Below are positions 1-64,000 of a stretch of 64,000 nt of DNA, piece by piece. How positions within the stretch are numbered: position 1 is the first letter of the stretch; each line of letters begins with the position of its first letter. Origin of the DNA: Candidatus Heimdallarchaeota archaeon (GTDB taxonomy: Archaea; Asgardarchaeota; Heimdallarchaeia; Heimdallarchaeales; Heimdallarchaeaceae). The stretch spans positions 96,001 through 160,000 of the forward strand of contig JAUVXV010000001.1 in the NCBI GenBank assembly GCA_030603365.1. Direction: 5' to 3'. Below the pieces are notes generated by a model, which did not search any database, was not told where the DNA came from, and worked only from the letters and a program-made list of their open reading frames with translations. A program made the position numbers and the translations under genes.

Positions 1-2
1 GC

Positions 3-428
3 TACTGTACTTTCAATTTCAAATATTTGAGCAATATTTCTGTTTCTGAGATCTAAGAATCGATAATCATACCTTTTATCTGGATTAGTTTCTATTTTCT
101 CCGTTACTGCTATTGGATACTCCTGAGTCCTTTTATTTAGAACTTCTATGTCCTCTGGAAGAATTTCCTTCCCTTTGGGAGCACTCTCATTAGATACAAT
201 TTTCCCCTTAACTAATAATATGTCTCCTTCTTGGTAATCAACTTCGAAAATCTCTGGAGTGACTTTCTTTTTTGGTAATACTATCTGTACAACACCAGAC
301 CTATCTTGTAGTTGAAGGAATTTTAAACCTCCAAGATCTCGAACTTGCTTAATCCAACCAGCTATAGTTGCTTCTTCTAAGTCTTCAAAAAATACTTTGT
401 TGATAGCAATTCTTGCATGTAAATCCAT
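3..428 (-). CDS. aspS: Aspartyl-tRNA synthetase, N-terminal part (truncated by window edge)
   Basis: Manual translation from ATG at 428: MDLHARIA...IAGWIKQVRDLGGLKFLQLQDRSG...YRFLDLRN, the OB-fold signature of AspRS/AsnRS. Confidence 0.8.
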   Translation of the reverse strand, partial: MDLHARIAINKVFFEDLEEATIAGWIKQVRDLGGLKFLQLQDRSGVVQIVLPKKKVTPEIFEVDYQEGDILLVKGKIVSNESAPKGKEILPEDIEVLNKRTQEYPIAVTEKIETNPDKRYDYRFLDLRNRNIAQIFEIESTV

Positions 429-568
429 TTGCTGTCCTCTTTTTTATGTTTGCAACTTTGATATTTAATTAAAAAAGGTTCTCATTTTTGTTGTATTTTC
501 TAGAAAAACATTATAAAAGAGAAAAAACATTATGTATTATATCAACAAAATAGGTTTAAGCGATATAT

Positions 569-1258
569 ATGAAGAAGATTGTAATCAAATTTGGTGGATC
601 TGTTTTATATAAGGAAAACATGGAATTGAATGTTGATAGAATCAGAGAAATAGTGGATGCTATTATTGTACTTCATGAGGATGGTTATAAACTTGCAATA
701 GTTGTTGGAGGAGGTAAATTAGCTCGTGTCATTATTCAAGCAAGTGATGTTCTTGGACATGCAGCAACATTCAAAGATATTCTTGCTGTCGAATCTACAA
801 GAATTCATGCTTTACTAGTCATTGCCTCATTAAAGAATAAAGCATATTTACTTGTACCAAGATCATTTGAAGATATAGGAAAAGCTCTCTCCACTGGTAA
901 AATAGTTGTTACTGGTGGATTACAACCTGGACAGTCCACAAGTGCGGTTGCTGCACTTGTTGCAGAATATTGGGGTGCAGATTTACTGCTTAATCTAACA
1001 AACGTGGATAAGGTCTTCGATAAAGATCCGAAAAAGTTTCCAGATGCCAAAGAACTAGATAGAATATCAGCTGAAGAACTACTAGATATAATCTCAAAGC
1101 AAGAAGAGGAACCAGGAAAATATGCCTTATTTGATAAAGTTGGATGCGAGATAATAAAGAGATCTCGATTAAAAGTAGTATTTGCTAATGGTCAAGATCC
1201 ATCTAATATATTCAAGGCAGTGAAAGGAGAATCTGTAGGAACATTAGTTTCTGACTAA
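569..1258 (+). CDS. pyrH: UMP kinase (archaeal)
   Basis: IVIKFGGS, VVGGGKLAR, GGLQPGQST, NVDKVFDKDPKKFPDA motifs. Confidence 0.93.
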   Translation: MKKIVIKFGGSVLYKENMELNVDRIREIVDAIIVLHEDGYKLAIVVGGGKLARVIIQASDVLGHAATFKDILAVESTRIHALLVIASLKNKAYLLVPRSFEDIGKALSTGKIVVTGGLQPGQSTSAVAALVAEYWGADLLLNLTNVDKVFDKDPKKFPDAKELDRISAEELLDIISKQEEEPGKYALFDKVGCEIIKRSRLKVVFANGQDPSNIFKAVKGESVGTLVSD

Positions 1259-1277
1259 TTCTCTCTTATTTTTCGTC

Positions 1278-2561
1278 TTAGTAATTGTCATACGACTTGT
1301 AACGCAAAATCGCTGCTATTCCACCAAATGTATTATAGAGCATAGCTCCATCATCATGATCTGTTGATATTACTTCTAGTGTAGCATTTGTTTTTGTTGC
1401 AAGTTCATTTAATTCTGTAATTAAGTCCATCTCACTCTCAATGTACATTCGAGAATTACTGCATTCGGGGCAATTTCTATCTGACAGTTTTTTAACAAAA
1501 TTATTGTAATCTCTTGTTTTGACTGATTCTTCAGTTGTATACTCACAGTTGTCACATTTAATTTCAAGTGTAACACGATCAACGTCTTCACTAGCAAGTA
1601 CAATGTCAACAGAAGCTTTTTCTAAAGCATCTTTAACGAATTTTTCTCCATATGTAGCTAATCCTGTATCTTTCCCTAAGTGTTCCATAAATTTCTCCAT
1701 TAACAGCCTTTCTTTTACAAGATCAAAATCAGCTAACTTGTCCTGCGCTTTCCCCAATAGTTCTCTCATCCCTTGTAATCCTCCGTATCCAACATCATAT
1801 ATTCCAATAACTTTTTCTTGCACACGATAATCTATTTCTTTACTTTCCAAATATTGTGATTTGGACAGTGCAGGACCACCTATAATTATCGCTTCCACAG
1901 GAAAATCTTCTAGATAGATTTTGTTCATTTTATCTGCAACTTTGGTGTACCACTTTTGTGCTGCTTCTTCTATCAATCTTTGAAAACGTGCTTGTGATTG
2001 ACCACCCATTTTATGTTTCCCAGGAACATGTGAATCTTCCTCCCAGTAAATGTCAATTTTAGAGCCTTGAACTGCTGCGATAGTTGCTGTTCCTCGAGCT
2101 ACAATTGCTAATCCATAACGTTGTTTACTCTCTAACATCTCTTTTAAGTGTTCAACAAGGAAAATCTGATCACAACGATATAATTTTATGCCAACTGGAT
2201 CTGGAGGAGAAATGGAAAAATACTCAATTTTATTGTTCTGAGTAAGTCCACAGAAGATGACTAAGCCATGTTCACCTGCATTCTTGATAGTTTTCATTCT
2301 AGATAGAATTGATGAGATTGCAGATTGAATAGCTTTACCTGTACTTTTATCCTTGATATTTGTTGCAGTTCCATATTCATTTTTAAGTTGAGAGGTGATA
2401 TCATGAATTCTTGTACCTGGTGGAATGTATAAGGAGATCAAACTTGTAGACATATTGAAACTTCTTCTTGCTTCCAGTTTTGCGATATCGTGTTTCAACA
2501 TATATCTTTCAACAGAACTTCTCTTCTTTTCTTGTTGTTGAGTCATTTTCTTTCTTCTCAA
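1278..2561 (-). CDS. prf1: Peptide chain release factor aRF1
   Basis: LISLYIP, NIKD, YRCD, GGQS motifs; C-terminal CxxC..CxxC minidomain; FGGIAAILRY. Confidence 0.97.
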   Translation of the reverse strand: MRRKKMTQQQEKKRSSVERYMLKHDIAKLEARRSFNMSTSLISLYIPPGTRIHDITSQLKNEYGTATNIKDKSTGKAIQSAISSILSRMKTIKNAGEHGLVIFCGLTQNNKIEYFSISPPDPVGIKLYRCDQIFLVEHLKEMLESKQRYGLAIVARGTATIAAVQGSKIDIYWEEDSHVPGKHKMGGQSQARFQRLIEEAAQKWYTKVADKMNKIYLEDFPVEAIIIGGPALSKSQYLESKEIDYRVQEKVIGIYDVGYGGLQGMRELLGKAQDKLADFDLVKERLLMEKFMEHLGKDTGLATYGEKFVKDALEKASVDIVLASEDVDRVTLEIKCDNCEYTTEESVKTRDYNNFVKKLSDRNCPECSNSRMYIESEMDLITELNELATKTNATLEVISTDHDDGAMLYNTFGGIAAILRYKSYDNY

Positions 2562-2710
2562 ATATTATATGATGTGAAAATCTTCAATTAGATTGACATA
2601 TTCATTTTAGATAAAGAACAAAAATTTCTTATTATCCTTTTGGATATGCGATTTTTTGATGTTTTTTGAAAACCAGAGAAATATTTTAGAAAGATTAACT
2701 AAATATTATA

Positions 2711-2974
2711 TTGACTATTATGGTTATGAAAGAACAAATAGAGGTTGACTTACTAGATATTTTTGTGTCTTTGAATAGGGGATTGAATATTTCTGATATA
2801 TCTTTTCAACTCAATAATCTATATGCCCCTAAAGGGGAATCAGCAGAGCCTGAAATGATTTTAGCAGTGTTAAATGCTCTGACAGAAAAGGAATTCTTAA
2901 GAAAATTTCAAGTAGGGACTTTGGATAGTTGGAAAATAACAGAAGACGGAGAAGATTATTTCTATAGTCTTTAA
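2711..2974 (+). CDS. Small hypothetical protein, winged-helix-like
   Basis: 87 aa; helical pattern ending WKITEDG, typical of a wHTH wing. Confidence 0.5.
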   Translation: MTIMVMKEQIEVDLLDIFVSLNRGLNISDISFQLNNLYAPKGESAEPEMILAVLNALTEKEFLRKFQVGTLDSWKITEDGEDYFYSL

Positions 2975-2999
2975 CGCAATCTAAAGTGAGAAGAGATAG

Positions 3000-3758
3000 A
3001 TGGATTTAAGGGAAAGTCTTGGATTGCCTGTAGAGAGCGAAAATACAGTTCTCCAATATGATAATAATGAAATTAGTGTAAAGAATATATTTGTGTACAA
3101 AGTGAAGGATATAGAATCAAGCTTAAGCCAAAAGGAATGGGAAGGGAAAGATAACGATGAAGAGGTTTTCAGAGTCTATGAGGGGTTGAGGAGAGTTGAA
3201 GATAAAGAACTGTGGGATACTATACGGTTTGATGTGATAATTATACAGCCAGGACATTTGGGTGCTAACTACAAGAGTACCCCTGGTTATTATAGATCTG
3301 TTGCAGAAAATGGCTATAACTATCCGGAAATCTACCAAGTTGTAGATGGATATGCTGAATTTTTACTACAACAACCAGGAGAAAAACATGAATTGGTAAA
3401 AGATGCAATTATGTTAAGAGTTCAGAAATTTGATGCCATTATTATACCTCCAGTATATGGTGTTTCTATAATAAATCCAAGTGAGAAACAAACCATATTA
3501 GCAAGAATAAGAGCAGATGAAGCAAAAGAAATAACAGAACGATATGAAAGAACAGAAGGAACATGTTACAGTAGGAGGGTGGAAGGAAGGTGGGAGTATA
3601 ATGAAAATTATGAAGAAATACCTCAATTAAGGTTAGGGGAGCCACAGAATAAATGGAAAACAGTCAAGCGAGGAATACCAATTTATGCATCATACGTATA
3701 TAGACCCAAACATTTCAGATCATTGGTAGAGCCTGATCCCGCAGAATTCCTATTGTAA
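3000..3758 (+). CDS. Cupin-type glucose-6-phosphate isomerase family protein (metal ligands degenerate)
   Basis: RFDVIIIQPG, STPGYY, YPEIYQVVDGYAEFLLQ, IIPPVYG resemble the GPI cupin family. Confidence 0.7.
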   Translation: MDLRESLGLPVESENTVLQYDNNEISVKNIFVYKVKDIESSLSQKEWEGKDNDEEVFRVYEGLRRVEDKELWDTIRFDVIIIQPGHLGANYKSTPGYYRSVAENGYNYPEIYQVVDGYAEFLLQQPGEKHELVKDAIMLRVQKFDAIIIPPVYGVSIINPSEKQTILARIRADEAKEITERYERTEGTCYSRRVEGRWEYNENYEEIPQLRLGEPQNKWKTVKRGIPIYASYVYRPKHFRSLVEPDPAEFLL

Positions 3759-3764
3759 CAAAGT

Positions 3765-4256
3765 TCATTCATCTGCTCCATAAATTTCTTTGTCAGTCCA
3801 TCCAGTCGAACGTTTAAGTAGCCATTGTAATTGTCCTAAATGTCTGTGTTCATGGTTGATTAGACGTACTAAATAAATACGTCTTTGCATTTTTCCTTTC
3901 CACATGTCAATATGTTCTTCTTCTTGTTCAAGTGTAAGTAAAGATAGACGTTCATTAAGAACAGGAGAAATTTTGTTGAATTCGTCAATTATTTCCTCTA
4001 GAGTAGCTTGATTATCTACCTTTTCTTCAAGATCAAAAGCAAACCCAGAAGGGTCCAATGACGCACCTGGGAGTTTATCAAGAATCCACCATATGTTCAT
4101 AAGGAGATGTCGAAATATTAGTTCAGGAGACCAGGTATCCTCAATAATAGAGCTGTAGAAATGTTTCTTGTCAATTTTTTGAAAAAAACCTAAGGTCTTC
4201 ACTCTATCTTCTTCAACTATATTGTAAAGATGCTGAATAGAAATCATCGATATCAA
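3765..4256 (-). CDS. DinB/YfiT family protein
   Basis: WSPELIFRHL and HEHRHLGQL metal-binding motifs. Confidence 0.8.
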   Translation of the reverse strand: MISMISIQHLYNIVEEDRVKTLGFFQKIDKKHFYSSIIEDTWSPELIFRHLLMNIWWILDKLPGASLDPSGFAFDLEEKVDNQATLEEIIDEFNKISPVLNERLSLLTLEQEEEHIDMWKGKMQRRIYLVRLINHEHRHLGQLQWLLKRSTGWTDKEIYGADE

Positions 4257-4359
4257 GAAGTTCAGTGTTTAGACACTTATATTTATTATATTTTATAATT
4301 GTGAAGAAAGTAGTAAAAAAAGTACAAAAACTATAAAATCTAAGTAAAGCAAAGAAAAA

Positions 4360-4468
4360 TGGTGGGGCATAACAGATTTGAACTGTCGACCCCCCGGTCT
4401 CGAATTAAAATCCTTTCAAGAATTTTAAATATCAGCCGAGTGCTCTAACCAAGCTGAGCTAATGCCCC
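4360..4468 (-). tRNA. tRNA-Ile(GAT) with 31-nt intron at canonical 37/38 position (4399-4429); CCA encoded
   Basis: Minus strand GGGGCAT...ATGCCCCACCA acceptor; anticodon arm CTCGG-CT-GAT-A[intron]A-CCGGG; T-loop GTTCAAAT; self-complementary intron. Confidence 0.95.
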
Positions 4469-4593
4469 GTTCTTACTGCATTCTTCCTAATTTATTACTT
4501 TTAAAAATGTTTTCTTATAATTCCAAAAAAAAGAAGGAAAGGAATAGTAATAGATTAAAACACCCATACTTCTACGTTTATTATGGTGTTCAA

Positions 4594-4968
4594 ATGAGTT
4601 CTGAAGATGTTGAACTTGTCAATGAAGCTCTAGATATCTATTTTGAAGGGAATAAGGAGCTCAATGCTAAAAAGATCCTCTCTGTTTGGGATAAAGATTT
4701 GAAAATTATCTCAACAGAAAGAACACAAGGTCCTCAAGCTTGGATAGAAATGGAAGAACACTATAAAAAGGAAATAAACAATGATATGAGTAAATGGGAT
4801 ATAAGCTTCAACACTATCACCATAGATGTTTTTAGAAATTGTGCATCAGTTCGATTGGATGTGAAATATAAACTTGATTCCAAAGAATTTAGTGAAACTC
4901 AGTTTCTACACATGTTAAAGAAAGAAAGCACTTGGTTAATTTATAGTAAGATTTTTGTTTTTTACTAA
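4594..4968 (+). CDS. NTF2-like / lumazine-binding family protein
   Basis: Start taken at ATG 4594 because the ORF-track extension overlaps the tRNA; IDVFRNCASVRL...FLHMLKKESTWLIYSK pattern. Confidence 0.7.
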   Translation: MSSEDVELVNEALDIYFEGNKELNAKKILSVWDKDLKIISTERTQGPQAWIEMEEHYKKEINNDMSKWDISFNTITIDVFRNCASVRLDVKYKLDSKEFSETQFLHMLKKESTWLIYSKIFVFY

Positions 4969-5198
4969 TTGTCCAAGCAATTACTACATCTATCTTCCTT
5001 TGGTTTATAAAAAGGAGATTTTTTCTCGTTTTTCAACATTCGAATCAATCTATCTACCCCCTCAATTTCTTTTACACTTACTCCTGGTTTTTCTTGCAGT
5101 AAATCATGAAATCTTAAAACTTTATTTTTACTATCTACATTAATAACTATTTTAGGGATTGATTCAATTTCTCTTTCAGTTTCATCAGTCATTTGCAA
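4965..5198 (-). CDS. Hypothetical protein
   Basis: 77-aa ORF filling the gap, 4-nt convergent overlap with the neighbour. Confidence 0.4.
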   Translation of the reverse strand: MQMTDETEREIESIPKIVINVDSKNKVLRFHDLLQEKPGVSVKEIEGVDRLIRMLKNEKKSPFYKPKEDRCSNCLDN

Positions 5199-5320
5199 AT
5201 ACCACTATTGCTTTAGCTCCCAATCTGAATTTTGCATATGATTGGATGTATTACTTGCGTATTTGCCAGATAATTATTATAAACAATTAAGATTTTATAC
5301 TTTACTTGTTCTGTTTTCTT

Positions 5321-5749
5321 ATGTGCCCATCAAAAGATTCTGATGCTTCTATCAAAGCAGGTGCAGATTTATTGTTGAAAGGATGGAAGATGTTGAACAA
5401 AGCTTGCCCTGATTGCATTGAGCCCTTATATGAACGGGATGGAAGAGTAGTTTGTGTGCACTGCAAAAAACAATATGTTATGGTAGACTCAACCGCAGAA
5501 ATCCCACAAAAAGACCAATCTAATCAAGTTCAAAACATTTCCCAACAATCTCCACACTTGCCAAAATCTATGTCCTCATTTGATTTCAGTTCCCTTCCTT
5601 CTGCTCTTGCTGATTCAGCTAAAATAATGCTACACAAGATAACTGATCTCAATGTTAGATTAAAAGAATCAACTGATCCTAAAGAAATAGTTGAATTATC
5701 ATCATCTATTCGTTCTCTTGTTGATTCTCTTCGTTCTTTGACCTCTTAG
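5321..5749 (+). CDS. SSSCA1/UPF0148 (autoantigen p27) Zn-ribbon protein
   Basis: LLLKGWKMLNKACPDCIEPLYERDGRVVCVHC signature. Confidence 0.85.
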   Translation: MCPSKDSDASIKAGADLLLKGWKMLNKACPDCIEPLYERDGRVVCVHCKKQYVMVDSTAEIPQKDQSNQVQNISQQSPHLPKSMSSFDFSSLPSALADSAKIMLHKITDLNVRLKESTDPKEIVELSSSIRSLVDSLRSLTS

Positions 5750-8186
5750 ATGCTTTCTCTCTTTTATCTTTTCTCAGGAAGTCTAAGTCCTCTTTCATAG
5801 TACTAGTTTCTTCTCCCGTTTCTATTTCGTTATAGTTACTATAAATATAATCTATAATATCTGAAGCAATTTTTTCTCCTATTCCTCTTACTTCAAAGAA
5901 ATCTTCTAAGTTAGCTGTCATTATATTTCGGATAGAACCAAAATGCTTCAGTAATCGATTTGAAATTTTGTGATCAATATGCGGTAAAGAAGCTATTGTC
6001 TCTTCCAGCTGAATTTTAAGACCCATTCCTTTTCTTTTACCTATAGTTATTCTTCTTTTTCTCTCTTCTTGTTCTCTTCTTGCAAAAGAAAATAGAATTT
6101 CCGCTGTTTCCTTCTGATTTCTAGTATATATTATTGGTAATCGGAAATCTGTTGCTAAGGATGTTAATGCTCCTGCAAGTGCGTGTGGATGAAGAGATGA
6201 ACTGAAAAGATTCAAATCACCTTCTATAATTAGAACAGGCTTGGAACAGCTTTCTACCATCGCTTTCGTTTGTGTAAATAATCTTTTGTCAATTATCGAC
6301 TTCACAAAATCCTCTTCGGTTTTTCTTTCTACAATTATTTGATCAGAACAAATATAATCTCCAAAATCTAATCTTTCAAAACCAATTTCCACTTCTTTTT
6401 TCATTAGTTCTTTAATTACAACAGAGTTTCTTTCTCTACTGTCACATATTATTTTGATTTTTCCTTCTTCTTTCTCAAATATTATTTCTTTCTTCTCTTC
6501 TTCAAAATCTTCTATAACCTGTTCCTTGTCCTCTTTTACAATTGAAGCCTTTTCTGCTTCTTTGAGAAAATCGACAATACCTTTTTGTTGATCTTTCTTT
6601 GGTTGTTTTCTAGAGCCTTTGTGTCCATCTAGTTTCTTGACTAGTTTTCTCATTTTTTGAGTTTGCCTTTTCGAAGCCCACATATATGCTTCATCCCTTG
6701 TCCCCTCCGCGATTAGCATGATCACTTTGCCTTCTTTTCTTCTTCCAGTTCTTCCTTTTCTTTGAATTAATCGTATCGCACTGGGGACTGCATCGTAAAA
6801 AACTACAAGCTCACATTCTCCTATGTCTAGCCCTTCTTCAGCTACACTAGTTGAAACTAATACATTATATGTCCCATCACGAAATTCTTGCATAATTTCT
6901 ATCTGTTCTTTTTGAGATAGTCCTTTGTCTCCTCGGGCTGATGACTGTCCCACAAACCAATGGCTATTAATCCCTTTAATTTTACTTAATTCATCACTAA
7001 TCATTTTTGCTGTCACTCTGAAATGTGCAAAAACTAGAATTCTATTATTGGGATTATTTTTTAATTCTTCAGATATCAGTTCCCTAAGTCTTTCAATTTT
7101 AGGATGGATTATTTTATCTTCTTGAAGCTTTTGAACTGATTCCACGACTTTTCGCATCTCTTCAGAAAACATGAGGTCTTTAAGTGCTCTACTCCCTTTC
7201 CCAAATTTTATTTCGTTTATTTGACCCTCTAAGTATTTGCTTAATGATGGTATTCCTTGTGTTTCAATAAGCTCAGTAGCGTGAGATAGCCTAATTGAAT
7301 TGCCTACTAAAGACATTGCTCTAAAGAATTCCGACCTATCTTCTGTATTTTCACTAAATTTCTCGTTAACTCTAGCTCTTAATTGTAAAAGTTCTTTTCT
7401 TGGATTGTTCTTTGGTTGAGCAGATGCGATTATCTCTAATTCTTTTAACCCTTCTAGAATTATTTTGAAAAGATCATTTAGTGTATCTATTATTACCTTA
7501 AATTCCTCAGCAAGAGGAATTATCTCCCAGTTTTCTTTTATCTCATGAATGTATTGTCTAACATCATCAGAACTTTCATCTCTCATTTCAACATTTGTGA
7601 TATAGAGATTGTTTTGGACATCTTCTATGCGTTCAATTTTAGATCCTGGACTTGCGGTTAATCCAAGCAAAAGCGAATTTTTTGCTTTCTTATGATATTG
7701 ATCAGCTATGAACACATAACTGTGATCTCCCACACTTTTATGAGCCTCATCTAAGCATAGAAAAACTATTTCGTCAAGTTTGACTCTTCTTTGGATTATG
7801 TCATTTTGAATGGTTTGGGGGGTACAGATGAATACTTTACCTTGTTCCCATATCTCTTTTCTTTTCTTTGGGTCTATCTGTCCAGAAACCTGAATTATTG
7901 TTTCTGTATCAATATTCAGGGATTCTTTTAGTGTACGCTCGTGTTGATCCAGCAAAGGTTTTGTAGGGGCACAAAAAACAATTTTTCCTTCTGGATATTT
8001 TTCTAAACGGTGAGCAGCTATCATTAAAAACAAAACAGTTTTTCCCAAACCTGTAGGTAGAACAACAAGTGAGTTTTCCTTAATACATGAAGCAAATAGT
8101 GTCTGCTGGTATAATCTAGCTTCAACTTTATTTGTTTTGATAAGTGGATGGTTAAGGTATTCTGTTTGATTCATAAGAAAACACAT
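5706..8186 (-). CDS. hef: Hef: FANCM-like DEAH helicase fused to ERCC4/XPF nuclease and HhH
   Basis: LPTGLGKT, DEAH, QRKGRTGR; GDY..IVERKT nuclease motif; C-terminal HhH. Confidence 0.95.
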   Translation of the reverse strand: MCFLMNQTEYLNHPLIKTNKVEARLYQQTLFASCIKENSLVVLPTGLGKTVLFLMIAAHRLEKYPEGKIVFCAPTKPLLDQHERTLKESLNIDTETIIQVSGQIDPKKRKEIWEQGKVFICTPQTIQNDIIQRRVKLDEIVFLCLDEAHKSVGDHSYVFIADQYHKKAKNSLLLGLTASPGSKIERIEDVQNNLYITNVEMRDESSDDVRQYIHEIKENWEIIPLAEEFKVIIDTLNDLFKIILEGLKELEIIASAQPKNNPRKELLQLRARVNEKFSENTEDRSEFFRAMSLVGNSIRLSHATELIETQGIPSLSKYLEGQINEIKFGKGSRALKDLMFSEEMRKVVESVQKLQEDKIIHPKIERLRELISEELKNNPNNRILVFAHFRVTAKMISDELSKIKGINSHWFVGQSSARGDKGLSQKEQIEIMQEFRDGTYNVLVSTSVAEEGLDIGECELVVFYDAVPSAIRLIQRKGRTGRRKEGKVIMLIAEGTRDEAYMWASKRQTQKMRKLVKKLDGHKGSRKQPKKDQQKGIVDFLKEAEKASIVKEDKEQVIEDFEEEKKEIIFEKEEGKIKIICDSRERNSVVIKELMKKEVEIGFERLDFGDYICSDQIIVERKTEEDFVKSIIDKRLFTQTKAMVESCSKPVLIIEGDLNLFSSSLHPHALAGALTSLATDFRLPIIYTRNQKETAEILFSFARREQEERKRRITIGKRKGMGLKIQLEETIASLPHIDHKISNRLLKHFGSIRNIMTANLEDFFEVRGIGEKIASDIIDYIYSNYNEIETGEETSTMKEDLDFLRKDKREKASKRSKNEENQQENE

Positions 8187-8429
8187 TCACTGTAGCATAA
8201 GATGTTCTTTTTTTTAATATTTAAACTATTAACTCTTTATTATATCTATGTTATATAATTTATTGATTAAAGCTCGTTATGTTAATTATGAAGAAAGTAG
8301 TATTCAAGTCAATAATTCTTGACGATTATATTAAAAAGGTCTTAATAATAGTGAATATTGATACAACGATTATAATTGGGTGATAAATCACTCAATTTTT
8401 AAATCAAAAATATCGACCTATACAAAAAG

Positions 8430-10907
8430 GTGACATCGGTGAGTGATTTCGTTCCGAAACTAACTGAAAAAACATATGATCCTCAGAAGCAAGATTTGAT
8501 GCTTTTCAAGAAGTGGCAAGAAGAGAAGATTTTTGCTTTTAACAAATCATCAGGTAAACCTATCTTTAGTATTGATACCCCCCCTCCTTATGCAAATGCT
8601 CCTTGGCATATGGGCGGTGCGATACATTATAGCCAAATAGATATGATCGCTCGTTACAAACGTATGGCAGGTTACGAAATTTTGTTCCCAATGTGTTTAG
8701 ACCGTAATGGTCTTCCCATTGAAGTACAAGCTGAAAAGAAATTCAAGATATCTATGCATGATGTCCCAAGAGAAGACTTCCTTAATATGTGCAGACAGTT
8801 ACTAGATGAGGTAGGTGATCAAATCCTTGATATTTGTAAAATATTAGGTTTCAGCAATAATTCTCTTGAATGGGACGAAATTTACAAGACTGATGAAGAA
8901 CAATATCGAACTCTAACCCAAAGCACATTCATAAAATTGTTCAAAGAAGGACAGATCTATGAGGATGATAGACCAAATAACTACTGCACTCGCTGTAAAA
9001 CTACTATCGCCGATAATGAAATTGATTACAAATCAGGATCTCATACGTTGTATGATATTAGATTCAAAGTGAAAGAAACTGGTGAGGATCTTATCATTTC
9101 AACCTCTAGGCCTGAATTAATACCTGCAATTGGTGTAGTAATATTCAATCCGAAAGATGAACGATACCAATATTTAGGTGGAAAAACTGTAATAACTCCT
9201 TTGTTTGAAGATGAAGTACCAATAATGGCTCATCATTATGCGCAAATGGAATACGGTACTGGAATAATGATGGTTTGCGCTTATGGTGATTCAAGTGATG
9301 TTCAAATCTTCAGAGAATTAAAACTAAATCCAAAAACAATAATTGATACATCTGGAAAAATTACTGATAAAGTTCCTGAGTATGCTGGTTTGAAGGTGAA
9401 GGAAGCTAAAAAAGAAATAGCTGATAAGCTTGAGGCAGAAGGATATGTAGTAGATAAGGCTGATGCACCACATAATTTTCCAATTTGTTCTCGTTGTAAA
9501 ACTCTAGTAGAATTCCTTGCAATGCCCGAATACTACTTGAAACAGGTCGAATATCTTCCTAAACTTCATGAATATGCACAAGAAATGGAATTCTTCCCAC
9601 CATTTATGAGACAAGTGTGGGTAGACTGGTTAAACACTGTTTCAATTGATTGGCCAATTAGTAGAAGACGTTATTACGGAACTGAGGTTCCTGTTTGGTA
9701 CTGCAAAAGCTGTAACCATCCTAATCTTCCAGAACCTGGCAATTATTATCAACCTTGGAAAAATGATCCTCCATTTGAATCCTGCCAAAAGTGTGATAGT
9801 TCTGATGGTTTCATAGGAGACTTAAGAACATTTGATACTTGGATGGATTCTTCTCTCAGTGAGATATATACCATTATGCATCCTCATAATAAGAAAGATG
9901 AAACCTTATTCAATGAATTAATTCAAAGACCATATATCTGTGATGTAAGACCATCTGCAAAGGATATAGTAAGAACTTGGCTTCACTATACAATGTTAAG
10001 GGGTTTACAATTATACAATAAACCAGCCTTCAATTGCGCTTGGATTTCAGGTTTTGTGGTTGATAGTAAAGGAGAAAAGTTATCTAAGAGTGCAGGATCA
10101 ACGATTAAACCAGAGAACATGATAGAAAAATATGGTGGAGATGCAGTAAGGTTTTATGGTGCCGCAGAAGCTAGTCATGGGTCTGATATACGTTTTAACC
10201 AACAGCGACTTCAAGGAATATCTAAATTTATAAATAAATTTTACAACATTGCAAAATTCCTCAGCCGTTTTCCTATTATTACAAACAAGTCGGAAATTTC
10301 TCTTCAACCAGCTGATGAATGGATTCTATCTGAATTAGCTAGAGTAGTGGAAGAAGCAAAATCAGGATATGAGATTTTTGATTTTCAGATTCCAGCAAAG
10401 TCCCTTAGAAACTTCACTTGGGAAACTTTTGCATCACATTATGTGGAGCTAGTTAAAGGAAGAGCTTACAATAGAAATAATTCCTATGAAGAACGAGAAC
10501 AAAAAGCTGCTTGGTACACTCTTCATAAGGTTATGAAGGAATTAACAATAGTATTCGCTCCGATTATTCCCTTTGTTACAGATTTAATTTATAGAGGTAT
10601 TTACGATAAGACAGTTCACTTAGAAAAATACCCAGAAGGAAAGGAAATTATCGACAAACAACAATATCTCGAAATAACACCAACTCTTCTAGATTTAAAC
10701 TCAGCAATCTGGAAATACAAGAAGAGTAAGCAATTACCCTTAAACACACCAATTGAACAAGTTTACATGCCAGAAATACTGTTTCCATTAGCAAAGGATT
10801 TAGCATCTATGCATGCAATTGAGACATTAGTTAAGGAAAAAGATGAGATGCCAGAAGGAGATATCATTAGTATTAATGAAACTGAGAATATTGTCATTAG
10901 AATATAA
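8430..10907 (+). CDS. valS: Valyl-tRNA synthetase
   Basis: SIDTPPP, HMGG, DWPISRRRYYG, FDTWMDSS, KLSKS. Confidence 0.93.
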   Translation: MTSVSDFVPKLTEKTYDPQKQDLMLFKKWQEEKIFAFNKSSGKPIFSIDTPPPYANAPWHMGGAIHYSQIDMIARYKRMAGYEILFPMCLDRNGLPIEVQAEKKFKISMHDVPREDFLNMCRQLLDEVGDQILDICKILGFSNNSLEWDEIYKTDEEQYRTLTQSTFIKLFKEGQIYEDDRPNNYCTRCKTTIADNEIDYKSGSHTLYDIRFKVKETGEDLIISTSRPELIPAIGVVIFNPKDERYQYLGGKTVITPLFEDEVPIMAHHYAQMEYGTGIMMVCAYGDSSDVQIFRELKLNPKTIIDTSGKITDKVPEYAGLKVKEAKKEIADKLEAEGYVVDKADAPHNFPICSRCKTLVEFLAMPEYYLKQVEYLPKLHEYAQEMEFFPPFMRQVWVDWLNTVSIDWPISRRRYYGTEVPVWYCKSCNHPNLPEPGNYYQPWKNDPPFESCQKCDSSDGFIGDLRTFDTWMDSSLSEIYTIMHPHNKKDETLFNELIQRPYICDVRPSAKDIVRTWLHYTMLRGLQLYNKPAFNCAWISGFVVDSKGEKLSKSAGSTIKPENMIEKYGGDAVRFYGAAEASHGSDIRFNQQRLQGISKFINKFYNIAKFLSRFPIITNKSEISLQPADEWILSELARVVEEAKSGYEIFDFQIPAKSLRNFTWETFASHYVELVKGRAYNRNNSYEEREQKAAWYTLHKVMKELTIVFAPIIPFVTDLIYRGIYDKTVHLEKYPEGKEIIDKQQYLEITPTLLDLNSAIWKYKKSKQLPLNTPIEQVYMPEILFPLAKDLASMHAIETLVKEKDEMPEGDIISINETENIVIRI

Positions 10908-10980
10908 TTTGAAGAAATACTCTCTTTCTATTCTTTTTAAGTCATTAAAGAAAACCATTTTAAATATCAAATAGTCGAAT

Positions 10981-11092
10981 TTACTTGCTGGGTATTGAAG
11001 ATTACAATTTGTAATCGTTAATAAACCTTAAAAATTGTACTCATACCCGCTATTGTAGTCAGTAGTAACAAGATGTAACAGGAGAATTAAGA
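10981..11092 (+). promoter_or_regulatory. Putative structured 5' leader of the rpl22 operon
   Basis: GC-T-GGGTAT-T-GA/TCATACCCGC stem enclosing GATTACA/TGTAATC hairpin; TTTAAATA TATA-like box at ~10959. Confidence 0.45.
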
Positions 11093-11557
11093 TTGCCAAA
11101 ATATAAATATTCCATTCAAACAGATCCTGATAGGTCAGCAAAAGCCTCAGCACGAGAAATTGATATTAGTCGAAAGGCTGCTAGAGAAATATGCAATACA
11201 ATAAAAGGAATGACAATTCATCAGAGTATGGAATTTCTTGAGAGTGTTATTGCTAAAAAAATTGCTGTCCCCTATAGGCGACATAAAAGAAATGTTGGTC
11301 ATAAGAGTACAGTAATAGGTTGGGGTCCAGGAAGGTTTCCAGTTAAAGCTGCAAATGAAATTCTTAAAGTTGTAAAGAATCTTGAAAATAATGCTGAAAA
11401 CAACCAATTGCAACTGGATAGGTGTAAGATTACTCATGCTGTAACTTTACTAGGTTCGAAACAACAAGGGATTTTCCATAGAGCTCAAGGAAGATCGACA
11501 CCTAAAACAAGACAATTTGTTCATGTTGAGTTAGTAGCTGAAGTAGCTGAGATGTGA
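11093..11557 (+). CDS. rpl22: 50S ribosomal protein uL22
   Basis: ISRKAAREICNTIKGM, GRFPVKAA; TTG start with GGAG upstream. Confidence 0.96.
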   Translation: MPKYKYSIQTDPDRSAKASAREIDISRKAAREICNTIKGMTIHQSMEFLESVIAKKIAVPYRRHKRNVGHKSTVIGWGPGRFPVKAANEILKVVKNLENNAENNQLQLDRCKITHAVTLLGSKQQGIFHRAQGRSTPKTRQFVHVELVAEVAEM

Positions 11558-11562
11558 TAGAT

Positions 11563-12597
11563 ATGCCCACTACAAAAGATTACTTAATTAAAAAATACCA
11601 AAAAAACGCTATAGATGAATTTCTAGCACTAGAATTAAAGAATGCAGAATACGGGGGAGTTGAATTAAGACGAACACCTCTTGGAGACCGTGTGATTCTT
11701 CGAGTGGGAAGAGTAGGTTTAGCAATAGGGGGAAGAGGGAGAAATATTCATAGAATTACAGATGCCTTGCGTGAAACTTATGGTCTTGATAATCCACAAA
11801 TTGAGGTCGCAGAAGTAGAAAATCCTGAAATTGATGCACGAATTATGGCTTTTCGATTAGCTTCTTCACTAGAAAGAGGTCGTCACTTCAGAAGAAGTGC
11901 TCACGGTATTATTAGACGTATTTTGGCTAGTGGGGCCAAAGGTGTTGAAATAAAGATTAGTGGAAAAATAACCAGCCAAAGATCAAGAGTCGAAACTTTT
12001 AGAGCTGGATTTGTTGCAAAAGCTGGAGATCCTGCTGATCGGTATGTGGATTTAGGTAAAGCTCAAGCTCTTATTAGACGAGGATTACTGGGAATTCAAG
12101 TTCGTATAATGCGTGGTGATGCAATTCTTCCCGACGACATTGAAATCGAAGCTGAACCAACTTCAACATCAATGATAGTTGATACAGGCCCAGAAGAACC
12201 AGAGATTGCTGAAGAAATTAGTGAAGAAGTCATTGATGAATTAGAGGAATACCCAGATATAGAAGAAGAGCTAGAACAAATAGCCGAAGAAGTTTCTTCG
12301 AAAACCAAGGCTGATGACGTATTACAAGAACTAGATGAAGTTGATAAAGCATCAAAAGCAAAACAAAAGAAAATATCGAAGAAAGTTGAGAAGGAACCAG
12401 AAACCTCAGAAACCAAAGTCAAAGAAACCAAGCCAAAAGAGACTAAAGTCAAAGAAACCAAGCCAAAAGAGACCAAAGTCAAAGAAACCAAGCCAAAAGA
12501 GACCAAAGTCAAAGAAACCAAGCCAAAAGAGACTAAAGCCACTAAATCTGAAGAAGTTAAAGAAACCAAATCAAAATCGAAAGCAAAAGAAGAGTAA
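11563..12597 (+). CDS. rps3: 30S ribosomal protein uS3 with acidic and KETK-repeat C-terminal extension
   Basis: KH domain IGGRGRNI, GAKGVEIKISGK; about 140 aa low-complexity tail. Confidence 0.96.
   Translation: MPTTKDYLIKKYQKNAIDEFLALELKNAEYGGVELRRTPLGDRVILRVGRVGLAIGGRGRNIHRITDALRETYGLDNPQIEVAEVENPEIDARIMAFRLASSLERGRHFRRSAHGIIRRILASGAKGVEIKISGKITSQRSRVETFRAGFVAKAGDPADRYVDLGKAQALIRRGLLGIQVRIMRGDAILPDDIEIEAEPTSTSMIVDTGPEEPEIAEEISEEVIDELEEYPDIEEELEQIAEEVSSKTKADDVLQELDEVDKASKAKQKKISKKVEKEPETSETKVKETKPKETKVKETKPKETKVKETKPKETKVKETKPKETKATKSEEVKETKSKSKAKEE
12409..12538 (+). repeat. 30-nt coding tandem repeat, about 4.3 copies (ETKVKETKPK)
   Basis: GA(A/G)AC(C/T)AAAGTCAAAGAAACCAAGCCAAAA units at 12409, 12439, 12469, 12499. 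Confidence 0.95.
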
Positions 12598-12606
12598 GGT
12601 GTAAAA

Positions 12607-12810
12607 ATGGCATTAATCAGAAATAGCGAAATAAGAAAAATGAACAAAGATCAAAGACTTAGAAAGCTAGAAGAGTTTAAGAAAAAACTCTTTACTGTCA
12701 AATCTGAACTATCATCGGGAGGTTCTATTGAGAATCCCGGTCAGATTCAAGAATATAAAAAAGCCATTGCAAGGATCAAGACAATTATGGTTGAGTTAGA
12801 TGAAATTTAA
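12607..12810 (+). CDS. rpl29: 50S ribosomal protein uL29
   Basis: EIRKM...ENPGQIQEYKKAIARIKT; synteny. Confidence 0.93.
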   Translation: MALIRNSEIRKMNKDQRLRKLEEFKKKLFTVKSELSSGGSIENPGQIQEYKKAIARIKTIMVELDEI

Positions 12811-13118
12811 TGTCAAATAAAAATAAGAAAGATTGTAAAAAAGCTTCAGTTTGGAAGCAACTTACTTTGTCTTTGATAGGTTTGAAAGTTTGGATTGTAA
12901 AAAGTTCTTCAAAAGACTTGGAGGGAATAAAGGGTATTATTAGGGATGAAACCCATAATTTACTTAAAATTGAAACAAAAAACAAACTTTTGTCAATACC
13001 AAAATCCCATCAAATTTTTACGATAGAAATCAAGGATGGATCAAAGTTATTAGTTGATGGTCAACTTCTAGTTGGTAATCCTGAGAACAGAATTAAGAAA
13101 AAAATAAGAAACTGGTAG
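12810..13118 (+). CDS. rnp1: RNase P protein component 1 (Rpp29/POP4)
   Basis: LIGLKVWI...GIKGIIRDETHN...IPK...VDGQLLVGNPENR; canonical position. Confidence 0.9.
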   Translation: MSNKNKKDCKKASVWKQLTLSLIGLKVWIVKSSSKDLEGIKGIIRDETHNLLKIETKNKLLSIPKSHQIFTIEIKDGSKLLVDGQLLVGNPENRIKKKIRNW

Positions 13119-13248
13119 AATCAAACTGATTTAGATTTTCAGTTTTTATAAGCGGAACTTATTGTTTACAAAATACTTCACTATAAAAAATATTAAAAAG
13201 ATATAAGTTTGCAGAAACTTGAAACATATTCGTATAGAATACAGATTC

Positions 13249-13354
13249 GTACAGGTAATTGACGTCTTACTTCAAAATAATTTGAAGCTATGATTGCTTT
13301 CCTTGGTTTTCAAAACGAGGAAATGCATGGGTATAAGACGCTGTACCGAGGTGA
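13249..13354 (+). promoter_or_regulatory. Putative multi-branched RNA leader upstream of rps17
   Basis: Nested stems GTACAG/CTGTAC, CGTCTTA/TAAGACG, CTTCAAA/TTTGAAG, TTTCCTT/GAGGAAA, ending 1 nt before the SD GAGGTGA. Confidence 0.6.
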
Positions 13355-13360
13355 AAAAAA

Positions 13361-13693
13361 ATGAGTAAAGTAAGGAATATAGGTATTCCCGGTGTTGAAC
13401 CACCTTCTACTGAGTGTGATGATATAAGATGTCCTTTTCATGGAAGTCTTCCTGTAAGAGGAAGAATATTCACAGGAAAGGTGGTTTCTGACAAAATGAG
13501 AAGAACTGTTGTTATTAGACGAGATTATCTGAAGTATGTTAAAAAATACCGAAGATACGAACGTGCTCATGGGAAAATTTCTGCTCACAATCCTCCTTGT
13601 TTGAACGTAAAAGAAGGAGATATAGTTGTGGCAGCAGAGTGTAGGCCACTAGCTAAGACTGTAGGTTTTGTCGTGGTTCAGAAAGTAAGTTAA
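13361..13693 (+). CDS. rps17: 30S ribosomal protein uS17
   Basis: [27 protein letters not shown]. Confidence 0.97.
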
Positions 13694-13702
13694 GGTGATC
13701 AA

Positions 13703-14119
13703 ATGGCAAAGAGAAAAGTTATTGGTAGACCCCAAGTACATATTTCCAAAGGGTTAATAGTTGGTTCTAAAATAAAGAGCGCAGATAATTCTGGAGCACG
13801 CATTGTACAAATTATAGCTGTTAAGAACTACAGAGGTAGACTTAATCGAATTCCCAAAGCATCAGTTGCAGATATGGTAATAGTATCTGTTAAACAAGGA
13901 ACTCCACAGAGAAGAAAACAAATTTTTCCTGCTGTGATTGTAAGACAAAAACTAGCTTTTCGTCGTAGATCGGGCGATTGGATCCAGTTTGAAGAGAATG
14001 CAGTAGTTTTGACAAATGAAGTAGGTGACCCATTAGGGAGTGAAATTCGAGGTCCAGTAGCTAAAGAAGCAGCTGAAAGATGGCCAAGAATCGCACATCA
14101 AGCTTCGATAATAGTGTAG
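13703..14119 (+). CDS. rpl14: 50S ribosomal protein uL14
   Basis: ADNSGAR, AVIVRQ, FEENAVV, GPVAKEAAERWPRIA. Confidence 0.97.
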   Translation: MAKRKVIGRPQVHISKGLIVGSKIKSADNSGARIVQIIAVKNYRGRLNRIPKASVADMVIVSVKQGTPQRRKQIFPAVIVRQKLAFRRRSGDWIQFEENAVVLTNEVGDPLGSEIRGPVAKEAAERWPRIAHQASIIV

Positions 14120-14695
14120 GTGAAAATGATGAAACAAACACAATCAAAACAACCTCGAAAACAGAGAAAAAGCCATTTTAAAGCTGATTATCATCTGAGG
14201 AATCGAAAAATGACTGCACTTCTATCTCATTCCTTGAGAGAAAAATATGGTATCAAACGTCTCCCTATTCATAAAGACGATAAAGTGATAGTTTACAAAA
14301 ATGTATCAAAAGATGAGGAAATCAAGGGAAAAGTGATACGAGTTATTCCCCAGAGATTTTCTATTCATGTTGAAGGACACAGTAAAGAAAAAGCTGATGG
14401 TACAATTGTTAGTTTTCCAGTTCATCCAAGTAATATTGTTATTACAGCTCTAAATCTTAGAGATAAGAAAAGACGTGAGATAATTAAAAGACGTTCAGGA
14501 AAAGAAATCACAGAAGAAGAGCTAACAGAAGGAATTTTCGATGATGAGGAAGAACTCGAAGAAGAGCTTGAAGCTGATGATGCTTTAGAAAGTGAAGATT
14601 TACTAGATGAAGAATTTGAAGAAATAGAACTGGATGAACCCGAGGAAGAACTCAAAGAAGAATCCGAAGTTGAACAAGAGGAGGAATCATCATGA
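14120..14695 (+). CDS. rpl24: 50S ribosomal protein uL24 with acidic tail
   Basis: SKQPRKQRK, LREKYG, VHPSNIVI; about 60 aa D/E-rich tail. Confidence 0.95.
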   Translation: MKMMKQTQSKQPRKQRKSHFKADYHLRNRKMTALLSHSLREKYGIKRLPIHKDDKVIVYKNVSKDEEIKGKVIRVIPQRFSIHVEGHSKEKADGTIVSFPVHPSNIVITALNLRDKKRREIIKRRSGKEITEEELTEGIFDDEEELEEELEADDALESEDLLDEEFEEIELDEPEEELKEESEVEQEEESS

Positions 14696-15438
14696 CAAAG
14701 GGTGGAGGAAAACGACACTTAAAACGATATGTTGTTTCTAAACACATTCCAATCCATAAAAAAGCTTTCACATTTACAGTAAGACCAGCTCCTGGTCCTC
14801 ATTCAGCAGATGACAGTATCCCTGTAGCAATTTTGCTCAGAGATATGTTTCAATATGCACGAAATATGAGTGAAGTTAAACGAATTTTATTTGAGAGAAA
14901 TGTGGTAATTGATGGTAAAGTAAAAATCAACAGAAAGCATCCTCTAGGATTCATGGATGTTGTTTCTTTACCTAAAATGCAGAAACACTTCAGAATGGTT
15001 TATGCGCTTAAACAAGGATTAAGAGCTGTTCCAATTAAAGAAGCTGAAACAAAAGAAAAACTGTGTAAGATAAAAAACAAAACCGCAATAAAAGAAGGAC
15101 TGATACAGCTTAATCTACATGATGGAAGAAATATAGTTCTCAGTAAAGATGAAACTGCAAAATCTTCCTATTCAACCCATGATACCATAAAAATCTCTCT
15201 TCCTAATCAACAAATAATTGAAAAATATGAGTTGAAAGTTGGAAATTATGGCTTTGTAACTAGTGGTAGATGGATGGGTATGCACGGAACCATTGAAGAG
15301 ATTAGTACCCATGGTACTAACAAGACAAAAACAGTTACATTGAGTACTCCTGAAGGAGAACAATTAGTTACTCTTCTCAGATATATCTTCGTTGTAGGGA
15401 ACAAATCCCCAAGTGTAACTATTACTAGCGAGAAGTAG
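14692..15438 (+). CDS. rps4e: 30S ribosomal protein eS4
   Basis: RHLKR, RPAPGPH, GFMDVVS, QLNLHDGRNI. Confidence 0.97.
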   Translation: MTKGGGKRHLKRYVVSKHIPIHKKAFTFTVRPAPGPHSADDSIPVAILLRDMFQYARNMSEVKRILFERNVVIDGKVKINRKHPLGFMDVVSLPKMQKHFRMVYALKQGLRAVPIKEAETKEKLCKIKNKTAIKEGLIQLNLHDGRNIVLSKDETAKSSYSTHDTIKISLPNQQIIEKYELKVGNYGFVTSGRWMGMHGTIEEISTHGTNKTKTVTLSTPEGEQLVTLLRYIFVVGNKSPSVTITSEK

Positions 15439-15448
15439 GTGAAGAAGG

Positions 15449-16015
15449 ATGACAGAAGAAGTTATGGAAGAAGAACAATTTGTACCCCGATTCGCTGAAG
15501 AATGGGAAAAACACCCTATGAAAAAACCAAGATTAAAAGCTCTTATTGTAAATACTTGTGTTGGTGAATCTGGTCCTACATATGAAAGAGCAAAAAGTAT
15601 ACTCCGTCAAATCACAAATAGGGAACCAGTAGAAAAACCAGCAAAAGAATCTATAAGGGGATTTGGAATTCGTAAAGGAGAACCCATCGCTGCAGTAGTG
15701 ACTATACGAGGAGAAGAAGCACAAACCTTGCTCAGAAGATTTCTATATGCTTATGATTATGAAATCAAATCAAGTTCTTTCGATCAACAAGGAAACTTTG
15801 CTTTTGGAATTACTGAACACGTTGATATTGAAGACGCTCCTTTTGATCCAATGCTAGGAACAATTGGTTTCAATGTAGTCGTAAAGATTGAGAGACCAGG
15901 ATACAGAGTAAAATATAGGCAAAGAAAGAGACAAAAACTCCCTAAGAAACATTTTGTATCTCCTGAAGAAGCAATGGAGTTTGTGACAACTGAATTTGAT
16001 ATTAAGGTTATTTAG
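15449..16015 (+). CDS. rpl5: 50S ribosomal protein uL5
   Basis: FGIRKGEPIA, FDQQGNFAFGITEH, RPGYRV. Confidence 0.97.
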   Translation: MTEEVMEEEQFVPRFAEEWEKHPMKKPRLKALIVNTCVGESGPTYERAKSILRQITNREPVEKPAKESIRGFGIRKGEPIAAVVTIRGEEAQTLLRRFLYAYDYEIKSSSFDQQGNFAFGITEHVDIEDAPFDPMLGTIGFNVVVKIERPGYRVKYRQRKRQKLPKKHFVSPEEAMEFVTTEFDIKVI

Positions 16016-16024
16016 GTGACGGAA

Positions 16025-16192
16025 ATGCAGATAAAACGAGAAATCAAATATGGAAAAGGATCAAGAACATGCAGACGTTGTGGAACTCATAAAGCTATCA
16101 TTAGGAGAGGAGGTCTATTTGTTTGCCGCCGCTGCATAAGAGAGATTTATTCAAATATCGGCTTCAAAAAGACAGGAAGTCGTGGAGGATAG
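16025..16192 (+). CDS. rps14: 30S ribosomal protein uS14, Zn-binding type (absent from ORF track)
   Basis: Manual translation [55 protein letters not shown]; GGTGA SD. Confidence 0.95.
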
Positions 16193-16196
16193 AAAA

Positions 16197-16586
16197 ATGC
16201 AAATGGATACTCTAGCAGATACAATGTCTGCTATACTAAATGCAGAGAAAACAGGTAAAAAGACCGTCACTGTTAAACCAGCAAGTAAGATGATTGCAAA
16301 TGTTCTAAGAACAGCTCAACGAGCAGGTTATCTTGGAGAACTCGAATACATCGAAAATAATCGCGGTGGAATGTTCGAGATTCAATTGTTGGGACGTATC
16401 AATAAATGTGGTGTTATTAAACCTCGTTTTCCAGTGAAAAAAGATCATCTAGAAGACGAAGAAAGAAAGTTTCTACCCGCAAGAGGTTTTGGAATTCTCA
16501 TAATGACAACTCCTGAAGGCGTGATGACCCATGAAGATGCTAAAGAAAAAGCAATAGGTGGTCGTCTAGTGGCCTATATATATTAA
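16197..16586 (+). CDS. rps8: 30S ribosomal protein uS8
   Basis: LGRINKCGVIKPRF, FLPARGFGILIMTT. Confidence 0.97.
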   Translation: MQMDTLADTMSAILNAEKTGKKTVTVKPASKMIANVLRTAQRAGYLGELEYIENNRGGMFEIQLLGRINKCGVIKPRFPVKKDHLEDEERKFLPARGFGILIMTTPEGVMTHEDAKEKAIGGRLVAYIY

Positions 16587-16597
16587 GGTGATATGTA

Positions 16598-17149
16598 ATG
16601 AAGCAACTCTATGTAGAAGCAGCAATTGATATTCCTGAAGAATTGAAATTAAACATAAAAGACAAAGTTGTTACAGTAGAAGGACCTAAAGGAACTCTAA
16701 TTAGAAACTTTGAAAATGTTGATTTTGAAATAAACAAAAAAGGGAAAAAGGTCAATATTAAAGCCTATTACATCAATAAAAAGCGAAAAGCAGCTACTCT
16801 TGCTGTTGTGGGTTATATCAATAATATGATTAAAGGCGTGTCACAAGGGTATGTCTATAAATCAAAAATAATCTTTAGTCACTTTCCTATAACAGTTGAA
16901 CCAGATAACAAAAAGAAAATTGTAACTATCAAGAACCTTTATGGTGGAAGGAAAAACATTATTGTAAGAATTATGGGTCAAGAAACCAAAGTTTCTATAG
17001 ATAAGGACGATGTAATTATTGAAGGAATTGACAAAGAAGCTGTTGGTCAAACTACAGCAAACATGCAAGAAGCTTGCAGATTGCGTGGTAAGAGAAAGAA
17101 AGATCCTGAAACTTTTATGGATGGCGTATGGTTGTGGCATAAAGAATAG
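16598..17149 (+). CDS. rpl6: 50S ribosomal protein uL6
   Basis: VEGPKGTL, NMIKGV, SHFPI, KDPETFMDG. Confidence 0.97.
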   Translation: MKQLYVEAAIDIPEELKLNIKDKVVTVEGPKGTLIRNFENVDFEINKKGKKVNIKAYYINKKRKAATLAVVGYINNMIKGVSQGYVYKSKIIFSHFPITVEPDNKKKIVTIKNLYGGRKNIIVRIMGQETKVSIDKDDVIIEGIDKEAVGQTTANMQEACRLRGKRKKDPETFMDGVWLWHKE

Positions 17150-17312
17150 CCACATCTATTTTTATTTTTTATTTCGAATTAACTCTATTTCATAGTGCTG
17201 TTTCTTGAAAATTAATACATCTAAATCATTTTCACAATTTCTTAACAATAAAAAGTATTAAAAACTCAAGAAGGAAGGTAGCGTACATTACAAAGGTAAC
17301 ATTCTACTGTGA

Positions 17313-17849
17313 GTGCCTATGACAATCAATAAAAAGAAATTATTGGAAAAACGAAAAAAAATCAATGCTCGTAGACCAAAGTTTGTACGTCAAGAAAGTT
17401 GGCGATACAACCGTGTCAAAAAGAGTTGGCGTAAGCCAAAGGGTATTGATAATAAAATGTTGGAAAAGCGAAGAGGTTACCCTTCGATGGTTAGCATCGG
17501 TTATAGGGGACCTAAAGCTGTCAGAGGTCTACATCCTTCGGGTTATCAGGTAGTTCATGTTGCAAATATCTACGAACTTGACGAAGTAGATAAAGAAAAC
17601 GAAGCAATTATTATTAAGCACACTGTAGGTGCTCGAAAACGGCAGACTATTATAGACACTGCGTCCGATTTGGGGCTTAAAGTACTTAATCCTCCTTCTC
17701 GAGTAGAAGAATTTGGTGAAGTACTCGAAGAAGGTTTGCTTGAAGAAGAATATGAACTCCTTGATGATGAATTCGAACTCGATGAAGAGATCGAAATGGA
17801 TGAAGACCTAGAATCAGATGAAGACCTAGAGGAGGAATCTTCATCATAA
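17313..17849 (+). CDS. rpl32e: 50S ribosomal protein eL32 with acidic tail
   Basis: RPKFVRQES, WRKPKGIDNK, RGLHPSG. Confidence 0.96.
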   Translation: MPMTINKKKLLEKRKKINARRPKFVRQESWRYNRVKKSWRKPKGIDNKMLEKRRGYPSMVSIGYRGPKAVRGLHPSGYQVVHVANIYELDEVDKENEAIIIKHTVGARKRQTIIDTASDLGLKVLNPPSRVEEFGEVLEEGLLEEEYELLDDEFELDEEIEMDEDLESDEDLEEESSS

Positions 17850-17867
17850 AGAAAACTGAAGTGAGGT

Positions 17868-18338
17868 TTGATTATGGACGTTAAAACCCAAAGAAGAATC
17901 GCTGCTAAGGTTCTAAAGGTTGGAGTCAACCGTGTAAAGATTGATCCAGATAGCTTACCTGATGTTGCTTTGGCTATTACAAGAGAAGATGTTAGACGTC
18001 ATATTGATGACGGTGATATCGGAAAACGTAAAATCAAAGGAATAAGCAGAGGTAGAGCAAAAGCTGTAGCAGCCAAAAAGAAAAAAGGACAAAGAATCGG
18101 ACCCGGAAGTCGTAAAGGACCAAAATATTCTCGTTTGTCAAGTAAAGATAGATGGATAAACAAGATAAGAGCTCAAAGAAAATATCTGAAAGCACTTAGA
18201 GATGAAGGTTATATTGATACTATAAACTATAGAAAATTATATCTTCAATCAAAAGGTAGTCTTTTCCGTTCTGTTCGTTATCTTCGAAACTATATTGCTG
18301 AACATGGTTTAGCAAAGAAACGTCTTCCGGAATTGTGA
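17868..18338 (+). CDS. rpl19e: 50S ribosomal protein eL19
   Basis: QRRIAAKVLKVG, GPGSRKG, WINKIRAQR. Confidence 0.96.
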   Translation: MIMDVKTQRRIAAKVLKVGVNRVKIDPDSLPDVALAITREDVRRHIDDGDIGKRKIKGISRGRAKAVAAKKKKGQRIGPGSRKGPKYSRLSSKDRWINKIRAQRKYLKALRDEGYIDTINYRKLYLQSKGSLFRSVRYLRNYIAEHGLAKKRLPEL

Positions 18339-18350
18339 TGAGGTGTAAAT

Positions 18351-18989
18351 ATGTCAAGACGAAGAAGAGGTTTCAGGAAGATACGAAAATTACAACAAAA
18401 GCAGAAGAAACAAGGTCCATTATATAGAGTGCCTTTCAGAAGACGCAGAGAAATGAAAACTGACTATCAACAACGTAAAAGACTCTTAAAATCTGGAAAA
18501 ATACGTTTTGTAGCCCGTCCTTCTAACAAGCAAGTTTTAGTTCAATTTGTTGAATCTAAAATAGGTGGAGACCAAACTTTTATTCAAGTAAGTTCAAATG
18601 ACTTGAAGAAACATGGATGGGATGTAGCTACCTCAAATCTTCCAGCTGCTTATCTTACTGGTTATCTAGCTGGAAAGAAAGCTATTAAGGCAAAGATTAA
18701 GGAAGCTATTCTGGATGTAGGAACTTTTACTGTAAACCCAGGTACAAGACTTTTTGCTACATTGAAGGGTGTTGTTGATGCAGGTATTGAAGTGCCTTAT
18801 AATGAAAGGATGATACCCTCTGAAGAAAGAATCAGAGGTGAGCATATCAAGGAACATGCAAAACTATTGGCAAAAGAAGATAAAGAGAAATATGACATAA
18901 TATTCTCAAAATATCTTGCGGCTAATAAGAAACCTGAAGATTTGCCAAAATTGTTTGAAGCAACCAAATCTAAAATCGACACAATATAA
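18351..18989 (+). CDS. rpl18: 50S ribosomal protein uL18
   Basis: FRRRREMKTDY, NLPAAYLTG, RIRGEHI. Confidence 0.96.
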   Translation: MSRRRRGFRKIRKLQQKQKKQGPLYRVPFRRRREMKTDYQQRKRLLKSGKIRFVARPSNKQVLVQFVESKIGGDQTFIQVSSNDLKKHGWDVATSNLPAAYLTGYLAGKKAIKAKIKEAILDVGTFTVNPGTRLFATLKGVVDAGIEVPYNERMIPSEERIRGEHIKEHAKLLAKEDKEKYDIIFSKYLAANKKPEDLPKLFEATKSKIDTI

Positions 18990-19003
18990 TGAGGTAGTAA
19001 AAA

Positions 19004-19642
19004 ATGAGTAGAAATATGTATATGGATTTAGATGAATGGGTACCCCGAACTCGAGTTGGAAGACTTGTAAAAGAGGGTAGAATCTCCACAATCGATGAGA
19101 TATTCCAGCAAGGATTACCTCTGGTTGAATCTGAGATAGTTGACATGCTTTTCGGTGATACCTTAGAAGATAATGTTGTTGATATTAGTTTGGTGCAAAG
19201 ACAAACAGACGCTGGTAGAAAAAGAAAATTCAGAGCCACAGTTGTTGTTGGCAACAAAAACGGTTATGTTGGTGTCGGAGAAGCCAAATTAAAAGAAATT
19301 GGACCTGCAATCAAGAAAGCAATTGTTAATGCAAAATTAAACATACGCCCAATTAGACGAGGGTGTGGATCATGGGAATGTTCATGCGGAACCCCTCATA
19401 CTGTTCCATACAAAGTAACTGGAAAAGTTGGGTCTACAAAAGTAATTCTTTATCCCGCTCCACGAGGTCTAGGACTAGTGGTTGGTAATGTTGCAAAAAC
19501 AGTGTTGGAACTAGCTGGTATATCGGATGTTTGGAGTAAAACATTTGGTGAAACAAGAACAACATCTAACTTTGCAAAAGCAACTTTTGAATCATTGAAA
19601 AACAGCTATGAAATCATGGCTCCATATGATTGGACAAGCTAA
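19004..19642 (+). CDS. rps5: 30S ribosomal protein uS5
   Basis: [35 protein letters not shown]. Confidence 0.97.
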
Positions 19643-19656
19643 GGACGTAGATATGA

Positions 19657-20145
19657 ATGAGTCAAAAGCAAGAAAAACCAGAATTGTTAGCAGTTATTCG
19701 TTTGAGAGGTAAAGTTAATGTTCATTTCAAAGTGCAAGAAACTCTCGATATGTTAAACATTCGAAGATCAAACTATATGACATTAGTGCCAAACACTCCC
19801 TCTTTCCTAGGCATGCTAAAGAAAGCAAAAGATTGTGTAACTTGGGGTGAAATCAACAAGAAAGCTCTTGAACACGTGTTAATGAAACGCGGTGAACTTC
19901 CTGGAAAGACCAAAATCACTAACAAATATTTGAAAGACCACACCCCTTATACAACAATCAAAGCATTATCAAAAGCATTCCTTGCATGTGAAGTAGATTT
20001 CAAAGATGTCCCAGAAATGAAGAGATTCTTTAGACTACATCCTGCTAGAAAAGGATACAAGAAAGTTAAAAGAGGCTTTGCAGAAGGTGGTGAACTAGGT
20101 TATAGAGGATCCGCTATAAATGAGTTAATTATAAGGATGGCATGA
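19657..20145 (+). CDS. rpl30: 50S ribosomal protein uL30
   Basis: AVIRLRG, VTWGE, FRLHPARKG, GELGYRG. Confidence 0.96.
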   Translation: MSQKQEKPELLAVIRLRGKVNVHFKVQETLDMLNIRRSNYMTLVPNTPSFLGMLKKAKDCVTWGEINKKALEHVLMKRGELPGKTKITNKYLKDHTPYTTIKALSKAFLACEVDFKDVPEMKRFFRLHPARKGYKKVKRGFAEGGELGYRGSAINELIIRMA

Positions 20146-20149
20146 TAAA

Positions 20150-20593
20150 ATGACTGTAAGAACTAGAAAACGAGTAAGAAAACAACGTGGTTATAGAACA
20201 CATGGATGGGGCATAACAAGACCTCATCGTGGAAGTGGTATGAGAGGCGGAGTTGGTAATGCTGGTCCAAAATCACATCATAAACTTCTTGTAATTATAG
20301 GAAAACGACCCCCAATAGGAAAGAGAGGTTTCATTGTCCCTCCATCTGTAGTTGAAGATGTCCCCACAATTAATGTTTCCCATTTAGAAGCTATGTTACC
20401 AACTTTATTAAAGGAAGGTAGTGCAACCCAAAAAGCTAATGTTTATCAGATTAATCTTATCGAATTGGGATATTCAAAGCTTTTAGCACAAGGGTCAGTT
20501 TCTGCTCCTATGAATATAACTGTTAAATATGCTTCTAAAAGAGCAATCAGCAAAGTTAAAGCTGCTGGTGGCAAAGTGAATCTAAAAGAATAA
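20150..20593 (+). CDS. rpl15: 50S ribosomal protein uL15
   Basis: RGYRTHGWG, GMRGGVGNAG, AISKVKAAGG. Confidence 0.96.
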   Translation: MTVRTRKRVRKQRGYRTHGWGITRPHRGSGMRGGVGNAGPKSHHKLLVIIGKRPPIGKRGFIVPPSVVEDVPTINVSHLEAMLPTLLKEGSATQKANVYQINLIELGYSKLLAQGSVSAPMNITVKYASKRAISKVKAAGGKVNLKE

Positions 20594-20632
20594 TCTCTTT
20601 ACTTTTTTCACTTTTTACTCTCTTTTTTTTAT
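20594..20632 (+). terminator. T-rich archaeal intrinsic terminator after rpl15
   Basis: Multiple oligo-T tracts directly after the stop codon. Confidence 0.5.
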
Positions 20633-20686
20633 TGAATTTGCTTCCGAAAACCTTTTGTTTGAATGATATAATCTGAATCGAAGATT

Positions 20687-21301
20687 ATGAAAGTTTTTAT
20701 TCTTGTAGGACTGCAAATGAGTGGAAAATCATCTCATGGTCATAGGTTAAGGGAGGAAGAAGGTATCCCGATGGTTGAAACTGGGCATGCCGTTTACTAC
20801 GAGTTAAAAAGACAAAAACTTCATGTTAATCACGAAAATACTACTAAAGTTATTCAATCTCTTTTATCTCAAGATCCTATCGCTTTTGCACGAACAATTT
20901 TAGATTATGAAAAGGATAAATATGAAAATTCTGAAACATTGATTCTAAACGGAGTGAAATCCCCTGCTGAAATTAAATATTCTAGAAAACGATTTGGCAA
21001 GGATAATGTGAGTGTTCTTGGTTTTCATTCTTGTCAAAAAACAAGATTTAACCGAGTTAATAATCCTGATCGATTTGCAGTATCAGGAAAGTTTCTTGAA
21101 AAAACTCAGGAAGATCAAGATTTAGCAAAATGGGAAAATTTCATTAGCAGAGATGTTCGTGAAATAGGTCTAGGAATAGGAAGTGCTTTAGCCACAGCAA
21201 ATGAAATAGTTATTACCGAAGATGAGAATTGGCCATTCTACTCTTTTGATATATCTTACGATCATTTTCGTAATTTTATATTGAGTGGAATAAAAACTTA
21301 A
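20687..21301 (+). CDS. P-loop nucleotide kinase-like protein (UPF0200-like)
   Basis: VGLQMSGKS Walker A; ILNGVKSPAE; RDVREIGLGIG. Confidence 0.7.
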   Translation: MKVFILVGLQMSGKSSHGHRLREEEGIPMVETGHAVYYELKRQKLHVNHENTTKVIQSLLSQDPIAFARTILDYEKDKYENSETLILNGVKSPAEIKYSRKRFGKDNVSVLGFHSCQKTRFNRVNNPDRFAVSGKFLEKTQEDQDLAKWENFISRDVREIGLGIGSALATANEIVITEDENWPFYSFDISYDHFRNFILSGIKT

Positions 21302-21320
21302 GAAGATTTTTCAGAATGAA

Positions 21321-22334
21321 CTAATTATCCTTTTTTTGACTCGGATAAGTTCCGATTTGCATAATTACTCTATTTACACTTGCAAGAAGCCCTTGTTCCT
21401 TACTTTTCAGATTTTCAGAATCAAGTTGTGCTTCACCGAGACCAATTAATTCATGTTTCAAAGTGAAAATCCCTACCATATTTCCTTTACTAAAATTATT
21501 GGTGAATTTTGACACTCCTGGCATTGCTAGGGGAGCACCATGACATAGAGAGTCTACTGTGCTATCTTTGACAAAGATTTTTGGCAGATGTGTTACACCC
21601 ATCTCCATTGGCAGAATTATATTTCTAAGTGGGATTTCATCCTTTTCTTCTTCTAGCCACATATAGGCATCATACAAATCTTGAAGCGTTGCTAGATATT
21701 TTTTCTCTGAGAACGGACCTGAACGTATCCTTCTCAGTTCTTTCATGTGTGCGCCACAAGACAGACTTTGACCTATATCATGTGCATACTTTCGGATATA
21801 AGTCCCTGCTTGACATTTAATCCTGAACAGTACTTCTCTCTCTTTGATGTCTATAATCTCATTTTCATAGACCTTTCTAACCCTTAATACACGCTTAACA
21901 CTCGAACGAAATGGTGGGCGTTGATATATATCTCCCACATACTCATTCATTATTTCCTTGATTCTCTCTTCTTCAACATCTTTATGTAAGCGCATATTGC
22001 AAACATATTCCTTACCCGCAAGAAGTAATGTACCTAAAATTTTTGTAGCTCTACCTAAAGCAATAGGAAGAACACCTGTAACAAGTGGATCTAGGGTACC
22101 TGAATGGCCAGCTTTTTGTAGATTTAACATCTTCTTAACGTAACTTACTACTTCATGGCTAGTTGGTCGAGGGGGTTTATCAAGATTAATAATTCCATAA
22201 TCTAGGAGCTCTTTTATCGATCTTTTCGATGGCATTTTTCCCCATTTATAGTCAGTTGTATCGCTTGATAACTCTACAATAGATTCTGATTCATCTTCAA
22301 AAGAAAGTTTTAGGGGAGTAAAAATCAAAGTCAT
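21321..22334 (-). CDS. cbf5: H/ACA pseudouridine synthase Cbf5
   Basis: LDKPPRPTSHEVV, GHSGTLDP, GTYIRK, PUA domain. Confidence 0.97.
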   Translation of the reverse strand: MTLIFTPLKLSFEDESESIVELSSDTTDYKWGKMPSKRSIKELLDYGIINLDKPPRPTSHEVVSYVKKMLNLQKAGHSGTLDPLVTGVLPIALGRATKILGTLLLAGKEYVCNMRLHKDVEEERIKEIMNEYVGDIYQRPPFRSSVKRVLRVRKVYENEIIDIKEREVLFRIKCQAGTYIRKYAHDIGQSLSCGAHMKELRRIRSGPFSEKKYLATLQDLYDAYMWLEEEKDEIPLRNIILPMEMGVTHLPKIFVKDSTVDSLCHGAPLAMPGVSKFTNNFSKGNMVGIFTLKHELIGLGEAQLDSENLKSKEQGLLASVNRVIMQIGTYPSQKKDN

Positions 22335-22378
22335 CTTTAACCAACTATAAAAAATAGGGATATAAAGTTTGAGGATAT

Positions 22379-22660
22379 CTAAACCTTAGGTATAATTGCC
22401 TCTTGCATGTAATCCTTCAAACTTCCAGCTTCAATTGCTGCTGCAACTTCTTCGTCTGTTGCATCTCTTTTAACTGAAACTACTTTGTCAGTAGGTTCAA
22501 TATGTCTGATATTGCATTTTCTTCGACGAACAGAAGTCAGTGATTGTGGGCCAGTAAGAAGGACATAATTTTGATCAATCAAATTTATAATAACTCCTTT
22601 TTTACCAGCTTCTCTTCCATTAGTTTTTACAACTACTCTTCCAATTTGGATTGCTGTCAT
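22379..22660 (-). CDS. rpl14e: 50S ribosomal protein eL14
   Basis: IGRVVVKTNGREAGKK, VRRRKCNIRHIEPT. Confidence 0.96.
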   Translation of the reverse strand: MTAIQIGRVVVKTNGREAGKKGVIINLIDQNYVLLTGPQSLTSVRRRKCNIRHIEPTDKVVSVKRDATDEEVAAAIEAGSLKDYMQEAIIPKV

Positions 22661-23250
22661 TTTTCTACACCTTTCATTTTTTTCTCAAATGCTAGTAATA
22701 TTATCTGAACACAGTCAGATGCACTAAATTTCTGCGAATTTAAGATTATATCGTATATAGTTAAATCAGAAATGTCGATTTTATACAGTTTTTGATATCT
22801 GCTTTTTTCTGATTCTTCTCTTGTTATTGTTTCTTGACGAGTTGTTTCGGCTGATTTATTTTCTCTTTGAATTATTCTCCCAATTCGTGTTTCAAACGGA
22901 GCTGTGATATATATCAACATATTTGCTATGTCTTTTAACATCCACCCACCTAATTGTGCATCAACAACGATATTGTCTTTTAATTTTGCCAGTTCAACTG
23001 TTTTATCATCAATAAACTTGTCAATTTCCTCTTGTAATTCAGCTTTTTTACTGAATTCCTCAAGATTCATGTTTGCGTTTTCTGCCATGTTTCTGAATAG
23101 TTCCCCTGCTGATATATACTCATAACCAAGTTTTTCTGCAACTTCTTTTGCTGCTGTACTTTTACCTGATCCATGGGGACCTGAAACAGCGATAATTGGC
23201 AAGTTAGCAACTTCCTCCCTTCTAGCTACGTACTTCGGCTTTGATAGCAC
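22657..23250 (-). CDS. cmk: Cytidylate kinase (archaeal)
   Basis: SGPHGSGKST, SAGELFR, RYQKLYKID; canonical position between rpl34e and rpl14e. Confidence 0.92.
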   Translation of the reverse strand: MLSKPKYVARREEVANLPIIAVSGPHGSGKSTAAKEVAEKLGYEYISAGELFRNMAENANMNLEEFSKKAELQEEIDKFIDDKTVELAKLKDNIVVDAQLGGWMLKDIANMLIYITAPFETRIGRIIQRENKSAETTRQETITREESEKSRYQKLYKIDISDLTIYDIILNSQKFSASDCVQIILLAFEKKMKGVEK

Positions 23251-23485
23251 CTTTCAGACATCTTGTGCACAAATATCCTGCATGAACTCTAGATGGAAGG
23301 CGTTCAGAGCGAGACATCTTTCTTACTCTATTTTGTCTGCCGAATGCTACCCCATGAAGGATAGCTCCACATTTAGAACAATGTGGTTTCTTAGTTCTTT
23401 TTTCGATTCTAGTTAACTTTGTTTCAGATGGAGTTCTTTTCATCCTTGTTTTCGCGACACGTAACGAAGGTCTAACCATTTTCAT
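23222..23485 (-). CDS. rpl34e: 50S ribosomal protein eL34
   Basis: RTP..., CSKCGAILHGV, PSRVHAGYLCTRCL. Confidence 0.95.
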   Translation of the reverse strand: MKMVRPSLRVAKTRMKRTPSETKLTRIEKRTKKPHCSKCGAILHGVAFGRQNRVRKMSRSERLPSRVHAGYLCTRCLKGAIKAEVRS

Positions 23486-23494
23486 TCCTCACGT

Positions 23495-24187
23495 TCATTT
23501 ATTCTTAGTAATTGTTTTCTTTTTAGCTAACTCAGCTTTGGCAGCTGATACAGGTGTTTTAACTATTTTGTGTTCTGGTTTCTTAATTTTGGTTTTTGTT
23601 GCTCCTGAAGGTGTAACTCCAAAAATCCTTGAAATTACGGATCCAAATGCAAATGCTGATATAAAGTACCAAATGGTAAATGAAGATTTTGAAAATATTC
23701 GTCCTTCAAATGATTCTTGTCCTAACCAAGATGCTGATCCAATCCATGGAAATTCTCCTAGATTGAAAGGTAACCACGCGTAGTAATGTCCTGCATCGCC
23801 AACAGGGAACGCATTTCTCATAACTGTAAATATCAGTAGAAACGGTATGATTGTAAACAGCATAGGTTTCATACGCTTAAACATCATTGATGATTGCATC
23901 TTCTTAATACGCTCTTCATCCCTTTTTACACTTAACCACAGTTTTTTATCAGCAGTGGACATAGCTTGTTTTTTGCGTTTATTCCACTCATTAACTTTTT
24001 GCATACTTTCCTTTAATGCATCAACATCTGTGACTAATCTAGTGATGAAGGTCGATAGAATTGCAATTAATACTGCAGTTACCGCTATCACCCACGCAGA
24101 TGTTGGGCGCTGATTCAACTGATTTGTTGTCATCCACTCTGTTATTCCTGTAAACCAACTATCCCAGAAGGCCATAATTAAAACCAT
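23495..24187 (-). CDS. DUF106 / EMC3-TMCO1 (Oxa1 superfamily) membrane insertase
   Basis: TM-coiled coil-KPMLFTIIP TM-IWYFIS TM; canonical position. Confidence 0.88.
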   Translation of the reverse strand: MVLIMAFWDSWFTGITEWMTTNQLNQRPTSAWVIAVTAVLIAILSTFITRLVTDVDALKESMQKVNEWNKRKKQAMSTADKKLWLSVKRDEERIKKMQSSMMFKRMKPMLFTIIPFLLIFTVMRNAFPVGDAGHYYAWLPFNLGEFPWIGSASWLGQESFEGRIFSKSSFTIWYFISAFAFGSVISRIFGVTPSGATKTKIKKPEHKIVKTPVSAAKAELAKKKTITKNK

Positions 24188-24267
24188 ATTCTGTGCTTAC
24201 TTACTCCAGAAATTATTTTCTTTTTAAAAGCTTTTGTAACTTGAGTATTCTAATCTCTACAAAATGC

Positions 24268-24990
24268 CTATGTTGAGTTCCTTAATAGAAGAAAAATATT
24301 TTCATTACCACTTGAACCACCAAGTTTCGTGCATTCCACTATTTCAAAATCACATTTTTCAATGATTTTAACCAATTCTCTCTTTGTAAACAGATGATAA
24401 TATCGCTTTGCAACGATTTCCTTATTGTTATTAAACCAAGACAAGTAGATGTCTCCATGCCTCCACAATCTGTTTTTTAATTTGTTATAAGGATAAATCA
24501 ATAGGTCTTTGAGCATCTCTCTTCTTGATCCTTTTTTCCATCTTCTCCAGCAAGAAACAATTAAATAAGTATTCTTCTTCAAAATCGCACTAACATCTCT
24601 CAATACTTTTACAACTTCTTTGCTGTTTCTTAAATGATGAAGTGTAGCGATACATATGGCAAAATCTGCAAAATTCTCTTTTAGAGGAAATGCTTTCATA
24701 TCATTATTTAGAGGGTAAATAATATTTTTTTCAGTAGAAATAGCGTTCTTTAACAATTCAAAAGAAATATCAGATGCAATATGTTCCCATTTCTGTTCTT
24801 CGAAAAGAAGAAGATTTCTACAGTTACCAGTCCCAATGTCAAGTAAAATCCCAGATGTAGGTAATGAGAAATTTTGCTTAACTAATACAATATAATCTTG
24901 AAAATCTTTCCAGGGTTTTTTCTTCAAACTTGTATATTTTGGAGAGATTTTCCTATATGCTTCTACTAGTTCATAATCTACATCTGTCAA
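24268..24990 (-). CDS. SAM-dependent methyltransferase, Trm9/ALKBH8-like
   Basis: LDIGTGNCRN, IATLHHL, RYYHLF motifs. Confidence 0.8.
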   Translation of the reverse strand: MTDVDYELVEAYRKISPKYTSLKKKPWKDFQDYIVLVKQNFSLPTSGILLDIGTGNCRNLLLFEEQKWEHIASDISFELLKNAISTEKNIIYPLNNDMKAFPLKENFADFAICIATLHHLRNSKEVVKVLRDVSAILKKNTYLIVSCWRRWKKGSRREMLKDLLIYPYNKLKNRLWRHGDIYLSWFNNNKEIVAKRYYHLFTKRELVKIIEKCDFEIVECTKLGGSSGNENIFLLLRNST

Positions 24991-25126
24991 GATGAAAGGA
25001 CTATAGTAACATCCTATATCAACTTTCTTTTTTGAAAGAATGAATTATATCAGAATAAGAAATTTTATATATTAACTTTTGTTTACTCAAAATGAGTAAA
25101 TACTCTTTGGCAGTAGATGTGATAAA

Positions 25127-26077
25127 ATGGATTCTTTTAATATAGCAGTAATTGGAGTGGGGAGTTGGGGTAAAAATCATGCCCGTGTCTTTAGTGAAAT
25201 GGAAAACGTAAATCTTCATAGTATTTATGATTTAGATTACACCCATGCATCGAATTTAGCTCAGATTTACAATACTAAAGCAATAAAAAATCTTGATGAT
25301 TTACTACAAAATGAAGAAATCGATGCCATTACCATTGCTTCACCAACTTCAACACATGCAAAAATTGCGTTACAAGCAATAGAAAATAGTAAGCATGTTC
25401 TTATTGAAAAACCAATGACCAGTACAGTAGAAGAAGCAGAAAAAATACTTGATGCAGAAAAACAATATAATGTTATAGTGTCGGTTGGTTTCATTGAACG
25501 TTTTAATCCAATTATATCCCGATCTAAACAACTAATTAAAAATGAAGAATTAGGCGAACTTGTTTTAATAAGCGCAAGACGATTGGGACCTTACTGGCCA
25601 GATAGACTAAAAGATGTTGACGTTATTAGAGATGTAAGCATTCATGATATAGATGCGTTTAGATACTTATTAGCTAAAGAACCAAAATCAGTATATGCAA
25701 GAGGAGGAAAATTGAGACATTCATATCTTGATTATGCAGAGATTTTACTCGATTTTGAAAACGGAGTTACAGGATTCATTGAATCTAATTATCTTACACC
25801 ACATAAACTAAGAAAACTGATGTTAACTTGCGAAAAGGGAATTGTTGAAGCTGATTATATTTCCCAAGAGTATGTAATTGAAGATGCGGAATGGTTAAGA
25901 AAGAATAAAATGGAATGGCAAGAACCCCTAAGCAAAGAGATGTACGCTTTTGTTGATGCATGTTTAGGGAAAACTCCACCAGTAATAACTTCCTTAGACG
26001 GTGTAAATGCTCTGAAAATAGCTCTATCTTCCATAGAGAGTGTTGAAACTCACAAAGTAATTGATCTCGATTTATGA
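25127..26077 (+). CDS. Gfo/Idh/MocA family oxidoreductase
   Basis: GVGSWGKNH, HVLIEKP, GFIERFNP, DVSIHDID. Confidence 0.92.
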   Translation: MDSFNIAVIGVGSWGKNHARVFSEMENVNLHSIYDLDYTHASNLAQIYNTKAIKNLDDLLQNEEIDAITIASPTSTHAKIALQAIENSKHVLIEKPMTSTVEEAEKILDAEKQYNVIVSVGFIERFNPIISRSKQLIKNEELGELVLISARRLGPYWPDRLKDVDVIRDVSIHDIDAFRYLLAKEPKSVYARGGKLRHSYLDYAEILLDFENGVTGFIESNYLTPHKLRKLMLTCEKGIVEADYISQEYVIEDAEWLRKNKMEWQEPLSKEMYAFVDACLGKTPPVITSLDGVNALKIALSSIESVETHKVIDLDL

Positions 26078-26116
26078 GAATAAACTAAAAATAAGAAATA
26101 AAAAGGGAAGGAGATT

Positions 26117-27589
26117 TTATTGCAGCCCTAAGAAACCAGCTAATGCAGGTACTGTTTCGCTGACTTGCTCGCTTGCAAATATCTCATAATATTGTCTTAG
26201 AATACCTGTTGTAAGCAGAATTCCCGTACCAGTTCCTAGCGCTCCTAAGAAATCGGCAAACGCCGCTAGTACTCCTATGAAGAATCCTCCTAACCATGCT
26301 GCTGTTGGAATATACCTCTCTAAGTATTTTTCAACTATACGAGGATTTCTTCTGAAACCTGGTATTTGCATATTGGCATCTAAAAGTTGTTTTGCAACAT
26401 TCTTTGAGCTCATTCCCGCTGTATCTATCCAGATACGTGAGAATATACCACATAAGGCTATCATAAGAATTAGATAGATGATAGCATTAACTGGAAACGC
26501 TGCCACTTGTTCCGGCCCATACGGTGCCGTCGTATACGCCGCTATGCCGCTCGTAGGCGCGAGTTGTTCCGTTTGCCCCGGATCCGCGACATTTTCCCAC
26601 CGACCAAAGAAGTTCACAAAGAAGTACTTAAACCCTGATTCTTCCTTCCCCCAGTTGTTAAACATTAGATTTGAAACAAAGTAAATATTAGCAAATAATG
26701 CACTTACTAAAATGACAGGAATGTTTGATGTGTATAGGAATTTGATTGGATAACGTGCTGGCATTTTGTATTGACTGTGTTGAACTGGAATTTCAATCTT
26801 AACAGAATCAACATAGATTACAATTGCAAAAACAACTATTGTTGCAAGCAAGCCTATTAAATCAGGTGATCTTCCCGTTCTACTAAATGCATTTGCAATC
26901 TCAGTGCCAGGATTATCACTGAACAATCCTTGGAAGAAAGCAATAATACATCCTCTAGATTGAGTAGCAGTTTCTGGTTTAAGGCTGAACATACCATCAA
27001 AGATATTGAATGAGACACTAGCCGCAATAAAGAGACTTATCCCGCTACCCATCCCATACCCTTTCTGTATGACTTCATCCATTAATAATATAATGAAACC
27101 CGCAACAAGAAGTTGTAAAAGAATTATCATTATAGCTTCGATTCCTAAATCCTCTCTTGCTCCATAAGCTCCTCCAAGAATATATGCTAGAGCTTCAAAA
27201 ATGGTCATCAATACAGCAAGTATCTTTTGTGTCCCTGTATACAGCCCTCTTTCTTCAGGGTTAGTGAAATCTACTTTTATAATCTGAGACCCTACTAACA
27301 ACTGCATGATCAAACCAGCTGTTACTATAGGTCCTATTCCTAATTCAGCTAAAGTTCCTCTTTGAGATGCTAAAATTGCTCTCATCGCAAAGAATGGATC
27401 GGCACCCTCATCTCCCTTAGGTACTCCTACAATGGGGATGTTGAGCATAGTTAAGTATATTGCAAGGATTCCAAAAGTCCAGAATATCTTCTTCTTGAAA
27501 GAAGGTTTCCTTGCAGGTTTCTTCACTTCAAATATGAATCGTTGAAAGGGTTTGAATAGCAGTAAGAATTTTGACGTCATTGAAACCAC
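26117..27589 (-). CDS. secY: Protein translocase SecY/Sec61alpha
   Basis: ELGIGPIVTAG, KGYGMGSGISLFIA, YTSNIPVIL, IPGFR, GTGILL. Confidence 0.98.
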   Translation of the reverse strand: MVSMTSKFLLLFKPFQRFIFEVKKPARKPSFKKKIFWTFGILAIYLTMLNIPIVGVPKGDEGADPFFAMRAILASQRGTLAELGIGPIVTAGLIMQLLVGSQIIKVDFTNPEERGLYTGTQKILAVLMTIFEALAYILGGAYGAREDLGIEAIMIILLQLLVAGFIILLMDEVIQKGYGMGSGISLFIAASVSFNIFDGMFSLKPETATQSRGCIIAFFQGLFSDNPGTEIANAFSRTGRSPDLIGLLATIVVFAIVIYVDSVKIEIPVQHSQYKMPARYPIKFLYTSNIPVILVSALFANIYFVSNLMFNNWGKEESGFKYFFVNFFGRWENVADPGQTEQLAPTSGIAAYTTAPYGPEQVAAFPVNAIIYLILMIALCGIFSRIWIDTAGMSSKNVAKQLLDANMQIPGFRRNPRIVEKYLERYIPTAAWLGGFFIGVLAAFADFLGALGTGTGILLTTGILRQYYEIFASEQVSETVPALAGFLGLQ

Positions 27590-27823
27590 CGGTTCGATTT
27601 CAATCCCATTGATGTTCTTCTATTTATAAGCATTTTTCTGTATGTTACAAACAAAGAAAGAAAAAATTAATTATTAGGTGAAAAAACAGAACTCGATAGA
27701 ATATTTGTCTTTTTATCGATTGATAAAAAATAATTTTATTCTCATAACAAAACAAGAATTAGCATATTATGGCAATATTTTTAATATTATCCTTTTACAA
27801 AGTCTATTATTCTCTAATACTTC

Positions 27824-27907
27824 GCCAGGATACTCAAGCGGTATGAGGCTAGATTGGAAATCTAGTGCCATTATGGTTCCGGGGTTCAAATCCCCGTCCT
27901 GGCTCCA
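27824..27907 (+). tRNA. tRNA-Ser(GGA), CCA encoded
   Basis: GCCAGGA/TCCTGGC acceptor; CTAGA-TT-GGA-AA-TCTAG anticodon arm; long variable arm; GTTCAAAT T-loop. Confidence 0.95.
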
Positions 27908-28026
27908 TTGTTTCTAAACTTCTCTTTAGATTTTTGTCTTTGAAGCAAATGTTTAAAAAAATCATCTGCACCCTCCAACTAAAGTCATTTGTGCTATTAT
28001 ATAATAGTTGGAAAGCACTGGGCGAA

Positions 28027-28093
28027 GCTCTACGGGAAAAAACCCATTTCTGACAGAGTTCAGAAACAGGAGCACCACAACTGCGGGTTGTGG
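28027..28093 (+). promoter_or_regulatory. Putative structured leader of rps13-rps4-rps11
   Basis: GCTC/GAGC enclosing GGG/CCC and TTTCTGA/TCAGAAA hairpins, then CCACAAC/GTTGTGG hairpin. Confidence 0.5.
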
Positions 28094-28118
28094 AATACAA
28101 AACAAACAAAGTGATAAC

Positions 28119-28562
28119 ATGTCATTTCGCCATTTAGTTAGGATAAAGTCTACTGATCTTGAAGGATATCTTACTGTTACTTTGGGACTATCAAAAATCT
28201 CTGGAGTAAATAGAAGATTAGCTGAAGCAATTGTGCGAACTTTAAAGATACCTATGTCTGAACGCGTAGGTTTTCTTACCGATGCTACTATAAAGGAAAT
28301 AGAGCGCATTATTAGTGACCCTACTTCAGCTGGAATCCCAGCTTGGTTAGTAAATAGAAGGAAAGATCGTCAAACCGGTGACGATTTACACATTACTGAA
28401 GCACAACTTATCTTGCAAACTAAGCAAGATGTTGAAAGATACATACGTATTCGTAGTCGTAGAGGAATTAGACACCAATTCAAACTCAAAGTTAGAGGTC
28501 AAAGAACCAGAACTCATGGTCAGCGAGGAACTACTGTGGGTGTCTCAAAGAAGAAAAGATAA
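28119..28562 (+). CDS. rps13: 30S ribosomal protein uS13
   Basis: Start ATG 28119 after GTGAT; IPAWLVNRRKD, RGIRH, VRGQRTRT. Confidence 0.97.
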   Translation: MSFRHLVRIKSTDLEGYLTVTLGLSKISGVNRRLAEAIVRTLKIPMSERVGFLTDATIKEIERIISDPTSAGIPAWLVNRRKDRQTGDDLHITEAQLILQTKQDVERYIRIRSRRGIRHQFKLKVRGQRTRTHGQRGTTVGVSKKKR

Positions 28563-28572
28563 GGTGGATTGA

Positions 28573-29658
28573 ATGGGTGGAATACGAAGACAAAGAAAGA
28601 AAATTATGACTCCTGGTCATCCTTATGATAAAATTCGTATTGATCAGGAATTACCTTTAGTTGGAGAATACGGTTTAAGAAACAAAAAAGAACTGTGGAA
28701 AGCAAGAACTGTTCTATCTAAGGCTAGACAACAAGCTCGTGCTTTACTTGCACTTCCAGCAGATGTGAGAAAGCAACGAGAAAACGAATTACTATTTCGT
28801 TTAGCTAATCTTGGTGTGCTTCCTCCAGGTAGCGACCTTGACTCTGTTCTAGCGCTAGAGGTTCGTACTGTGTTGAATAGACGACTGCAAACCATAGTGT
28901 TTAGAAAAGGGCTCGCAAGTTCGCCTTATCAAGCAAGACAGTTTATTGCGCATAGACATATTGCTATTGAAAGAGCTGTTGTTACCTCTCCAGGACGTCT
29001 TATTAAAATCAATGAAGAAGAAAATATTGACTATGCTCCCCTATCTCCTATGCTAGAGAAATCACATCCTGCTAGACCTCAAGCACCTCCTGTTAGTGAT
29101 GAAGTGCCTCTTGAGAAGAAGGAAGTTCCTAAGAAGGAAGCTCCTAAACCCGAAGTTAAACCAGCTAAACCTGTTCCTAAGAAGGAAGTTGAAGCTCCTA
29201 AACCCGAAGTTAAACCAGCTAAACCTGTTCCTAAGAAAGAAGCTCCTAAACCTGAAGTTAAACCAGGCAAACCTGTTCCTAAGAAAGAAGCTCCTAAACC
29301 TGAAGTTAAACCAGGCAAACCTGTTCCTAAGAAGGAAGTTGAAGCTCCTAAACCTGAAGTTAAACCAGCTAAACCTGTTCCTAAGAAGGAAGTTGAAGCT
29401 CCTAAACCCGAAGTTAAAGCTGAACCTAAACCTCCAGCTAAACCTAAGGTTTCCAAAGTGGATGTTTCTGAAATAAAAGGCGTTGGAGCTAAAACTGCTA
29501 TGCTTTTGAAAGAGAATGGTTTTGATACTGTTAATAAAATTGCTTCTTCTTCTGACGAAGCTTTATCTAAAGTTCCAGGCATCGGTCCTGCTACTGCTAA
29601 AGCTATGATTAGTGAAGCAAAGAACATTCTGACCAAAGCTAAGGAGAAATCCAAGTAG
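28573..29658 (+). CDS. rps4: 30S ribosomal protein uS4 with Pro/Lys repeat linker and C-terminal HhH domain
   Basis: [28 protein letters not shown]; tail IKGVG...VPGIG. Confidence 0.95.
29116..29420 (+). repeat. 48/54-nt coding tandem repeat ((EV)EAPKPEVKP(A/G)KPVPKK), about 6 copies
   Basis: Near-identical GAAGCTCCTAAACCYGAAGTTAAACCAG... units. Confidence 0.93.
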
Positions 29659-29666
29659 GTGATTGT

Positions 29667-30341
29667 ATGAGTGAAGAAAAAGCTAAAACTAAACAAGAAG
29701 AAAAGAAGGAAGCAAAGCCGGATAAGAAGTCAGATAAGAAGTCAGATAAGAAAGCTGACGCTAAAGAAGACAAGAAAACTGACGCTAAAGAAGACAAGAA
29801 AACTGACGCTAAAGAAGACAAGAAAACTGATACTAAAGAAGACAAGAAAACTGACGCTAAAGAAGACAAGAAAACTGAAGCTAAAGAGGAAACAAAGCCA
29901 GAAACAACAAGAGAAGATTCTAGAAGATCAGAAGCAAGATCTCGAACCTCTAGAAGAGACTCTAAATATGGTGTCGCTCACATCTTTTCCAGTTACAACG
30001 ATACAATCGTTCATATCACCGATATCTCAGGCGCAGAAACATTCAGCCGTAAAAGCGGAGGAATGTTTGTGAAAGCTGACAGAAATGAGTCCAGCCCATA
30101 CGCAGCAATGAAAGCAGCAAACGCAGCAGCAATGGAAGCACAAAGTAAAGGAGTGTACCAACTGTATGTGAGATATAGGGCACCAGGAGGACATAAAAAT
30201 AGAACTCCAGGACCAGGAACACAAGCAGCACTAAGAGCACTGAAAAGATCAGGAATGAGAATACTAAGACTAGAAGACGTGACCCCACTTCCTCATGATG
30301 GGTGTAGGAGGAAGGGGGGCAGACGTGGTCGTCGAATGTAA
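29667..30341 (+). CDS. rps11: 30S ribosomal protein uS11 with N-terminal charged repeat extension
   Basis: [48 protein letters not shown]. Confidence 0.97.
29721..29885 (+). repeat. 12-nt (DKKS, about x3) then 24-nt (DAKEDKKT, about x5) coding tandem repeats
   Basis: GATAAGAAGTCA and CTGACGCTAAAGAAGACAAGAAAA units. Confidence 0.93.
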
Positions 30342-30378
30342 TCTCTCCTTTTTTATTTCTTTTTTCATTTTCATTTTT
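30342..30378 (+). terminator. T-rich terminator after rps11
   Basis: TCTCTCCTTTTTTATTTCTTTTTTCATTTTCATTTTT. Confidence 0.55.
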
Positions 30379-30429
30379 GTATTATTTGAGTTTATAATCT
30401 AATTTCTGTATTGAATGAATGAATATTAG

Positions 30430-30816
30430 ATGAATAGTGATTCAGAAACCATATTACATGTCTGTGACATTTGTCAGAAATCTTTCAAGCGGAGATATTA
30501 CTTGAATAGGCACATTGATGCTGTACATGAAAATCAAAAGGTTTTTAGATGCTCATATTGTAATTTTCAGACTTCAAGGAAAGATGCTTTGGATAGACAT
30601 GTTAATCAAATCCATATAACAAGCAGAGTTCATAAATGCAAAAAATGCGGGGAAACATTCAAGCAAATAGGAAATCTCTATAGACACACCAATACTGTGC
30701 ATACAACTGAAAAGAGATTTCAATGTAAAGACTGTTTTTCTTCTTTCTCAAGAAAAGATAATCTAGAGAGACACATAAAGAAATTTCACACATCAACCAT
30801 ATCAGAGGAATATTGA
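30430..30816 (+). CDS. C2H2 zinc-finger protein, 4 tandem fingers
   Basis: Four CxxC-x12-H-x4-H units with classical spacing. Confidence 0.92.
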   Translation: MNSDSETILHVCDICQKSFKRRYYLNRHIDAVHENQKVFRCSYCNFQTSRKDALDRHVNQIHITSRVHKCKKCGETFKQIGNLYRHTNTVHTTEKRFQCKDCFSSFSRKDNLERHIKKFHTSTISEEY

Positions 30817-31988
30817 GTATGAGCTCCTCTACGAAATCTAGTTTTGAATGTGAAATTTGTGGAAAAATACTCTCGAGAAAAGATTTACTTACACGTCATA
30901 TTAAGTCTGTACATCAAAAAATTAAATATCCATGTCCTGAATGCTCCTATGTTGCTAACAGACAAGATTATCTAAAACGTCATATGAATGAAGTGCATCT
31001 TAACCTTCGTTCTTATGTTTGTGAGTTCTGTGGGATGAAGTTTAATCAATCTGGAACTATGAACAGACATATAACAACAGTTCATAAGAAAGAGAGAAAT
31101 TATAACTGCCCTGAATGTGAACCTGTTTTTTCTCGTAAGGATCAGCTTCAAAGACACATAAGAGCTGTCCATCTAAATCTTCGACCTTATATCTGTAAAG
31201 AGTGCGGTGCCTCCTTTAAGTTACCCAACCATTTGAAGCAACATCACATATCTATCCACACTAACCAACGTAAATATGTCTGTGAGGAATGTGGTTTTGC
31301 ATTTAAGTTATCACAGCATCTTAACGATCATATCAAGGTTGTTCATCAAAATCATCGTCCTTACGTGTGTGAAGAATGTGATGCTTCTTTTCCCCATGCT
31401 CGTAATCTTAAGTTACACATCATTGCTGTGCATACTGATGAGAAACCTTACGTTTGTGAAGATTGTGGTAGAGGTTTTGCTGATCCTAGTCATTTATATA
31501 AGCATAAACAAGCTGAAGCTTGTTGGTTTACAACTACTACTGCTTACAAATGGGAGGAACTCTGTAAAGAGATAGCAGAGGTTTTACTAGCTGATGAAGA
31601 TTGGAAGTGGAAACCTAAGATAGACACTCCTGAGCTAAAGAAACAGAGCTGGATTCAGCCTGAAATAATTGTATACTACGAAAATAATACGAAAAGAATC
31701 ATTGATGCTAAGAGATCTACTCAAGCGATATTCAAGGAGAAGGATCTGGTAGTATATCCAAAAGTGGCTGAGAAAGTGGAGTTCTGGTGCCTCTATGGTA
31801 AAACTGAGGGAATGTTTGATGAAAAGGAGGAGATGGAGGCTAAGGGTAGTGAGGAGATTATTGCAGAGTTGAAGAAAAGGAAGAATAAAAGGAATAAGAA
31901 TTTGATTGGCAATCTGATAATGAAGGTTGAGATGCTAAAGAAAGGATTAGAATTCAAAGGACAGAGATTACTTATTGATTCTTCCTAA
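30813..31988 (+). CDS. 8-finger C2H2 array (7 C2H2 + 1 C2HC) fused to a putative PD-(D/E)xK nuclease-fold domain
   Basis: Fingers with linkers such as TDEKPY; C-terminus WEELCKE...IQPEIIV...IIDAK. Confidence 0.8.
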   Translation: MSMSSSTKSSFECEICGKILSRKDLLTRHIKSVHQKIKYPCPECSYVANRQDYLKRHMNEVHLNLRSYVCEFCGMKFNQSGTMNRHITTVHKKERNYNCPECEPVFSRKDQLQRHIRAVHLNLRPYICKECGASFKLPNHLKQHHISIHTNQRKYVCEECGFAFKLSQHLNDHIKVVHQNHRPYVCEECDASFPHARNLKLHIIAVHTDEKPYVCEDCGRGFADPSHLYKHKQAEACWFTTTTAYKWEELCKEIAEVLLADEDWKWKPKIDTPELKKQSWIQPEIIVYYENNTKRIIDAKRSTQAIFKEKDLVVYPKVAEKVEFWCLYGKTEGMFDEKEEMEAKGSEEIIAELKKRKNKRNKNLIGNLIMKVEMLKKGLEFKGQRLLIDSS

Positions 31989-32025
31989 TAGTAATAATCA
32001 AAATATATGTAAATGATGAATCTTG

Positions 32026-34503
32026 TTATTCGTTGGATCTTCTTTCTTCTTCATATTTTTGTAGAAGCTGCCCAGCTTCATCAATTGTGCTTTTTATTTC
32101 ATCTGGATAAAAGGAGTAGAACTGTTCAGCTAACTTGAACCATTTTCTCAATTCACTGAAAGGAATTTCAGTTTGATGAATTAGTAATTTAATTACGAAA
32201 TATGGCATTTCACCGCCTTTTTGTGGTAGTTGCTCTCTCAAAGACCAAGCAGTTGTATAATCTTTTAGAGCATATTCAACATTCTCTAATTCTGCATGAA
32301 ACTGTGCTCGATTATAATGCACTAATGCATTTTTATCATTTAAAACTAGTATTTTATTAAGCTCGTCAAATGCTTTTTCCTTTTCATCTAAACCCCAAAG
32401 TGTAAGTCCCCTATTTAGAATTGCCTCTTCATTCTCTGGTTCTAATTCTATGACTTTTGTAAGTAAATCATGGGATTCTTTAAGTCTTCCCAGCCTTAAT
32501 AATAGGGTTCCTTTGTTATTATAAGCTGTTGCATAGTTTGGATTTACTCTTATTGCACTATCATAATCTCTAAGTGCTCTGTTTGAATCTCCGCGTCTAG
32601 TATATTCTAGTGCTCTATTATTATAAGGATCCACATATTCAGAATCTAGTTCAATTGCTTTATTGTAGTCTTCCAATGCTCTTTCATACTGTTCTAAATG
32701 ATATAACACTCTACCTCTATTGTTGTATGCTATGGGGTCATTTTCATTAAGCTTAATTGCTTTATTATAATCATTTAAAGATTCAGCATGCTTTCCTGTA
32801 TCATCTAATACTTTACCACGATTAATATAGGCTTTTGTGAAATTGGGGTCTATTTCTAACGCCTTATTGAAATCATTAAATGCATCATCGTATCTTTTTA
32901 GATTTGAATAAACAATGCCTCTGTTGTTGTATGTGCTTGCGTTATTTGGATTTAGTGCAATTGCATTATCACACAATCGTAAAGCTGTTTCCCAATCACC
33001 AGTTCTTATATAAATAACTGATTTATTATTGTAAGGATCAGAGTTACTTGCATCGAGTTCTATAGCTTTATCATAATCTTCAATTGCTGAAGAAATGTTT
33101 CCAGTTTTTTGGTTTGCATTTCCTCTATTGTTGTAAATCCCTGAATTATTAGGATCTAAATCTATTCCTAAATTGTAATCTTCTATTGCTTTGTCAAAAT
33201 CCCCAAGCTTTTCGTATACATATCCTCTGTTGGAATAATAGTATGGAATACCGTCCTCTAAACCTATAGCTTTAGAAAGAACCTCAAGTGCCTTTTCATC
33301 AAAATTCAGTTTTAAGTAAGTAGCTGCCAATGAATTCAAATAATTTGATGATTCTTCTTTCTCAAAAAAAGACACCATAAAATTGAGATCCTCTATTAGA
33401 ACTTGTTTTTCTTCAGGATAATCCCATATTACTCTTTGCAAATAGATTTCAGGTATGATGATTTTTTCATCTTTAACTCTGTAGAAATCAGCAAGTTTTA
33501 GGTCAGTATAAATCTCTCTCCATTGATTTCCAACGGAAAAATGCTCTCTTGCAACTGTAGATAACAAAAGAACTGGAGGATTAAATATATTGGATATAAC
33601 AAAAATCTTTATTGCTTTAAGGAAATTTTTCTGTTTAGAATTCAAATTGTTATATTTCTTCTTTTTTGATACAGTGTCAAATACCAAATCACCAGGTTCT
33701 CCACTGTAATTGTCAATTTCAGTTTTTATTTCTAATAAGTCAGCTAGAATTCTCCATTCTGTTTTTGTTAATTCTGGTATCTCTACTCTATAAGGAAATA
33801 GTTTTTCGATATCGTCTCTTTCATCTAGAAATGCGTCTCTTCTAGCAATTGTTTTACCAGCAAGAAACCACTCTTCTGATTGGCAAGTACATATTAATTG
33901 GATATGACTAGAAATTTTCCTGTATTTCTGAATTACAGCATTTAAACTTGTACCTTCATTCAGAAGTTTTACCGTTATTTTATCTATATCATCAAATAAA
34001 AGAATGATGAAATTCCATTTCTTCATGAAGAAGTTGCGATAGGTTTTTTGATTGAAATCACTATCTTTATTCAATAAAATCAGTTTCGCTTTTTGAAAGC
34101 ATTTTGTTGTATTATCAACTTTCGCTTTATCTATTACTAATTTGCGAATAACTTCAATAGATGTTCTTGTTTTACCTCTAGCAATTGGAGCAACTACTCT
34201 AACATCATTTCCTCTTTTAAGTCTAGAGTATAATTCTCTCTCTCTTTTGTCAATAGAGACATATCTGGAATCCCATTTATCGAAAAACAAGCTAGACAGT
34301 TTTCTTCTGATTCTTTTCTTCTTATCTATTTTCTTCTTGAGATATTTTGTTTTCAAAAAAATACCATTGTTTTTAAATTTAATATAGTTTAAAATGCTTT
34401 TAGTAGGTATTGCTAATAATGGTGTAAAAATAGCACCTAAAATCGATCCTATTATGGTTGATGTCCAGTCTCCCATTCTTGTATCCCTGATTTTGTTATT
34501 CAT
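32026..34503 (-). CDS. N-terminal TM + degenerate P-loop NTPase + long TPR array protein
   Basis: APIARGKT, LLFDDID; about 11 repeats of the YNNRG...A..DY.KAIELDP type. Confidence 0.85.
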   Translation of the reverse strand: MNNKIRDTRMGDWTSTIIGSILGAIFTPLLAIPTKSILNYIKFKNNGIFLKTKYLKKKIDKKKRIRRKLSSLFFDKWDSRYVSIDKRERELYSRLKRGNDVRVVAPIARGKTRTSIEVIRKLVIDKAKVDNTTKCFQKAKLILLNKDSDFNQKTYRNFFMKKWNFIILLFDDIDKITVKLLNEGTSLNAVIQKYRKISSHIQLICTCQSEEWFLAGKTIARRDAFLDERDDIEKLFPYRVEIPELTKTEWRILADLLEIKTEIDNYSGEPGDLVFDTVSKKKKYNNLNSKQKNFLKAIKIFVISNIFNPPVLLLSTVAREHFSVGNQWREIYTDLKLADFYRVKDEKIIIPEIYLQRVIWDYPEEKQVLIEDLNFMVSFFEKEESSNYLNSLAATYLKLNFDEKALEVLSKAIGLEDGIPYYYSNRGYVYEKLGDFDKAIEDYNLGIDLDPNNSGIYNNRGNANQKTGNISSAIEDYDKAIELDASNSDPYNNKSVIYIRTGDWETALRLCDNAIALNPNNASTYNNRGIVYSNLKRYDDAFNDFNKALEIDPNFTKAYINRGKVLDDTGKHAESLNDYNKAIKLNENDPIAYNNRGRVLYHLEQYERALEDYNKAIELDSEYVDPYNNRALEYTRRGDSNRALRDYDSAIRVNPNYATAYNNKGTLLLRLGRLKESHDLLTKVIELEPENEEAILNRGLTLWGLDEKEKAFDELNKILVLNDKNALVHYNRAQFHAELENVEYALKDYTTAWSLREQLPQKGGEMPYFVIKLLIHQTEIPFSELRKWFKLAEQFYSFYPDEIKSTIDEAGQLLQKYEEERRSNE

Positions 34504-34648
34504 ATAATGTTATGGTTTTTTCTTTTAAATATATAGCTTTCAATTCTGCTTTTAGGTTGTCTAAGTATCAATAGAACTTAGTTTGTTTCTATCATAACGA
34601 GAAAAAACTGATTTAAAACAGCACCCTCTATCCTTTCTATACGTATAA

Positions 34649-34705
34649 GGTGGCCGTAGAGGCCGCAAAATGTAAAATCTACATTTTTCACTTTTTTTAT
34701 TTTTT
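34649..34705 (+). repeat. Orphan copy of rps11 3' end (GGRRGRKM*) plus T-rich terminator; att-like scar
   Basis: GGT GGC CGT AGA GGC CGC AAA ATG TAA versus rps11 GGG GGC AGA CGT GGT CGT CGA ATG TAA. Confidence 0.8.
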
Positions 34706-34761
34706 ATAGAGTATTATAGGTATCAGTTTTACTTAAAAGCAATGGAAGTGTATACTTCTAT

Positions 34762-35685
34762 ATGTTTGATCAACCAACAAGATTGGATGTTCTAAAAAAA
34801 CTACAAGATTTACAATACCCTTATACTATAGAAAAGATGCTCCAAGAACGTAATGAAAGAATTCAATATTCAAAAAAATATAAGGGACCTTCCGCTAGGC
34901 ATCATTGTTATGAGAGAATAGAAAAATACGAAAAAAATATTGAACTACTAAAAAATATTAGAAACAAGTTCAAAGGAAAAGAAATGCTTTCAATAGCTTT
35001 CTCAGCAAATGAGACCGAAGAGGAGATTTTAAAGAAAGTAAAAAAAATCAAAAAAAGCAGCGGTTCAGAGGAGTCAACGGTTAAAGCAAACGTTTTTCTT
35101 GATAAAAAGAAGAAGACAATTATAAAAAGAGCCTTTGAAATTTCTCTCTATTTCTCCCAAGGGTATGAGATGTACAAAACATCAATTGATATGAATATCA
35201 GTTCTAGTCCGATTATCGAGTATTATGCAATTTTACAAATTATTAAAGCAATTATTCTTCTTGAACTTGATGTAGATTCACACGAATTTTTCGGTGCTCA
35301 TGGATTGGAAAGAAAGAAAAGCAAAGATGGCGGTTCTATATTGCAAGTGAAAACAAAAACCTTTGGAGTTTTTGCATCTTTACTGCTTCGGACTTGTGGT
35401 TTCTCATTTAAAAAAGATGGATCAAAAGAATACGAGCTAGATAAATATTATAATAATTATTATCCTAAATTTGAGGACTTAATTGATAAAGAATCGCTAT
35501 ATCTTAGCACACCTGAAGCATTTATCTTTATATGGATTTTATCAGAAATAGCCAGATACCAACCTGAGAAGTGGAAGGAAATTTGCTCTGGTAGAGACAA
35601 TGACTGGATTAAAACTATAAACAATTTCAGAGAAGAAGGTATTCCCAAATTTTTCTTTGATTTGTTAAACTTTTATTGTAATTAG
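34762..35685 (+). CDS. YaaC-like family protein
   Basis: SPIIEYYAILQIIKAIIL...HGL and LSEIARYQPEKW motifs. Confidence 0.7.
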   Translation: MFDQPTRLDVLKKLQDLQYPYTIEKMLQERNERIQYSKKYKGPSARHHCYERIEKYEKNIELLKNIRNKFKGKEMLSIAFSANETEEEILKKVKKIKKSSGSEESTVKANVFLDKKKKTIIKRAFEISLYFSQGYEMYKTSIDMNISSSPIIEYYAILQIIKAIILLELDVDSHEFFGAHGLERKKSKDGGSILQVKTKTFGVFASLLLRTCGFSFKKDGSKEYELDKYYNNYYPKFEDLIDKESLYLSTPEAFIFIWILSEIARYQPEKWKEICSGRDNDWIKTINNFREEGIPKFFFDLLNFYCN

Positions 35686-35760
35686 ATGAATATGTAATTT
35701 GCTTTGATCATATCCATTAGTAAAGGAATCCAAATTTAATTTCTAAATTTCTTAGATTTG

Positions 35761-36966
35761 TTAATTGTGCTTTCCTTCCACAATGTTGCTTAAATAATCT
35801 GAAATTTGCAATTTATCTTCAGAAGTGAAACTATAGTCTGTGATTTCTAAAAAGAAGTTACACATGTTCTCACTGAAATCTAATGGCTTTGAAAATGGAT
35901 AATCAGAGAGAATATATTTAACCATTTGAGGAGTAATATCAGCGAATCTCTTATCTTTCAAACAAGCAATGATAAAATCCTCAATATTCTTTGCAATTGA
36001 ATTATGGACTTTTTTAACTTTTATCAATTCAATTAGTGCATTATAGAGTCTAACAAATATGCTCAACTCTTCTGATACAATGTAAGGTTTAATTGGAAGA
36101 AATTTTTTCGTTTTATTTTCCTTCTTACCCTTTCCCTCATTCAACAATAAATTCACAATATCTGCTTCTATTTTTAAAGTTGTTTCGTACATTGGTGCAA
36201 ATTGCTTAACTAAGTTATAGAGAAATGAGATCGCTGTCCAATATTTGGCGATAAACTCACCAATTGAAAGTTTTAGCTTATAATTTCTTGACTTGAAGAA
36301 TATTGTACTTTTTGTATAATTTATGTCTAATTCATCATGTTCCAAATCATGATCTATTGCATTTCTTATAACAGGTTTCAAGTATCTCAGATACTCAGGT
36401 ATTGGAGACTGTTTCCAAGCTTCTTTGAAAAATTCAATTAACTTAAAATTACTAATATCCTTGGCTTTTGGATTTTCTTTTATTATCTTATCTAGAACTG
36501 GATTTGTACCAGTAGAGTATCTTTTGATATATTTAGCATAAAGGTTTCTAAGCATCTTATTTACTAGAAATTCAAAATAATCTTTGTAGAAATTGAGGAA
36601 TATTCTTAGCGCCTTGGGTTCAATATCAGTAAAGAGTTTCTTGAAAGGAACAGTCTTTTTTTTATTTTTCTCCTTTTTGTATGAAGGTAAGGACATAATG
36701 TATAATAAATCCCTCATTTTCTCTACATTGCTTTCAATATCTCCTGTTAAATCTCTTGGATCAATATTCTCAACTCCAGAACCCAGTATTTTTTCTATAT
36801 TTCTTTGGAAAAGAGGGGGTGGTGTATAATTCAATCTTTTAAACTCATCAATTATGAATGCAACACTATGAAAGAATTTTTCCAATTCCTCGTCTCGCCA
36901 AATGTCAATTTGCTCAGCTGGAACTCCCTCAAACCTTGAAAATGAAATTTCATATTGTGTTTCCAA
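35761..36966 (-). CDS. Hypothetical protein with HEPN-like RxxxxH motif
   Basis: 401 aa, helical; IRNAIDH. Confidence 0.6.
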   Translation of the reverse strand: METQYEISFSRFEGVPAEQIDIWRDEELEKFFHSVAFIIDEFKRLNYTPPPLFQRNIEKILGSGVENIDPRDLTGDIESNVEKMRDLLYIMSLPSYKKEKNKKKTVPFKKLFTDIEPKALRIFLNFYKDYFEFLVNKMLRNLYAKYIKRYSTGTNPVLDKIIKENPKAKDISNFKLIEFFKEAWKQSPIPEYLRYLKPVIRNAIDHDLEHDELDINYTKSTIFFKSRNYKLKLSIGEFIAKYWTAISFLYNLVKQFAPMYETTLKIEADIVNLLLNEGKGKKENKTKKFLPIKPYIVSEELSIFVRLYNALIELIKVKKVHNSIAKNIEDFIIACLKDKRFADITPQMVKYILSDYPFSKPLDFSENMCNFFLEITDYSFTSEDKLQISDYLSNIVEGKHN

Positions 36967-37256
36967 GCTGAATCTATCTTTATCGATTCTACGTAAGTTT
37001 CCAGGAGTGCATACTGTGAGGGAATAGAGATAATCCTAGTCTGTTTGTTTACTTTTTGTTGCATTTTTAGTGACACTAACTATTTATTTAAAATTAAAAC
37101 TAAATAAACAATTTGTAGAATTTAATAATATTCCATTATACTATACATTAAGTGAATAGAACGTAGAACGCAATTTTACATTTTACATTTTTCATTTTTC
37201 ATTTTTCTTTTGATTTGGTATTATTCTTATATATTGAAATAATCTACCATTTCTCA

Positions 37257-37706
37257 ATGAATCTTGAAATCGATCTTTCTAAGCTCAATTACACATTCCA
37301 TCACAAACCTTTGCTTATAGGTGGAAAAGCTATGGAGTATTATGAACTCCGTAAAGCTGGTAGTGACATTGACTTAGTTTTAGCTCTTGAAGACTATGAA
37401 GGATTAAAAGAGATTTACCCAGAACCAGAGTATCATAGAGATTTATTTGGTGATCTTGGAGTTATAGTTCATGAATTCGAGCTTTGGAAATGTATATGTC
37501 TATTCAATTATGAATTTTTATCCGAGAAAGCAATAGAGAAGGAAGAATATTTAATCGTTTCACTGGAGAAATTACTCTTCTTGAAAGCTTTAGCAATGAA
37601 AGAAGAAAAATATCATAAGGATTTAGAACTTATAGTACAGAAAATCTTGAAAATTCAATATGAAACGGAACTGGATGAGAAATATAAGAAAGACTTGAAA
37701 ATGTAA
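37257..37706 (+). CDS. Nucleotidyltransferase-fold protein
   Basis: LLIGGKAM...GSDIDLV (GG..DxD); start taken at ATG 37257. Confidence 0.7.
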   Translation: MNLEIDLSKLNYTFHHKPLLIGGKAMEYYELRKAGSDIDLVLALEDYEGLKEIYPEPEYHRDLFGDLGVIVHEFELWKCICLFNYEFLSEKAIEKEEYLIVSLEKLLFLKALAMKEEKYHKDLELIVQKILKIQYETELDEKYKKDLKM

Positions 37707-37718
37707 ATGCATAAGACA

Positions 37719-37772
37719 AGCGGTTGTAAATGCCGTAGGATGTAGGTTTTCTACAATTTCACTCTTTTTTTA
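37719..37772 (+). repeat. Degenerate orphan copy of rps11 3' end (SGCKCRRM*) plus terminator
   Basis: AGC GGT TGT AAA TGC CGT AGG ATG TAG then TCTACAATTTCACTCTTTTTTT, similar to the sequence after the 34649 copy. Confidence 0.65.
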
Positions 37773-37831
37773 CTATTAATCATCCCAAAGTTTTTTCTAA
37801 TAGCACTCTTTTCACCTTTTAGGTACCTTCA

Positions 37832-38668
37832 ATGTCTATTGAGAAAATCAAAGAGAATATTTATGCTATAACTGATGGTAGCACTCGAGGCAATGTTGTT
37901 GCATATGTTCTACCTAGTCAGATAGTTTTTGTTGATTCCGGTATGCATATCCCTCTAATAAAGAAATTTAGAGAGCATATTGAGCGAGAAACAGGAAAGA
38001 AAGCTTCTGTTCTCTTTATAACTCACGCTCACGGAGATCATGTTTTCGGTAATCAGATCTTTGAAGATTGTGAAATCATCACTTCTGAGTTAACCCATGA
38101 AGCAATGGTTGATTCACAGAAGAATAATTGGACTCCAGAAGCTTTAGAAGATTGGAAAAAGAATTCAGAAGACCCTTTAGCTTTGGATGGATTAAAGATC
38201 GTTCTTTCTAACAAAACATTTGCAGATGAATATGAGTTAGTAGATGGAGATGTAAAAATTATCGCAAAGAGAACAGGAGGACATACAGAGGGATCTAGTT
38301 ATGTTTACTGTCCCAATTACAAAGTATTATTTGCGGGAGATAACTTATTTAACAAACAGTTTCCTTGGGGTGGGCCACCTTCTGCTAACCCAATTAAGTG
38401 GATAGCTGCACTAAAGGAATATCTCTCTCTTGATGTGGAACATTATATCCCTGGTCACGGTCAAATTTCTGATGAAGAACCGATAGAGGAATTTCTAGAT
38501 TATCTTGAAGAAGTCACATCACTTATGAAAGAGCAAATAGCGACCGGAAAAACAGAAGATGAAATTCTCAAATATGCTGAAAAGATTGAATATTATCCCC
38601 CTCGAGAAGGAAGAGAACAGTGGAAAATTGCTACTTTAAAGAAATGGTATGAAGTCATTGTTAATTAG
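37832..38668 (+). CDS. Metallo-beta-lactamase fold hydrolase
   Basis: THAHGDHVFGN, GHT, FAGD, PGHG. Confidence 0.92.
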   Translation: MSIEKIKENIYAITDGSTRGNVVAYVLPSQIVFVDSGMHIPLIKKFREHIERETGKKASVLFITHAHGDHVFGNQIFEDCEIITSELTHEAMVDSQKNNWTPEALEDWKKNSEDPLALDGLKIVLSNKTFADEYELVDGDVKIIAKRTGGHTEGSSYVYCPNYKVLFAGDNLFNKQFPWGGPPSANPIKWIAALKEYLSLDVEHYIPGHGQISDEEPIEEFLDYLEEVTSLMKEQIATGKTEDEILKYAEKIEYYPPREGREQWKIATLKKWYEVIVN

Positions 38669-38740
38669 TTTCTTTTTCCTTTGTTTTTCTTCTTCATTTT
38701 TTAAGATTAATTTATTAATAAAAAAAATTATGTTCAGACA

Positions 38741-39763
38741 ATGAGTAGAGAAAATAAAAGATTCGATTTAGTTGGTTTAGGTTCTTGTACCATGGATATG
38801 ATTTTTTCAGTAGAAGACGTAAGAGAAGTGGAACTTAATGGTAAAAATCATGATGAAAAGAAGTTTATCGCAATCGAATATTCTTCAAAATTAAATGTAA
38901 AAACAGTGAAATTCTTCCCAGGAGGTTCAGCAGCGAATGTAGCTTGTAATTTGTCACATATTGGGTTAAAAACAGCATTCATAGGAGGAGTTGGAGATGA
39001 TATGAATGGAAGAGCTTGTTTGGATGATATGGAGAATCACGGCGTAGATGTTTCTGGAGTAAAGATCTTTAATGATGATACTACAGCGATATCCGTTATT
39101 CTTCTGACACCCTGGGGAAAAGATAGATCTATTTTAGCCTACAAAGGAGCAAATAACCTTTATTCGAAAGAACATATACCTGAACAGATGTTACTCTCCT
39201 CAAAGTGCTTCATCTGGACTTCTTTGACCTCTGATAACGGTTTAGAAGCAATTGAAAGGTGTATCAATCTCTCAAAATCAGTAGATGGACTAATAGCGGG
39301 AGCTCCATCTATTTCCATAATCAAAAATCGATTGGATGAAACTATTGAGCTCATGAAACTCTGTGATATAACAAGTATGAATGAAGAAGAACTCGTAGCT
39401 CTTACTGGAGAAAAAGATATCATCAAAGGAATGAAGTTTCTATTCGGTTGGGGTCTTAAAATTGTGAATATAACTTTTGGTAAAGAGGGTCAATGGCTGA
39501 GTAATGGTAAAATCATTATCAAAACAACCCCTCCTAGAACTTTCCTTGAAGATACTACTGGAGCTGGAGACGCAACAATGAGTGGAATAATCTTTGGAAT
39601 GCTCCTGGAAAAATCGTTACAAGAAACCTCTCAAATCGCAGCCGCATTAAGTGCTATGGAAATTGAAGCTACAGGTGTAAGAGTAGGAACACCAATTCAA
39701 CTCTCTGAACTTGAGGATTTTATGAAGAACCATGAAATTATACAAGAAACTGTTGATTTCTAG
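38741..39763 (+). CDS. PfkB family carbohydrate kinase
   Basis: GGSAANVA, VGDDMNG, MNEEE, DTTGAGD. Confidence 0.93.
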   Translation: MSRENKRFDLVGLGSCTMDMIFSVEDVREVELNGKNHDEKKFIAIEYSSKLNVKTVKFFPGGSAANVACNLSHIGLKTAFIGGVGDDMNGRACLDDMENHGVDVSGVKIFNDDTTAISVILLTPWGKDRSILAYKGANNLYSKEHIPEQMLLSSKCFIWTSLTSDNGLEAIERCINLSKSVDGLIAGAPSISIIKNRLDETIELMKLCDITSMNEEELVALTGEKDIIKGMKFLFGWGLKIVNITFGKEGQWLSNGKIIIKTTPPRTFLEDTTGAGDATMSGIIFGMLLEKSLQETSQIAAALSAMEIEATGVRVGTPIQLSELEDFMKNHEIIQETVDF

Positions 39764-39801
39764 AAAAAACTTAAAGTGATAATTTTACCTTTTGTATTTA
39801 T

Positions 39802-40497
39802 ATGAATACTTCAGATCTTCCTCTAAATGATTTACCAAAGAACTGTATCGCTGATAAAGATTCAAATTGTGTTGAATGTGAGATTGATGGAGAACTGATT
39901 TGTTTTGTAGATAAGAAATTTGCAAATAGATTTACAATAGGTAATATTATCTATCGTGTATTGGCAATTGCAATTTTCATATTCTCAGGTCTTATGATAG
40001 GACATTGGTGGATGCTAATCTTATATGTAGTGGTTGTTATACTAACCTTTACAGTTATAGAACCACGTTTATTGTGTAGTCATTGTCCATTTTATGAAAA
40101 GGAAGGAAAATGTCTCAAATGTTGGGCACTTAGGGGAATGCCAAAATTATGGAAGTATAGACCAGAGCCAATAAGTAAATCGGAGAAAATTCTTATGTTG
40201 ATTTTTGGTAGTTTCATCGATCTATTCCCTTTTGTGGGAGCAGTATGGGGTATAATCTTTTTTGGCTTAAACTATAATGACTACCTATTTGCTGGGATAG
40301 CGATTGTGATTAGTACTTTTCTTTTTATGGTGGTGGCAGGATATTTCTCAAGAATTCTTCTTGGTAATGCGTGTAAAAAGTGTGCTAATTTCTCTTGTTC
40401 AATGAACAAAGTTCCAAAAGAATTAGTTGACAAATTCTTAGAAAAAAATCCTAAAATGAAAGAAGCTTGGATTGCTTGTGGGTGGCAAATAGACTAG
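39802..40497 (+). CDS. Cys-rich integral membrane protein
   Basis: About 4 TM segments; CSHCPFY and CKKCANFSC motifs. Confidence 0.75.
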   Translation: MNTSDLPLNDLPKNCIADKDSNCVECEIDGELICFVDKKFANRFTIGNIIYRVLAIAIFIFSGLMIGHWWMLILYVVVVILTFTVIEPRLLCSHCPFYEKEGKCLKCWALRGMPKLWKYRPEPISKSEKILMLIFGSFIDLFPFVGAVWGIIFFGLNYNDYLFAGIAIVISTFLFMVVAGYFSRILLGNACKKCANFSCSMNKVPKELVDKFLEKNPKMKEAWIACGWQID

Positions 40498-40583
40498 ATT
40501 CAATCTTTTAATCGCTTTTCTCAATCTTTTTAAGGAAATATAAAAATCTCATTTTAGTATTAACATCTACTTTCAATAATCAG

Positions 40584-41567
40584 TTGATTCATATGGATTC
40601 CCAAGCAAAATTTGATTTAATTCAGCGCAATACAGAAGAGATTGTTACAGAAGAAGAAATGAAAACAATATTGGAAACAAAAACCAAACCTAATGTCTAT
40701 ACTGGTTACGAACCCAGCGGTCCTGTGCATATTGGACATGCCGTTACAGTAATGAAACTCAAAGATATGGAGACAGCAGGATTTCATGTTAAGATTCTGT
40801 TAGCAGATGTTCATGCTCTTCTAAATAAGAAAGGAACAGAGGAAGAGATTGCACAACAATGCGTTCTATGGGAAAAAGCTATGGTTGCCTTAGGATTAAA
40901 GAATCCAGAGATTGTTTTGGGAAGCGATTTTCAATATACAAAGGAGTATATCAGAGAATTGCACAAACTTGCTTTAAGAACATCAATAAAACGGGGGCTT
41001 CGTTCCATGCAAGAGGTTGCTAGAGATATTGAAAATGCTACAGTATCCCAAATGATATACCCTTTAATGCAAACTTTAGATATCAAATATCTTGAGTTAG
41101 ATGCTGCACAAGGTGGAATGGAACAAAGGAAAATCCACATGCTAGCTAGAGAACTATTCCCCTTGGAACTAGAACTTGCATCACCAACCTGTGTTCATAC
41201 ACCTCTAATTTCTGCATTGACAGGCCCAGGTTCGAAGATGTCTTCCTCAGTTCCTGAATCGATGATTTCTGTTACAGATTCTGAACAAGAAATCATGGGA
41301 AAGATGAAGGAAGCTTACTGTCCAGCAAAAATAGTAGAGGATAATCCTGTTCTACAAATTGCTAGATTGATTGTCTTTCCTAACATTCAATCTTTGAAGA
41401 TTGAAAGACCGGAGAAATTTGGTGGAGACATTCAATTCAGTGATTATCAAGAAGTTGAAAGAATTTATGGAGACGGTGGTTTGCATCCACTTGATTTAAA
41501 GAAAGCTGTAGCAAGAGAACTTTCAAATATTTTTGCTCCTGTGAAAACAGTATTTGAGGATCTATAG
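40584..41567 (+). CDS. tyrS: Tyrosyl-tRNA synthetase
   Basis: YTGYEPSGPVHIGH, YPLMQ, GGMEQRKIH, KMSSS. Confidence 0.97.
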   Translation: MIHMDSQAKFDLIQRNTEEIVTEEEMKTILETKTKPNVYTGYEPSGPVHIGHAVTVMKLKDMETAGFHVKILLADVHALLNKKGTEEEIAQQCVLWEKAMVALGLKNPEIVLGSDFQYTKEYIRELHKLALRTSIKRGLRSMQEVARDIENATVSQMIYPLMQTLDIKYLELDAAQGGMEQRKIHMLARELFPLELELASPTCVHTPLISALTGPGSKMSSSVPESMISVTDSEQEIMGKMKEAYCPAKIVEDNPVLQIARLIVFPNIQSLKIERPEKFGGDIQFSDYQEVERIYGDGGLHPLDLKKAVARELSNIFAPVKTVFEDL

Positions 41568-41650
41568 AAACTTTCTACTCTTGTTTATTTATTCAGTTTC
41601 AAACATGCCCCCAAAGTGTTTTTAAGTTGTAATTCTTCTTCTCTCTTAGT

Positions 41651-42466
41651 ATGACAAAATCAGTAGATGAAGTTCTGGGTTCATTGCGAAATCTTTGTGA
41701 TAAGGAAGTAAGAAATTCAGAAAATTTTGGTATTGAATTTGGGACATTCTCAGTTCACAAGTTAAAAGCTACAAACGTTAAATGTATTGTTACATCTCCA
41801 CTAATGAATCTCAAACTTGTGCATTTCATGAAAGAAAATAGTGCTGCACTTGCCATAACTCTCCTTCCTCTCTCAATTACTAAAACAAATTTTCCTCTGT
41901 CTGAAAGAGATTTTGAGTTACTTAAAGCATTAATTACCAATAACATCAAAACCATAAGGTTACCAGCTGAATGGTTATATTCACTAAAAGGTAGTTTTGC
42001 CTATTTCTTACAAACTCTCGGCCTTACAAATGCAAATAACTCAGAAATGACAGGGATTGTTGATGTACCTCTTATAAACTGGATAATTCAATCAATGAAC
42101 TTCAATGATTTTCTAACTAATTTGGGTCACTTGAATAAGAAATGGCTAGCGTATTCATTTGCTGCTGAAAATCTAGATGTATCTTTTGTCTTGGAAAAAG
42201 GTGATTTTTCATCTAAGGAATTAGAACTTCTTCATAAAGAGGGGGTAAACACTATTGTGAGTTTTAAAGTAGATTCGGAGAAAATCCCCTTATATCAACG
42301 AAATAAGATGAATCTTATCTATCTTCCTTATATCGACTACTGTAACATAGCTCTACGAAAATTCGCTCAAGTTTTACAACTTGAAGTAGGTGAACAGGTC
42401 TTATTCCAACCCTTTGAGACCAAAGAAGGGATAAACTATAATGATCATCAAGGTAAAACATCATAA
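41651..42466 (+). CDS. Hypothetical protein, possibly a degenerate NIF3-like fold
   Basis: N-terminus ...SENFGIEFG...VKCIV resembles NIF3 DNxGLxxG; His ligands not seen. Confidence 0.4.
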   Translation: MTKSVDEVLGSLRNLCDKEVRNSENFGIEFGTFSVHKLKATNVKCIVTSPLMNLKLVHFMKENSAALAITLLPLSITKTNFPLSERDFELLKALITNNIKTIRLPAEWLYSLKGSFAYFLQTLGLTNANNSEMTGIVDVPLINWIIQSMNFNDFLTNLGHLNKKWLAYSFAAENLDVSFVLEKGDFSSKELELLHKEGVNTIVSFKVDSEKIPLYQRNKMNLIYLPYIDYCNIALRKFAQVLQLEVGEQVLFQPFETKEGINYNDHQGKTS

Positions 42467-42509
42467 CGTATAAAATCGTTATTCAAACTAGAAAATAAGG
42501 GGCTCCTAT

Positions 42510-43841
42510 ATGCATAATCTGGTTCCATTAGTTCTTAGTGCTCTAAAGAGAATTGAAGAAGGAAAATCAATAAGAGTCACACTTAGATTGATCGTTGAGA
42601 ATAATAATATAACAAAAGAAGAGGAATCTATTCTCTATTACTATGTTTTTGAAATTTATCGTAAACTAAATCTAATTGATTTATACATCAAAACTAGCTC
42701 TTCTTCTTATTCTCTAAAAAAAATTAGTTGTGTAAATAGGGGACTGCTCAGATTAGCTACTCATCTGCTGAAAATTGAAAATAAACCTTTTGGTGATGTT
42801 TTTCAACTTTTGGAACAGTACTACACAGGAATTGATGATTTAGAATTATCTTTTCTTCTGCTCGCAATTAAGGCTGTATCAGAAGAACAACTATATGAAA
42901 ATCGAGATGATCACCCCTCAAAACTCTCTTTACAATTCTATCTTCCTACATGGATTGTTAGGAAATTCATAGATCAATGGGGAGAAGATTTTACTGAAGC
43001 TCTTTTACCCTCGCTTCTTACGAATCCTCCTACTTACATTAGAGTTAACACTCTCATATCAAATATTAAGGAAATTAAGAAATCTTTCGTAGATCAAAAT
43101 ATCGTATATTCAGAGGTTAAAGAAATTAAAAACCTTCTTAAGATTCAGGATACTCCAATTCCTATACCTCGTACAAAGGAATATCTTGAAGGTAAAATTG
43201 TTATTCAACAAAAAGCATCAGCTGCTGTTTCTCTTATTCTAAATCCTCAAAAAAATGAAAAAATACTAGATATGTGTGCATCTCCTGGGGGTAAAACATC
43301 TCACATTGCTGCTCTTATTGGAGATGGTAAAGGAATAACAGCAGTAGATATTAACGATGAAAGAACTAAAATTCTGAGACAAAGGTTAAAGTTATTGGAT
43401 GTTCAGAATATTGAGATTATACAAACTGATGCAAGAGAACTCCATAAGAAGTTTGATTTCATGTTTGATAAAATACTTGTTGATCCACCTTGCTCTGGCT
43501 CAGGTACATATTCATCAAGACCTGAAAATAGGTGGAGACTAAAACCAAGAGATCTCCGTTGGTACGTAAATTTACAGAAGGATTTACTCTATGAAGCTTC
43601 ATTATTAACCAAAAAAAATGGTAGTATAATCTACTCAACTTGCTCTCTATTTTATGATGAAAATATTAACATGATTGATTCTTTTTTAGCAGAAAATACT
43701 GATTTCTATTTAGAGAAAACCTCTCCAAATGTTGGTATTCAAACTACAACTAATAACGGTATCGTGCAAGAAGTTTTTCCACATATTCATGAAACTGAGG
43801 GATTTTTCATTGTAAAAATAAGAAGAAAAAATAGAGATTGA
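42510..43841 (+). CDS. RsmB/NOP2/NSUN RNA cytosine-C5 methyltransferase
   Basis: DMCASPGGKT, DPPCSGSG, YSTCS, EGFFI. Confidence 0.93.
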   Translation: MHNLVPLVLSALKRIEEGKSIRVTLRLIVENNNITKEEESILYYYVFEIYRKLNLIDLYIKTSSSSYSLKKISCVNRGLLRLATHLLKIENKPFGDVFQLLEQYYTGIDDLELSFLLLAIKAVSEEQLYENRDDHPSKLSLQFYLPTWIVRKFIDQWGEDFTEALLPSLLTNPPTYIRVNTLISNIKEIKKSFVDQNIVYSEVKEIKNLLKIQDTPIPIPRTKEYLEGKIVIQQKASAAVSLILNPQKNEKILDMCASPGGKTSHIAALIGDGKGITAVDINDERTKILRQRLKLLDVQNIEIIQTDARELHKKFDFMFDKILVDPPCSGSGTYSSRPENRWRLKPRDLRWYVNLQKDLLYEASLLTKKNGSIIYSTCSLFYDENINMIDSFLAENTDFYLEKTSPNVGIQTTTNNGIVQEVFPHIHETEGFFIVKIRRKNRD

Positions 43842-43878
43842 TTCTTTTTCAATGTGCTTTCTTTGGTATGGTTTCTTA

Positions 43879-44508
43879 TTACTCATACATTCTGTCCAGA
43901 AAATCATCAATTTTCTTTATTAATTCGCTCTTTAGTGTATGTCTAGGAGGTTTGCTCACATTTTTTAGATTCTCAATTTTGGTATCAAAAAGAATTTTTG
44001 ATGCAAAAGCTTTCACTACCTCCTCTACATCATATGACATGGAATTAATACTGTTCTCTATTTGATTTATTTCTTTTTTAATTTCGTTTATTTTTCTAGG
44101 CTCTTCAATAAAATCAGTTTTTGCCTCAATTGGCCTTGATCTTGGGATAGTTTTTTCACCATAAACATAAGCTTGTGTTGGTAAATAATCCCTTGATGAT
44201 GTTGAAATCTCCTCATATGATTCTGATTCCATTTTTCTTAATAGTTCAGGCAAAACCCTATCTCTTTCCTCATGTTCTATATTGACAACACTATATTTCG
44301 ATCCCTTACTTGTTCTCAGATTAGTAGCAGCTCTACCTGCCGAATAGGAAAGAATACTTGAAATCCCATCTTTTCTATAAACATAAATTCTTTTTTCAAA
44401 CCTATCAATTATTAGATAAGCTCCATTTCCGTCAAGAAAACTTTCTTTTATTGCTGGTACTTCACTATAGCTTCCATCGTTTCTTACTGAAAAAACACGT
44501 AGTCCCAT
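43879..44508 (-). CDS. Gelsolin/villin-like domain protein
   Basis: FLDGNGAYLIID...IYVY...SAGRAATNL...VVNIE resembles the gelsolin repeat core. Confidence 0.6.
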   Translation of the reverse strand: MGLRVFSVRNDGSYSEVPAIKESFLDGNGAYLIIDRFEKRIYVYRKDGISSILSYSAGRAATNLRTSKGSKYSVVNIEHEERDRVLPELLRKMESESYEEISTSSRDYLPTQAYVYGEKTIPRSRPIEAKTDFIEEPRKINEIKKEINQIENSINSMSYDVEEVVKAFASKILFDTKIENLKNVSKPPRHTLKSELIKKIDDFLDRMYE

Positions 44509-44560
44509 GTTAACACCCCAGTGTTAACGTTATGTCCTTTCACACATAAAAGTATTCTTT

Positions 44561-45280
44561 TCAGTTTTGATATTTAGTGGGGTCTGTTTTTTTAGCTATT
44601 TTGAAAGCTCTTTTTCTTCTTTGACAGGATTCACATGAACCACAATGAATAGGGTAACCTTCATCTGACCACTGTTTTACTTGATAACATGACGAAGAAA
44701 ATTCTATTTTTGCTTCCTTCTCATCAAGATATTCAACAATATCCTTTTTTTGATAATCATGAAATGGTGCAACTACCTTAATTTTATTCATACATCCAAG
44801 TTTTATTGCATCATTCATTCGGTTTACAAATTCTAAAGTATTATCCGGAAAAGTGTTACCTTCCTCCTCATTGGCTCCAAAGAGAATATCGACGGGGGCA
44901 TCAAAACTATCAGCAAAAGACGCAGCGATAGAAATGAACAATATATTTCTCCCTGGAACCCAAACTGCTTTTGCAGAATGTTTTGTTAATTCTTCAGAAT
45001 CAAGTTCTTCAATTTTATTTATCTTAGGAGGATTTTTTCCTAATTGAGAAAGACTAGAACCTGATTTTTGAGCAAAATTACCTAAAAATGGCAATTCAAT
45101 AATTTCGCTTTCTATTCCAAGAAAAGATGAAAATCGTTTATTGATTTTAGTGATGGTTGTATCTTCTTTACTCTCATAAAGAAAACTTAGCAAAATAATC
45201 TTCTCATATTTCTCTAAAGCCCAATAAAGACATGCTGTCGAATCTAACCCTCCTGAGAATAGGACTATTGCGGTCTTCAT
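44561..45280 (-). CDS. queC: 7-cyano-7-deazaguanine synthase
   Basis: SGGLDS, VPGRN, FPD, HCGSCESC. Confidence 0.95.
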   Translation of the reverse strand: MKTAIVLFSGGLDSTACLYWALEKYEKIILLSFLYESKEDTTITKINKRFSSFLGIESEIIELPFLGNFAQKSGSSLSQLGKNPPKINKIEELDSEELTKHSAKAVWVPGRNILFISIAASFADSFDAPVDILFGANEEEGNTFPDNTLEFVNRMNDAIKLGCMNKIKVVAPFHDYQKKDIVEYLDEKEAKIEFSSSCYQVKQWSDEGYPIHCGSCESCQRRKRAFKIAKKTDPTKYQN

Positions 45281-45341
45281 TTTGATTCTTCTCTATTTAA
45301 AGTGTAATTTCACGTATTATCTGTGTATTATTTTCTTTTTC

Positions 45342-45803
45342 TTATTCGGTATATGAAACAATACTTGTGGGTGTTTCTGCCATTGTAACTGTAATTTTGA
45401 ATTGGGGATATTTCTTTTTTAGTTTATCATGTAAGAATTTTGAGAGCAGTTCAACTGTAGTTGCTTCTAATGGAACAAGTACAACATCTTCCTTGGGGAA
45501 ACGATAAAACTTTCCATCACAAGTTGAGATTTTGTATTGTTTTTGATCCAATTCTATGTCAAGATTTGGATTATTTTCAGGAAGTAAGATTCTATGATCC
45601 AGCTCTTTTACTATCTTACCAACACTTGTTTTGAATGGTCCAAAATCAATTAACATGTTATTTTCGTCAAGATCGCCTTCAATCTCTACTTCTATTTCAT
45701 AATTGTGTCCATGAAGACGGGCACATTTATCGTGTTTGATTAGCATATGTGCTGAGGCTAATGTCAATTTATCTCCAGAGATTTTTAATTTCATCTTTAT
45801 CAC
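45342..45803 (-). CDS. queD: 6-carboxytetrahydropterin synthase
   Basis: CARLHGHNY, IDFG, LDH, ETP. Confidence 0.92.
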   Translation of the reverse strand: MIKMKLKISGDKLTLASAHMLIKHDKCARLHGHNYEIEVEIEGDLDENNMLIDFGPFKTSVGKIVKELDHRILLPENNPNLDIELDQKQYKISTCDGKFYRFPKEDVVLVPLEATTVELLSKFLHDKLKKKYPQFKITVTMAETPTSIVSYTE

Positions 45804-46436
45804 TCAAATTGGTCTTGTTTTTGAAACATCCTCTTTTATTTTTGTTATCTCATGTGAATAATGCTGCGCTATAACCATAGCAATTTTTTCTAGCTCTTCT
45901 TCTTTTATTCCTAACTCAAGAAGCCCTATTGCTTCTACATGAGAAGGAAAACCTGTACTAGCAATATTTATGCCCAAATGAATTTTGCTGCTTGACACAC
46001 TTATTGTAGCAATTGCAACATTCAATTTTCTGTTGTTTACGTACATGTCTGTTCCTTTTCTTATAATATCTATCCCCTTGTCTTTTAGAACCTCTATTAC
46101 TATCTGAGTTAAAACTTGCAGTCTATAATACTCCATTTCCATGTTTGGAGGTTGGGTGTCAAATTCTTCGATTATAAAATGTAATGAATCATCTGAGCTT
46201 ATCAGAATCTTGTTTAGATGTGCTTCTCGAATTATATCTTTTATATCTACCATTTCTTCAGGAGATAATTTCATCCCACCTCGAAAAATAAGTATTGTCT
46301 CCCCAAAAATACCATACTTCTCTGTAGTATAATGATTTGCTATTTGGGAACCATCATATATCTCAGAATTTGAGAAATCTTTTACGATTATGTTATAATG
46401 ATGTTTTTTAAAATTCTTCATCATTTTCAAGACCAT
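45804..46436 (-). CDS. DUF366 family protein
   Basis: YDGSQI, MVDIKD, HFIIE, RKGTD..KLNVAIAT, IHLGINI. Confidence 0.88.
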   Translation of the reverse strand: MVLKMMKNFKKHHYNIIVKDFSNSEIYDGSQIANHYTTEKYGIFGETILIFRGGMKLSPEEMVDIKDIIREAHLNKILISSDDSLHFIIEEFDTQPPNMEMEYYRLQVLTQIVIEVLKDKGIDIIRKGTDMYVNNRKLNVAIATISVSSSKIHLGINIASTGFPSHVEAIGLLELGIKEEELEKIAMVIAQHYSHEITKIKEDVSKTRPI

Positions 46437-47376
46437 TTAATTGTTCTTTTAATTTTAGTAAAGTTGTTTTCACTTCCGCAACAGCATTATGTTGATGAAT
46501 GCTCTCGTAATTAATTTGTTTAACACATATATGTGTCTCAGGGGGTTGATTATTATATTTAAGCGCTACCTGCTTAAGAATGGTACGAACCACGTCTTCT
46601 ACAAAAACTGGGTTTTGATGTGCATATATGACTACTGCCTGTTCATCTTTTCTTTTGAGCACTTCGTGTGTAGGAGCACTCATAGAATTTTCAAGTATTA
46701 CAATTACATCCTCTAATTCGATTCTTTCAGCGTTTCTAGGTTGTTCAAACACTAGTATAGACTTAGATCTTTGATTGTGAGATGCTAAAGGCATATCTTC
46801 TAGAACTAAATCAATCTGTTCTTTTGTAAATCCCTTTTCAGCAAGTTTCTCTTGTGCAAAATCTCTAGATAATTCCTGAGAACAAGGGCAGACTGTGGTT
46901 CCTTCTACTTCTGCTCCTATGATTTTTGTGACTACTATTTTTTCGCCGTTTTTCTTTGCACGAGCACCTGCGATTAGTTTATGAACTCCTGATTTTTCAC
47001 TTTTTATAGCTTCGGAATAAGTTTTCAACTCGTAATCAGCAGTTAGATTAACTTCCGAATTTGTAGCACCAGGTTGAGCTAAAAGAACCTTTTCTGCTAT
47101 TTGTGAACATAATTCTTCACAATCTGAAATTACTTCACCAGTAAGAGTTGCTATTACTTCATTTATTGCTTCTATATTACGTGACATATGAATGCCTCGT
47201 TTTGAAGGAAGTAAATCAACATACACATCTATTTTGGCTGAAAGTTCATTAAACTCACCAAATCTTTTACGTTTAATGATTTTGGGAATATCACACACTC
47301 CTACTCTTCGAATACCAATTTGAATTTTAGAATCATCAGACTGAACATCCGATAGTGCTTTACTGTTTAGTTTCAT
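46408..47376 (-). CDS. mptA: GTP cyclohydrolase MptA/FolE2
   Basis: RGIHMSR, TVCPCS, SHNQR, LKRKDE, FVEDVVR, ESIHQHNA. Confidence 0.92.
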   Translation of the reverse strand: MKLNSKALSDVQSDDSKIQIGIRRVGVCDIPKIIKRKRFGEFNELSAKIDVYVDLLPSKRGIHMSRNIEAINEVIATLTGEVISDCEELCSQIAEKVLLAQPGATNSEVNLTADYELKTYSEAIKSEKSGVHKLIAGARAKKNGEKIVVTKIIGAEVEGTTVCPCSQELSRDFAQEKLAEKGFTKEQIDLVLEDMPLASHNQRSKSILVFEQPRNAERIELEDVIVILENSMSAPTHEVLKRKDEQAVVIYAHQNPVFVEDVVRTILKQVALKYNNQPPETHICVKQINYESIHQHNAVAEVKTTLLKLKEQLNGLENDEEF

Positions 47377-47386
47377 GTTTTGTCAC

Positions 47387-48196
47387 CTATAGGATTTCTA
47401 CGGCTTTGTGCATTTGAATTGAGATTCCAATTTTGTTAGCGGGAAGATATTTACCGGCAATTTGAGTAAATTTGTTAACTTGATTCCAAGTAGGTTTTTC
47501 AACTTTTGATTCTTTAGTTGGAGTAACAAATTGAATTACTATCGGAATATCAATTTTTCCACATTTCCTTGCTATTATCTCAAAATCTTCGTCTTTTGAG
47601 GATTTAGTTATTACAGTTTTTGCGAAAACCTTAGTACCTGATTTTTGAAGAATTTTACTCATTAATATTTCTTGTTCTATTAATTCATCCCAATCTAATG
47701 CGGCTTCAGAACTCCTGTCTTTGATGTCCACACAAGCATAATCTATGTCTTTAGCTATTTTTTCAAGAAACTCAAAGTTGTCTGTAAAGGCAGTTTCTAG
47801 ATATATTTTGTAACCATTTGACTTGAGAAGCTTAATTGATTCTTCAAGAAATGATTCTTGAAATAAAGGTTCCCCTCCTGTAAAACTTACTGAGTGTAAA
47901 TCATTCGTTGTAAGTTTTTTGATAATTGCTAACACATCTTCAGAAGTTAAAGGATTTTCATATTCCTTAAATTCTTGACTCCCCGGTTTAGTTTCAATAA
48001 TGCACTTCTCTGGTGTTGCACTCCAAGATTTAGGGGAATCACACCAAATACAACCTTTTGTTCCATGAACACCTAAAGCTAAAGGACAACCAGAGAATCT
48101 AATGAAAATCTGCCTTAATCCGTAACAACTTCCATTGACGGCAGCTCCTTCTCCTTGGAAACTAGAGAAAATTTCTTGGATATATCCCTGAGACAT
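47387..48196 (-). CDS. queE: 7-carboxy-7-deazaguanine synthase (radical SAM)
   Basis: EIFSSFQGEG, FIRFSGC...CIWCD, FTGGEP, QMHK. Confidence 0.92.
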   Translation of the reverse strand: MSQGYIQEIFSSFQGEGAAVNGSCYGLRQIFIRFSGCPLALGVHGTKGCIWCDSPKSWSATPEKCIIETKPGSQEFKEYENPLTSEDVLAIIKKLTTNDLHSVSFTGGEPLFQESFLEESIKLLKSNGYKIYLETAFTDNFEFLEKIAKDIDYACVDIKDRSSEAALDWDELIEQEILMSKILQKSGTKVFAKTVITKSSKDEDFEIIARKCGKIDIPIVIQFVTPTKESKVEKPTWNQVNKFTQIAGKYLPANKIGISIQMHKAVEIL

Positions 48197-48263
48197 CGAA
48201 ATACGATTTTCCTAATTCTAAATAAGAATTGCTTATGTTGTTAAAAAAATATAAAAAGAAAAA

Positions 48264-48731
48264 CTAGAGACCATATCTACCTATCTGTTCGAAAGTTGCG
48301 AATTTTTCTACATATTCTTTAACTTTGCGAGCATATTCTTTTGGATCTCTCTTCATTAGATTGGCAGCAGTTGAATTTAAAGGGTCATCTGGATTTGGAT
48401 TACATAAAATAAATCTGATTGATTCAATAATATCAACTAGGTTATTTGCTGGTGTCCAATCAACGCCTAGAACTCCCACGCATATTCGAGTGTCAAAGAC
48501 ATTAGCATGAAATACTTTTGTTAACATTTTTACTTTTGGAGGTTTAAATGGATATTCTCTCGGAATTTCTATATCCAATACGAAAACACCTCCTTCATAT
48601 AATCCTGCACCAAAGATGAATCCTCGCCATGATAGAGTATTTCCGTCAATTGGTTTGAAAGTAGGTAATTCCTTTTTCAACTCATTTGCTTCTATCGCAA
48701 TTCTAGGCCAGAATTCTTCTTCAGATAACAT
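48264..48731 (-). CDS. Ubiquitin-conjugating enzyme E2
   Basis: YEGGVF, EYPFKPPKV, FHANV..RIC (catalytic Cys), PNPDDPLN. Confidence 0.95.
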   Translation of the reverse strand: MLSEEEFWPRIAIEANELKKELPTFKPIDGNTLSWRGFIFGAGLYEGGVFVLDIEIPREYPFKPPKVKMLTKVFHANVFDTRICVGVLGVDWTPANNLVDIIESIRFILCNPNPDDPLNSTAANLMKRDPKEYARKVKEYVEKFATFEQIGRYGL

Positions 48732-48769
48732 TTCATATCCCTTGCATTTTTGATTTTTGAATTTATTTG

Positions 48770-48934
48770 CTAATATCCTCCAGTGCTCTTGTTCTGCATT
48801 TCAAGTAATATCATAAGTACTGCAGCAATTAATCCCTTTTGATCTCCTGCAATTCTTTTAAATTCTTCCCTCTCTAACATCATCGATATAGAACGCCATC
48901 TAACAAGTAATTCTACTATATCTCTTTCACTCAT
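48770..48934 (-). CDS. 54-aa hypothetical protein (absent from ORF track)
   Basis: Manual translation MSERDIVELLVRWRSISMMLEREEFKRIAGDQKGLIAAVLMILLEMQNKSTGGY. Confidence 0.5.
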   Translation of the reverse strand: MSERDIVELLVRWRSISMMLEREEFKRIAGDQKGLIAAVLMILLEMQNKSTGGY

Positions 48935-49087
48935 TAGCCTTCATTTAAGAAAAGTTGGCTTAGCTTTATTAAGATTATGTCTCTCCTAATGAGATTGAAA
49001 GTTTTTGATAAATTTTGAGCTATTTTATAATACGCCTAAGCCACAAATTTTTTTAAATTTAAATTATTATTATATTTGTGAATATTA

Positions 49088-49753
49088 ATGAGTAACCCAG
49101 AGGAAATGTTAGTGCAATTAATTAATTCGATTAACAAACTATCTACATTAGTTCAAAACGTTAATGATTCAATTGCTAAATTATCTACCCAAATATCTCA
49201 ATTAGAAACTAAGATGGCTAGTTTTTCAAATGTTGAAACTCAAGTATCAGAAGTTGGTCTTAAACTTGGAGAAATCCCTGGAATAAAAGACATGATTTCT
49301 AATTTAAATGCAAAAATTGATGGGTTAGGAACTGTCGTGAGCGCTTCTACAGCTCAAGCTTCTGAGGCTAAGTCTAAGCCAGTAAAGAAGAAAAAGCAAG
49401 AAGAGTATGTTTCTCCTGCTTTGGTTGAAGAAGAACCCACTATTGGTGCATCTTCTGAAGCAGATTCTGCATTTACTGCTGTTTCAGCAAAATTTAATCA
49501 TATAACACAAATGGTTAGTCCCAACTCGAGTTGTGGAAATATCGAAAAAATGCTTGTTGAACTTAGAGATGAAGTTGAAACTCAAGTTGGGATGTCTCCA
49601 ATGCTGTATGAACTAAACTCTTGGGTACAACGAGTTTCTAAAATGCCAGAATCAGATGTTCTTCTTCCAGAAATTCATAGCGAGCTTCTTGAAAAATTAG
49701 ATGATTGGCTTACCCGGGTAACAAAAGCTATCCACTTAAAGTATCAAGAGTGA
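49088..49753 (+). CDS. Hypothetical coiled-coil protein
   Basis: Heptad pattern in the N-terminal third. Confidence 0.7.
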   Translation: MSNPEEMLVQLINSINKLSTLVQNVNDSIAKLSTQISQLETKMASFSNVETQVSEVGLKLGEIPGIKDMISNLNAKIDGLGTVVSASTAQASEAKSKPVKKKKQEEYVSPALVEEEPTIGASSEADSAFTAVSAKFNHITQMVSPNSSCGNIEKMLVELRDEVETQVGMSPMLYELNSWVQRVSKMPESDVLLPEIHSELLEKLDDWLTRVTKAIHLKYQE

Positions 49754-49847
49754 TAGATTTACTCTTTTTTTTTCTTAAGGTAATACCCACGTCCATACTG
49801 ATATAATACTAATTTTTTAACCTAATGAGTTACATGATTAACATGTT

Positions 49848-50483
49848 ATGATGAATCTTAGTGATGTAAAGGGCGTTATAGAGATAAATGGCACATCTTA
49901 TGATCCAAAAAACGTAATTAAAGCTCTCCTTGAACAGGGGTTGAAGATTCATCCACTTAATGGTTCATTATTAATTGGACGAACATTTGTTGATCCCACA
50001 CCAAATCTACAATATAGTACAACTTCCTGTCCTATTTCAGATCATTGTAAGATTTTTGATAAGCTGTATCTACAAAAACCAGGGGAAGTAAATTCATCTT
50101 CAGATGACCAAAATCAAACCTCTCCTTCAGTTGATTTTTATTCCAATCCCTTTAAGACACCTTCTGATCGATTTTACACTGACCCTATTCAGATTGATAT
50201 AGATGATCTCGATATTACAAATCTTTTCTCTGATTCAACAAAAAGAACTCCCTCAATTGATGAACATGAAAGCACTAGTCCCCTAGATTCAGATTTTAGA
50301 AGAGATTTAGATTCTGATCCTTCTGAAATGATGGGTTTATCACCTGTAACACGTTATGGGTTAACATCAAACATTAAGGAATCAATTGTCCCTGCGGAAT
50401 ATAGGGGAAGGTGCACTTACTGTAATTCAACAGTCAATATAAGATGGAAATATTGTGGAAGTTGTGGGACTTCCATAAACTAA
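49848..50483 (+). CDS. Hypothetical protein with C-terminal zinc ribbon
   Basis: CTYC...WKYCGSCG; S/P/D-rich middle. Confidence 0.7.
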   Translation: MMNLSDVKGVIEINGTSYDPKNVIKALLEQGLKIHPLNGSLLIGRTFVDPTPNLQYSTTSCPISDHCKIFDKLYLQKPGEVNSSSDDQNQTSPSVDFYSNPFKTPSDRFYTDPIQIDIDDLDITNLFSDSTKRTPSIDEHESTSPLDSDFRRDLDSDPSEMMGLSPVTRYGLTSNIKESIVPAEYRGRCTYCNSTVNIRWKYCGSCGTSIN

Positions 50484-50491
50484 AATAATTT

Positions 50492-51808
50492 TTATACTGT
50501 TCCTTCCACATCAACACAGCCTTCTGGAGTAATAGCAAAAACTGCTTCTGTTTCAGGTAAGTAAGGTGAGTCATAAATTCTTATGATTCTTTTTTCTCCT
50601 TTAGATTTTCTTAAGTAGAAACGGGTTATTGCCCAATGTCCTAGAATATTACCACCTATAGCTTGTGTTGGATCTCCAAAAAATGCTGCAGGATTTGATT
50701 GAACTTGATTTGTTATTGCTACTGCAACATCATATGTATCAGCTAACCGTCCTAATATGCCTAAATGATGATTTATTGTTTGTTGCCGTTCAGCAAGAGT
50801 ACCTCTTCCTGCATATTCTGATCTAAAGTGTGCTGTTGCTGAATCAAGTGCTACCAAACCATATTCATCTTTGCGGTTATAGAATAATTCCAGAAGTTTT
50901 TCAACTAAGGTCATTTGATGATCTGAATTATATGCTCTTGCATAAGTGATGTCTCTAAGAACATCCTCAAAACTCTTCTCCCAACCTAGGTCTTTCTGTA
51001 ATTTAGTATGGACAGCTTTTATTCTACTTGGTGAGAATGTCCCTTCTGTATCAATGAAAACAGCTTTTTTACCGACACCACCTAGTTCTGGAGGAAGTTG
51101 GACAGTTACACATAATTGGTGACATATTTGAGATTTTCCAGATCGAAATGGGCCAAAGAGCTCTATTGTTTCTCCAAGTCTAACACCCGAGACACCTAGT
51201 TCATCAATAGTTGTTAGAGCATCTAAAGCTTTTATACCATAAGTAAAAGCAGGCGAACCCTTTTGTTTTTCCATTATATCAAATGCATTGATAAACTCTA
51301 TTCCCCCTCTTATCTCTCTAAGAGCTTCCTTGTATTTCTTAGCTGCACTAGCTGTTATTCCGTATTTTTCTTCTAATTCCCTGATGGGTGTTGTTCCAAG
51401 TAGGTAGACATTTAATCCTTTTTCTCTCAGCATATCAGCTGTAGCTTTTCCAACTCCAGGAAGATCTTCTAAGCCTATTTCTTCTTTGAAGAATTTATAC
51501 TTAGCAATTGAACTTGAAATTTCTTCACGAATTTTTTTTGCTGTTGCTCTTTGAATTCCCAATGCTTGGAGTTTAATAAGACGTGTAGTCATCAATTCTT
51601 CAATTTGAGTAATGTTATTTTCATTCAAAATATCCAACGTTTTTTTTCCTAAACCAGGTACGTCTTCTAATTTTTGATACGCCGATTTTTTAGCTTTTTT
51701 TGAGGTTTCCTTCTCGGCAAGTTCTATAAGGTGTTCTTCATATTGTTCCTCTATTTTTTTTGTATCGGTTTCAGTAGCTTCTTCCTGTATCTCGGTCTCT
51801 TTACTCAT
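50492..51808 (-). CDS. radA: RadA recombinase family protein with extended N-terminus (two HhH modules)
   Basis: GPFRSGKS, IDTEGTF, FRSEYAGRGTLAERQQ, TNQV, DSPYLPE. Confidence 0.9.
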   Translation of the reverse strand: MSKETEIQEEATETDTKKIEEQYEEHLIELAEKETSKKAKKSAYQKLEDVPGLGKKTLDILNENNITQIEELMTTRLIKLQALGIQRATAKKIREEISSSIAKYKFFKEEIGLEDLPGVGKATADMLREKGLNVYLLGTTPIRELEEKYGITASAAKKYKEALREIRGGIEFINAFDIMEKQKGSPAFTYGIKALDALTTIDELGVSGVRLGETIELFGPFRSGKSQICHQLCVTVQLPPELGGVGKKAVFIDTEGTFSPSRIKAVHTKLQKDLGWEKSFEDVLRDITYARAYNSDHQMTLVEKLLELFYNRKDEYGLVALDSATAHFRSEYAGRGTLAERQQTINHHLGILGRLADTYDVAVAITNQVQSNPAAFFGDPTQAIGGNILGHWAITRFYLRKSKGEKRIIRIYDSPYLPETEAVFAITPEGCVDVEGTV

Positions 51809-51967
51809 TACTTTACACCACTACTATTAGTTCGAAGAGGTTAGAGTATTTAAAGGTAATACTTAATCAGACAGTAGTCTTACCTTAATTTAACTTCTTC
51901 GGAGGGAGACTCTACTTCAAAAGTAAAAAACTAATTTTCTGAGATTCTAGTAAACTATAACTCATCC

Positions 51968-52477
51968 CTAATAATCAATTCCTCTTCTAGCTGTAATTCC
52001 CCTACTAAAGGGATGTTTAATCTCATCAATATTGATTATTTTATCAGCTTTATCTTTTATTTCTTCAGGAATCTTTCTCCCTGTTATGATAACTTCCTCT
52101 TTTACTCTATTTATAATAACACTAAGATCTTCCCATTTTACTAAATCATAAGCTAAAGCTAAACCTAACTCATCTAGTAATAAGATGTCTGTTTTGGATT
52201 TCATTAGTTCACTTTTGAGCTCTTCTACTCCTTCGTTTAAGATATCTCTGTACTCTTCTTGTTGTTTTTCTGAGTGGTAGAATTCCTCTTTGCCAAAGCA
52301 AAACCATCGTATTTTATTGTCCTTTTCTAAAAACTTACATTCACCACAATTTTTACCAGTTTTTAAGAATTGAGCAACTAAAATCTCTTTTTCCTTTTGA
52401 CGTTCCAAATAAATGTGTCCTAGAGCTGTGGAAGTTTTACCCCTTCCCTCACCTGTAATAAGAGTAAGTTTTACCAT
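51968..52477 (-). CDS. cobO: Cob(I)alamin adenosyltransferase CobO/BtuR family
   Basis: TGEGRGKTSTA, QFLK, LDE, ITGR, KHPF..G..ARRGIDY. Confidence 0.88.
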   Translation of the reverse strand: MVKLTLITGEGRGKTSTALGHIYLERQKEKEILVAQFLKTGKNCGECKFLEKDNKIRWFCFGKEEFYHSEKQQEEYRDILNEGVEELKSELMKSKTDILLLDELGLALAYDLVKWEDLSVIINRVKEEVIITGRKIPEEIKDKADKIINIDEIKHPFSRGITARRGIDY

Positions 52478-52566
52478 TGTAAACTTTGTGCATTTAATCT
52501 TTTTAAATCTTAATGATTAAGAAGGAATAATTATATTTGGAATATAGGTAGTTTTACCATTGTGAT

Positions 52567-53034
52567 TTAGGTGTCCTGCTCTGTTTTGATCTCATCAGAA
52601 ATTGTTTGTTCTGTGTTTTCGTTTTCTTTTGTTTCTACTTGTTTTTTCTTCTCTTCTTCCCAAATTTTTTCTCCCTTATTGTACATTTTTCCTGTCCCCT
52701 TACATACTGAACATACCTCTTTTCTCGCATCTTGTTTTAAACCAGCATCAACATATCCAGTACCATAACATAATGGACAATTTGTTCCAATAACCCTAGC
52801 ACCTGTTCTTGCATAGATATACGAAAAAACTACAAAAATTAGTCCTAATGATAATAAAATGAATCCTGCTATTTCTAATCCTCTAGCATCAGGTAAAGAT
52901 GGATCCTCTGAAACACTTGCTCCATAATCATACATGTAGATACCTGCAATGAAAAGAACCCCACCAAGTAGAAAAATAGCATACTGAGTTACGTATATTC
53001 GTATATTTGAAACTCTTCGTATTTTTTTGCTCAT
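52567..53034 (-). CDS. Two-TM protein with DnaJ-type zinc finger
   Basis: Two hydrophobic helices; CPLCYGTG and CSVCKGTG. Confidence 0.75.
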   Translation of the reverse strand: MSKKIRRVSNIRIYVTQYAIFLLGGVLFIAGIYMYDYGASVSEDPSLPDARGLEIAGFILLSLGLIFVVFSYIYARTGARVIGTNCPLCYGTGYVDAGLKQDARKEVCSVCKGTGKMYNKGEKIWEEEKKKQVETKENENTEQTISDEIKTEQDT

Positions 53035-53125
53035 TATTCATTTCAACACTTAAACGCTGAAAAATCTTGTGTTAAATGTTTAGCATCATTACTAAAAGTA
53101 AATTACCATCCTAAGATATTCTGAC

Positions 53126-53683
53126 TTATCTACCTGCAAGTTTGTATCTGTTATTCTGGTCTTGTATTGCACTTACAATAAGTGCTTTTAAAAGGTCAGT
53201 TACACCATCACCTGTTAAAGCGGATGTTTCGAGATATCTACAGCCTAATCGTCGAGCTATTCTTTCGGCATCGTTTCGTTGAACTTCTCTTGCTACATCT
53301 GTTTTGTTACCAACTATAGTTATGTCCAGTTCAATATTTTCATGTCGCAATTCTCTGATCCAATCTGCACATTTTTTGAAAGAAGCTCTATCAGAAACAT
53401 CGTAAATTATAGCAGCAGCATTCGTACCAGGATAAAGGAGTTTTCTAACAACTCCAAATCTTTTCTGACCTGCCATATCATAAAAAAGAGCAACAGCTTT
53501 TCCTTTTTTTGTATTGAATGAGTAAGTATGAAATTCTGCTCCAACAGTTGGTTTGTATTTTTTCAAGAATATATTTTCACTAATTCTTTTACAAATTGTT
53601 GTCTTTCCAGACCTACCTGGACCACATATGGCTAGCTTATAAATATCATAATCGCGAAATTTAACCTCAACTATAGAGCCCAT
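53126..53683 (-). CDS. Rab/Ras-like small GTPase
   Basis: GPGRSGKT, PTVG, DMAGQ, NKTD, ETSA. Confidence 0.93.
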   Translation of the reverse strand: MGSIVEVKFRDYDIYKLAICGPGRSGKTTICKRISENIFLKKYKPTVGAEFHTYSFNTKKGKAVALFYDMAGQKRFGVVRKLLYPGTNAAAIIYDVSDRASFKKCADWIRELRHENIELDITIVGNKTDVAREVQRNDAERIARRLGCRYLETSALTGDGVTDLLKALIVSAIQDQNNRYKLAGR

Positions 53684-53820
53684 ATCTGAGGAGCACCAAT
53701 TAAAAACTCAGAAAAATCAATAAAAGGCGATGTAATACCTAACAGTTACGAGAACCCATATGTGTTGATTGTTGGAATTCACACACACTGCTGAATTTTT
53801 AAATATCACCAAGCTTAAAT

Positions 53821-54684
53821 TTGATTAGGATGAGTTCTGAATTCGAAAGAGTAGCTGTTATTGGTTCAGGAATAATGGGTAGTGGTATTGCTCTTGTTTT
53901 AGCTAAAGCTGGAATAGCTGTAAATATAGTAGATGTTGACCAAAAATATCTTGATTCTGGTTCGCAAAATATTGAGGACTTTCTGAATAACAGCATAAAA
54001 AAAGGAAAAATAACTGATAAAGAAGTGAACAGTCTGAAGAATAATATTCATCCATTACTAAGTTTAAATGAAGCAACCAAGGACATACAACTTGTTATAG
54101 AAGCTATCACTGAGGATGAGAATGCAAAGAAACAGTTATTCGAAGAACTAGATCCTATGTGTGAAAGTAGCGTTATTTTTGCAACTAACACTTCTGCTAT
54201 CAATATTTCAGAACTTGCAATGGCTACAAAGCGTTCTGATAAATTTTTAGGGATGCATTTCTTCAACCCTCCAGCTTTGATGAATCTAGTAGAAGTTATA
54301 GAAGGTGAAAAAACAAGTACAGAAACCATTGAGAAAATAATTTCTCTGTGCACGTTCCTTGGGAAAACTCCTGTTCCTTCGAAAGAAGCTCCAGGTTTTA
54401 TTGTTAATAGATTGTTATGGATGTTCTTGAATGAAGCATACAAGCTGTTAGAAAATGAAATTGCAGCAAAAGAACATATAGATAAAGCAATCAAATTGGG
54501 TTTAAATCATCCTATGGGACCTTTTGAGCTTTCTGATTATATTGGTCTAGATGTTGTATTGGATATAGGTAAGTATATTGAAAATCAGCTGGGTGGAGAA
54601 TATAAACCTGCTAATTTGCTCCGAAAGATGGTTAAAGAGGGTAAATTGGGTAGAAAAACTAGTAAGGGTTTTTACGATTACTGA
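53821..54684 (+). CDS. 3-hydroxyacyl(butyryl)-CoA dehydrogenase
   Basis: GSGIMG, TNTS, GMHFFNP, PGFIVNR, HPMGPF. Confidence 0.95.
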   Translation: MIRMSSEFERVAVIGSGIMGSGIALVLAKAGIAVNIVDVDQKYLDSGSQNIEDFLNNSIKKGKITDKEVNSLKNNIHPLLSLNEATKDIQLVIEAITEDENAKKQLFEELDPMCESSVIFATNTSAINISELAMATKRSDKFLGMHFFNPPALMNLVEVIEGEKTSTETIEKIISLCTFLGKTPVPSKEAPGFIVNRLLWMFLNEAYKLLENEIAAKEHIDKAIKLGLNHPMGPFELSDYIGLDVVLDIGKYIENQLGGEYKPANLLRKMVKEGKLGRKTSKGFYDY

Positions 54685-54718
54685 AAATAGATAAATTGAG
54701 AAGATGTTGTAAAAAAAC

Positions 54719-55408
54719 TTACCTTCTTCTGAAGTATAATACGAGACCTGCTAACATTGCGATTACAGCAGGTACAATTCCATAAATTACCCAAGCCCAA
54801 CCTTCTGATAATACATTTCCTATATCCCATTGTGGTAGATTAGTATCAATCACAGGTATTCCAGAAACAAAACTAAGTATGAACCTATTTTGACTTCTTA
54901 CACTCTCTTGTAAGTCGGTCCAGTTATCATAAAATGACATATAAACCCAAGGTACCTGAGAATCACTTATTGTATCAGATGTAACATTATATTTGAAAAT
55001 CATTTTTTCATTTGGTTTAATTTCTGTTATATTGTACTCTAAATAACTTTCAGTCAGTAATAAATCTGATATATTTACTGGGGTAAATTCGTTTATAACA
55101 GGCGATGTCATTGTCTCGTTGAGTGTAATATTATCTCCACTTAAAACTCCAAATGAACATCCTGTAAGTCTGAGTTGGTTTATGTCAGTAAGATTCAGTG
55201 AAACTGTAATATTTGTTATTGTATAATTTAGGAAGTTTTTAATAAAAATACCCACAGTTATATTGTCACCAACAACTGTTTCTCTGTCAAATGCTACTTG
55301 ATCAAATATTAATGATTCTTCTTCTGGAATAAAACTTACAGTTGAGTAAGTATAACCTAGCATAGTTATTAGCAAAGTTATGAAGAGTATTTGACTAAGT
55401 TTTCTCAT
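54719..55408 (-). CDS. Type I membrane glycoprotein, TRAP-beta/Ig-like
   Basis: Signal peptide; VGDNITVGIFIKN..ITNITV; many NxT sites; C-terminal TM followed by RRR. Confidence 0.55.
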   Translation of the reverse strand: MRKLSQILFITLLITMLGYTYSTVSFIPEEESLIFDQVAFDRETVVGDNITVGIFIKNFLNYTITNITVSLNLTDINQLRLTGCSFGVLSGDNITLNETMTSPVINEFTPVNISDLLLTESYLEYNITEIKPNEKMIFKYNVTSDTISDSQVPWVYMSFYDNWTDLQESVRSQNRFILSFVSGIPVIDTNLPQWDIGNVLSEGWAWVIYGIVPAVIAMLAGLVLYFRRR

Positions 55409-55489
55409 AGTGTTGTCTCCTTCAGACCATAAAAAGTGATAATGTTTTTAACTTTAACTCTTTGTGAGCCATTTAATATCCTAAGTTGT

Positions 55490-56203
55490 TCATATTAAAT
55501 CTAGCGTATTTTGATATGCTCTTACAATATCAATATTTTCTATTACAGAAGATTTAGCAACAATTTCGGGTAGTTGTTGATTTACCCAATTCATTGCATC
55601 CTCCATTTTTTTACGCATAGTTGGATCTGTTTTTCTAAATATATCTACTAAATTATCAAAATCGATACTTTGTTCGTTTTCCAATAACTCAAGCCATGCT
55701 TTAAGAGTTGCAATTCTTTGAGAAGGCAGTATAAATTCTACTGTTTTTGCAATTTTATTTGCTACAACAACTCCTTTAATCTTTACAGGCATTAATGCTA
55801 GAAACTGTCCACCGAGTTGAGATCTAAAAAACATAGACAGTATCTTTGTTTTATCTGTAATTCTTAATCTATTATAGAGTAAATCGTAGTTTACCAGTGT
55901 TGTACCAAAAAAGATTCTTGTATCTCCATGTTCAATATTCAGAGCTGAATTAGATTCTAGTTTTGCATTCAAATCTGTAGTTCTGAATTTTATCCCTATT
56001 ACTATTGGAAGATCTTCAGAAAGTTTTGCTAGAACCTTATCTATTTCCCCCTCAATTACTAGGTCATCTCCTGAATGTGAAAAACGTGGATCAAATATTC
56101 TTTTAATGGTTACCTCTTCCTCTTCAAGGGCTGAATATAAATCATTTAAGCTTTCAATGTTCAGAGATTTTTGTGAAATTCTTATCATAACAGTTTCAGG
56201 CAT
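55490..56203 (-). CDS. Hypothetical protein directly downstream of polB
   Basis: 237-aa ORF with GAGGTG SD; no motif recognised. Confidence 0.7.
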   Translation of the reverse strand: MPETVMIRISQKSLNIESLNDLYSALEEEEVTIKRIFDPRFSHSGDDLVIEGEIDKVLAKLSEDLPIVIGIKFRTTDLNAKLESNSALNIEHGDTRIFFGTTLVNYDLLYNRLRITDKTKILSMFFRSQLGGQFLALMPVKIKGVVVANKIAKTVEFILPSQRIATLKAWLELLENEQSIDFDNLVDIFRKTDPTMRKKMEDAMNWVNQQLPEIVAKSSVIENIDIVRAYQNTLDLI

Positions 56204-56219
56204 CTAGCACACCTCATGT

Positions 56220-59003
56220 CTACTTAAACCAATTATCAAGTGATTTCTGACCCTCAATTGATTCATCCCATGAGATACCAATTGTGTCCAGTAATTGTAT
56301 CAAAGTAGATTTTAGTAGTTCTTTAACTTTCGGTATATCTACGTCAGTTTTCTTAGCTAATTGAAGTGGTTTGACAGAACACTCACTACTACCAGTAATT
56401 TTGTCAGATAGTTTAATTGAATGTGATATTCTAAACGGTTTGGTTTTGATAAAACTAATAAAACTTCCAATGGTGGGTTTTTCGCCATCAGGAGAATTGA
56501 TTATTAGTTGAATTGCTGCCTGAAGTGGTTGAGTCCAACTCTCGTATTGATCTATTTTCTTAGATAATGTAACAGTAATAGCTAGGTCCTCTAATTCAAA
56601 CTCTTTCTTTGAAATCTTCTGAACAACTCTCTGAATTGTTTTGATAATACCAGATTTTGCGTTTTCAAGTTCTTTTGGAGTTTGAACGTCTGTTAAAATC
56701 TCCAGAGCTTTCTCAAAAGGTTTTTTAGCTAATTCAGGCGTATTCTTCTTTTTACCCATCAACCCTTTAACTATAGGAATACCCTTTGTTGTTATTCCAA
56801 AATAGTTTTTCTTTCTGTCTGAAAGGCAACAATATCTGAAAATATAGTCAGTACCAAGTTCAATTTGAAAGGTGTCCATGCTCCATTGCTCTAGTTCTTT
56901 AATGTTCTCGGGTGTTGGTTTATGAACAAATATACTGTCAGTATCACCATAAAGAACATTTAAACCTAATTTCTCTTCAGTATATTGCTTGGTTTTTGAT
57001 ATTGCTTCTCGTGCAAAAGCTGCAGTTGATTCTGCTACAGGAGGACAATACAACGCAAAATTATCTGAACCAAATACACCATAGGAAGCGTTTAGTAAAA
57101 CTTTTAGTGAGGATTGGATTACATCACTCAAATTTCTCTCTTCTTTACTTAAAGTTGAATCTTTCACTCTATCTTTGAACCAATAGACCCTAATATCTCG
57201 AATAAATCCAACAAGCATAGAACTTATTCCAACCTGTTTTTCACAAATCCAATGGTTTGTCTCTGGGATTTTGTTTTTCTTACACTCAGGGTGTTTACAA
57301 TTAATAGTTTCATAAGATAGATTTCTTGTTTTTATAATTGACGGATAAAGACTTGCAAAATCGAGAGTATAAACATTCCACCATATTCCTGCTTTAGGTT
57401 CTATAACTATTGCACCTTGATACTTCTTCCCTTTTATAATCGCTTCTGTAGAAGTATCTCCTTTAAGTAGCAAAATATCTTCTCTTCTAGGGATTAAATT
57501 ATTTCTGATTCTGTGCTCATAATACATCCAATTCTGAATCCATATACTAATGCTTGCTCTGGTAAAGTCATCAATTGGCATTTTTGTGATTCTTGAAAGC
57601 ATAATGATGAGTTCTATTACTTGATTGTTGTTGAAACTTGTTAATTCAAATGTTATTTCAGCATCACGGGCATTATATTCTATAAGTTCTTCAAGTTCTA
57701 AATCCCAAATTTCCTTTTCATGTTTTAGCTTTTCTTTTCCTAGCAATGTTCTTCCTAGCTCATCGAGAGTGTTGCGGTCATATGCACCTCCAAACGCGTA
57801 AATGCGAATTGCTGGTTGTCTGAAGAATCTATACAAATCAAGATGGATTCCATTTACTAGATAAACATCTTGTGTTCTTGTTCTAATAAATGGAATTAAG
57901 CTTTCTTTTATTTCCAATCTTTTTGCACGGCTGTCTAAATATAGAAAATCAAAGCTATCTCCATTAAATGTAGCAACAATCGGATATTTGCTTATTTCTT
58001 TGAAAACCGCAATTAACAAATCCGCTTCATTATCGAATTCCTTTATCTTCTTAGTTATTAAATTTCTATCAATCTGCTTCTTTTTCTCATTTAAAACATA
58101 TACACAAGTTTCTCCTTTCTCCTTAGTTATACCGATAGAAATGACTTTTTGCTTTGCTACATGAGGATCAGGTATTTTGTTCTTTTCACTTTCCACTTCT
58201 ATGTCTACAGAACATCGTTTTAATGAAGGAATAGGTGCAAAAAATATTGGTAGGTATTGTTCTACAAGTTCTAAAATTTCTGAAGATTGTCCCTTGAAAA
58301 TCTCAAGTATGTTATTCTTAACAGTGTCTTCTATTTTGGGTTCTTTTCTAACAAGTTTATTGTCTTTAATTTCATAGAAAAGTCCAGGAACTAGAGCATT
58401 GTCATAAATATAATTCAAATGATATCTTATATTTGCTTCAAAAGCGGGAGTTATTTTTTCTCTAAAACTGTTATCTCTTCCTCCAACTGCTAGAGGATTT
58501 GTTGCTAAGACTTTTGTTAATGACAACTCTTTTTCATTCAACCGACTATATTTCTTTACAACTTCACATCCAACAAATTCCTTTTGATTCTTTAGTGTAT
58601 TTTCTACATCTGTTTTTTTCATAGTTGTTAATAAATAAGGAAGATGATTTGTTGAATCATACCATCTATAGACTTTTTCATCATCAGGATTATACAATTT
58701 AACATAAGCCTTCTCGCTTTTTCCATGATATTTAACATCAATTAAGTAAGAAGCAGAAAGATTTTCAGGAGCCAGAATAACAAAATCACTACCTTTCTCT
58801 TCTAAAATCTGTTCAGTTTTATCAAAAACCTCCTCCTTCTCAAACCCATTACTTTCATTATTCTGCTGATTTTTACTTTCTACTTTTTTGTTTAAATCCG
58901 TATTTTCAGATTTGCTAGACTGTGAATTTTTGTTTTGAGGATTTTTAATAAAACTCATTAAATCTCTATCATTTTGATTGTCTTTTTTGTTATTTTGGCT
59001 CAA
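56220..59003 (-). CDS. polB: Family B DNA polymerase (PolB1-like)
   Basis: DIE, FNGDSFD, DFASLYPSII, KVLLNASYG, YGDTDS, KKNY. Confidence 0.96.
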   Translation of the reverse strand: MSQNNKKDNQNDRDLMSFIKNPQNKNSQSSKSENTDLNKKVESKNQQNNESNGFEKEEVFDKTEQILEEKGSDFVILAPENLSASYLIDVKYHGKSEKAYVKLYNPDDEKVYRWYDSTNHLPYLLTTMKKTDVENTLKNQKEFVGCEVVKKYSRLNEKELSLTKVLATNPLAVGGRDNSFREKITPAFEANIRYHLNYIYDNALVPGLFYEIKDNKLVRKEPKIEDTVKNNILEIFKGQSSEILELVEQYLPIFFAPIPSLKRCSVDIEVESEKNKIPDPHVAKQKVISIGITKEKGETCVYVLNEKKKQIDRNLITKKIKEFDNEADLLIAVFKEISKYPIVATFNGDSFDFLYLDSRAKRLEIKESLIPFIRTRTQDVYLVNGIHLDLYRFFRQPAIRIYAFGGAYDRNTLDELGRTLLGKEKLKHEKEIWDLELEELIEYNARDAEITFELTSFNNNQVIELIIMLSRITKMPIDDFTRASISIWIQNWMYYEHRIRNNLIPRREDILLLKGDTSTEAIIKGKKYQGAIVIEPKAGIWWNVYTLDFASLYPSIIKTRNLSYETINCKHPECKKNKIPETNHWICEKQVGISSMLVGFIRDIRVYWFKDRVKDSTLSKEERNLSDVIQSSLKVLLNASYGVFGSDNFALYCPPVAESTAAFAREAISKTKQYTEEKLGLNVLYGDTDSIFVHKPTPENIKELEQWSMDTFQIELGTDYIFRYCCLSDRKKNYFGITTKGIPIVKGLMGKKKNTPELAKKPFEKALEILTDVQTPKELENAKSGIIKTIQRVVQKISKKEFELEDLAITVTLSKKIDQYESWTQPLQAAIQLIINSPDGEKPTIGSFISFIKTKPFRISHSIKLSDKITGSSECSVKPLQLAKKTDVDIPKVKELLKSTLIQLLDTIGISWDESIEGQKSLDNWFK

Positions 59004-59207
59004 AATTGTTATACCTCTTTAGACTTATGCAACCTTAATTGATATTCCTGTTCTAGCTTAATTTTTATCAAGTCTTCATACATATCAATATATCGCTTTC
59101 CTATTAAATTTCACTGAATGGTTACCTATTCTAAATACTAACTGATTTTTTTATTAATAAATCCATCAAATTTTTCTTTTCCCGCTAATTTTATTTATGA
59201 TGACATA

Positions 59208-59654
59208 TTGGAATTATATATGAAATCAAAGACTGATCAATTGGTTAAAGTACACTACCTAAGATTGATGAAGGGAGAAGATTTACTAGCAAGTATAATT
59301 ACCTATTGTAAAGACAAAGACATTTCTTCTGGTTCAGTGCATGGTATTGGTGCCATAGGTAATCCCTCACTTGGATATTTTGATTTAGAAACTCAAACTT
59401 ATCAGACAAATAATTATGATTTCAATGCAGAACTAGTTAACTGCACCGGGAACATTGCAAAAAATAGAGAAACAGGGGAAATAATTGCCCATTTGCACAT
59501 GGTTGTAGGTGATTCTAAAGGTAAAACATATGGGGGGCATGTTATGCCCAATAACAAGATAAGTGTAACAGGAGAATTTGTTATCTTTGAAACAGCAATT
59601 GGTAATTACCGTACTCTTGATGAAGATTTCCAATTACTTCTACTAGATTTGTGA
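59208..59654 (+). CDS. PPC/DUF296 domain protein
   Basis: RLMKGEDL, GIGA, HLH, YGGH. Confidence 0.9.
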   Translation: MELYMKSKTDQLVKVHYLRLMKGEDLLASIITYCKDKDISSGSVHGIGAIGNPSLGYFDLETQTYQTNNYDFNAELVNCTGNIAKNRETGEIIAHLHMVVGDSKGKTYGGHVMPNNKISVTGEFVIFETAIGNYRTLDEDFQLLLLDL

Positions 59655-59797
59655 TTAGACTAATGGATCTCATTTCTATTTCTTCTTCCCGTTAATTGTA
59701 ATTATCAATTCAACAGAAGCTTTTCTTCTAATAAATTAAAATCCTCTAACAAACTTTTAATAAGGTAAAAAGTGTTTATCATATCAAAAGCAACATC

Positions 59798-60811
59798 GTG
59801 GTCATAGTGACAGATATACTACAAACTATCCTTGAAAGTGGAGCAATTCTAGTGATTGATCCAACAGTTATTCAAACAAACCCTGATGATTTTCTAGATC
59901 ATTATGGACATATTTTAGATGTGATTGCACTCGTTGCAAAAGGTAAATCTGGATTTACTTTCTATCAAAGCAACAGTGCTCCACGAGATAAGACAAATGG
60001 AGTATTTTTCCATTCCTTCTGTACAATAGCAGATAATATGGGAATAAAAGTAGATGCGATTGTTAATTCTTATAGCGATAATTTTCTATCACAAAATGCT
60101 GATTTTCAAGTAGTAAGCAGTGATGGAGCTACTATTTCTTCATTTGCATGCCCAAGTCAAGAGAGTTTCAGCCGGTATTTGGCTTCCATTTCCTATGAAG
60201 TAGCTCACTATCCAATAGACGGATTAATTCTTGATGATTTAATGCTCCCTAATAAAAAAACATGTTTCTGTGATAGGTGTCGTCGATTGTTTGCTAGTAA
60301 ATGGAACATTGAACGTGATTTCAGTTTTGAATATCTAGAATCTAAGGATTTATTGACAAATTGGAATGATGAACGATCTACTTACATAAATCAAACTCTA
60401 AAAGAAGTTACTGATACAGTTAAAGGGTTGAAAAACATCGATATTTCCATAATAATGAAAACAGATAAAGAAACTGAATCTTTAATCGGTTCTCATGATC
60501 ATTTCGGTCAGAATATTGTTGAATTAGCGAAAATTACAAGTAATTTGATATTACATGTAAACCCTTGGAGCGAGATTTCTCCCTCTAAGACTGATCCTGG
60601 ATATCAACAATTACTAACTTCTTTATCAGTACTGAGTGAATACTCAGGAACAGGAATTAAACCCTCACTTTATTTCTGGAATATCACAACACCTGAGAAA
60701 GTCGAAACCGCAATACAACTAAAAGATGATTTAAAAGCAGAAAAATTGTATATCGATTCATCTTTACCACATGATTTTACAAAAAGAAGGACTATCAATC
60801 TAGGGTTTTAA
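59798..60811 (+). CDS. Glycoside-hydrolase-like TIM-barrel protein
   Basis: ACPS, YPIDGLILDD, CFCDRC. Confidence 0.6.
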   Translation: MVIVTDILQTILESGAILVIDPTVIQTNPDDFLDHYGHILDVIALVAKGKSGFTFYQSNSAPRDKTNGVFFHSFCTIADNMGIKVDAIVNSYSDNFLSQNADFQVVSSDGATISSFACPSQESFSRYLASISYEVAHYPIDGLILDDLMLPNKKTCFCDRCRRLFASKWNIERDFSFEYLESKDLLTNWNDERSTYINQTLKEVTDTVKGLKNIDISIIMKTDKETESLIGSHDHFGQNIVELAKITSNLILHVNPWSEISPSKTDPGYQQLLTSLSVLSEYSGTGIKPSLYFWNITTPEKVETAIQLKDDLKAEKLYIDSSLPHDFTKRRTINLGF

Positions 60812-60813
60812 CA

Positions 60814-62205
60814 ATGTCTCTTGAAAAAGCTATAGAAGAAATTAAGAAAATGTTTTGGGGAGTATTAAAGGGTCAATTTAATCCTGAAGAAGAAGAAGAT
60901 GTTAAAACTCATCTTATAACAAATTTGGCTACTTTAACTTCTTATGCCAAAACTTGTTTACCTCCAGATCAAAAGAAAGAATATGAAAAACACTTCTCTA
61001 AGGCGAAAAATATTCTCCTGAAATTCGATAGTGCAGGTCCATGGTTTAGAGAACTTCCTGAAATGATTGATACTGTTTATAATGTCATAACATATGCAAA
61101 TATGCTCCAAATCGAATATCACCGCTTTAATGGTACAGAAAATGATACTATACAGTATATTTATACAAAATTAGAAACTTTGGAAATGCAAGTTAATTCA
61201 CTTATTGAAGATTTAAAGAAAATTAAGAGTCTAAAGTCAACCTCAATTCCAGCTGATCAACCCATATCTATTGATGAACCTCTAAAGGAAACCGTCGAGA
61301 TAGAAGAACAATTAGAACTTGAACCTGAAGAAGTTCAAGTGTTTGACGAACCTATAGAAGAAACCCCTATCGAAATAAAGGAAATTGAGAAAGAAACAAA
61401 AGTTGTATCGCAAATTGATTCTGAAATAATTGAGGATGTTGAAATTCCTGAAGAAGAAGAAGTTCTAGAAGAGCCTGAAGTAATGGAAGATGATGCACAG
61501 GATTTGATAGAAGGTATAGAACTCGCATCTCAATATGAATTTGAACAAGAACCCTTTATGCAAACTATAGAATCTGAACAGGAAGCCTTGAAACAACTAG
61601 CTAATTTACTTTCAGCTCTTGATCCTGGTGACGACATCGTAATTTCTCCACTTACAGAGAAATTGATGACTATAGGTGAGGATGCTGCAGAAGATGTGGA
61701 AGAGATTCCATCGATTGAAGGTAGTGTCATTGTTGAAGAGGGTTTAAGTGACGAAGAAATAGCTGAAGTACATGAATTCCGTTCTTCCGTATCACGTTTA
61801 ACTCATGTTCTGACAACTCCACAGGAAACTGAAGATGCTGCTGAATTTGTTTCTTCAATTAAGAAAACTATCGCAGATGTTTCAAAGGATAAAGATCTTG
61901 AAGATGGTGAAAAATCCCCACTTACTAAATTGATCGAGGCCGAAACAGGAGAAGTAGGAGAAATAGAAACACCTCCAGTTCAATCAGAGGACATTGAAAA
62001 TGTCGTTAAACATCTTGAAACTCGAAGACAAAAAGCACTAGAAAGAATACAACAATTGGAAGAAGCTCTTAATTCTGAAAAAATCGATGAAGAAGAATGG
62101 CAAGAACTTCGAATAAAAGCTGAGAAACATATGCTAAGAGTCGAGGACACATTAGATGGATACAGGAGATATTTAGCTAAGTTACAGACTAAATCTACGG
62201 ACTAA
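60814..62205 (+). CDS. Acidic low-complexity / coiled-coil hypothetical protein
   Basis: E-rich centre, helical termini. Confidence 0.7.
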   Translation: MSLEKAIEEIKKMFWGVLKGQFNPEEEEDVKTHLITNLATLTSYAKTCLPPDQKKEYEKHFSKAKNILLKFDSAGPWFRELPEMIDTVYNVITYANMLQIEYHRFNGTENDTIQYIYTKLETLEMQVNSLIEDLKKIKSLKSTSIPADQPISIDEPLKETVEIEEQLELEPEEVQVFDEPIEETPIEIKEIEKETKVVSQIDSEIIEDVEIPEEEEVLEEPEVMEDDAQDLIEGIELASQYEFEQEPFMQTIESEQEALKQLANLLSALDPGDDIVISPLTEKLMTIGEDAAEDVEEIPSIEGSVIVEEGLSDEEIAEVHEFRSSVSRLTHVLTTPQETEDAAEFVSSIKKTIADVSKDKDLEDGEKSPLTKLIEAETGEVGEIETPPVQSEDIENVVKHLETRRQKALERIQQLEEALNSEKIDEEEWQELRIKAEKHMLRVEDTLDGYRRYLAKLQTKSTD

Positions 62206-62209
62206 GACG

Positions 62210-62647
62210 ATGATCATGAAAGAAGTCTTCCTTACTCATTACTACTACGGTGATAGATTAACAACTTTCAAGACTGGTTTAGGTACTGTAATTCGAACTA
62301 AAGGTCATTCAATGAATGTCAAAACAGTCATAGTGAATGACTCATTTCACTGGTTAGAAAATCAAAATCAATTTGAAGCTTTTAATCCCATTTTACTAGA
62401 TGTTAACAAAAATAAAGAGATATTAGTTGTTCTTCGAGAGTTAGTTGGTTCTCTAGAAGAAACTGTTTTTCTAATTGCTAATTTTGATTTAATAATCGAG
62501 AAAGGAATTATTAGTTTGGAAAATTTTATTGATCTTCTAAAAGAAAAAAATGAATCTACTGAAATTCTCTTGACTGGCGAAATTGATTACCCTGAATTAA
62601 GAACAATAGCAGATTATGTAAGTTGTATTCAATCAGTTGAAAACTAA
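62210..62647 (+). CDS. Degenerate CobO/BtuR-like protein
   Basis: TEILLTG...PELRTIADYVS; Walker A and LDE motifs lost. Confidence 0.55.
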   Translation: MIMKEVFLTHYYYGDRLTTFKTGLGTVIRTKGHSMNVKTVIVNDSFHWLENQNQFEAFNPILLDVNKNKEILVVLRELVGSLEETVFLIANFDLIIEKGIISLENFIDLLKEKNESTEILLTGEIDYPELRTIADYVSCIQSVEN

Positions 62648-63502
62648 ATCAATTGCTCTATGTGCTACTCTTGGTGCTAGCCATCTAATTAATCTTGATG
62701 ATTCTATCTGAAAGTTGGATGAAATTTGACTTCTATTCAGAATCTCGTCAACTCTATTTTCAAATGTTTGATTATTTATTTCCTTATTTGATGTTTTTTC
62801 AGTTATTTGCCAGTGGATATTACCCTTACCATTTTTCAATGCTTTGTATGCAATCGGAAGTGATTTTTCTGCTTCAAGCGGTAAGGGAAGTAAGATTCTG
62901 TCCATCTTGTTGTTGAATAATTTAGGAACAACATTGAACGCGTCCCCTAGATAAGCTTCTACTCTACCAACGCACTTGTTTAACTCAATATTTCTTACAA
63001 GATACTGATATGCGTTTGTATTTAATTCAATACTGTACACAATACAATCATTACAGTTCGTAGCAATTGCTATACTAAAGGGACCTACACCAGAAAAGAA
63101 ATTTAATATTTTTTCTCCTTTTGTCACCAATTTTGCGATTCTTTGTCTTTCAAAACTTAACCTTGGAGAGAAGAATGAAGTTGAAATATCAACTAGGTAA
63201 CTATTTCCATATTCCTTGTAAACTGTTTCGAATGTCTTATTTCCCATGAAATGCTCAAGTTTTCTAGTTCTCTCGAATCCCCCAACTTTAGATGTTTGAA
63301 GAGTTACTGTGCTAATACTAGGGTACTTTTGCATCATTCTATTTGAGAATTCTGTTAGTTTTGATTCATCAGTTTGCTCTCTTATGATAAGTATGCTTCC
63401 TATGATTTCATACACTATATCTTTCATACTTATCTCCAAAGGAAATTTTAGCTTATTCTGTAATTTCTCGGATTGCTGGCCCCTTATATATTGCTTTGTC
63501 AA
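62633..63502 (-). CDS. trm5: Trm5/TYW2 (Met-10) family tRNA methyltransferase
   Basis: FFSPRLSFERQRI, FSGVGPFSI, IELN, DRILLPLP. Confidence 0.8.
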   Translation of the reverse strand: MTKQYIRGQQSEKLQNKLKFPLEISMKDIVYEIIGSILIIREQTDESKLTEFSNRMMQKYPSISTVTLQTSKVGGFERTRKLEHFMGNKTFETVYKEYGNSYLVDISTSFFSPRLSFERQRIAKLVTKGEKILNFFSGVGPFSIAIATNCNDCIVYSIELNTNAYQYLVRNIELNKCVGRVEAYLGDAFNVVPKLFNNKMDRILLPLPLEAEKSLPIAYKALKNGKGNIHWQITEKTSNKEINNQTFENRVDEILNRSQISSNFQIESSRLIRWLAPRVAHRAIDLVFN

Positions 63503-64000
63503 AAGCGATTCTTCTCATCTGAGGTTGAGTACTAATCTCTTCATAATAGTGAGCAGTTAATCCTGCAGTTCTTCCGAAGACAAAAACAGCTTTAGCCAAC
63601 TTGGGATCTATTTCCATGTCTGCAATAATAGCTCCAATTACACCATCTACATTGATTGGAAGATTCATCCCTCTAACTCTATAGAAAGAATCGCTTATAA
63701 TTCTTGAAACTTCTACACATTCTTTTGCGTATCCTGCTTTTTTCGCAAAATCCCAAAGGACATCTCTTCTAGGATCTTGTGTATGGATTCTATGACCTAA
63801 TCCTTCAATACGTTTCCCAGCTTTAATAGTTTCTTTGATTAATTCGAACGTTGTTTCTTGAAGATCTGTTGCTGTTTCTTTTGATTTCTTCACTACCGAG
63901 AGCATGAATTCTGCAGCTTTTTGACCTGCTCCTCCATGTACGTCCGTTATAGCTTGGATACCAGCTGAAATTGCTACTTCATAGTTAGCTCGGGTCGATG
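63453..64000 (-). CDS. Citryl-CoA lyase / citrate synthase family, C-terminal part (truncated by window edge)
   Basis: VHGGAG, GLGHRIH..DPR, INVDG, RTAGLTAH. Confidence 0.85.
   Translation of the reverse strand, partial: STRANYEVAISAGIQAITDVHGGAGQKAAEFMLSVVKKSKETATDLQETTFELIKETIKAGKRIEGLGHRIHTQDPRRDVLWDFAKKAGYAKECVEVSRIISDSFYRVRGMNLPINVDGVIGAIIADMEIDPKLAKAVFVFGRTAGLTAHYYEEISTQPQMRRIAFDKAIYKGPAIREITE

Follow-up and report, generated by a model that had tools for sequence, protein, structure and literature searches.

Known or predicted r-leaders, the autogenous translational leaders of ribosomal-protein mRNAs, amount to a handful in archaea. Those predicted by Eckert and Weinberg (2020, PMC7247131) are L4-Archaeoglobi, eL15-Euryarchaeota, S15-Halobacteria and S15-Methanomicrobia; S17, L14 and L24 are unmentioned in that survey. 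The literature searched yielded no r-leader from Asgard archaea and none for a spc-type operon in archaea. In E. coli, the spc operon, which encodes uL14, uL24, uL5, uS14, uS8 and uL6, is controlled through the uS8 operator, a helix with an internal loop that lies where the third gene (rplE) begins and mimics 16S helix 21 (PMC10931766; PMC4176348).

Here we describe a three-armed folded RNA that adjoins the Shine-Dalgarno (SD) sequence of rps17 and heads an eight-gene ribosomal-protein operon in one family of Asgard archaea. The window, i.e. the whole stretch of DNA that was analysed, comprises 64,000 nucleotides of a Candidatus Heimdallarchaeota genome (contig JAUVXV010000001.1, positions 96,001 to 160,000). 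All coordinates below refer to the window, and the features of the element and its operon lie on the forward strand. The element is located in a 242-nt gap between rnp1 (RNase P p29, 12810-13118) and rps17 (13361-13693). Like the E. coli uS8 operator, it is a structured mRNA site and probably serves translational feedback. Unlike that operator, it forms a three-way junction, lies in the 5′ leader of rps17 and has no equivalent of the U641 part of the S8 core. With the archaeal r-leaders and the methanogen L1 operator it shares its place before ribosomal-protein genes, and the predicted archaeal leaders are likewise lineage-restricted and covarying. However, those leaders (L1, L4, eL15, S15) belong to other genes and another lineage, and the element matches no Rfam model. 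With Rfam 15, no family was found for it at the gathering threshold, where the window yields two tRNAs only, and nothing was found at the E-value level (best local E-value 1.1). A description of the element was also not found in the literature, in a search whose scope left out most subscription journals. These results agree with the initial annotation, made from the letters of the window, which knew of no archaeal leader at this position.

The distribution of the element was assessed by anchoring loci on uS17. The same motif was found 5′ of the start codon in 23 of 23 loci of the genus and also in six genomes from four other genera of the family. The genomes, from five genera in all, include Ca. 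Heimdallarchaeum endolithica. Every family genome in which rps17 was found (29/29) carries one copy directly before this gene. A covariance model recovered a single copy in 29 of 31 family genomes, and the two genomes without a match also lack an rps17 match. This model was trained on the same copies that it recovers, and the family count therefore rests on the uS17-anchored loci and on an exact pattern. Among 42 loose pattern matches in metagenomes, the inner core was present in 14, each of which precedes rps17. The covariance model gave no match elsewhere in the class (52 genomes) or in a phylum sample of 137 genomes, under strict filters that could miss diverged forms. No second copy was found in the own genome. 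Seven pattern matches on viral contigs, none with the inner core or rps17, were taken as chance.

To describe the fold, the region 13240-13365 was compared with shuffled controls, a check that had been proposed at the outset. The native sequence folds with -30.6 kcal/mol (z -2.86), which was equalled by 1 of 200 shuffles. For 34 distinct homologues, z ranged from -1.6 to -6.0 with a mean of -3.07, and nearly all of these copies adopt the same three-way junction. In the consensus fold of the 34 copies, 16 of 28 pairs show a change on both sides. Paired cells amount to 95.8%; this share falls to 85.1% on shuffling and to 38-46% when the partners are slid, and the score was reached by 0 of 500 shuffles, a test that is inflated by the kinship of the genomes. 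The compensatory changes are spread over several genera, for example a replacement of C-G by A-U at the base of P3, and two P1 pairs show compensatory change in Heimdallarchaeum. The three-way junction directly 5′ of the rps17 SD, as initially proposed, is thus both conserved and covarying, and we consider the element very probably to be a real structured RNA. It behaves like an r-leader in the features tested, which are covariation, a fixed cis position before a ribosomal-protein gene and a single copy per genome. On this basis, we read it as an autogenous translational leader of the uS17-uL6 mRNA, with a probability of roughly 70%.

All strands named in the initial annotation are present at the positions given there, and the comparison with relatives refines how they pair. 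The outer stem P1 had been placed at 13249-13254 and 13341-13346. This register is favoured in this genome alone (pair probability ~0.7); its four testable pairs are formed in 60% of cells, with one found in just 5 of 34 sequences. In the conserved register, the outer stem is shifted to 13254-13257 and 13344-13347, where 96% is paired. P2 is formed by a 5′ strand at 13261-13268, with invariant GACGUC and a bulged A13262, and by a 3′ strand at 13335-13341 with invariant AGACGC. The core of the P2 first proposed was retained, whereas its last pair, A13269-U13334, is broken in 15 of 34 sequences; A13269 is instead an invariant junction nucleotide. P3 (13270-13287) is a hairpin of variable sequence and length in which six of six pairs show compensatory change. 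P4 consists of three pairs, a four-base bulge, two pairs and a distal stem. Its proximal 5′ strand (13288-13296) reads C-Y-R, followed by the four-base bulge, which ends in invariant AU, and then by UG. The proximal 3′ strand with the junction (13326-13334) carries invariant AUGGGU, followed by two or three free positions. The distal stem-loop (13297-13325) corresponds to the P4 of the earlier description; it covaries, as does P3, and measures 9 to 33 nt in relatives, with P4 being minimal in Heimdallarchaeum. P4 stacks directly on P3, and a small internal loop separates P1 from P2. The 3′ strand of P1 abuts the SD, which extends from 13348, as annotated, to 13354 and lies 5-7 nt past P2 in 33 of 33 copies checked. 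Upstream of P1 lies an A/U-rich variable region (13227-13252) that can form a hairpin, P0, in most promoter-bearing copies; its sequence is unconserved and it is absent in one genus (g10).

Overlooked at first was an invariant core of ~20 positions, all of which lie within P2, the junction and proximal P4, while the distal stems vary freely around it. Since the P2 core never varies, covariation gives it no support. Such a combination of a fixed junction and variable arms is what a ligand site would be expected to show. The conserved letters could also be DNA signals, either a palindromic factor site, as GACGTC is palindromic, or a second TATA-like box at ~13331-13338 for a short transcript. 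We consider this the least probable of the readings weighed here, and hardly credible: the compensatory changes in P1, P3 and P4 and a P4 pair that is split evenly between A-U and G-U (17/34 each) indicate RNA, and the two bases to which 13331-13338 owes its TATA-like look occur in no fewer than nine different combinations among relatives.

A start of transcription downstream of the stems would have left the element out of the mRNA. An extended BRE/TATA promoter is located at 13176-13200. It is conserved in four of the five genera, ~60-80 nt 5′ of the core, and is accompanied by a pyrimidine-purine step at a fixed offset (23 of 32 loci), which here is the predicted initiator at 13220-13221. 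Transcription is therefore predicted from the sequence to start at ~13221, upstream of the stems, with a leader of ~140 nt. A sigma-70 promoter scan is unsuited to archaea. With the start site being a prediction, none of the three outcomes that the initial annotation had named as refuting was encountered. The controlled unit, uS17, uL14, uL24, eS4, uL5, uS14, uS8 and uL6, extends over 13361-17149. In 20 family loci, the intergenic spacing from uS17 to uL6 is -8 to +16 nt, with one unit ending at uS8, and the 124-1905 nt that come after the unit usually contain a second promoter. This supports the extent of the unit assumed from the start. Within the window, a second copy of the extended promoter at 17241-17264, after a T-rich tract, gives eL32 its own promoter and marks the probable end of the uS17 unit. 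It is the one other copy in the genome, allowing up to 2 mismatches. Both copies contain CTTAACAAT upstream of the BRE/TATA and head only the uS17 and eL32 units here; the shared motif may be a common transcription-factor site.

The surroundings of the element have been rearranged repeatedly. Of the 23 genus loci, 15 have something other than rnp1 upstream (a divergent uL22-uS3 block, valS or other genes), and the element persists through these rearrangements. Part of the genus has the uL22-uS3-uL29-p29 block in inverted orientation, divergent from rps17, and rearrangements have recurred at the gap before this gene. The operon had been called normally compact around this gap. This applies to four other families of the class, in which p29 abuts uS17 and no room is left for a leader, but in this family the gap is usually the start of the operon. 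Genus g10 lacks the promoter, and its element begins 4 nt past the rnp1 stop codon. Because g10 keeps the element without the promoter, the element appears to act at the mRNA level and to travel with the rps17 mRNA rather than with the promoter.

The occurrence both behind a promoter and within a longer transcript would also fit an mRNA processing or stability element that is recognised by a nuclease or by a regulator encoded elsewhere and adjusts operon output with no autogenous feedback involved. In one methanogen, the 5′ and intergenic regions of ribosomal-protein operons are enriched in processing sites, which alter translation (PMC5499594). However, ~20 invariant bases across the junction point to a specific ligand more than to a protective hairpin, and the position of the element is fixed relative to the SD, which makes this explanation improbable.

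Assuming that the element is an r-leader, the general feedback model of such leaders (PMC7247131, PMC10931766) suggests how it might work. Transcription would begin ~140 nt 5′ of the rps17 start codon. At times of rRNA shortage, one of the operon's proteins, then in surplus, would bind the invariant core and clamp P2 and the weak P1 stem adjoining the SD, which would hinder loading of the 30S subunit on rps17. The tightly spaced downstream genes would follow via translational coupling. The 3′ strand of P1 fills the 5-7 nt between P2 and the SD, and P1 is marginal, with 0 to 7 expected pairs in ensembles. The SD itself is mostly unpaired in ensembles (unpaired probability 0.64 on average), and across copies neither an anti-SD switch nor an alternative pairing was seen to be conserved. 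For these two reasons repression would be steric, and we infer steric hindrance by the bound protein as the simplest mechanism. In a crude test, clamping P2 alone left the computed cost of opening the initiation region unchanged in the four copies tested.

An invariant junction core with variable arms and an adjoining SD would also be compatible with a riboswitch for a small molecule or ion, by which the synthesis of ribosomal proteins would be tied to the growth state. This seems highly improbable: the element occurs as a single copy per genome and before rps17 only, no Rfam riboswitch matches it, and the alternative pairing of a switch is not conserved.

An autogenous leader would be bound by one of its own products, and the candidates are uS17, uL14, uL24, eS4, uL5, uS14, uS8 and uL6, since the unit encodes these. 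To compare the leader with rRNA-binding sites, as had been suggested initially, the four conserved strands were matched in any cyclic order to the rRNAs of this genome and of relatives. The search covered the own 16S and the first 2030 nt of the own 23S rRNA, with the last third of the 23S rRNA taken from relatives only. The top-scoring site in the own 16S and 23S rRNA is 23S helix 7, the Kt-7 site of uL24. Helix 7 has UAUGGG followed by AGACGC in its 5′ strand and GAC, GUCU and CCA in its loop and 3′ strand; the counterparts in the leader are YAUGGG, AGACGC, GAC-GUCU and CCR, and P3 is inserted at the position of the kink-turn. The leader thus repeats, in the same pairing register, the two strands of the distal stem together with the top of the basal stem and some of the terminal loop. 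The leader differs in being circularly permuted, in having a third helix in place of the kink and in missing the tandem G-A pairs.

Statistical support for helix 7 is modest. The match reached p 0.007-0.017 versus Markov rRNA (full strands, free trimming) and p 0.005 versus decoy leaders. It had first been spotted by eye, the test was built afterwards, and four scoring schemes were tried. A trimmed-block test (40.1 of 41.5, null maximum 31.8) was set aside as post hoc. Across the genus, helix 7 scores 31-34 against a null mean near 29. By plain alignment, the match was not significant (p 0.11-0.25), nor was it in genera g10, g12 and g13. In two of these three, helix 7 is changed and the likeness is weak, while the leader is unchanged; the leader is invariant at positions where helix 7 varies. 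In a kink-turn test, which looked for tandem G-A/A-G pairs beside a three-base bulge, the Kt-7 positions read U-A pairs in the consensus. A three-way junction at the place of a kink-turn is known from the k-junction (Wang et al. 2014, PMC4005666), but the G-A/A-A pairs that define it are not evident in the element, whose corresponding adenines lie in U-A pairs of the consensus fold. A non-standard form is still possible as far as the sequence shows.

L24 binds Kt-7 and brings about its folding (PMC4316175); it also belongs to the primary binders that initiate assembly (PMC2770661). The invariant strands reproduce 23S helix 7 with its pairing register kept and its order permuted, and for this reason we favour uL24 as ligand. 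Given a leader, this is our first choice at clearly less than even odds; taken over all readings it is a tentative one. The same caution applies to the full reading, in which the element may be a uL24-responsive translational leader that carries a permuted copy of 23S helix 7 with a three-way junction replacing the kink-turn. In the reviews consulted, uL24 is not described as an autogenous repressor. If uL24 is the ligand, it would be a new repressor protein, and the leader would be a new example of rRNA mimicry.

The initial list of candidate ligands, uS8, uS17 and eS4, did not contain uL24; its three members remain candidates. The binding sites of uS8, uS17 and eS4 lie in 16S rRNA. No site in 16S rRNA scored above the null, which counts against these three as ligands. 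The same r-leader could respond to uS8 or uS17 (or eS4) if its junction were recognised with little or no rRNA mimicry. As many r-leaders do not imitate rRNA (PMC7247131), such mimicry is not obligatory, and uS8 and uS17 therefore stay serious rivals. In favour of uS8, this protein represses the E. coli spc operon, which has six genes in common with the present unit (PMC10931766), and the invariant bulged A of the leader, set between invariant G-C pairs, loosely resembles A642. However, of the uS8 core (G597-C643 pair, U641 triple, unpaired A642; PMC4176348), only the bulged A was found, with no counterpart of the neighbouring unpaired U641, and the helix-21-like letters of P1 are replaced in Heimdallarchaeum with pairing retained. 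Protein uS17 is encoded by the first gene of the unit and is a primary binder. Given a leader, uS8 and uS17 are each possible, to an equal degree and less so than uL24, and eS4 is rather unlikely. Taken together, these proteins form a possible alternative that we place below the leader reading as a whole and do not prefer. Several other likenesses seen by eye were not above the null: 16S h7/h11 (uS17), h21 (uS8, eS4) and h25/h26, and 23S H19/H20, the H2/H25 linker and H31 (uL15). Protein uL15 is also encoded outside the unit.

The question bears on ribosomal-protein balance in the closest prokaryotic relatives of eukaryotes. With a small defined core and eight candidate ligands, this balance becomes testable in vitro without culture.

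Further observations were made on the rRNAs and the ribosomal-protein cluster. In the 16S rRNA genes of this genome (G000) and of G041, a hairpin insertion of ~30 nt separates helix 45 from the anti-SD; it is absent in G044-G046. Several 23S genes (G041, G030, G046) contain large A/T-rich insertions, with Rfam spans of 3219-4136 nt, which are probably introns. For 5S rRNA, no match was found in this genome, G041 or G030, and only sub-threshold matches in G044 and G045; the 5S rRNA of the family may be divergent or unassembled. The cluster starts without uL3-uL4-uL23-uL2-uS19 at a 185-nt gap before uL22 (10908-11092), which may hold another leader. In uS3 (11554-12597), a long acidic tail continues into a lysine-rich repeat (ETKVK/ETKPK units), and uL24 (14126-14695) and eL32 (17313-17849) have acidic tails.

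A different conserved structured leader was observed in a neighbouring family (f3) of the same order, where it occupies the same position, ~150 nt before rps17, in 10 of 10 loci (L028-L030, L045-L051). The covariance model of the present element does not match it. Its parts are an enclosing stem, a stretch CCUGA with its complement UCAGG further downstream, and a hairpin with a CCUC-type loop that could pair with the SD in several members. This leader is a second candidate r-leader, possibly with pseudoknots, and a single order of Heimdallarchaeia may thus have evolved control of this operon segment on two occasions.

Follow-up and report, generated by a model that had tools for sequence, protein, structure and literature searches.

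The gene array downstream of rps11 (uS11) in this Candidatus Heimdallarchaeota archaeon was likely left by a natural zinc-finger nuclease of the homing type, which would swap in a resistant rps11 end and push the old ends downstream. We analyzed a 64,000-nucleotide stretch of contig JAUVXV010000001.1 (the window). The orphan rps11 ends found in it are real and are the scars of repeated DNA insertions; each is a former rps11 end, displaced along with the DNA that used to follow it. The insertions were probably driven by the natural zinc-finger nuclease and not by an integrase.

The live rps11 gene occupies positions 29667–30341 on the plus strand (Pfam PF00411, E 1.6e-42). The final ~65 nt were swapped in and carry synonymous recoding; this end is common to G021, L083 and G024 and unlike that of the genus majority. 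The live tail, encoding GGRRGRRM-stop, and a T-rich terminator-like tract (30315–30375, plus strand) are followed on the same strand by two C2H2 zinc-finger genes. ZF1 (30430–30816; Pfam zf-C2H2) has four fingers and no nuclease domain and is a candidate protector; ZFN (30813–31988) has eight fingers and a domain of ~150 aa modelled as a PD-(D/E)xK fold, with the motif WE..PE..DAK. Beyond them lie an 825-aa TPR protein gene (32026–34503, minus strand; Pfam TPR_1, E 1e-70) and orphan end 1 (29 nt, 34647–34675), which with its T-tract spans 34647–34705 on the plus strand. The next unit comprises a YaaC-like gene (34762–35685, plus; Pfam PF14175, E 2.9e-18), a gene for a 401-aa protein (35761–36966, minus) and the decayed orphan end 2 (about 12 nt left, 37162–37173; 37162–37210 with T-tract, plus). 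A nucleotidyltransferase (NTase)-like gene (37254–37706, plus) then precedes the decayed orphan end 3 (26 nt, 37720–37745; 37720–37772 with T-tract, plus), and the variable region is bounded by a conserved host gene, the MBL hydrolase (37832–38668, plus; Pfam PF00753). Pfam supported the TPR and YaaC labels that the earlier note had given to the cargo; the NTase label found a weak DUF2204 match only (E 0.06), and the HEPN-like label fell away, the 401-aa protein having no supporting match in Pfam or PADLOC.

The sequences and coordinates of the orphans reported in the earlier note agreed with the DNA. A search of the 3.65-Mb genome for GGRRGR[RK]M-stop returned only two matches, the rps11 end (30315) and the orphan at 34649, and these are identical at 18 of 27 nt, as had been counted. 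The two copies do differ by synonymous recoding as proposed, but the recoded one is the live rps11 end and not the orphan, because the orphan is identical to other strains' ends at 25–26 of 27 nt. When a 27-nt profile made from relatives' rps11 ends was scanned over 7.3 million genome positions, the 34649 orphan ranked first (41.8 bits), rps11 second (36.5) and the 37719 copy third (21.6), with the next position at 16.5. The weaker module that the note had suspected, ending at 37173, reached genome rank 5 once the T-tract was added to the profile; therefore the live end and the three orphans are all in the genome's top five. This module precedes the NTase-like gene, the same place at which clear orphans occur in G009, G005, G021, G007, G017 and G010. 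The motif TCTACAwTTT(T)CACT, noted after both orphans, has four exact matches genome-wide, two of them at the 34649 and 37719 orphans. The suggested greater decay of distal copies did not hold, the scores going outward being 41.8, −0.7 and 21.6 bits and thus not monotonic.

Relatives bore out serial insertion at the rps11 end, with a new end and terminator supplied and the old one displaced: 28 orphans occur across 19 loci, with varied cargo and empty/filled allele pairs. The empty allele of G018 aligns with the filled alleles of G012, G013 and L082 from the orphan onwards (92–95%). Downstream gene content is not invariant, the cargo differing among strains. The TPR gene is a singleton among the loci, present at the rps11 site only in the window genome; the YaaC-like gene lies directly 3' of ZFN in G004, G008 and G012; the NTase-like gene is present at the site in nine genus relatives; and the 401-aa protein has a single homologue in 30 relatives, at a different locus. 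An empty allele had been expected to join rps11 to the MBL gene; MBL does follow, though after an acyl-ACP thioesterase gene rather than directly. Of 32 loci, 30 have C2H2 zinc-finger genes immediately downstream of rps11 and two are empty, and the zinc-finger nuclease cassette is always first after rps11, never pushed down the array. ZFN is missing from G018, G003, G041 and G042 and broken in G010. Its nuclease half has come close to fixation in the genus. In loci from other genera and families, rps11 was followed by neither finger genes nor orphans, though six of these loci gave no match to the tail pattern.

The orphan left ends retain 9–31 nt, none being longer than 31 nt, and the longest start 29–31 nt before the end of the stop codon. 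Three fills of the G018-type allele are joined at −29, −21 and −21; orphan end 3 of the window is closest to the G018 tail (22/27). The spread of left ends may partly reflect later erosion, since at one and the same junction, 3' of the NTase-like gene, 26 nt remain in the window and 19 nt in L083 and G010. No orphan contains the predicted finger footprint, and no finger remnants occur downstream of orphans.

The C-terminal domain of ZFN matched no Pfam or PDB sequence, and no LAGLIDADG, GIY-YIG or HNH domain was matched by Pfam in the protein. A model built from 68 sequences (pLDDT 91.5) replaced a first fold of the nuclease region from 18 close sequences (pLDDT 58, uninformative matches). Nearly all fold matches of the new model are to restriction-endonuclease-like structures, the best with Z 8.3 and an rmsd of 3.7 over 119 residues, and they include AF1548 (Z 8.3), Can1/Can2 (8.1), McrC (7.3), BspD6I (7.1) and FokI (6.2), with no single strong one. 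Foldseek gave no match reaching E 0.001, R2 proteins being among its top rows (E 1.4e-3 to 1e-2), and the ESM Atlas gave a weak PDDEXK_3 lead only. The family consensus motif is WE..PDI..IIDAK; in the rps11 clade, PE stands in place of the PD of distant relatives.

The eight-finger array aligns with the rps11 codons T-P-L-P-H-D-G-C, stopping just before the point where the longest orphans start. Its predicted 24-bp footprint lies on the minus strand at 30283–30306 (codons T-P-L-P-H-D-G-C-R), with position 3 of every finger opposite a wobble base; the four-finger protein is predicted to fit 30283–30294 (GAG GAA GTG GGG). The register and the orphan ends together place a putative cut zone at 30307–30312, in the gap that separates the finger footprint from the left ends of the longest orphans. 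Among 284 registers this one came first twice, in a variability test that uses no code (rho 0.77) and in code match (82% versus 56% for the next); a top-strand register with fingers 8–5 on GGN GGN CGT AGA, plausible by eye, scored far below it. The footprint pattern has four exact matches in the genome, one at rps11. Natural helices are almost the same as published modules (RKDNLER/RSDNLAR for GAG, QIGNLYR/QSGNLAR for GAA, RKDALDR/RSDALTR for GTG); fingers 6–8 fit less cleanly.

Scored with a published finger code (PMC3607563), the two kinds of array behave oppositely: those without a nuclease match the host allele, and those with one avoid it. Exact triplets agreed with the own allele in 34 of 35 cases for nuclease-free arrays (9.1 expected; 9/9 held out) and in 0 of 23 for nuclease arrays (5.7 expected). 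Nuclease-free arrays matched their own wobble base in 53/53 cases of the discovery set, the best of 120 permutations with one array per lineage, and in 18/18 (6.6 expected) in four held-out loci scored after code and register had been fixed; held-out nuclease-array matches were only modestly below expectation (6/21 versus 9.0). ZFN is thus predicted from these matches to read other strains' rps11 versions, the window's own nuclease array having a full fit with no allele in the set. The target codons are hypervariable, with the highest wobble entropy. The target segment and fingers 1–4 co-vary (rho 0.37, p 0.001), the p-values overstating the case because the register was first seen by eye and the loci are related. 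Both are uncoupled from MBL (0.06 and 0.07), so that the rps11 target segment is decoupled from the host marker, and the nuclease half tracks MBL (rho 0.60).

These features can be assembled into a mechanism. The selfish cassette would consist of a resistant rps11 end, an optional nuclease-free finger protein and the zinc-finger nuclease. On an encounter of the locus with DNA of another strain, the nuclease would cut a sensitive rps11 about 30–35 nt short of its end; homologous recombination with rps11 of the donor would repair the left side of the break. In a recipient that has the cassette, the right crossover would fall within the conserved nuclease half; therefore only target codons and fingers would be swapped and no orphan left. 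In a recipient without it, the right side, carrying the old tail and terminator, would be joined with little homology wherever donor copying had stopped, leaving an orphan and bringing in donor cargo. Cassette loss followed by re-invasion would stack several orphans; the broken ZFN of G010 and the ZFN-free alleles G003 and G018 agree with such a loss phase. By the finger code, the own allele is predicted to be resistant and other alleles sensitive, and the nuclease-free protein probably protects the host's own allele by occupying it. We lean, by a narrow measure, towards the full reading, in which Asgard archaea harbour a natural gene drive based on a zinc-finger nuclease that can be re-targeted. 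Its eight canonical C2H2 fingers would read wobble bases of the essential rps11 gene, its finger blocks would be swapped between strains for retargeting, a nuclease-free finger protein would protect the host allele, and the repair scars would build up an integron-like array without a recombinase.

An alternative in line with the earlier note's integron idea is integrase-less accretion of the integron or CIME kind, in which a site-specific recombinase acts in trans on an att core in the rps11 tail and the finger genes are passengers. Integrase-free tandem elements at ribosomal protein gene 3' ends are known in Streptococcus (PMC7563491), the orphans here partition the cargo, many of them start near −19, and G000 carries one tyrosine recombinase and five resolvase-family genes, none at the rps11 site. 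However, neither PF00589 nor PF00239 was matched on rps11 contigs of 30 family genomes (drafts 72–95% complete), no IntI tyrosine recombinase lay beside an attI, with no PF00589 on rps11 contigs of 31 genomes, and the orphan-bearing G001, G007, G008, G010, G012 and G013 lack any PF00589 match, a domain found in only 12 of 24 genus relatives. No integrase-bearing intact element was found at the site in family genomes or among called genes of eight metagenome loci (incomplete drafts). Crossover points differ (9–31 nt; −29 versus −21 in one allele type), so a fixed att core is absent, and these variable junctions weaken the accretion reading, although some of the spread may be erosion. The modules are coding-sequence ends plus T-tracts, and a repeat search, which also missed the tail copies, found no inverted repeats at them. 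Four public read runs, covering only contigs of relatives, gave no clean circle joint; a backward joint from 34675 to 30345 (16 other letters) was set aside because it matches an ordinary G012-type rps11 end, and the thin coverage of the cargo was given no weight. The rpsK integrase site mentioned in the note is absent from Wu et al. 2022 (PMC8813620). The first unit, the finger cassette, is never displaced, and accretion would leave the fit of fingers to alleles unexplained; we regard it as improbable.

Slightly less improbable, yet still unlikely, is a reading in which the finger pair serves the host in self/non-self discrimination, as allele-specific restriction or kin exclusion, and does not spread itself, with orphans arising from ordinary DNA uptake anchored in rps11 and joined illegitimately on the opposite side. 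The nuclease half largely tracks the host and is near fixation, and the ZF1 own-match and ZFN own-avoidance would fit equally well. Against it, orphans end exactly short of the footprint, as expected from a cut there; empty and broken alleles occur; and L074 has a genus-g1-type cassette in a g10-like chromosome whose relatives G041 and G042 are empty. A third alternative, which we consider very doubtful, has a C-terminal domain without activity and finger proteins that either regulate the ribosomal protein operon or act as targeting adaptors for a different enzyme. PE replaces PD, fold similarity by itself is no proof of activity, and targeting by C2H2 fingers occurs in Asgard Tn7 elements (10.1101/2025.07.27.667033), but E, P-E and D-x-K are invariant over 18 aligned ZFNs, a regulator would be expected to match its own DNA, which ZFN arrays avoid (0/23), and no transposase gene is visible in the loci.

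The homing-type nuclease has partial parallels. In fungal mitochondria, the endonuclease gene of a mobile ORF (mORF) element (Allomyces macrogynus atp6; Glomus atp6, atp9, cox2 and nad3) likewise brings a diverged replacement 3' end of its host gene, the native end lying downstream and nearer to relatives' genes than the live end is (PMC3630166), just as the 34649 orphan resembles relatives more than its own rps11 end. The ZFN gene, too, sits beside its target and is missing from empty alleles. mORFs encode LAGLIDADG or GIY-YIG enzymes, whereas the rps11 cassette joins a tandem C2H2 array to a PD-(D/E)xK domain and differs further in its nuclease-free partner, archaeal chromosome, 9–31 nt orphans, cargo and several stacked scars. 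The free-standing seg and mob homing endonucleases of T4-like phages, known for intronless homing and marker exclusion, are intergenic nucleases that cut a neighbouring conserved gene of a related genome and spread a resistant allele through co-conversion (PMC2988022), as proposed for ZFN; they are GIY-YIG or HNH enzymes with no duplicated gene end and a specificity without swappable fingers. Engineered zinc-finger nucleases (C2H2 array plus FokI domain, PMC3607563) have the same architecture as the window ZFN, which is natural, has eight fingers and is unrelated in sequence to FokI. R2 retrotransposons of 28S rDNA combine zinc fingers with a restriction-like endonuclease and also target a conserved translation gene; they use a reverse transcriptase, which the rps11 cassette lacks, its repair probably being DNA-templated. 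CIME and integron arrays share integrase-free tandem units at a ribosomal protein gene 3' end (PMC7563491), but at the rps11 array no integrase was found, the crossover is not fixed and the first unit is never displaced. Tn7-like elements whose TniQ carries C2H2 fingers are likewise Asgard mobile DNA beside conserved target genes (10.1101/2025.07.27.667033), but their TnsABC genes and 5-bp target duplications are not seen at rps11 loci, TnsA/B/C being absent from the Pfam-annotated called genes of the metagenome loci; nor do all loci share any one cargo ORF.

A literature search, without most subscription papers, found no paper on natural Asgard zinc-finger nucleases. If ZFN cuts as predicted, it would be a natural counterpart of the engineered enzymes and would define a new homing endonuclease class, its target readable from the protein sequence, and about 45 natural finger arrays with paired DNA would put the C2H2 code, as shaped by an arms race, to a direct test. 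The uS11 3' end, a phylogenetic marker, is mosaic in the genus and calls for caution. The mechanism, if true, would add a second route to integron-looking gene arrays; selfish DNA would then be using tandem C2H2 arrays in a lineage near the eukaryotes, with a bearing on the origin of the eukaryotic zinc-finger expansion.

The genome is 3.65 Mb in size, and the window comes from its contig 1; the gene order is rps13-rps4-rps11, a four-finger C2H2 gene (ZF1, 30430-30816, +), an eight-finger C2H2 gene with a PD-(D/E)xK-fold domain (ZFN, 30813-31988, +), then TPR, YaaC-like, 401-aa, NTase-like and MBL hydrolase genes. Homologues of the zinc-finger protein are labelled Heimdallarchaeota or Heimdallarchaeaceae. 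An earlier note described this region as an integron-like array of cassettes separated by displaced copies of the rps11 3' end (orphans). The copies are real. The peptide GGRRGR[RK]M-stop occurs at two sites in the genome, the rps11 end and 34649, and a nucleotide profile built from relatives' rps11 ends placed 34649, the live end and 37719 at ranks 1-3 of 7.3 million positions. With the T-tract added, all four modules, including a weak one ending at 37173, were within the genome's top five; thus the motif is not scattered over unrelated intergenic sites. Decay of the copies showed no outward order, contrary to what had been proposed, and it is the live end rather than orphan 34649 that is recoded: the orphan is identical to other strains' rps11 ends at 25-26 of 27 nt versus 18 of 27 for its own gene. 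The ribosomal genes rps4 and rps11 both carry extensions: at the rps4 C-terminus (29070-29650), Pro/Lys-rich tandem repeats and then helix-hairpin-helix motifs, and at the rps11 N-terminus (29667-29950), DKKTDAKE-type repeats whose length differs among strains.

We read 22 loci of the genus, 20 of other genera or families, and metagenome loci. Finger genes lie directly 3' of rps11 in 30 of the 32 genus-level loci having the rps11 end (G018 and G003 lack them), cargo content varies widely, and 28 orphans, one of them weak, were found across 19 loci. Alignment of G018 with G012, G013 and L082 runs over rps11 and resumes at their orphans and beyond at 92-95%; the latter three are fills of the G018 allele type that differ in cargo, and their junctions lie 29, 21 and 21 nt upstream of the end. 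L083 is a simpler form of the window locus, in which the 5.2 kb spanning TPR through the 401-aa gene is missing. The orphans in relatives, the empty/filled alignments and L083 therefore demonstrate serial insertion at the rps11 end, as the earlier note had claimed. In L074 (573-3354), a cassette and tail of genus-g1 type, with two orphans, sit in a chromosome that shares 94-96% identity with G042 of genus g10; the G042 allele is empty, and transfer between genera is likely. Some cargo ORFs (L075:378-1673; L049:3899-4171; the ORF before the NTase-like gene in G005, L032) continue in frame through an orphan tail and end at its stop codon, thereby gaining part of the uS11 C-terminus.

The predicted 24-bp finger site (30283-30306, -) covers rps11 codons T-P-L-P-H-D-G-C on the bottom strand, every finger centred on a wobble base. 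This register was first noticed by eye, from helices set beside each host's rps11 end, and four tests were therefore run. Scored without any code, by how far variable residues face variable bases (rho 0.77), it ranked 1 of 284, and it came first again by match at finger positions -1 and 6 (82% versus 56% for the next). Over loci that are related to each other, nuclease-free arrays matched their own wobble bases in 53 of 53 cases (with a general finger code), the true array-allele pairing was the best of 120 permutations (one locus per lineage), and four held-out loci, with code and register fixed beforehand, gave 18/18 (6.6 expected), with no other allele scoring as well as the own one in any of them. 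For exact triplets (published table, PMC3607563), related loci gave 34/35 for nuclease-free arrays against their own allele (9.1 expected) and 0/23 for nuclease arrays (5.7 expected). Among the held-out loci, the deficit for nuclease arrays alone was small (6/21 versus 9.0). Fingers 6-8 are predicted less well than the others. Wobble entropy peaks in the target codons, and the target segment diverges twice as much as its flanking DNA; it and fingers 1-4 co-vary, both uncoupled from the MBL gene, which the nuclease half tracks. ZF1, whose type occurs in 16 of 32 loci, is predicted to fit 30283-30294, and because its array fits the host's own allele we would guess that it protects that allele.

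The C-terminal 150 residues of ZFN fall in a 90-cluster family whose consensus is WE..PDI..IIDAK (PE variant in this clade). The domain model (pLDDT 91.5) retrieved restriction-endonuclease-fold proteins as nearly all top structural matches (best Z 8.3; FokI 6.2), and Foldseek matches included McrC, Card1 and R2 retrotransposon proteins, none reaching E 0.001. The modeled domain thus has the restriction-endonuclease fold and motif, and its nuclease role is predicted. Elsewhere in this genome, a second copy (L078:2618-4207; G000:C3:42617-44206; 41% identity, EIK for DAK) carries a different N-terminal part that lacks C2H2 fingers, with similar copies in G008, G012 and G013. G012, which also holds the rps11 cassette, has a further homologue (C175:19063-19512, 45%, 385-aa frame) that may target another gene. 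P0034, a distant eight-finger nuclease homologue (L081:3320-4531), adjoins a tRNA-Met-like gene (about 4590-4702, -) missed by ARAGORN and carrying a T-arm insertion; within the 7 kb locus, the best candidate site for the P0034 fingers (4 mismatches) overlaps the 5' end of this tRNA.

Serial insertion was the part of the integron-like proposal that stood; its recombinase was not supported. No tyrosine or serine recombinase was found on any rps11 contig of 31 genomes (incomplete drafts), and tyrosine recombinases, present in 12 of 24 genus relatives, were not found in six orphan carriers, also incomplete drafts. Orphan left ends range over 9-31 nt, a spread that may in part reflect erosion. Accretion would move older first units down the array, yet no finger remnant lies 3' of any orphan examined, which disfavors it. 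The cassette is absent from the single-contig genomes G045 and G046, which we take to be the Heimdallarchaeum genomes. This genome's only tyrosine recombinase (L079; G000:C11:22584-23672; 362 aa) lies amid housekeeping-like genes, with a similarly strong match in G002 only. The rpsK integrase site that the earlier note mentioned for Heimdallarchaeum does not appear in PMC8813620, and the array, with no recombinase found at the site and no fixed crossover, does not match integrons or CIMEs (PMC7563491).

Displaced ends, a constant first cassette, finger-to-allele fit, a mosaic block and a nuclease fold are established features of these loci; from sequence, we consider a homing-type mechanism probable, in which ZFN cutting of sensitive rps11 and donor-end repair would leave orphans as scars. 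ZFN would cut sensitive alleles at about 30307-30312; the footprint stops 36 nt short of the rps11 end, the nuclease domain is predicted to point downstream, and the longest orphans begin 29-31 nt before the end, none containing the footprint. On the left, rps11 homology would repair the cut and install the donor's resistant end. On the right, crossover in a resident nuclease gene would leave no orphan, and joining with little homology would leave an orphan plus cargo. Recoding of the live tail extends beyond the inferred cut. The genus-majority tail contains a 9-nt tandem repeat (GGCCGTAGA twice), fully recoded there in a minority of tails including this genome's (30315-30341), which may limit loop-out between tail copies.

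Cassette loss followed by re-invasion would produce stacked scars. Consistent with a loss phase, ZFN-free alleles exist, ZFN of G010 (L049:1267-2430) has an in-frame stop, and one orphan in the window precedes the upstream region of YaaC, which directly follows ZFN in three relatives. In G010, four residues of rps11 are altered, within the footprint and past it; these changes and the stop are either scars of repair or errors of assembly. Tn7 elements that carry C2H2 fingers have been described in Asgard archaea (10.1101/2025.07.27.667033); the literature searched contained no description of an rps11 zinc-finger nuclease cassette. In its mode of action the cassette would resemble the mORFs of fungal mitochondria, elements that deliver a substitute gene end and displace the native one downstream (PMC3630166), as well as phage homing endonucleases of the free-standing kind (PMC2988022), but its nuclease and recognition module are different.

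Follow-up and report, generated by a model that had tools for sequence, protein, structure and literature searches.

A four-finger C2H2 protein encoded beside rps11 in a Heimdall archaeon is predicted to read the rps11 3′ end at the register of a neighbouring zinc-finger nuclease

The window, a 64,000-nt stretch of a Candidatus Heimdallarchaeota genome, carries rps11 followed on the same strand by two zinc-finger genes, here called ZF4 and ZF8, with partial copies of the rps11 tail further downstream:

29667..30341, + strand: rps11 (uS11), open reading frame, Pfam Ribosomal_S11 at E = 1.6e-42
30283..30294, − strand: site A, GAGGAAGTGGGG, the best-supported predicted ZF4 site, antisense of the T-P-L-P-H codons (ACC CCA CTT CCT C)
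30283..30306, − strand: predicted 24-bp ZF8 register, antisense of T-P-L-P-H-D-G-C plus base 1 of the Arg codon that follows
30308..30319, + strand: site B, GAGGAAGGGGGG, in the rps11 R-R-K-G-G codons (AGG AGG AAG GGG GGC), 111 bp before the ZF4 ATG
30391..30398, + strand: TATA-like TTTATAAT, 32-39 nt before the ZF4 ATG
30430..30816, + strand: ZF4, 128 aa, four C2H2 fingers and no other domain (open reading frame; Pfam)
30819..31988, + strand: ZF8, seven C2H2 fingers and one C2HC finger, with a predicted C-terminal nuclease domain
31518..31985, + strand: predicted PD-(D/E)xK (restriction-endonuclease-like) domain of ZF8 (AlphaFold2 and structural matches)
34649..34675, + strand: orphan copy of the rps11 tail (GGRRGRKM-stop), near the genus consensus tail and followed by a T-rich stretch
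about 37158-37190: third orphan tail copy, weaker than the one at 37719..37745
37719..37745, + strand: decayed orphan tail copy, after a 163-aa gene

The rps11 product has a Lys-rich repeat extension at its N terminus and a eukaryote-like C terminus, whose protein sequence does not vary among relatives. Each ZF4 finger has the form C-X2-C-X12-H-X4-H, and the recognition helices RRYYLNR, RKDALDR, QIGNLYR and RKDNLER, as first reported for this DNA, are indeed those encoded at 30430-30816. Both zinc-finger proteins are classical C2H2 arrays (PF00096; four units, E = 2.1e-21, in ZF4 and eight units, E = 9.7e-45, in ZF8). They are the only C2H2 arrays in the whole genome, so that no multiple testing across many finger proteins is involved. 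In silico comparison shows ZF4 to be a nuclease-free paralogue of ZF8 fingers 1-4. ZF8 begins at ATG 30819 (alternatively TTG 30813), 2 nt after the ZF4 stop. The element TTTATAAT is likely the promoter of a ZF4–ZF8 operon; TTTATAT(T)C-like motifs occupy the same place upstream of the first zinc-finger gene in relatives.

The C-terminal domain of ZF8 has no Pfam hit at E ≤ 1. Its AlphaFold2 model (pLDDT 80.6) has the order alpha-beta-beta-beta-alpha-beta, and nearly all of the top structural matches (VIA) are PD-(D/E)xK nucleases, including AF1548 (the best, Z 9.3 over 107 residues with an rmsd of 3.1), Can2 (8.0), BspD6I (7.2) and FokI (6.2); Foldseek agrees weakly. All 23 sequences compared, some as little as 34% identical, keep the residues E13, P48-E49 and D63-A64-K65, whose positions agree with the secondary structure of the model. 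The core fold is accompanied by an acidic residue in helix 1, a D/E opening strand 2 and the (D/E)-x-K of strand 3. Model and conservation support a PD-(D/E)xK nuclease fold with its catalytic motif.

Orthologues of ZF8 (62-81% identity) lie directly after rps11 or after the small zinc-finger gene in 20 of the 24 other genus genomes. Homologous zinc-finger genes stand directly 3′ of rps11 in every same-genus genome that has such genes (20/20), which bears out the linkage to rps11 on which the original prediction depended. Of 21 genus genomes, 11 encode a small protein of four to five fingers in the interval that separates rps11 from the nuclease gene; ten have the nuclease without a small finger protein. 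Small and large finger proteins co-diverge, as under vertical inheritance. Elsewhere rps11 is followed by other genes, without the zinc-finger block (G003, G018/L047, L041, L046 and L048), so that occupied sites and intact empty ones coexist among these genomes, as for homing endonuclease genes. Orphan tails similar to that at 34649-34675 are found 3′ of the block in G009 (L017) and G012 (L029, 27/27 identical), and in the window the homology of orphan to functional tail begins at about the K-G-G codons, where it had been placed before. No integrase or transposase gene was found in 30342-37800. The block does not have the features of an att-site or integrative element, with no recombinase in it and functional and orphan tails identical at only 18 of 27 positions, nor those of a Tn7-like element, as a Pfam scan of it finds zinc-finger, TPR and YaaC domains only.

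In the code for Zif268/Sp1-type fingers (Wolfe, Nekludova and Pabo, 2000), each triplet is read antiparallel, its 3′ base by helix residue −1, its middle base by +3 and its 5′ base by +6. We applied this code as a fixed textbook table, simple and approximate, and as a comparative test only. ZF4 differs from Zif268 and Sp1 in being archaeal, in its H-X4-H spacing and in its non-TGEKP linkers, and the support for its specificity is comparative, not structural. The table returns GAG GAA GNG GNG for the four helices, the same motif as had been derived earlier. The motif GAGGAAGNGGNG is rare: it has two matches in the window, against 0.07 expected, and eight in the 3.65-Mb genome. One of the two is site B, which the original prediction had singled out and which is present as described in the R-R-K-G-G codons. 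The other, site A, lies 25 bp upstream of it on the opposite strand; it had been missed, and it satisfies the preference of finger 2 for GTG that the same prediction had named as a weak point.

Several lines of evidence point to site A as the sequence that ZF4 reads. First, the fixed first and second codon bases of T-P-L-P-H, taken in antisense, form the frame GNG GNA GNG GNG, and this is what the conserved −1/+6 residues of the fingers (R..R, R..R, Q..R, R..R) predict. The four wobble bases of the site then sit under the +3 contacts. This frame has 25 matches among 7.3 million genome positions, two of which adjoin the ZF4 gene. The refined ZF4 motif GAGGAAGTGGNG has three matches in the whole genome; C2:58731, in an apparent ABC-ATPase coding region, and C15:372828 were taken as chance.

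Second, the +3 residues follow the wobble bases from genome to genome. Across 13 small finger proteins (13 genomes and contigs, six classes), all 31 determinate and 19 of 20 semi-determinate +3 residues fit. With one representative per class, 15 of 15 determinate residues fit (N-A, H-G, K-G and A-T), and a permutation test over the six classes gives 1/720. The tabulated covariation bears out each of the pairings R-G, Q-A, N-A, H-G, K-G and A/S-T. In two close relatives a compensatory change links the helix of finger 4 to its triplet (RKDSLLR and GTG in G007, RKDNLLR and GAG in L042), and in the five-finger forms finger 5 follows the His wobble base. When the Leu codon is TTA, the +6 residue of finger 2 is N, as the code predicts; with TTG it is K, a code mismatch. 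The +3 residue of ZF4 finger 1, Y, has no assignment in the code; the closest orthologue (G023, 74% identical) has H there and the same contact residues in fingers 2-4.

Third, the pattern of each small finger protein matches its cognate 12-mer with no more than one mismatch in 11 of 11 genomes, whereas non-cognate alleles have a mean of 3.3. The one mismatch occurs in two cognate pairs: in G017, I faces G, and in G007 the +6 residue K faces A. In an unbiased scan of the 4-10 kb loci with the same patterns, the rps11 site is the sole zero-mismatch match in 8 of 11, and the predicted position is constant, 58 nt before the rps11 stop. The best explanation of these comparisons is that ZF4 is a sequence-specific double-stranded DNA-binding protein whose cognate site would be 30283-30294, and not primarily site B. 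The original prediction, that the fingers read the insertion site itself, thus holds to the extent that they are predicted to read the rps11 3′ end next to a variable insertion point; its choice of 30308-30319, a lineage-restricted site with one mismatch, does not.

The same codons stand out in rps11. Within its 126-codon core, synonymous codon diversity is highest over the eight codons −20 to −13, counted from the stop (0.90; median 0.49), and the T, P, P and G codons of the target rank 1, 2, 4 and 5 among 38 four-fold columns. Upstream of the target, synonymous diversity is low and equally low in genomes lacking the zinc-finger genes, so it gives no evidence of co-conversion; synonymous identity by region is likewise the same in pairs bearing and pairs lacking these genes. 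Tail alleles common to distant ZF8 lineages hint at recombination. The Leu codon is mostly TTR, which breaks the frame, in genomes with the nuclease only, and mostly CTN in those with nuclease and small finger protein. As a second route to immunity this difference was set aside: suggestive by genome, it is not significant by clade (4/1 versus 2/4). Site A lies within a heavily transcribed operon, in which stable occupancy may be hard.

The nuclease appears to address the same place. A frame pattern built only from the family-conserved residues of ZF8, NNCNNNCNTNNTGNGGNAGNGGNG, has exactly one match in the 3.65-Mb genome, at 30283-30306. In silico, ZF8 is thereby shown to read the register of ZF4, extended to 24 bp, and this code-based site is long and lies in a conserved gene adjoining that of the nuclease, as expected for a free-standing homing endonuclease. 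By contrast with those of the small proteins, the +3 residues of ZF8 fit the resident alleles in only 8 of 38 determinate and 6 of 42 semi-determinate cases. The resident allele has four to six mismatches to ZF8 within the 15 bp of fingers 1-5, which might alone be enough for immunity. When the full eight-finger pattern was run over each own locus, nothing had fewer than seven mismatches, and in most cases the rps11 register ranked first, owing to the frame only; ZF8 therefore does not fit the resident allele. Genome-wide, the ZF8 code patterns gave only chance-level matches, such as C7:39228. Placing fingers 5-8 on the rps11 tail or orphan tail gave 2/12 mismatches at best, in three genomes and inconsistently, and was discarded. 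The ZF8 proteins of G009, G005 and G024 fit the allele of a contig without zinc-finger genes, L048, with 0/15 and 2/24 mismatches; among 34 alleles this one fits best, and the significance, roughly estimated at about 0.01-0.03, is only modest.

On these comparisons we consider it probable that ZF4 binds the resident rps11 allele at the register of the neighbouring zinc-finger nuclease, serving as a shield and possibly as an operon controller. ZF8 would be a free-standing, homing-endonuclease-like gene beside its own target, from which the resident allele would escape through synonymous recoding. ZF4 would occupy that allele at the register of ZF8 itself, most likely as a competitive shield, or immunity factor, and may also control the ZF4–ZF8 operon. 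As the nuclease domain is C-terminal of finger 8, it would lie over the R-R-K-G-G codons, the place where orphan-tail homology starts and where site B may form a secondary, lineage-specific site with one mismatch. The original prediction had offered targeting of insertion, protection of the occupied allele and autoregulation as functions. Protection fits best, because the neighbouring nuclease reads the same register yet mismatches the resident allele; targeting is the least supported. The ten genomes with a nuclease and no small finger protein indicate that such a shield would not be obligatory. We propose more tentatively, and with somewhat less than even confidence, that this locus represents a gene-drive-like element of natural origin, built on zinc fingers, in which a nuclease homes beside rps11 by way of wobble bases, a synonymous arms race ensues and a nuclease-free antidote paralogue co-evolves.

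Among the alternatives, the one that survives best makes ZF4 purely a transcription controller of the ZF4–ZF8 operon, akin to C proteins or an autoregulating antitoxin, with a register shared through finger duplication only. DNA-binding-only transposase inhibitors and the C proteins of restriction–modification systems share the specificity of the enzyme or precede the nuclease gene, and restrain the enzyme. ZF4 resembles both in being short, preceding the nuclease gene, sharing its register and, as proposed, restraining it; unlike them, it is a separate paralogue whose predicted specificity has diverged from that of ZF8 to match the resident allele. A controller would fit its position as the first of two genes 2 nt apart, the location of site A upstream of a conserved TATA-like element and the ten genomes that do without ZF4, and covariation speaks for selection on binding while remaining silent on its purpose. 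However, site A lies 97-108 bp upstream of the TATA-like box, in a coding region and with no promoter overlap, and the shared register together with the systematic mismatch of ZF8 to the resident allele is more simply read as competition at the target. We judge control as the sole function unlikely, and note that the two functions are mutually compatible.

Next comes the original reading, that GAGGAAGGGGGG at 30308-30319 is the target and that ZF4 recognizes the insertion junction itself. This 12-mer is unique in the genome, lies where the ZF8 nuclease domain should sit and orphan-tail homology starts, and forms a tail-to-tail inverted pair with site A across a 13-bp spacer; in G021, ZF8 fingers 1-4 fit it with one mismatch. 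Its codons are as unusual as had been claimed, AGG, AAG and GGG making up 12%, 27% and 10% of their families in this genome. Against this, it mismatches the ZF4 prediction at finger 2, requires three particular synonymous choices and is confined to four of the 35 related rps11 genes (those of this window, G021, L037 and L044). Its presence is uncorrelated with that of a small finger protein: G021 and L037 have the 12-mer and no such gene, and it is absent from rps11 of G023, holder of the 74%-identical ZF4 orthologue. The covariation between helices and rps11 tail that the original prediction would entail is found at site A, in the T-P-L-P-H codons, and not at site B. We regard site B as an improbable main target.

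Equally hard to credit, and ranked after it, is that ZF4 selects the target for cassette insertion downstream of rps11. In Tn7, TnsD/TniQ binds the last part of the glmS coding sequence and steers the element to a position immediately downstream of that gene. The geometry here is similar, with a predicted site near the 3′ end of a conserved coding sequence, 47-58 nt before its stop, and with foreign DNA, in the form of variable cassettes with orphan tails, just downstream. Two genomic contexts without zinc-finger genes, G003 and L041, carry GTG GGA GAG GTG, which fits the five-finger class, and L046 has the close variant GCG GGA GAG GTG. Tn7-like elements whose TniQ carries C2H2 fingers have been reported from Asgard archaea in a preprint, the fingers serving site choice (10.1101/2025.07.27.667033), and we saw one TniQ-like zinc-finger protein in G032. 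The rps11 block, unlike Tn7, contains no TniQ domain, TnsA/B/C, transposase or integrase, however, and the small and large finger proteins co-diverge vertically. A selector of naive sites should, moreover, read invariant bases, whereas ZF4 tracks the species-specific wobble bases of the occupied allele. Finally, that the match is coincidental and ZF4 binds another target or no DNA deserves almost no credence: the code is approximate, R-x-x-x-x-x-R helices generally favour G-rich purine runs and the analysis was partly post hoc, but the class-level fits (15/15; 1/720), the perfect matches unique in locus scans and the scarcity of the frame in the genome would all have to be accidental.

Since ZF4 and ZF8 are predicted to read the same place, the pair that we favour as nuclease and shield looks like a zinc-finger nuclease of natural origin, accompanied by a partner that lacks the nuclease. 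Similar to engineered zinc-finger nucleases (C2H2 fingers joined to FokI), ZF8 has an N-terminal tandem array reading 3 bp per finger and then a C-terminal restriction-endonuclease fold; its cut is predicted beside the 5′ end of the G-rich strand, and the window holds an inverted second half-site across a spacer. Unlike them, it is natural, belongs to a separate, Pfam-less PD-(D/E)xK family (FokI reaching only Z 6.2) and is accompanied by a nuclease-free paralogue. Our literature search found no description of a natural C2H2-nuclease, and archaeal C2H2 proteins are described as poorly characterized.

Free-standing homing endonucleases of the phage T4 SegF/SegG type spread by 'intronless homing'. 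The ZF8 gene resembles theirs in lying between conserved genes beside its predicted target in an essential gene and in its empty-site polymorphism, and may resemble them in the synonymous differences between resident and sensitive alleles, which for ZF8 are code-predicted; its binding module is poly-C2H2, whereas theirs is a GIY-YIG/HNH-associated domain. SegF/SegG-type enzymes are not known to have a nuclease-free partner. A further likeness is to the R2 non-LTR retrotransposon protein (N-terminal C2H2/Myb, C-terminal restriction-like endonuclease), in which fingers target a conserved gene of the translation apparatus and a PD-(D/E)xK-type domain cuts nearby, as is predicted for ZF8. R2 structures are among the Foldseek matches to the ZF8 nuclease domain, weakly (E ~0.01); R2 is eukaryotic, and ZF8, unlike it, has no reverse transcriptase.

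The match between fingers and wobble bases across the genus amounts to a natural covariation test of the C2H2 code, in an archaeon, and yields precise protein–DNA predictions, namely 12-15 bp sites for 13 small finger proteins. ZF4 and ZF8 point to a natural counterpart of engineered zinc-finger nucleases and to self-protection through a nuclease-free paralogue, and they offer an explanation for the sharp peak of synonymous diversity in an essential rps11 and for the cassette hotspot behind the gene. If the gene-drive-like reading is true, tandem C2H2 arrays with a canonical code operate in an Asgard selfish-nuclease setting. Because the host is a Heimdall archaeon, from the group closest to eukaryotes, this would bear on the origin of eukaryotic poly-zinc-finger proteins, the largest family of eukaryotic transcription factors.

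The association of a nuclease gene with its predicted target recurs at a second gene. G012 has a second zinc-finger nuclease, tail-to-tail with fixX, and the best match to its predicted 24-mer lies in the C-L-E-C-A-T-C-R codons of fixX, 73 bp from the stop of the nuclease gene, with four mismatches and a background of 1 per 7.3 million positions. At the level of predicted recognition, this is an independent replicate of a nuclease gene adjoining its predicted target.

More distant zinc-finger nucleases occur in G070 and G050, on short or truncated contigs that yield no third replicate, and nuclease-domain proteins have 48 representatives besides.

The four-finger C2H2 protein ZF4 and the eight-finger protein ZF8 account for all C2H2 arrays in the host assembly (3.65 Mb, 33% G+C), and their genes lie together behind the ribosomal protein gene rps11:

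secY, minus strand: first in the gene order around rps11, followed by rps13, rps4 and rps11
29667-30341: rps11, after secY, rps13 and rps4 and before ZF4
30430-30816: ZF4, 128-aa four-finger C2H2 protein, between rps11 and ZF8
30819-31988: ZF8, 389-aa eight-finger protein, directly after ZF4
32026-34503, minus strand: 825-aa P-loop/TPR protein, after ZF8; then a YaaC-like gene, two unknown genes and housekeeping genes
34649-34675, ~37158-37190 and 37719-37745: displaced copies of the rps11 3′ end (orphan tails) with a T-rich stretch, each 3′ of a gene block

The 825-aa protein has at least 8 TPR repeats and a P-loop-like motif (APIARGKT) in its N-terminal part; none of the other genomes compared encodes it 3′ of ZF8. 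Upstream, rps4 (28573-29658) has a Pro/Lys-rich repeat region and a C-terminal helix-hairpin-helix domain, and the rps11 N-terminus (29667-29900) has a tandem KEDKKTDA-type repeat of 24-nt period; these extensions differ in length among relatives, and many assemblies have contig breaks there.

Linkage to rps11 holds across the genus (25 species genomes): a zinc-finger gene lies directly 3′ of rps11 in all 20 same-genus genomes having a homologue. The eight-finger protein is present in all of these (62-81% identity), and 11 of 21 genomes encode a ZF4-like protein of four or five fingers (small ZF) between rps11 and ZF8. Other genes follow rps11 in genomes G003 and G018 and in metagenome contigs L041, L046, L047 and L048, and therefore intact empty sites exist. 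In some nuclease-only genomes (L045, L024), finger 1 of ZF8 is nearly identical to finger 1 of a sister lineage's small ZF (L042, L023), which suggests loss of the small gene by a deletion fusing it to ZF8.

The original prediction placed the target of ZF4 at 30308-30319 (site B). ORF translation and helix extraction confirm the helices on which it was based, and the textbook code indeed yields GAG GAA GNG GNG, with GAGGAAGGGGGG present at those positions in the rps11 R-R-K-G-G codons. The degenerate motif has 8 matches genome-wide and 2 in the window, against 0.07 expected. The second window match, missed originally, is GAGGAAGTGGGG on the minus strand at 30283-30294 (site A), antisense to the T-P-L-P-H codons; it contains GTG, the triplet preferred by ZF4 finger 2 (Ala at +3).

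Several lines of evidence, obtained with one fixed textbook recognition-code table for every genome, show in silico that the small ZF is specific for the resident rps11 allele, that of its own genome. First, the rps11 C-terminus is invariant in protein sequence among related genomes and variable in codons, and ACN CCN CTN CCN C reverse-complemented is G-N-G G-N-A G-N-G G-N-G, the exact frame that fingers 4 to 1 set through their conserved -1/+6 residues (R..R, Q..R, R..R, R..R); the four wobble bases of the T-P-L-P codons become the middle base of each triplet, the +3 contact. Second, the own-genome 12-mer has 0-1 mismatch for 11 of 11 small ZFs, compared with an average of 3.3 for non-cognate alleles, and with one representative for each of six classes the observed total was reached in 1/720 permutations. 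Determinate +3 residues (N-A, H-G, K-G, A-T) fit in 15/15 cases among these representatives; across all 13 small ZFs, 31/31 determinate and 19/20 semi-determinate residues fit. Third, close relatives show a compensatory change (RKDSLLR/GTG in G007, RKDNLLR/GAG in L042), and finger 5 of the longer small ZFs tracks the His wobble base. At +6, finger 2 has the code-predicted N in genomes with Leu TTA and K, a code mismatch, in those with TTG. Finally, when the 4-10 kb loci were scanned without bias, the sole perfect match, obtained in 8 of 11 loci, was on the minus strand 58 nt before the rps11 stop. In the 7.3 million positions of the window's genome the bare frame has 25 matches; the refined motif, GAGGAAGTGGNG, has 3.

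The idea that the fingers read the rps11 3′ end, with covariation between helices and codons, thus survives at the T-P-L-P-H codons and not at 30308-30319. Site B, which carries one mismatch and runs opposite to site A, depends on three codons being AGG, AAG and GGG. It is found in 4 of 35 related rps11 genes, two of them from genomes without a small ZF, and is absent from G023, the genome of the closest ZF4 orthologue. We treat it as secondary.

ZF8 residues 236-391 have no Pfam match. Their predicted fold is alpha-beta-beta-beta-alpha-beta (pLDDT 80.6), and structural searches returned PD-(D/E)xK nucleases almost exclusively (AF1548, Z 9.3; Can2; BspD6I; FokI, Z 6.2), with R2 endonuclease among the Foldseek rows. 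E13, P48-E49 and D63-x-K65 of the domain are invariant down to 34% identity. The domain is rare (48 representative clusters among 1.84 billion proteins), and 8 of 10 representatives tested have it fused to C2H2 arrays, the others to other DNA-binding repeats. Outside the window, contig C3 of the same genome (43751-44185) encodes a second such domain (41% identity) in a 537-aa open frame lacking a C2H2 array, and G012, G013 and G008 encode similar proteins.

A ZF8 pattern built from family-conserved residues only (finger 8, D at -1; finger 6, D at +6 and L at -1; finger 5, L at -1; fingers 1-4, their frame) matches the genome exactly once, on the minus strand at 30283-30306. Whereas the small ZF fits the resident wobble bases, ZF8 does not: 8/38 determinate +3 residues fit, which is chance level, and 6/42 semi-determinate ones, below chance, and resident alleles differ from the ZF8 prediction at 7-10 of 24 positions. 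In silico, ZF8 thus shares the register of the small ZF but is mismatched to the resident allele. Among 34 alleles, that of L048, a ZF-less contig, suits ZF8 of G009/G005/G024 best, with 0/15 and 2/24 mismatches; this fit is only modestly significant.

Over 32 distinct rps11 sequences (126-codon core), synonymous codon diversity is highest in the 8-codon window -20 to -13 before the stop (0.90, median 0.49), and among 38 four-fold columns ranks 1, 2, 4 and 5 go to the T, P, P and G codons. Such a peak at the predicted target would be a sign of conflict. Just 5′ of it (~30186-30281, codons -52 to -21), synonymous sites are unusually uniform across the 32 sequences, equally so in ZF-less genomes, and this therefore does not demonstrate co-conversion.

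We infer that ZF8 would be a homing-endonuclease-like nuclease beside its target, that the resident allele would escape it by recoding, and that ZF4 would occupy this allele as a shield, an operon controller or both. Against the homing-nuclease and shield reading, ten genomes lack a small ZF and trees suggest vertical co-divergence; the resident allele may also be already immune, which counts against a shield.

Orphan tails separate three gene blocks (ZF4-ZF8-TPR; the YaaC-like gene with a 401-aa gene; a 163-aa gene), and in G009 and G012 they lie 3′ of the ZF block as well. Their homology begins at the K-G-G codons, where the nuclease domain should sit because it follows finger 8. On related contigs rps11 directly precedes the 163-aa gene (L041) or an MBL-fold gene (L046); the blocks therefore behave as separate insertions. 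ORF and domain analysis found no recombinase in the gene block behind rps11.

A second ZF-nuclease in G012 (L116 4871-6028, contig C175) has the same nuclease domain as ZF8, eukaryote-like H-X3-H fingers and TGEKP-type linkers, and its gene and the ferredoxin-like gene fixX are arranged tail-to-tail. The best locus match to its code-predicted 24-mer has 4 mismatches, the next best 7, and falls in the fixX C-L-E-C-A-T-C-R (Cys-motif) codons:

L116 6101-6124: predicted site of the second ZF-nuclease of G012, 73 bp from the nuclease stop

As background, 7.3 million positions of the window's genome contain only one site at 4 mismatches. No natural C2H2-nuclease was described in the papers searched; the nearest report is of Asgard Tn7-like elements with C2H2 fingers on TniQ (10.1101/2025.07.27.667033). 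In G032, a 485-aa protein (L117 3417-4874) with six C-terminal C2H2 fingers and an N-terminal part that is TniQ-like by eye, followed by an 819-aa gene, may be of this type.
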